A stretch of DNA of 21,313 nucleotides from Macrostomum lignano (Eukaryota): NCBI GenBank assembly GCA_002269645.1, contig NIVC01002194.1, forward strand, positions 1 to 21,313, written 5' to 3'. Shown piece by piece: positions 1-21,313 of this stretch. Under the pieces are notes generated by a model. That model saw only the letters and a program-made list of their open reading frames with translations, was not told the DNA's origin and made no database searches. The position numbers and the translations under genes are program-made. Each line of letters starts with the position of its first letter. Position 1 is the first letter of the stretch.

Positions 1-177
1 CGAGCACAGTAAAGCTACGGAGGCCAAGCACAGAGCGGCACCGACGGCCGTAACGATAACAGCTGGCACGTCATTGGCCAGGCTGACGGACAGCCAGGCC
101 AGAGGCGCGGCAGCCAGGCAGAGTGACAGCTGCAGCGCCGCGAAGCAGAACCAGAAGCGGCGTTCGTCAGTTTTCAT
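1..177 (-). CDS. N-terminal part of an unidentified hydrophobic (probably multi-pass membrane) protein, running off the left edge
   Basis: ATG at 177-175 in AAAAAC-ATG context (similar to TAAAAC-ATG of the Rho gene). The frame is open for 59 codons to the window edge: MKTDERRFWFCFAALQLSLCLAAAPLAWLSVSLANDVPAVIVTAVGAALCLASVALLCS. It is GC-rich against AT-rich flanks and has two hydrophobic segments. No family recognised. Confidence 0.55.
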   Translation of the reverse strand, partial: MKTDERRFWFCFAALQLSLCLAAAPLAWLSVSLANDVPAVIVTAVGAALCLASVALLCS

Positions 178-697
178 GTTTTTAGGCTCATGTAAGAGTC
201 ACACTCTGCACTAGGCTGGGCTGGGGCCCCTGTAGCCTAAAACTCTGTCGATTTTATTTCATAATTGCCGTTGATAAGAGCCGTTCAGATAAAGAGATCA
301 GCGCTGAGCGGAGAGATCTGGCGAGAAAAACATTGAACGCGCAACATTTCTCCATGTGAGTTCGTTTACATGAGCACAGTATCTAACTAGATCATTTCTA
401 ACCAAGAAACTGAAATGTACAATTACGCGAAATACACGACTTTCAGTAGAAGAAAGCTACGCTTGCAAAATCGTGCAAAATTTCCCTTGAGGCTGCATGT
501 TGATAGGAAGTTTTTTTTGTGTTTCTCAACACTAAACTGACACTACATGTATCTCACCATATGCTCTTTCAAATGTTGCAAATCAAGCAATTAGTGTGCA
601 TTTGTTTTCCTAGCTCAGTTCCCAAGTTTCTTAATCTTTGAAGTAAACAAGTTTGTTAAGTGACCAAAGTTTTAAAGATATTTCAGCCGGGTTTGTC

Positions 698-1714
698 CAT
701 AGATACTAAAATGACAAGATGGGCCACTCAGACACATATACTTAGTAAAACTGCTTTCTACTTTCAGTTCAGTACCAAAAAAGAATACATAAGCTATTTT
801 ATAAAAAGGCAGCTGAAATGACTTTGATAAGTTTAGAAGCCCAAGCTTGCAGGCGTAAACAACTTGCTAATTGGTTCAGCAGTAATGTAAATTAGCCAGT
901 TCACTGAAATGTACATGGCAGCTTAGGCTGGAATTTCGAGAAAGGCAATTAAAAATTGAGGCGGGTGGGGGGTAGTGTGGAAGGGACGCTTTCATAAGAC
1001 CTAAATTTCACAACGCCTAAAACCACCACACTTCACAACACCTAAATTTCATATCGCCTAAATTTCACAACGCCTAAAATATTTGCACGCTCTTTCACAT
1101 CGCCTAAATTTCACAACGCCTAAAACCGAAAATGCAGCATCCTTCACATCACCTAAATTTCATATCGCCTAAATTTCACAACGTCTAAAATCTTTGCTTC
1201 TCTCCTTCACATTCAGTTTTAGGTGTTATGAAATTTAGGCGATATGAAGTTTAGGCGATATGAAAGAGCATGCAGATTTTTAGGCGTTGTGAAATTTAGG
1301 CGATATGAAATTTAGGTGATGTGAAGTAGGATGCATTTTCGGTTTTAGGCGTTATGAAATTTAGGCGATATGAAATTTAGGCGATATGAAGGAGCGTGCA
1401 GAAATTTTAGGCGTTGTGAAATTTAGGCGTTGTGAAGGAGGCTGCATTTTCGATTTTAGGCGTTGTGAAATTTAGGCGTTATGAAATTTAGGTGATGTGA
1501 AGTCACGTGCTTTAGGCGTTGTGAAATTTAGGTCTTATGAAGCGCCCCCGTGTGGAAAGGCGCGGTTGAGGGTTCAAGCTGGAGGGGGGTAAGAGCCGAT
1601 AAATGAGCCTTGGCTTGAAAAATACATTAGAATGCTTCTGTTTAACTTACTACTGAACTGAAAGTAGCTTACACGCAAATGTGCTGAGTGGCCCATCTTA
1701 TTCTAGTAGCTGTG
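698..1714. mobile_element. Non-autonomous DNA transposon (MITE), P-element-like, copy A, containing a nested foldback element
   Basis: Imperfect TIRs begin CATAG/CACAG, with a perfect core AGATGGGCCACTCAG (717-731) / CTGAGTGGCCCATCT (1684-1698). An exact 8-bp direct repeat GGTTTGTC flanks it (690-697, 1715-1722). CANRG termini with an 8-bp TSD fit the P superfamily; this assignment is inference and hAT is not excluded. Confidence 0.8.
983..1549. mobile_element. Foldback-type MITE with internally repetitive long inverted arms, nested in MITE copy A
   Basis: Left end GGGACGCTTTCATAAGACCTAAATTTCACAACGCCTAAA matches the reverse complement of the right end (GGGGGCGCTTCATAAGACCTAAATTTCACAACGCCTAAA). 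The arms are built of 16-nt subunits CGCCTAAATTTCA(CAA/TAT) that invert around ~1215. TSD GTGTGGAA lies at 975-982 and 1550-1557. The sister MITE at 2436-2888 shows the empty site. GG termini with an 8-9 bp TSD suggest Merlin or MULE (inference). Confidence 0.85.
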
Positions 1715-2078
1715 GGTTTGTCTAAGGTACGCTCGTCTCGTAAAAGTCCATTTCACAAAATTCGAGCAGCAGACCTTTGCGAAGTACATCTAGAGCGTGG
1801 ACACAACTGCATTCTTGCCCGTTGCCGATGTCCCATAATCTTTCGTTAAGCTTTTGCTAGACTGTATAGAAAGGACATGAACCTGAACTCGTATAGCTTT
1901 GCCTGCAGTACCAAGTTTCAAACTGCTTGAAGTGAATTTATCGAGCTTATGCTCAGTGTGCTCGGTTCCGCCCATTCAATTGGTCATCACGCAACCAATG
2001 CAAATTCGAATTATAACGAAAAAACTGGGCCAACAAATTTGTTTTACTGCCAGATTGATAAATTTGCAGCCGTCCAGT

Positions 2079-2084
2079 TTTATT
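2079..2084 (-). terminator. Candidate polyadenylation signal AATAAA of the neuropeptide gene
   Basis: TTTATT on the plus strand, about 190 nt downstream of the stop codon at 2277-2279. Confidence 0.5.
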
Positions 2085-2276
2085 AAACGGAAATCAAAGC
2101 TGTCGTCACGCGGATGTTCGATTCAGCTTCCGGCAGGCGTCTCAGTTCATCGCACGGACCCTTCACACGCGAGACAGAGGGGTTTTGAGGAGGCGGGTGG
2201 GCATCGCTCGGTTCGGTGAGGGAAGAGGGGCAAAAGTGACAGTTCACAAGGCGCCGCTTCTCAGGACGCCGCAGTC

Positions 2277-2313
2277 TCAAGGCAGGCCGCCGCTGCTTCG
2301 CTTCCGTCTGCCG
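2277..2313 (-). CDS. Neuropeptide precursor, coding exon 3 ((S)[11 protein letters not shown])
   Basis: Acceptor ATTTCATTTTTCATGTCGTCAATTCAG| ends at 2314. The phase-2 junction AG+C gives Ser. TGA is at 2279-2277. Confidence 0.75.
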
Positions 2314-4718
2314 CTGAATTGACGACATGAAAAATGAAATGATGAGGCGTGCCCTACGATTCGTACTGAAAATTTGCATTGTTTGTCTAAAAAAACATTT
2401 TAAAACCACACTTGTACCCGTTCTACAGTACTATGGACAGCTACTAGAATAACCAGATGGGCCACTCAGCACATTTGCGTGTAAGCTACTTTCAGTTCAG
2501 TAGTAAATTAAACAGAAGCATTTTAATGTATTTTTAAGCCAAGGCTCCTTTATCGGTTCTTACCCCCCTCCCAGCTTAAACCCTCCAACCGTGCCTTACC
2601 ACACTACCCCCCCGCCCCGCCGCAATTTTTATCGCCTTTCTTGGAATTCCAGTCTAAAGCTGCTATGTACATTTCAGTGGACTGGCTAATGTACATTATG
2701 GCTGAACCAATTAGCAAGTTGTTTACGCCTGCAAGCTTGGGCTTCTAAACTTATCAAAAGTCATTTCAGCTGCTTTTATTTTTATAAAATAGCTTATATT
2801 TTCTTCTTTGCTACTGAACTGATAGTAGAAAGCAGTTTTACTATGTATATATGCCTGAGTGGCTCATCTAGTTATTTTAGTATCTGTGCTCCAACCTAAG
2901 GACTACTTAAGTAGGATGGGGAACTTCTTTTTAAATACTTTTTTAGACAACATCCACGATCTTCAATCAATCTCGTCAGCTGTTATTATTTTTGTGTTGA
3001 AAAATTTAAAAGCTCCATCTCCGTATTGTATTTTTCGGGTAAAACCAGGATCTTATGACTTTTCTCAGAACCAAAGTCTCCCGTCCTTGCTTCTACCCTG
3101 CATTTCTACCGCAACTTGGAGCTGCTGCCCTATCAGAGCAGCAGAGTGAACTGGAAGAACAGCCTGATTAAATGGCTGCCTCAGTGGGAGGGATTGACGC
3201 AGTCAGCTGCGTACTAACCGTGGTCAACTCTGCTTAACTAGCAGCTACTCGGCTAGCAACTTGCCTGCATAGGACATTACGAGTATATTAGAGAGCAGCA
3301 GTCCTGCAAAGCCTCACCTGGCATTGAGGTCGATGCCGTACTGGCCACCGCCGGTGCCCGCACCGCCCAGGGAGGCCAGAAGGTCGGCAATGCGATGATC
3401 GGAGCTCAGGCGCTTCACGGCTCTGCAGAGAGACCGCAGTACAGTGGATCACTCTATTGAACTAACAGATCCTTCAGTAAGTCTACTGGCACTCCATGAT
3501 AGACATCCAGATGGTATAATAGGCTAGGTGGTTTATGTCCCACCACCTGTGGTCTAAGCCATGGAGCATGGCTGGTCGATCGCTATCAAAATTTGTATCA
3601 CCAAGAAAATTTGTTTTCCTTATCTCATCTGAACTGATCCTGGAGAAGCCTTAAAAATTGGCGAGCATGCGGCATGAAATTTGCTAACGTGGCTTCCGAT
3701 AAGGCGGTGCATCGATGTCGAAGGACCTTCGGGTTCCTGTGACCCGGAGGATTACAGAGGCTCAGCCGCCGTCCAGCTAATGAGATCCTGTCTTCGATTC
3801 TCGTCTCTTCTCAAGCGCCTCAAGTCGCTCAACGTGCTGAACAGTTGGGGCTTCCTCTTGCTTCCCTCTCTGGCAAGCGCAAGGCTCAAATTAAAAAAAG
3901 AAGAAAATTGAAAAAAGCAATCCGAGCTGAACGGAAAATACTGCATGGGGGTGGGGGACGCCGAACAGGACTGGCAAAAAAACTGTTGGAATTCTCCAGA
4001 ATCTCTAAAAGAGATCGGAAATGAATTCTGAAGTGGTTGCTCTGCAGGGCGACTGGCTGACACTTAAGCTCGTCCCTCGTATTTGCAGTGCAGGTAAGAC
4101 AATCCACCTATTCAAACAGCAGACCAGCTTTGATTGCGAGCCGATCGACGATGATGGTTCTCTCGAACTAATAACTTTTTCCCTTGGCATACGCCAGTGA
4201 GTTTATCTCGTATTGACACCTGACTGAACCCCCAAAGCAGTTGAAAACGGTGGAAACGCATGCGAACAAGCATGTCATACAATGAAAATTGTCCTAATAC
4301 ACAGTTTCTCTTTCAATTCGGGAGCTTTGTACTCAATTCTACTCTGCATCGCGACTACCGCGCTATACAGATCCCTGGATTTGAGCACGAAAACATTGGT
4401 CTGGGACTTTCCGCGCGATTCACGAGCCTTGAGGGCCAACCCAGAAGGCACAGACCGGTGTGTAATAGGAAGAGCGAGAGTGTGCCTGCGTGCGTATCCA
4501 TGCGCGTGGTCAGAGGTCTTCCTTGGCTGCCGGTCAACTGACGTCTTGAAAAATACAATATTTCTGAATCTAAAAAACGAATCAATTTGGGAACGCGCAA
4601 GAATCACACTGACTTACTGAAGCTCCTCGAATTCGTCGCTGTTAGCAGCAGGTGCGGCAAACGCGAGGCCCAACAGCAGGCAGGCCGCGAACATGATCAG
4701 CGCCAACTTCTTCTCCAT
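2277..4718 (-). CDS. Neuropeptide precursor, iPTH/PXXXamide-like; join of complement 4618-4718, 3318-3422, 2277-2313; 80 aa
   Basis: Spliced product: [80 protein letters not shown]. The exons sum to 101+105+37=243 nt, both introns are GT-AG and all phases match (2/2). It has a signal peptide, a dibasic cleavage site, an amidation Gly and a tetrabasic site. The family call rests on my recall of the SDxRIAxL...G-polybasic pattern, not on a search. Confidence 0.8.
2436..2888. mobile_element. P-like MITE copy B, inverted relative to copy A, without the nested insertion, in intron 2 of the neuropeptide gene
   Basis: TIR cores AGATGGGCCACTCAG (2455-2469) and CTGAGTGGCTCATCT (2855-2869). The interior is the reverse complement of 698-982 plus 1558-1714, with scattered substitutions and indels. 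No TSD could be found and the left terminus is degenerate. Confidence 0.78.
3318..3422 (-). CDS. Neuropeptide precursor, coding exon 2 ([34 protein letters not shown])
   Basis: Acceptor GGTCTCTCTGCAG| ends at 3423 and donor CAG|GTGAGG starts at 3317. The 105-nt exon is phase 2/2 and GC3-rich. Confidence 0.85.
4618..4718 (-). CDS. Neuropeptide precursor, coding exon 1 (signal peptide and acidic propeptide)
   Basis: ATG at 4718 in ACAGC-ATG-G context. It reads [33 protein letters not shown]. Donor CA|GTAAGT starts at 4617. Confidence 0.85.
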
Positions 4719-5090
4719 GCTGTTATCGCGGTAAAGCAAGTGATTCTCTCTGAAACCATGCCGGACATGGGAAGAAAGTTGCGACAGATGCAAAAAGAAA
4801 TTCAATAGGATGGTGCGAGCTTGAGTTTCTGAGTCGCCCCCCCCACAAACTCCTACGATCGGCTTTCAACAGCTGATCAGTCCCACTGGAGACGAGGTGG
4901 ACAGCCAGAGGGGAGAGTGATTTGCATTATCGACCCAATTACTGGCCCAGAATTTGATTACGCATTGACTGCTCAAACTCGAGTAGAGATTGAATTCCAT
5001 CACTGCGTGGCAATCCTGGGCTGGGTAAAACTAGACGAAGATTCTGACAGATAACATGGCGCACAAAGTGAGCCGCCGTCTTTAACTTAC

Positions 5091-5190
5091 TTGGAGCAGA
5101 TTGAAAATAATTCCGTCGGGTTCTCCCGCTGTTCGGCTTTTTTTGGCAAATTCCTTGACGCAACGGAGCTGTGAGAGAGACAGCTCGGCT
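5091..5190 (-). other. Candidate non-coding 5' exon of the neuropeptide gene (upstream boundary approximate)
   Basis: Consensus donor CAA|GTAAGT at 5090-5085 and acceptor GGTTTCAG| at 4750, 31 nt before the ATG, would define a 5'UTR intron. There is no transcript evidence. Confidence 0.4.
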
Positions 5191-5803
5191 ACGACCGGTT
5201 TTCTACTCTTTGTGCCCCTGTGGATTCACTGGCAGTGGCTAGTCTGGCACTGAACCAATAGGGAACTCTCCCATACAGGAAACCTGCCGTGCTGTCAATC
5301 CAGCTGTTGCGATAGGCGGAACCCCATGTTTGAAGCTTGAAGACCTCCACCTCTCTTTCTCTCTTCCAGCCACTACTGATTCTGTCCGAAGTCGATGATG
5401 GTTCAACACCACAAATGCGACTGGTGTATAGCAAGAGAAAAAAGAAATTGCATAAAAAAGAATAATAATCACGTTTTTATACCATTGCATTAAAAGACGC
5501 ACTATATTCCAAAAAAATGAAAACTTCTTGCCTAGCACTTTCGACTGTTTTGAGGTGTCTATTAGCATTCTGTGAAAGCTTAAGTTTGTAAGCTAGTGTA
5601 ATGTTGACTCGGCAACATGTACAAGTTTCCACTCCGAAACCATTGGTCAACTTTTCTTAGACCTCAGCCCCAGGTGACGCAATTCACGTTACGCCCGCGG
5701 TTCGCGTCTCAACTGTGGGTGATCCAATTTGCGTCACAAGGTCCACACGGTTAGCTGGCAGCATGCATAGAGAGTGCAGAGTACGGCTAAGAGTGAATTA
5801 GCC

Positions 5804-6582
5804 TTAAAAAGTCGGAAGAAGGTATGGGATGTGGTAGAACAAATCCTTCGACCAGTAACTGTTCAATTCAGGCTTCTTGTTTAGTGCCATGTAGAGCACA
5901 ATGCCCACAAACTTCCGAATTTCATTTGGGCTACAGTCCTTCCACTGACATACCCTGTGCGGCACATCCGGCTCTTCCTGCACATTCACGTACTCCTTCC
6001 AAGCTCTCGCATTTGTCCAGTCCGAAAGACGCTGAAACATGTTACCTGTCAAGAACTTCTCGACGAAGAAAGATTCATTATCATCGGCTTGGTCCGGCAG
6101 ATTCCAGGATGGATTGCAGCCAGTTGTTCTCAGAAATTCGAGACATTGATCCGGTCGTTCGTCGTCGTGCTCCGACACAATGTTCCAGGCTTCCTGTTGT
6201 TCCACAATTTCGTCTTCTTCTTGCTCCAAATTGGCCTCTATAGTGACTGACGCGAAACCGAGATAATTTGCTGAGTAAGACTTCGGCCCCGACTTGGGCA
6301 TTGATTGCGATATATATATTTAAGAGCCAACCTAAGGGTTCGATACAAGAGAAAGTTACATCCAATTACACGTACACCAACATTGCACGTACATCAGCTC
6401 AATGTGCATTTGGAATAAAATAGCCCGCGAAGAGAATGAGGGTAGCCGTGTATAACAGCCTCATCCTCGGAGTCCGAGTCAGCGCTGTCGTTGATTTCAG
6501 ACTCGTCGGTGTCGGAATCGAGACCGAGTCTGCGTTTTGCGGCCAGTAAAGCCTGCCTTGGTGGAGGTCTTCTCGAAGCCAT
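5804..6582 (-). pseudogene. Truncated piggyBac (PGBD/DDE_Tnp_1_7-type) transposase, N-terminal part only
   Basis: An acidic N-terminus from ATG 6582 reads MASRRPPP..DSDTDESEINDSADSDSEDE. ORF 6301-5804 contains FVEKFLTGNMFQRLSDWTNARA..WKDCSPNEIRKFVGIVLYMALNKKPELNSYWSKD, typical of the region before the piggyBac catalytic core. The DDD core is absent and a stop separates the two parts. Confidence 0.8.
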
Positions 6583-6680
6583 GCCTTTTGGAACACTTTG
6601 GGAATGTTGCGGATTAATATAAAACACTTCCGTCTGTGACATAAAGTTCTAAACTCACAGAGGACACAGACATACATCTA

Positions 6681-8008
6681 CTCCGTCTGTCCGGAAAGTC
6701 GTGAGAATGTATTTAAAAACCAGTCAGAACTATCAGAAAACACGATAACTGTACTAGTTGGTAATGTAATCTCCCCTTGCGTTGATTACAGCTTGGAAAT
6801 GGTCAACGAGTCGCTGAACCTCTCTTTTCAAGCAATCGAAGTCAAGGCCTCTTGCCCATTGCAACGCAGCTTCTCGAACTTGATTGTGGTCGCTGAACAC
6901 TCGCCTGGAGAAATCAGTCTTCATCCAACTGAACAAAAAACGGTCGCAAAATTGAAGTCTGGGCTGTAAGGACTCTGAAACACCAGCTGAACTCCCGGGA
7001 CTCCATGTACTGCTGCATAGAACGAGCCACGTGAGGTCGCGCAATTGTCGGATGAATTGGCCTTGACCTGAGAGTACGCCATAGGTCTCCGGTGTGCCGA
7101 ATGAACTCAACTATGCCATTTGCATCAACAGTTTGCTTTGGGGCTGTGAATTCAATGGAGAAGCGCTTGTTTGGAGTAAAAGCAACCAGAAGCATTGTCT
7201 TTGCATTGCCGACTGAGTGCCTGACAACCTGGGGCCGATGATCCCCTTGGCCAAGCCAGCACCTGTTGTTTTGCTTTGTGCCAGTGTTGTTCAGGTATAT
7301 CACCCATGTCTCATCCTCCACCACGTACTTGTCACAAAAGTTTTCCATGCCCTCGTAAAAAAGCCTGCGAATTTGCTTGGCACAATTGATGCGAGCAGTC
7401 TTGTTCTCCTCGGATAGAGCATGCGGAACCCAGACAGCAGAAACGTTTCGAAGGTGCAAATCCTCAGTCAAAATTTCGTGCACTGTTGTTTTTCCAACTT
7501 CCAAAAAGTCAGCGAGGTCTCGGACACTAACTTTTTGATCCTCTTCAACAAGAGCTCGGCAGGTTTCGATCAGTTCCGCTGTCCTTGTTGACCGTGGCCG
7601 GCCAGTCCGAGGAGCTGAGACCGGGGGAAATTCTTCGTCACGGAACTTCGAATACCATCTGTAAACCGTTGACTGACCTGGTGCAGCATCTCCATAAACT
7701 TTGAGCAGCTCGTCATTGCAGCTGAGAGTGGAGATTCCAAGACGGTATCTAGCATAGGCATAACCCTGGAAGTCTTCCATTTTGAAGAACTCGCAGTCAA
7801 AATTTTCAAGCTTGATCACCGCGTTGCATTTGCTATTGAGCACTTTATACTGAGCTCGCTCCTGCCCCTTATTTTGCTACTAGAGTAACAAGGATTTTCA
7901 CCATAGACATATATGAGTCTATTATTGAACATTTCTGTGTGCCACCTCAACAGCTTGCTGTTTTCTTACTTAATTGACACATTCTCACGACTTTCCGGAC
8001 AGCCGAAG
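6681..8008 (-). mobile_element. Full-length mariner (Tc1/mariner, D,D34D) element, 1328 bp
   Basis: 30-bp TIRs CTCCGTCTGTCCGGAAAGTCGTGAGAATGT (6681-6710) and 7979-8008 differ by two mismatches. The TA TSD is at 6679-6680 and 8009-8010. Confidence 0.95.
6754..7780 (-). pseudogene. Mariner transposase, frameshifted in the catalytic domain
   Basis: Probable ATG at 7780 (MEDFQGY). It has an HTH region, GRPR linker, WVPHAL and EDETW. Frameshifts fall near 7045-7053, 6995 and 6950. Repairing them restores DNARPH..QSPYSPDFNxCDRFLF with 34 residues between the last two Asp. The C-terminus ends GDYITN* (stop 6756-6754). Confidence 0.92.
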
Positions 8009-8156
8009 TATGTATAAAATCTTTCACTCTGTGGTCTTTCCGCCTGGAATGGGAATGCAGTGTTTGAGCAGAAAGAAAGTGTCTATGGCCCGATTTCGGC
8101 CCATCCGACTGAAACGGAGAGTGACAAATATCTTCACCGTCTTGAAGAGGTTTTAA

Positions 8157-8720
8157 AGCTGCCATTTGTGGACACTGGGATCAGTTGTGGAAACTTCAGC
8201 ATGCTTCTGAGTGTAAATCAACTGAAATCAGGTACAAGCCAACTCCTCATAGTCTTCGTATCCATGAATTGGTCCTGTATCCATGCTAATGCTTTAATGC
8301 GCTTTATCACTGTCCTTTGTTGATCATCTGCCAGCTGGAGTGTTATAATTCAATTTTGTTTGTCAGCGAAACTACATATAAGATTGTCGATGATTACCAC
8401 TTCAGCATATACAATGATATAACGATAACGATAGATCTCATTAGGAGTGTCATCTTTGCAGCGTTTCCAATCGAATTGAGTCCGGACAAGTTATCGATTT
8501 TATTGACTGTCTGCTGCTCGATTTTGCTTGGATTGACGTCCTTTGATCTTGAGCAGTTGCCAAGGTTGGCCACAGCTACTAATGCTCGTAGATATGATTG
8601 CTCTGATTATCAGTACAAAGGACATATCTCTTAGTGTAAAATGTCTTGCAGTTCCTTCAAGCAGTGTCGTATCCATGACTTTCATCAGGGGGTCACCAAC
8701 CAGAAGTCACAACACCCATA
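8157..8720 (-). pseudogene. Possible highly degraded LTR-retrotransposon (Gypsy-like) pol fragment
   Basis: Stop-interrupted minus-strand translations KTFYTKRYVLCTDNQ (RNase H-like) and RTVIKRIKALAW..DTKTMRS..PQLIPVSTNGSF (integrase Zn-finger-like) occur in Gypsy order. This is by-eye resemblance only. Confidence 0.25.
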
Positions 8721-9189
8721 GTTTAATGTGACTGTCAGGCTTACGAATTGACTGCATTTTTGCTCAAGCTAGAATGTTGGCTGCAACGTGCAATGTTGAA
8801 TATACTGTAAATGTACAGGTTTTTCGGTCAAGTTCAAATAACTCAGTTCAAGTGCGACATATTCAAAGCCGGTGGCGACAAGCCAAATGAAGTTGCAAAT
8901 TGTCAATGCAGAGTCAACCAAAAGACCAATTCAAGTGCATCATAGTTATTTCAAGAGATGACATCAAGATCTAGCTACCAGAATCGAAGAGACTATCAAG
9001 GACGCCAAGCAAGTCAGCGGCTCAGATCTGCGGGTGAATTATTTGTTAAAAAACAACAGGTGTTATGAGCGGCAGTTCCCAATCACCCAATAAAGTGCCC
9101 CAGGCAAGATTTTAGCGTCATTTTGGCTCCTAAAGAGAAGCAATTTTTCCTAAGCATTGATCTGGGGGAAGTGTCTCCATATTAACTTT

Positions 9190-9487
9190 AATAACAATAC
9201 TAATTGATTACACCTGCCCTAATGGTCAGTTGTGCAACCGACAGCTCAGCCGCAGCTATTGCGCGGCGCATCTGAAGGCTGCGTACGGCTGTTCAGTCCA
9301 AGGACTGGGGGTCGCCACACACACCCTCAATTACCCCAGCTAATGCTGGCACCCATTTTACAGCTGGTTGAACTGAAGCAATGCAGATCGTTAAGTGTCT
9401 TGCTCAAGGACACATATTGTCCCGAGTGGGTCGAGAATCGAACCCCCGACCTTTCAGTCATGAGTCCGACCACTAGGCTTCATCTCC
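9190..9487 (-). mobile_element. tRNA-derived SINE with a CORE-like central domain (3' end approximate)
   Basis: The minus strand reads GGAGATGAAGCCTAGTGG (A-box-like, 9487-9470) and GGTTCGATTCTC (B box, 9444-9433). Then comes TGTGTCCTTGAGCAAGACACTTAAC..CCAGCTGTAAAATGGG (9414-9352), resembling the MIR/CORE domain TGTGACCTTGGGCAAGTTACTTAAC..CATCTGTAAAATGGG. Confidence 0.75.
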
Positions 9488-10210
9488 AAGTTTTTACAAA
9501 CGAAATTTTTTACTCGTACTTCGCTCAAACATGAATATCTTCTGGAAAGATCCGCGAAGCGAATAACGGAGAACGAAAAATCAGACGCACGTATCCCGCG
9601 AGCTATTTCGCTTCCATCTTAATTGTTCGAACCTTGTCTGCAGCCCAGAAACCAGATACGCAGACACAGGTACAGACTGAGATAGAAATCGGACAGAAGT
9701 GAAGTTGGCTCTGCGGAGGGAAATTCGTGAAAAAACAGCAAGAAAAATTTTCAGAGAAAAATGAAACGCCGACGAGACAACCAGGAGCTGAGAGGCGGCT
9801 TGGATACAAAACAATGACTACATGAATTGATGCGAGGCGAATTATTAATCATCAAGCAGGCTCGTACGAAACTGACAGGGAGACATCATGCATCTACGTC
9901 AGTCGCGTCAGACTTAATGCGCCGATGATAAACAACCGATTTCCAGCGAAAATCACCTGACAAATCTCATAATAAACAATGACTGCATGCTTGCCTTTCG
10001 GTGCAAGTGACGAGCAGACAATGGATGCCTTTGTGACTTGTGAGATAGTTGTAGCGGTAGCTACCGTTTCTTTACGATAGCAACCGGCCATAGATGGCTA
10101 AAGCCTTTGACTTGTGCCACAATTTAGTACCAATATTCATGTAGTACAGCTGTTATCGATGTTATCGTTGTACATGTTACTCGTTCTAGACTATTATAAC
10201 AGGGTATTCT

Positions 10211-10683
10211 GGGACGCTAGAATTCGCGCGACTAGATTTCGGGCAAACTGGCATTCGCGCAGCTGCATTAGCGCGGCGCGACTGCATTAGCGCGACTGGA
10301 TTTTGAACAATCTGGAATTCAAGCGACTGGATTCTGCGCGACTGGATTTATTAAATACATGCAAATACTCCTATCTAATCTAAATCTATCTAAAATCTTA
10401 ATTAAATATGGGTTTAAAATCTCTTAAATGAAAAAACCCAATATCTCTACCAGGACTAATAAAGTAGTACGTACTACGTTGCTTAGTTGTCCTTAATTGA
10501 TCTCTACATGTAACTTTCGATCAAATCCAGTCGCTCGAAATCCAATCCTGTCGCGCGAAATATCTAAGTCGCTTGAAATAAGTCTAGAGAAATCAGTAAC
10601 TTCAATTTCAATTCGCGCAAAATCTAGTCGTGCAGAAAACAAGTATAGCGCGAAATCCATGGTCGCGCGAATTCTGCCGTCCT
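10211..10683. mobile_element. Second foldback-type MITE with subrepeated inverted arms
   Basis: Left end GGGACGCTAGAATTCGCGCGAC versus right-end reverse complement AGGACGGCAGAATTCGCGCGAC. The arms carry CGCGACTGGATT / AATCCAGTCGC subrepeats around an AT-rich centre. The flanks GGGTATTCT / GGGATTCCA are at best a degenerate TSD. Confidence 0.7.
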
Positions 10684-11099
10684 GGGATTCCAGTGTTCCA
10701 ATTGAAATCCCTAAGTTTGGAAACCAAAAAATTATCTTAGTGCCGATGATGCACTTTTAGTACCACTAAAAATTGCTTTTCAAATTCATGGTACAATTCA
10801 AAAACAGAATGAGTATAGTGTGTATACATAGAAATGGAAAAGAGCCGGCCACGGAATCATGTGCATCCGGCTGCGCCACTGGGTTTGATTAAAATCTTGG
10901 AAAATTTAAAGAGAATGAAGAAATCTGATTTTGCGTACAGTATATCTATTATATGTAGATGTATTATATGTTTAAATATTATCGCAATAAAGAGTGTATA
11001 TGCGTAATTCCATCTAAAATAAATAAAAATAAATATTTTTACTAAGCATGCTCAAGGCATATGAAGCGTACATAGCTGAAGCTGAACATTAAACATGTA

Positions 11100-11700
11100 A
11101 TACGTGTAGCTTAAGTAAGCAGTCGGGATAGCTGTACTGTAAATGTACTACTCATGTACATGCGCAGAAACAGAGATATATCCGGTTGTTTTCCGCTCAT
11201 TCAGACAACGTGAGCGTATATTTTCTGTTATATCCGAATGAGCGTTAGAACAAAAACTCACCTAAAGCAAAGACATGATTATCTGCGTCCAGTCAGAGAA
11301 ATCCCTAGGACATTTTGATTCTTTTTTTAATGATTTTTCACAGCCGTTAATTTTAATATTAAGCCTAATTTTTTTATATCAGGCTTTTGTTTTTTCCTGG
11401 TCCTTCCTTCTATTTTAGGAAACTAATTCAGTCATTGTGCAATATGCTCGTATAAGCCGACTTCTAGAGACTTGCAGCCTGACTTGTGATAAGTTAGATT
11501 TGGGTTGGTCCGCCTGCGTTTAAATTTCAGGTTTAGTTCACTTTTACGTTTCACCTAGGCCTATACTATTATATGATTTAACTCACCTTCGCTTCACGGA
11601 TCTAGATATTACTTAGTGCTTTAACTTAAGCCAAGGCCTAAAGTGTAGGCCTAACTTCAAAAAATCTCACTCGTCTAGTTTTAGCCCCGGTTCTGGCCTA
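11100..11700 (+). promoter_or_regulatory. CpG-retaining segment, candidate promoter/5' non-coding exon region of the Rho gene
   Basis: About 20 CpG by eye in ~600 nt, immediately followed by 3.3 kb with only 8 CpG leading up to the Rho ATG. The position is consistent with a TSS plus a long 5'UTR intron. No exon boundary is demonstrated. Confidence 0.35.
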
Positions 11701-13690
11701 GTTTTATTGCTTTATTTTTTTTCTGACCCATTAATCCACAATGGCAGCAGCATGATTACCATGATGTCGATGATTCAAATGTCTGGACTCAGCCCCTTGG
11801 CCTTGGCCCTCAGGCATGACTTAGCCTAGGTCTAGTTATAATATATAAATAATAAATATAAGCACTTTTAGGCTTGTGGCCAAGAATATTGCAGATATAC
11901 CACTGTTATTAGGTCAATTCTATGAATCTATCATGTTAGAGCCTATTTAAAGTGTTAAAAGTAGCACCTAAAATAGCAAAACTAGCTTTGTTTTGAATAG
12001 GCCTATTTTTAATTTTACCTTTTTAGACTAGGTCCTAGGTTTAGGTTAGGCTAACTTGCTAAAACTAAAGCCTAAAGGTCTTAGATTGTTATAGGCCTAA
12101 TATGACAATTTTGACTGTATTCATCTTAGACAAAAAATTTTTTACTCTATTGTCTATGCTCTCTAGTCTCTAGTTCCCATAGTCTCAAAGATGTTCCATG
12201 TTACCATGTATCATATATAGGCCTATACCATGAAACTTTTTGACCCTTGTACGTTGCACACCAAGATTATTTAGATATCTCATATGCACTGCACATTGCA
12301 TGTCAAGGGAATGGGAAGGGGCTTATCTACATTGGGTGCCACACACAAGACTAGTAGAAAAAGTTGAAAGCAAAAATGCACTCGTATTTTTTGGGGACTT
12401 TGCTTAAGTAAAAGCAGTGAAGCCTGTTTAAACAAATTAAATTCTTTCTTTTCCATGGATCAGATTACTTTTTTGTCTTTTATTGTATTGCAAAGTTACA
12501 AAAATATGTATGTTATATTAATTTATAATTATTTTTAAAAAATGTTATAATTATAAAAACTTTCATTTAAGACATTGCCAATTTTAAATATCCATGTCTA
12601 GCCAAATCCAAACCTCTATTTTATTTTTGAATCTATTTTGCATGCGGTTATATGCCAAATTTTTTTTGTAAGTATTGCTATATCTAAAGTCTCTTTGCAT
12701 ATATTATTGCATATTGCATAAGGGCCAAAAACCCTTATGCATGCCGCAACTTTGTGGAGAAAACAGCATCTTTGGAAGAGTGGTCTAGTTCTAATAGGCC
12801 TATATAGATGCTATTTAATTTTTCCAACGTAAAAAATATTCTGATTAATAGAACAATGAAATTGATAGATGCTACTTAGGCCTACCTTAAAAGCTAGAAA
12901 AACCAATTGCTAGTATATTTCTAGTATGCTTTTTTGCATATGTTGCTTAACTTTAAGAAAAAATAAGAGAGAAATTTTTACAAATGGCTAAATTGTAGGG
13001 CCTAAGGTTCACATTTCTTATACCTAGAAAAATTTTTTAATATGCTAGTAGACAGTTTCCATGCATTTTGCCTATGCTTTTTGGTACCCCAGATTGCTTT
13101 TTGGTATCCGGTATCCCAGTTTATGATGCCAAAATGATAGGGCCTAATAAAAAAGTAATCTAATCAATTTAATTGCATGCATTTGCTATATCCTATATAT
13201 ACAAATACAAAGTATACTTAGCAAGCATGCTATGAAGACTTGGTTAGGAAGTAAAGATAAAATCTATCAACAATGCTATATGTAGTTTTGATCAAATTCT
13301 ATGACTAGTCTATTATAATAATATTGATTTTTTGAATCACAAAATCATGTTTTATTTCTTGAGAAATCAAATCAAGAGAAAAAAATTAAATGAAATGAAC
13401 CTATTTTTTAATTAACACACTAGATAAGCTTAATAAACTGAATAATATCTTAGTTTTTAAAATAAATAAGTATTGCAAAAACAAAGCAATTACTGCTAAA
13501 TTAGGGCTCACTTTTTATATTTTTGTGTCTAATTCTAATTTATAATTTAGGCACCAAAAAGCAAGCTGAGGCATCAAAATACTAGGCACTGAAAAACATA
13601 GGCACCAAAAAGTGTGGATACCTAGCAGACTAAAGTTGATTGTTCTTTTGGCTCTTAAAGCAGGTGTCATTTACCAAATTTGCTATTCTA

Positions 13691-13860
13691 TTGATCAGAA
13701 TGTTTTCTATATTGGAAAAACCAAAAAATCATCTATATACTAGAGCTAGAGAGCATAGAATAAAAGTTTTTCTGTTTTATTAATCAGAATGTTTTGTATC
13801 TTGGAAAGACCAAATGATATTAGTATATACTTGAGCTAAAAAAGAATAGAAATTTCTGCT
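13691..13860. repeat. Diverged two-copy tandem duplication, period ~89 nt
   Basis: ATCAGAATGTTTT at 13694 and 13783, each followed by TTGGAAA.ACCAAA..TATATACT.GAGCTA. Confidence 0.7.
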
Positions 13861-14973
13861 GTCTAAGTCTACCTTAAATTGTGTTCAGCAACAATAACTT
13901 GATAAAGAATAAGAAATAATTTTCAAAGTAATTTTTTTAAATTAAATAATACAAAACTATAAATATATAAATATTTATGTATTTCAATCTTTATGATCAA
14001 TCAAATATATCAAAGATGTCAAACTATATATACACAACCTTTGAATTTGTTAGGCCTACTTACATATCCTAGTATTTTATTATAACTTATCATTCTTTGC
14101 ATTTTTTTCTTTTTGTATTTTTTCTTCATTCCATTGCTTTTTGTCTTATTTCATTTTTGGTTATAAATTTTATGACTTGTTCTTAGTCTGCCACTATTTA
14201 TCCTAGTTAGAGCCACCATATCTATGCAAAGAACCTAGCTGATCTAAGCATTTTCATAGTAGCACATTGCGCAACCAATCAACCCAAGGCTAAATAAGTA
14301 AGTTGCACATAAAATAAAAACATTAAGAATGAATAAAAGAAAGAATAAAAGAAAAGCCTACATTTGTGATCAAATCAAGAGAGAGAAGCCAGAGAGAAGA
14401 TAGAAAGGATAGAGAGAAGAGAAAAGATTAAAATTGGATATAGAGCAAAGCTATATTTCAAAATGCTTTGTAGATATCAGTGTCTCATATTTTTATATTG
14501 ATATGTTTTACTATGTTACACTAGCCAGGTAAAATTTAGATTGCAAAGGTATGGTCAGCCAGTAGGCTAGCAGTTGTGCATGTATGTTCCAGTCCCTTTG
14601 ACTTTAATTTTTTATATAGAAGTTTTTTTATAAAATATAATTTTTAGTTCATTGACCTCAAATAGTTAAAGTAGGCTGGGGAAGTATGGCCACATAGAAT
14701 GTGAAAGACAGTTAGTTTCCTCAAGGTTATAGTTAATTACAAATAAGCTAAAATTATTGGTGGCATAAATATCTAGCCACTATTTAGAATAAAGGCTCAG
14801 TCTATGAAGCAGCTCTATATTAAACTTAGTTCTAGTTTTTGATTTGCAAATATAGTTTGTGCTGTCTGTTTTATACTTTCATTAGTTTGATTTTGATATT
14901 ACATTTTCACTAATAAACTCTATTTATTGCATGACTAGATAGTAATAAGTTATCAAGTTTGGAATACACATAA

Positions 14974-15174
<201 letters not shown>

Positions 15175-15202
15175 TAACTTGGCATTATTTCAAGCCTGGC
15201 CT

Positions 15203-15224
15203 TAACCCTAACCCTACCCCTAAC
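15203..15224. repeat. Short interstitial telomere-like repeat
   Basis: TAACCC TAACCC TACCCC TAAC, i.e. about 3.7 units of (CCCTAA)n with one mismatch. Confidence 0.5.
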
Positions 15225-15242
15225 GGCTATCATCATATCTCT

Positions 15243-18200
15243 TAAGTGTCGGAGATATAAAGTGTCGGAAATTGAAGTGTAGGAGATTGAAGTGTCGGAG
15301 ATTGAAGTGCCTGAGATTGAAGTGTTGGAGCTATGGAGTGTCTGGGATTGAAGTGTCGGAGATATGGAGTGTCTGGGATTGAAGTGTTGGAGCTATGGAG
15401 TGTCGGAGATATGGAGTGTCTGGGATTGAAGTATCGGATATTGAAGTGTTGGAGATATGGAGTGTCGGAGATATGGAGTGTCGGAGATATGGAGTGTCGG
15501 AGATATGGAGTGTCGGAGATATGGAGTGTCGGAGATATGGAGTGTCGGAGATGTGGAGTGTCGGAGATATGGAGTGTCGGAGATATGGAGTGTCGGAGAT
15601 ATGGAGTGTCGGAGATATGGAGTGTCGGATATTGAAGTGTTGGAGCTATGGAGTGTCTGAGATTGAAGTGTCGGAGATATGGAGTGTCGGAGATATGGAG
15701 TGTCTGGGATTGAAGTGTCGGATATTGAAGTGTTGGAGCTATGGAGTGTCTGAGATTGAAGTGTCGGAGATATGGAGTGTCGGAGATATGGAGTGTCGGA
15801 GATATGAAGTGTCGGAGATATGGAGTGTCGGAGATATGGAGTGTCGGAGATATGGAGTGTCGGAGATATGGAGTGTCGGAGATATGGAGTGTCTGGGATT
15901 GAAGTGTCGGATATTGAAGTGTTGGAGCTATGGAGTGTCTGAGATTGAAGTGTCGGAGATATGGAGTGTCGGAGATATGGAGTGTCGGAGATATGTAGTG
16001 TCGGAGATATGGAGTGTCGGAGATATGGAGTGTCGGAGATATGGAGTGTCGGAGATGTGGAGTGTCGGAGATATGGAGTGTCGGAGATATGGAGTGTCTG
16101 GGATTGAAGTGTCGGAGATATGGAGTGTCGGAGATATGGAGTGTCGGAGATATGGAGTGTCGGAGATGTGGAGTGTCGGAGATATGGAGTGTCGGAGATG
16201 TGGAGTGTTGGAGATGTGGAGTGTCGGAGATATGGAGTGTCGGAGATATGGAGTGTCGGAGAAGTGGAGTGTCGGAGATATGGAGTGTCGGAGCTATGGA
16301 GTGTCTGGGATTGAAGTGTCGGAGATATGAAGTGTCGGATATTGAAGTGTTGGAGCTATGGAGTGTCTGAGATTGAAGTGTCGGAGATATGGAGTGTCTG
16401 GGATTGAAGTGTCGGAGATATGGAGTGTCTGGGATTGAAGTGTTGGAGCTATGGAGTGTCTGAGATTGAAGTGTCGGAGATATGGAGTGTCGGAGATTGA
16501 AGTGTCGGAGATATGGAGTGTCGGAGATATGGAGTGTCTGGGATTGAAGTGTCGGATATTGAAGTGTTGGAGCTATGGAGTGTCTGAGATTGAAGTGTCG
16601 GAGATATGGAGTGTCTGGGATTGAAGTGTCGGAGATATGGAGTGTCGGAGATATGGAGTGTCGGAGATATGGAGTGTCGGAGATATGGAGTGTCGGAGAT
16701 ATGGAGTGTCGGAGATGTGGAGTGTCGGAGATGTGGAGTGTCGGAGATATGGAGTGTCTGAGATTGAAGTGTCGGAGATATGGAGTGTCTGGGATTGAAG
16801 TGTCGGATATTGAAGTGTTGGAGCTATGGAGTGTCTGAGATTGAAGTGTCGGAGATATGGAGTGTCGGAGATATGGAGTGTCGGAGATATGGAGTGTCGG
16901 AGATATGGAGTGTCGGAGATATGGAGTGTCGGAGATATGGAGTGTCGGAGATGTGGAGTGTCGGAGATATGGAGTGTCGGAGATATGGAGTGTCTGGGAT
17001 TGAAGTGTCGGATATTGAAGTGTTGGAGCTATGGAGTGTCTGAGATTGAAGTGTCGGAGATATGGAGTGTCGGAGATATGGAGTGTCGGAGATATGGAGT
17101 GTCGGAGATATGGAGTGTCGGAGATATGGAGTGTCGGATATTGAAGTGTTGGAGCTATGGAGTGTCTGAGATTGAAGTGTCGGAGATATGGAGTGTCTGG
17201 GATTGAAGTGTCGGAGATATGGAGTGTCTGGGATTGAAGTGTTGGAGCTATGGAGTGTCGGAGATATGGAGTGTCGGAGATTGAAGTGTCGGAGATATGG
17301 AGTGTCGGAGATATGGAGTGTCTGGGATTAAAGTGTCGGATATTGAAGTGTTGGAGCTATGGAGTGTCTGAGATTGAAGTGTCGGAGATATGGAGTGTCG
17401 GAGATATGGAGTGTCGGAGATATGAAGTGTCGGAGATATGGAGTGTCGGAGATATGGAGTGTCGGAGATATGGAGTGTCGGAGATATGGAGTGTCGGAGA
17501 TATGGAGTGTCTGGGATTGAAGTGTCGGATATTGAAGTGTTGGAGCTATGGAGTGTCTGAGATTGAAGTGTCGGAGATATGGAGTGTCGGAGATATGGAG
17601 TGTCGGAGATATGTAGTGTCGGAGATATGGAGTGTCGGAGATATGGAGTGTCGGAGATATGGAGTGTCGGAGATGTGGAGTGTCGGAGATATGGAGTGTC
17701 GGAGATATGGAGTGTCTGGGATTGAAGTGTCGGAGATATGGAGTGTCGGAGATATGGAGTGTCGGAGATATGGAGTGTCGGAGATGTGGAGTGTCGGAGA
17801 TATGGAGTGTCGGAGATGTGGAGTGTTGGAGATGTGGAGTGTCGGAGATATGGAGTGTCGGAGATATGGAGTGTCGGAGATGTGGAGTGTCGGAGATATG
17901 GAGTGTCGGAGCTATGGAGTGTCTGGGATTGAAGTGTCGGAGATATGAAGTGTCGGATATTGAAGTGTTGGAGCTATGGAGTGTCTGAGATTGAAGTGTC
18001 GGAGATATGGAGTGTCTGGGATTGAAGTGTCGGAGATATGGAGTGTCTGGGATTGAAGTGTTGGAGCTATGGAGTGTCTGAGATTGAAGTGTCGGAGATA
18101 TGGAGTGTCGGAGATTGAAGTGTCGGAGATATGGAGTGTCGGAGATATGGAGTGTCTGGGATTGAAGTGTCGGAGATATGGAGTGTCGGAGATATGGAGT

Positions 18201-21200
18201 GTCGGAGATATGGAGTGTCGGAGATATGGAGTGTCGGAGATATGGAGTGTCGGAGATATGGAGTGTCGGAGATGTGGAGTGTCGGAGATGTGGAGTGTCG
18301 GAGATATGGAGTGTCTGAGATTGAAGTGTCGGAGATATGGAGTGTCTGGGATTGAAGTGTCGGATATTGAAGTGTTGGAGCTATGGAGTGTCTGAGATTG
18401 AAGTGTCGGAGATATGGAGTGTCGGAGATATGGAGTGTCGGAGATATGGAGTGTCGGAGATATGGAGTGTCGGAGATATGGAGTGTCGGAGATATGGAGT
18501 GTCGGAGATGTGGAGTGTCGGAGATATGGAGTGTCGGAGATATGGAGTGTCTGGGATTGAAGTGTCGGATATTGAAGTGTTGGAGCTATGGAGTGTCTGA
18601 GATTGAAGTGTCGGAGATATGGAGTGTCGGAGATATGGAGTGTCGGAGATATGGAGTGTCGGAGATATGGAGTGTCGGAGATATGGAGTGTCGGAGATGT
18701 GGAGTGTCGGAGATATGGAGTGTCGGAGATACGGAGTGTCGGAGATATGGAGTGTCGGAGATATGAAGTGTCGGAGATTGAAGTGTCGGAGATATGGAGT
18801 GTCGGAGATATGGAGTGTCTGGGATTGAAGTGTCGGATATTGAAGTGTTGGAGATATGGAGTGTCGGAGATATGGAGTGTCGGAGATATGGAGTGTCGGA
18901 GATATGGAGTGTCGGAGATGTGGAGTGTCGGAGATATGGAGTGTCGGAGATATGGAGTGTCGGAGATATGGAGTGTCGGAGATGTGGAGTGTCGGAGATG
19001 TGGAGTGTTGGAGATGTGGAGTGTCGGAGATATGGAGTGTCGGAGCTATGGAGTGTCTGGGATTGAAGTGTCGGAGATATGAAGTGTCGGATATTGAAGT
19101 GTTGGAGCTATGGAGTGTCGGAGATTGAAGTGTCGGAGATATGGAGTGTCTGGGATTGAAGTGTCGGAGATATGGAGTGTCTGGGATTGAAGTGTTGGAG
19201 CTATGGAGTGTCTGAGATTGAAGTGTCGGAGATATGGAGTGTCGGAGATTGAAGTGTCGGAGATATGGAGTGTCTGGGATTGAAGTGTCGGATATTGAAG
19301 TGTTGGATATGGAGTGTCTGAGATTGAAGTGTCGGAGATATGGAGTGTCTGGATTGAAGTGTCGGAGATATGGAGTGTCGGAGATATGGAGTGTCGGAGA
19401 TATGGAGTGTCGGAGATATGGAGTGTCGGAGATATGGAGTGTCTGGGATTGAAGTGTCGGATATTGAAGTGTTGGAGATATGGAGTGTCTGAGATTGAAG
19501 TGTCGGAGATATGGAGTGTCGGAGATATGGAGTGTCGGAGATATGGAGTGTCGGAGATATGGAGTGTCGGAGATATGGAGTGTCGGAGATATGGAGTGTC
19601 GGAGATGTGGAGTGTCGGAGATATGGAGTGTCGGAGATATGGAGTGTCTGGGATTGAAGTGTCGGAGATATGGAGTGTCGGAGATATGGAGTGTCGGAGA
19701 TATGGAGTGTCGGAGATATGGAGTGTCGGAGATATGGAGTGTCTGGGATTGAAGTGTCGGATATTGAAGTGTTGGAGCTATGGAGTGTCTGAGATTGAAG
19801 TGTCGGAGATATGGAGTGTCGGAGATATGGAGTGTCGGAGATATGGAGTGTCGGAGATATGGAGTGTCGGAGATATGGTGTCGGAGATATGGAGTGTCGG
19901 AGATGTGGAGTGTCGGAGATATGGAGTGTCGGAGATATGGAGTGTCTGGGATTGAAGTGTCGGATATTGAAGTGTTGGAGCTATGGAGTGTCTGAGATTG
20001 AAGTGTCGGAGATATGGAGTGTCGGAGATATGGAGTGTCGGAGATATGGAGTGTCGGAGATATGGAGTGTCGGAGATATGGAGTGTCGGAGATGTGGAGT
20101 GTCGAGATATGGAGTGTCGGAGATATGGAGTGTCGGAGATATGAAGTGTCGGAGATTGAAGTGTCGGAGATATGGAGTGTCGGAGATATGGAGTGTCTGG
20201 GATTGAAGTGTCGGATATTGAAGTGTTGGAGCTATGGAGTGTCTGAGATTAAAGTGTTGGAGCTATGGAGTGTCGGAGATATGGAGTGTCTGAGATTGAA
20301 GTGTCGGAGATATGGAGTGTCGGAGATATGGAGTGTCGGAGATATGGAGTGTCGGAGATATGGAGTGTCGGAGATGTGGAGTGTCGGAGATATGGAGTGT
20401 CGGAGATATGGAGTGTCGGAGATGTGGAGTGTCGGAGATATGGAGTGTCGGAGATATGGAGTGTCGGAGATATGGAGTGTCGGAGATGTGGAGTGTCGGA
20501 GATATGAAGTGTCGGAGATTGAAGTGTCGGAGATATGGAGTGTCGGAGATATGGAGTGTCGGAGATATGGAGTGTCTGGGATTGAAGTGTCGGAGATATG
20601 GAGTGTCGGAGATATGGAGTGTCGGAGATATGGAGTGTCTGGGATTGAAGTGTCGGAGATGTGGAGTGTCGGAGATATGGAGTGTCGGAGATATGGAGTG
20701 TCGGAGATATGGAGTGTCTGGGATTGAAGTGTCGGAGATATGGAGTGTCGGAGATATGGAGTGTCGGAGATATGGAGTGTCGGAGATATGGAGTGTCGGA
20801 GATATGGAGTGTCGGAGATATGGAGTGTCGGAGATGTGGAGTGTCGGAGATATGGAGTGTCGGAGATATGGAGTGTCTGGGATTGAAGTGTCGGATATTG
20901 AAGTGTTGGAGCTATGGAGTGTCTGAGATTGAAGTGTCGGAGATATGGAGTGTCGGAGATATGGAGTGTCGGAGATATGGAGTGTCGGAGATATGGAGTG
21001 TCGGAGATATGGAGTGTCGGAGATGTGGAGTGTCGGAGATATGGAGTGTCGGAGATATGGAGTGTCGAGATATGAGTGTCGGAGATATGAAGTGTCGGAG
21101 ATTGAAGTGTCGGAGATATGGAGTGTCGGAGATATGGAGTGTCTGGGATTGAAGTGTCGGATATTGAAGTGTTGGAGCTATGGAGTGTCTGAGATTAAAG

Positions 21201-21313
21201 TGTTGGAGCTATGGAGTGTCGGAGATATGGTGTGTCTGAGATTGAAGTGTCGGAGATATGGAGTGTCGGAGATATGGAGTGTCGGAGATATGGAGTGTCG
21301 GAGATATGGAGTG
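15243..21313 (+). repeat. Intronic G-rich satellite/minisatellite array of 15-16 nt units (roughly 380-390 units), continuing past the right edge
   Basis: The major unit is GGAGTGTCGGAGATAT. Variants are GGAGTGTCGGAGATGT, GGAGTGTCTGGGATT, GAAGTGTCGGATATT, GAAGTGTTGGAGCTAT, GGAGTGTCTGAGATT and GAAGTGTCGGAGATAT. The 16-aa period MECRRYGVSEIWSVGD in the ORF track equals 3 x 16 nt. The first units (15243-15330) are the most divergent. Confidence 0.98.

Follow-up and report, generated by a model that had tools for sequence, protein, structure and literature searches.

Mlig026345, a gene on the minus strand of a 21,313-nt stretch of Macrostomum lignano DNA (contig NIVC01002194.1; hereafter the window), very probably encodes the precursor of a neuropeptide belonging to the iPTH/PXXXamide/QSamide family of protostomes. 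As a member of this family the peptide is a divergent one, with Leu in place of the name-giving Pro at –4 (counted from the amidated C-terminus), a shorter spacing between YG and D, and a C-terminal extension of 6 aa. In protostomes, the iPTH/PXXXamide/QSamide system has recently been recognised as the counterpart of PTH-receptor signalling in vertebrates, and members have been published from arthropods, tardigrades, onychophorans, molluscs, annelids, nemerteans, brachiopods and phoronids. Flatworms evolve fast and are well known for "hidden orthologues"; most names in their catalogues of neuropeptides are lineage-specific. A family member in this early-branching flatworm, which is a tractable model because transgenesis and RNAi exist for it, would widen the phyletic range of the system and provide a concrete ligand candidate for flatworm class B receptors. 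The advance would be incremental rather than conceptual.

Gene structure and precursor

The first-pass annotation of the window had described a hidden gene of three exons. Its splice junctions were reproduced, in that three GT-AG, phase-matched coding exons on the minus strand yield the 80-aa precursor it had proposed (Table 1). The coding segments of 101 nt (4718–4618), 105 nt (3422–3318) and 37 nt (2313–2277) join into a 243-nt ORF that translates into these 80 aa, and an in-frame stop precedes its ATG. The donors of the two CDS introns read TCA/GTAAGT and CAG/GTGAGG and their acceptors ctctgcAG/A and caattcAG/C (slashes marking the junctions), and the acceptor of the start-codon exon is ttcAG/A at 4751–4750. 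Although the three coding exons stand, the exon count itself has to be raised: a sister gene model, Mlig026345.g2, which is carried by a genomic copy (L002) with 100% identity to the window gene over 3.2 kb, has a further, non-coding exon at the 5′ end, so that the transcript comprises at least four exons. P0002, a partial CDS extending through the UTR, aligns with 5167–5090 and then from 4748 onward. Intron 2 holds a dispersed repeat at ~2437–2885.

Table 1. Features of the Mlig026345 locus, in window coordinates.
Feature	Position	Strand	Remarks
5′ non-coding exon	5091..5167	–	From sister gene model Mlig026345.g2; donor GTAAGT at 5090
Intron between 5′ non-coding exon and start-codon exon	5090–4750	–	Sister gene model
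Start-codon exon	4618..4749	–	ATG at 4718, CDS part 4718–4618; signal peptide and acidic spacer (last codon, Q, split)
CDS intron 1	3423..4617	–	1195 nt, GT...AG, phase 2
Peptide exon	3318..3422	–	105 nt, symmetric phase 2/2; encodes (Q)AVKR and the peptide up to the split S
Intron 2	2314..3317	–	1004 nt, GT...AG, phase 2; splits the codon directly before the amidating Gly
Last coding exon	2277..2313	–	37 nt, ends in TGA; (S), amidation-donor Gly, tetrabasic furin-type site and 6-aa tail
AATAAA, candidate polyadenylation signal	2079..2084	–	~190 nt past the stop; motif only

The gene was hidden in the sense that it is absent from the prokaryote-style ORF list, but it is present, unnamed, in public annotation. 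Both GenBank and UniRef hold an identical 80-aa protein (PAA58761.1, "hypothetical protein BOX15_Mlig026345g3"), which UniRef labels "Secreted protein". Since the M. lignano gene annotation was built from a genome-guided RNA-seq transcriptome (PMC5730564), this exact protein identity lends the exon junctions indirect transcript support, and Mlig026345 is therefore far more than a chance ORF. No Pfam family matches any of the four M. lignano precursors, even at an E of 10.

The translated precursor contains what the first-pass annotation had read in it, namely a signal peptide, an acidic spacer, KR, a peptide of 31 residues and G-RRKR. The signal peptide has MEKK as n-region, a 17-residue hydrophobic core (residues 5–21, mean Kyte-Doolittle 2.7) ending in A-F-A, and an AFA/A cleavage motif, in line with the UniRef label. 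The spacer carries a net charge of –4, and the dibasic site K37-R38 lies directly before L39, the first residue of the peptide. This KR is invariant across three M. lignano paralogue families; the amidation donor and basic site, G70-R-R-K-R74 in the window gene, read GRKKR and GRRR in the paralogues. Only SSGGLP (6 aa) follows RRKR; the corresponding tail in the paralogues is 6 or 0 residues long. The precursor would be matured by cleavage and amidation: signal peptidase would cut after AFA (residue 21), a prohormone convertase after K37-R38 and at R71-R-K-R74, a carboxypeptidase would remove the basic residues from the peptide end, and the peptidylglycine alpha-amidating enzyme would turn G70 into a C-terminal amide. 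The predicted end product is one 31-residue amidated peptide with a monoisotopic mass of 2984.495.

Relation to the iPTH/PXXXamide peptides

A family HMM, made from 35 published iPTH/PXXXamide peptides with the flatworm sequence left out, scored the precursor at 21.0 bits (E of 1.8e-8 per sequence, or ~1e-3 for a proteome of 6e4). The alignment was global, bringing model positions 1–44 onto residues 37–74, from KR through RRKR. When the 31 interior residues were permuted, with KR and GRRKR kept fixed, none of 50,000 shuffles reached the real score (23.8; shuffles at most 21.5 and on average 2.3; p < 2e-5). The likeness to iPTH/PXXXamide proposed in the first-pass annotation was thereby borne out, and the family features it had named (an SDQR(I/L)AEL start, Gly in the C-terminal part, and G with a basic site) agree with the published sequences. 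When the 796 segments from the six-frame translation of the window were scored with the iPTH HMM, the peptide exon was the sole match, at 15 bits, with the runner-up at 4.4. An HMM restricted to lophotrochozoan sequences gave the flatworm peptide 20.6 bits, compared with 22.8 for the iPTH of Tribolium, whose function has been validated, and 14.1 for that of Apis, and in leave-clade-out tests its score fell inside the range of accepted members. Arthropod-only profiles gave only 12 bits, and a match to an iPTH-only profile would have an E of ~100 against 5.8 billion sequences, which is not significant at that scale.

The published family pattern (Xie et al. 2020, S1 Table, PMC7224569) consists of KR or RR, xSD(Q/H)R(I/L)AE(L), a Gly-containing middle, and a C-terminus of the form (Y/H/F)G-x-x-D-P-x-x-x followed by G and 3–4 basic residues. 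SSDHRIADL of the flatworm peptide aligns with SSDQRIAEL of the family profile; H at that site recurs in Locusta, Bemisia and Cimex, and D for E in Tribolium. Near the other end, the flatworm peptide has Leu instead of Pro at –4 (D-L-N-A-S-amide). This Leu is not disqualifying, because accepted members likewise carry Leu, Val or Phe at –4 (Centruroides 2 DLEKI, Clitarchus NLDEI, Octopus DVDAI, Orchesella DFNKI) and because Xie et al. term this Pro "mildly conserved" (PMC7224569). Between YG and D there is one residue fewer than in the family, and the flatworm precursor lacks the conserved C-terminal extension of 30–60 aa that published precursors carry after the basic site. Such an extension is nowhere given as a defining feature in the family publications consulted.

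The spiralian PXXXamides (Sepia officinalis; Crassostrea gigas PYKIamide/PALIamide; Capitella, Notospermus and Lingula) share with the flatworm precursor the signal peptide, short spacer and dibasic site, an xSSD(Q/H)RIA(E/D)L N-terminus, a Gly-rich middle and (H/Y)G-x-(I/V)-D-x-x-x-x, followed by G and a tetrabasic site. Over the peptide region, identity to the Capitella, Sepia and Crassostrea PXXXamides is 43–50%. Where these spiralian peptides have Gln (position 5), Glu (position 9), QALIAL and Pro (–4), the flatworm peptide has His, Asp, LLASL and Leu, respectively, and its (H/Y)G-to-D stretch is one residue shorter. Moreover, the flatworm peptides end in Ser- or Asn-amide rather than Ile- or Ala-amide, and a tail of 6 aa stands against the conserved C-terminal extension of 30–50 aa. 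Arthropod iPTH, with that of Tribolium castaneum as the best-known case here, resembles the flatworm peptide in precursor logic, in the N-terminal SD-x-R/H-L/I-A-E/D-L motif, in a YG(I/V)ID-type C-terminal block and in the strictly conserved G and basic amidation/cleavage site. The Tribolium peptide also has ADL, and its distance from the spiralian profile is similar (22.8 versus 20.6 bits, as above). The middle of the arthropod peptides is longer (KMKGKLVTVPVGFG) and Lys-rich, whereas that of the flatworm peptide is Gly-rich.

Intron position and phase are common to the M. lignano, mollusc, annelid and spider genes. A phase-2 intron lies inside the codon before the amidating Gly in M. lignano (AG/GTGAGG), in an oyster-like locus (L007, AT/GTAGGT), in a snail-like locus from a Logan contig (L008, AT/GTAGGT), in the annelid Dimorphilus (L006, AT/GTAAGG) and in the spider Caerostris (L005, CT/GTAGGT). 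The upstream intron is of phase 2 and placed 2–3 codons ahead of the basic site in the three loci having one, and in arthropods and molluscs, single-exon ORF calls end exactly at the pre-Gly intron position in dozens of cases. As in the spiralian PXXXamide genes, the flatworm peptide is encoded on its own phase-2/phase-2 exon, with the amidating Gly on the next exon. The use of this architecture (own peptide exon, phase-2 introns) as a family criterion derives from the present data, without a published definition.

Paralogues and alternative readings

Two more families of M. lignano paralogues emerged from a phmmer search of 1.84 billion representatives (E of 3.4e-8 and 7.6e-4). The amidated peptides predicted for them have calculated monoisotopic masses of 3314.686 and 4446.183. 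Residues invariant across the three families are confined to the N-terminal peptide block and to GQYGI.L.A.GR. Because the copy L002 is identical over its 3.2 kb, it is uninformative on selection, and an older paralogue with the same exon structure as Mlig026345 (L009) was used instead. In this comparison, the two conserved blocks showed 7 synonymous versus 4 nonsynonymous codons and the linker 1 versus 6, and the introns flanking the peptide exon could not be aligned. Having the same two blocks but linkers differing in length, the three paralogous peptides form a natural structure-activity series. No orthologue from another flatworm was found with a word-indexed single-sequence search, phmmer against the 1.84 billion representatives, an Mlig-paralogue profile or a combined family profile. 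None of the 60 matches outside M. lignano bore the flatworm signature, these matches being non-flatworm iPTH-type proteins, and Mlig-only queries gave no match outside M. lignano. Likewise, the searchable literature yielded no flatworm iPTH/PXXXamide member, peptide string or gene identifier, and none of the 40 titles listed, out of 53 papers using the family names, concerned a flatworm; an "npp-" name in subscription-journal catalogues (e.g. Koziol et al. 2016) is possible.

It is unlikely that the peptide belongs to the family without being of the PXXXamide/iPTH type, and instead descends from an undivided ancestor or, having lost its disulfide, from the QSamide-type cassette exon, in which case its receptor and function might differ from those of insect iPTH. 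In annelids, molluscs and brachiopods, the QSamide/QSGamide peptides arise from alternative exons of these same genes or from paralogues of them, and the flatworm gene shares this gene family and exon logic with them. Its peptide has their C-terminal ...(I/V)D-x-x-A-S-amide, with ...IDLNAS-G resembling QSamide-type ...VDIAAS-G and ...VDVEAS-G, and RIADLLASL resembles RLADMLASI of Phoronis transcript 1; a QSamide-type HMM still scores 14.1 bits, end to end. In keeping with such a descent, each flatworm gene has a single peptide exon: unlike in mollusc and annelid genes, no alternative QSamide-type cassette exon was found among the 148 phase-compatible AG...GT candidates in both CDS introns. However, the PXXXamide-type HMM scores higher (21.0 versus 14.1 bits) and the N-terminal SSD(H/Q)RIA(D/E)L is the signature of the PXXXamides. 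QSamide peptides, in contrast, open with RQ-x-(A/G)-D and have a disulfide loop of the form C-x5-C-G, whereas the flatworm peptides are devoid of Cys, and the QSamide-defining Cys...CG pair is missing from all three paralogue families.

Short amphipathic N-termini and G with basic sites are common among neuropeptides, and the gene might thus encode a lineage-specific macrostomid amidated neuropeptide whose iPTH likeness is convergent. The confinement of Mlig-only matches to M. lignano, the low bit scores with arthropod-only profiles and the lack of a Pfam model to arbitrate would fit such convergence, but we consider it very improbable given the global alignment with two conserved blocks in the correct order and the p < 2e-5 obtained against shuffles that retained the cleavage sites. 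In addition, intron position and phase around the peptide exon match across four phyla (for the upstream intron, in the loci having one), and shared intron positions and phases are not expected from sequence convergence. The chance is slighter still, and close to negligible, that the product is a PDF/cerebrin-type or other class-B-ligand-type peptide with an I-x-x-L-L-x-S-L motif, or a small secreted protein other than a neuropeptide. IADLLASL bears a superficial likeness to INSLLSL of PDF, yet an HMM of eight PDF/cerebrin peptides gave 2.3 bits from fragmentary local matches, with no global alignment. PDF/cerebrin identity, which would call for an amidated 18–20-mer of the NSE(L/I)INS(L/I)LG(L)P type, was rejected on this score. 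As to a secreted protein, conservation among the paralogues is confined to the segment between KR and G-RRKR, which is the signature of a processed peptide and not of a folded secreted protein.

Proposed action and wider relations

As an iPTH/PXXXamide-type peptide, the flatworm product most likely targets a PTHR-like class B1 GPCR, by analogy with the iPTH of Tribolium, which activates the PTHR-like receptors iPTHR1/2 (Xie et al. 2020, PMC7224569). It would be expressed in neurons, pair with such a receptor and play its physiological role as a secreted neuro-hormone. The conserved, moderately amphipathic N-terminal block might engage the receptor core and the conserved amidated C-terminal block, GQYGIDLxAS-NH2, might bind the receptor extracellular domain, with the variable Gly-rich linker connecting the two. 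Receptor activation and a cuticle/eclosion phenotype have been shown for arthropod iPTH only. The iPTH of Ixodes ricinus and its receptors are reportedly the subject of a 2026 preprint. Peptide-receptor pairing in lophotrochozoans has been described as unproven (PMC8557429). Among flatworms, the schistosome class B receptor SMP170560 is reported to have an HRM domain and PTH-receptor homology, and a planarian fragment is on record as well (PMC3261222); the literature examined contained no published ligand for the Schistosoma PTH-receptor-like receptor.

We regard it as possible, though somewhat short of probable, that the M. lignano peptide and its two paralogue families represent the first ligands from a platyhelminth for PTHR-like (cluster B) class B1 receptors and could reflect a stage that preceded the divergence of the two cassette exons. 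The combination of a PXXXamide-type N-terminus, a QSamide-type C-terminus and a single peptide exon would fit such a stage. If so, the iPTH/PXXXamide system would be older than the split of flatworms from other spiralians, and a candidate ligand class would be available for the PTH-receptor-like GPCR that is an orphan in schistosomes and planarians.

What vertebrate PTH, PTHrP and TIP39 have in common with the flatworm peptide is limited to the receptor class presumed for it (class B1, PTHR-related) and to the proposed two-block ligand design of an activating N-terminus and a binding C-terminus. Sequence similarity between them is undetectable, and iPTH has an identity of <12% to human PTH, PTHrP and TIP39 (Xie et al., PMC7224569). 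The family name "PTH-like" refers to receptor orthology, not to ligand homology.

Gene model and predicted product of Mlig026345

Re-splicing of the minus strand of 2200-4800 exactly reproduced the three-exon, phase-matched structure and the 80-aa precursor proposed in the first-pass annotation, with the three coding exons joining into a 243-nt ORF (see table). Both introns are of the GT-AG type, with good consensus, and in phase 2, with donor TCA/GTAAGT and acceptor ctctgcAG/A for the first coding intron and donor CAG/GTGAGG and acceptor caattcAG/C for the second (a slash marking the junction). The proposed signal peptide and acidic spacer were likewise recovered: the N-terminus starts with a basic n-region, continues with 17 hydrophobic core residues of mean hydropathy 2.7 and has an A-F-A motif, and the spacer carries a net charge of -4.

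The window belongs to contig NIVC01002335.1 (assembly GCA_002269645.1). The gene had also been described as hidden. It is indeed absent from the prokaryote-style ORF list, but it is present, unnamed, in the public annotation, where the precursor is identical to M. lignano GenBank entry PAA58761.1 ('hypothetical protein BOX15_Mlig026345g3'; UniRef name 'Secreted protein'). Two other contigs together carry further copies at three sites (model g2, which also reveals a 5' non-coding exon), and the sole copy compared (on contig L002) showed 100% identity to the window across 3.2 kb. Since this public protein and the g2 model already exist, the gene was missed only by the prokaryote-style list. Moreover, because the M. 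lignano annotation was derived from RNA-seq by way of a genome-guided transcriptome (StringTie/TACO, supplemented with a de novo assembly) and not by ab initio prediction (PMC5730564), the splice junctions have indirect transcript support.

By analogy with established prohormone processing, the signal peptide would be removed, a convertase would cut after KR and at the furin-type RRKR, a carboxypeptidase would trim the basic residues and G70 would be used for amidation. The predicted product is a 31-mer amide of 2984.495 Da, the N-terminal part of which is only moderately amphipathic (hydrophobic moment 0.4-0.56).

Relationship to the iPTH/PXXXamide family

The suspected resemblance to iPTH/PXXXamide peptides was supported by an HMM of 35 PXXXamide-type peptides including their cleavage sites, from which the flatworm sequence was left out. 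The reference set (S1 Table of Xie et al. 2020; PMC7224569) spans nemerteans, brachiopods, phoronids, molluscs, annelids, one tardigrade, one onychophoran and many arthropods. The precursor aligned end to end (model 1-44 to residues 37-74, exactly KR to RRKR) with 21.0 bits and an E of 1.8e-8 per sequence. When KR and GRRKR were held and only the 31 interior residues permuted, 50,000 shuffles averaged 2.3 and peaked at 21.5, none reaching the real score of 23.8. Of the 796 segments that the window yields in six frames, only the exon-2 frame matched (15 bits; runner-up 4.4). A lophotrochozoan-only HMM gave the flatworm peptide 20.6 bits, compared to 22.8 for the functionally validated Tribolium iPTH ligand and 14.1 for Apis, while an arthropod-only HMM gave it 12.2 bits, just under Phoronis (17.1). 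The Cys-containing QSamide-type HMM scored 14.1 bits, and no alternative QSamide-type cassette exon was found in the gene. A likeness to PDF/cerebrin was rejected, a hand-assembled HMM of eight such peptides giving 2.3 bits. Judged by these scores against those of accepted members, the flatworm peptide lies at the family's divergent edge, yet inside its accepted range.

This divergence is seen in the replacement of Pro by Leu at -4, the lack of one residue between YG and D, a Ser/Asn-amide (nearer to QSamide peptides) instead of an Ile/Ala-amide, a Gly-rich instead of Lys-rich middle, and a tail of 6 aa instead of a C-terminal extension of 30-60 aa. Pro at -4 is only 'mildly conserved', and several accepted members carry Leu, Val or Phe there (PMC7224569).

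Mollusc and annelid transcripts in the literature vary over a stretch that starts just upstream of the basic site and stops at the residue preceding the amidating Gly, which implies a cassette exon. In genomic DNA of four loci picked up by the family profile (L005-L008), as in the flatworm window (AG/GTGAGG), the donor follows the second base of the codon before the amidating Gly in every case: AT/GTAGGT in oyster-like (L007) and snail-like (L008) contigs, AT/GTAAGG in the annelid Dimorphilus (L006) and CT/GTAGGT in the spider Caerostris (L005). The upstream acceptor is in phase 2, 2-3 codons ahead of the basic site, in the three loci possessing that intron. Convergence would hardly explain introns that agree in position and phase both before and after the peptide exon. 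Dozens of single-exon arthropod and mollusc ORF calls stop in M or L exactly at the donor point, as expected from read-through into AT/GT or CT/GT.

Most metagenome/Logan calls among the retrieved family proteins (P0011-P0070) are cut off at the phase-2 intron, and the named iPTH-type proteins among them (from spiders, mites, millipedes, insects, a crab, a snail and Dimorphilus) are all labelled 'hypothetical' or 'uncharacterized'. With these generic labels, calls stopping at the intron and no Pfam model for iPTH/PXXXamide, the family is systematically unannotated.

Paralogues, receptors and phyletic range

A phmmer search with the precursor against 1.84 billion representatives (E ≤ 0.001) returned five matches, being the query and four others. 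Two of these four, Mlig012485/Mlig002734 and A0A1I8GKX0, were judged meaningful, and both are M. lignano paralogues. The remaining two, P0004 (2334 aa, with matches in 15 stretches; sequence itself unread) and P0005 (519 aa, tandemly repeated), were judged spurious. UniRef automatically names paralogue P0010 'Gastrin domain-containing protein', a label that looks spurious because Pfam gives nothing at E up to 10.

Most invariant columns of the paralogue alignment fall in two peptide blocks, the N-terminal 12-residue stretch and GQYGI.L.A.GR. Elsewhere only the initiator Met and three isolated positions ahead of the KR site are invariant; signal peptide and spacer otherwise diverge, as does the linker, in length as well as in sequence. 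The paralogue locus L009 has the same three coding exons with phase-2/phase-2 introns, and its flanking introns cannot be aligned with those of the window. Compared to the window, the two blocks in its peptide exon carry 7 synonymous versus 4 mostly conservative non-synonymous codon differences, and its linker 1 versus 6, a pattern that would be expected if a bioactive peptide is processed from the precursor and both its ends are functional.

The two blocks joined by a flexible Gly-rich linker would suit the way in which class B1 ligands bind, at two sites. The orthologous Tribolium peptide is an agonist of two class B1 GPCRs that resemble PTH receptors (PMC7224569), and in lophotrochozoans the pairing with PTHR-like receptors is assumed, unproven (PMC8557429). 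From schistosomes, a class B receptor that carries an HRM domain and is homologous to PTH receptors has been reported, as has a planarian fragment (PMC3261222).

No flatworm member appears in the S1 Table of Xie et al. 2020 (PMC7224569), in literature combining iPTH with platyhelminths or among the listed matches mentioning family names. Profile searches of 5.8 billion proteins matched M. lignano as the sole named flatworm. No text was found for the peptide strings or gene identifiers; subscription-journal flatworm catalogues lay outside this search, and an earlier description under another name is possible. Our verdict is that the gene adds a new but divergent member to an established family, extending it to Platyhelminthes, with relevance mainly for neuropeptide evolution and flatworm GPCR deorphanisation.

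Remainder of the window

Features of the window
Feature	Position	Strand	Remark
192-aa gene start	1-298, running past window start	-	no Pfam match; public annotation, L001 14421-14999; just downstream of peptide gene
Peptide gene, coding exons	4718-4618, 3422-3318, 2313-2277	-	
Dispersed repeat	~2437-2885		inside intron 2 of peptide gene; copies 88-93% identical in L002
Peptide gene, 5' non-coding exon	5167-5091	-	spliced to 4749
Transposon remnant, PiggyBac-type DDE_Tnp_1_7 fragment	one of 5804-6301 and 6914-7876	-	E 1e-11; upstream of peptide gene
Transposon remnant, ORF with Mos1/HTH_32-type helix-turn-helix	the other of 5804-6301 and 6914-7876	-	just under Pfam cut-offs; upstream of peptide gene
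AT-rich stretch	12000-14500		27-31% G+C vs 43-50% elsewhere; between transposon-rich region and GTPase gene
Rho-family small GTPase, first coding exon	14979-15134	+	donor GTTAGT
CCCTAA-type telomere-like short stretch	15203-15228	+	just inside first intron of GTPase gene
16-nt satellite AGTGTCGGAGATATGG	15245-21313	+	~386 copies, 86% matches; reaches window end

In the public annotation, the GTPase exon begins a 193-aa gene with Ras/Arf/Roc Pfam matches. The satellite region has a GC skew of ~0.74, and its long '+' ORFs were dismissed as repeat artefacts. In L002 (contig NIVC01002194.1), copies of the dispersed repeat occupy 9455-9619 and 10178-10468, downstream by a few kb of the paralogous copy of the gene, which is also followed by the 192-aa neighbour gene.
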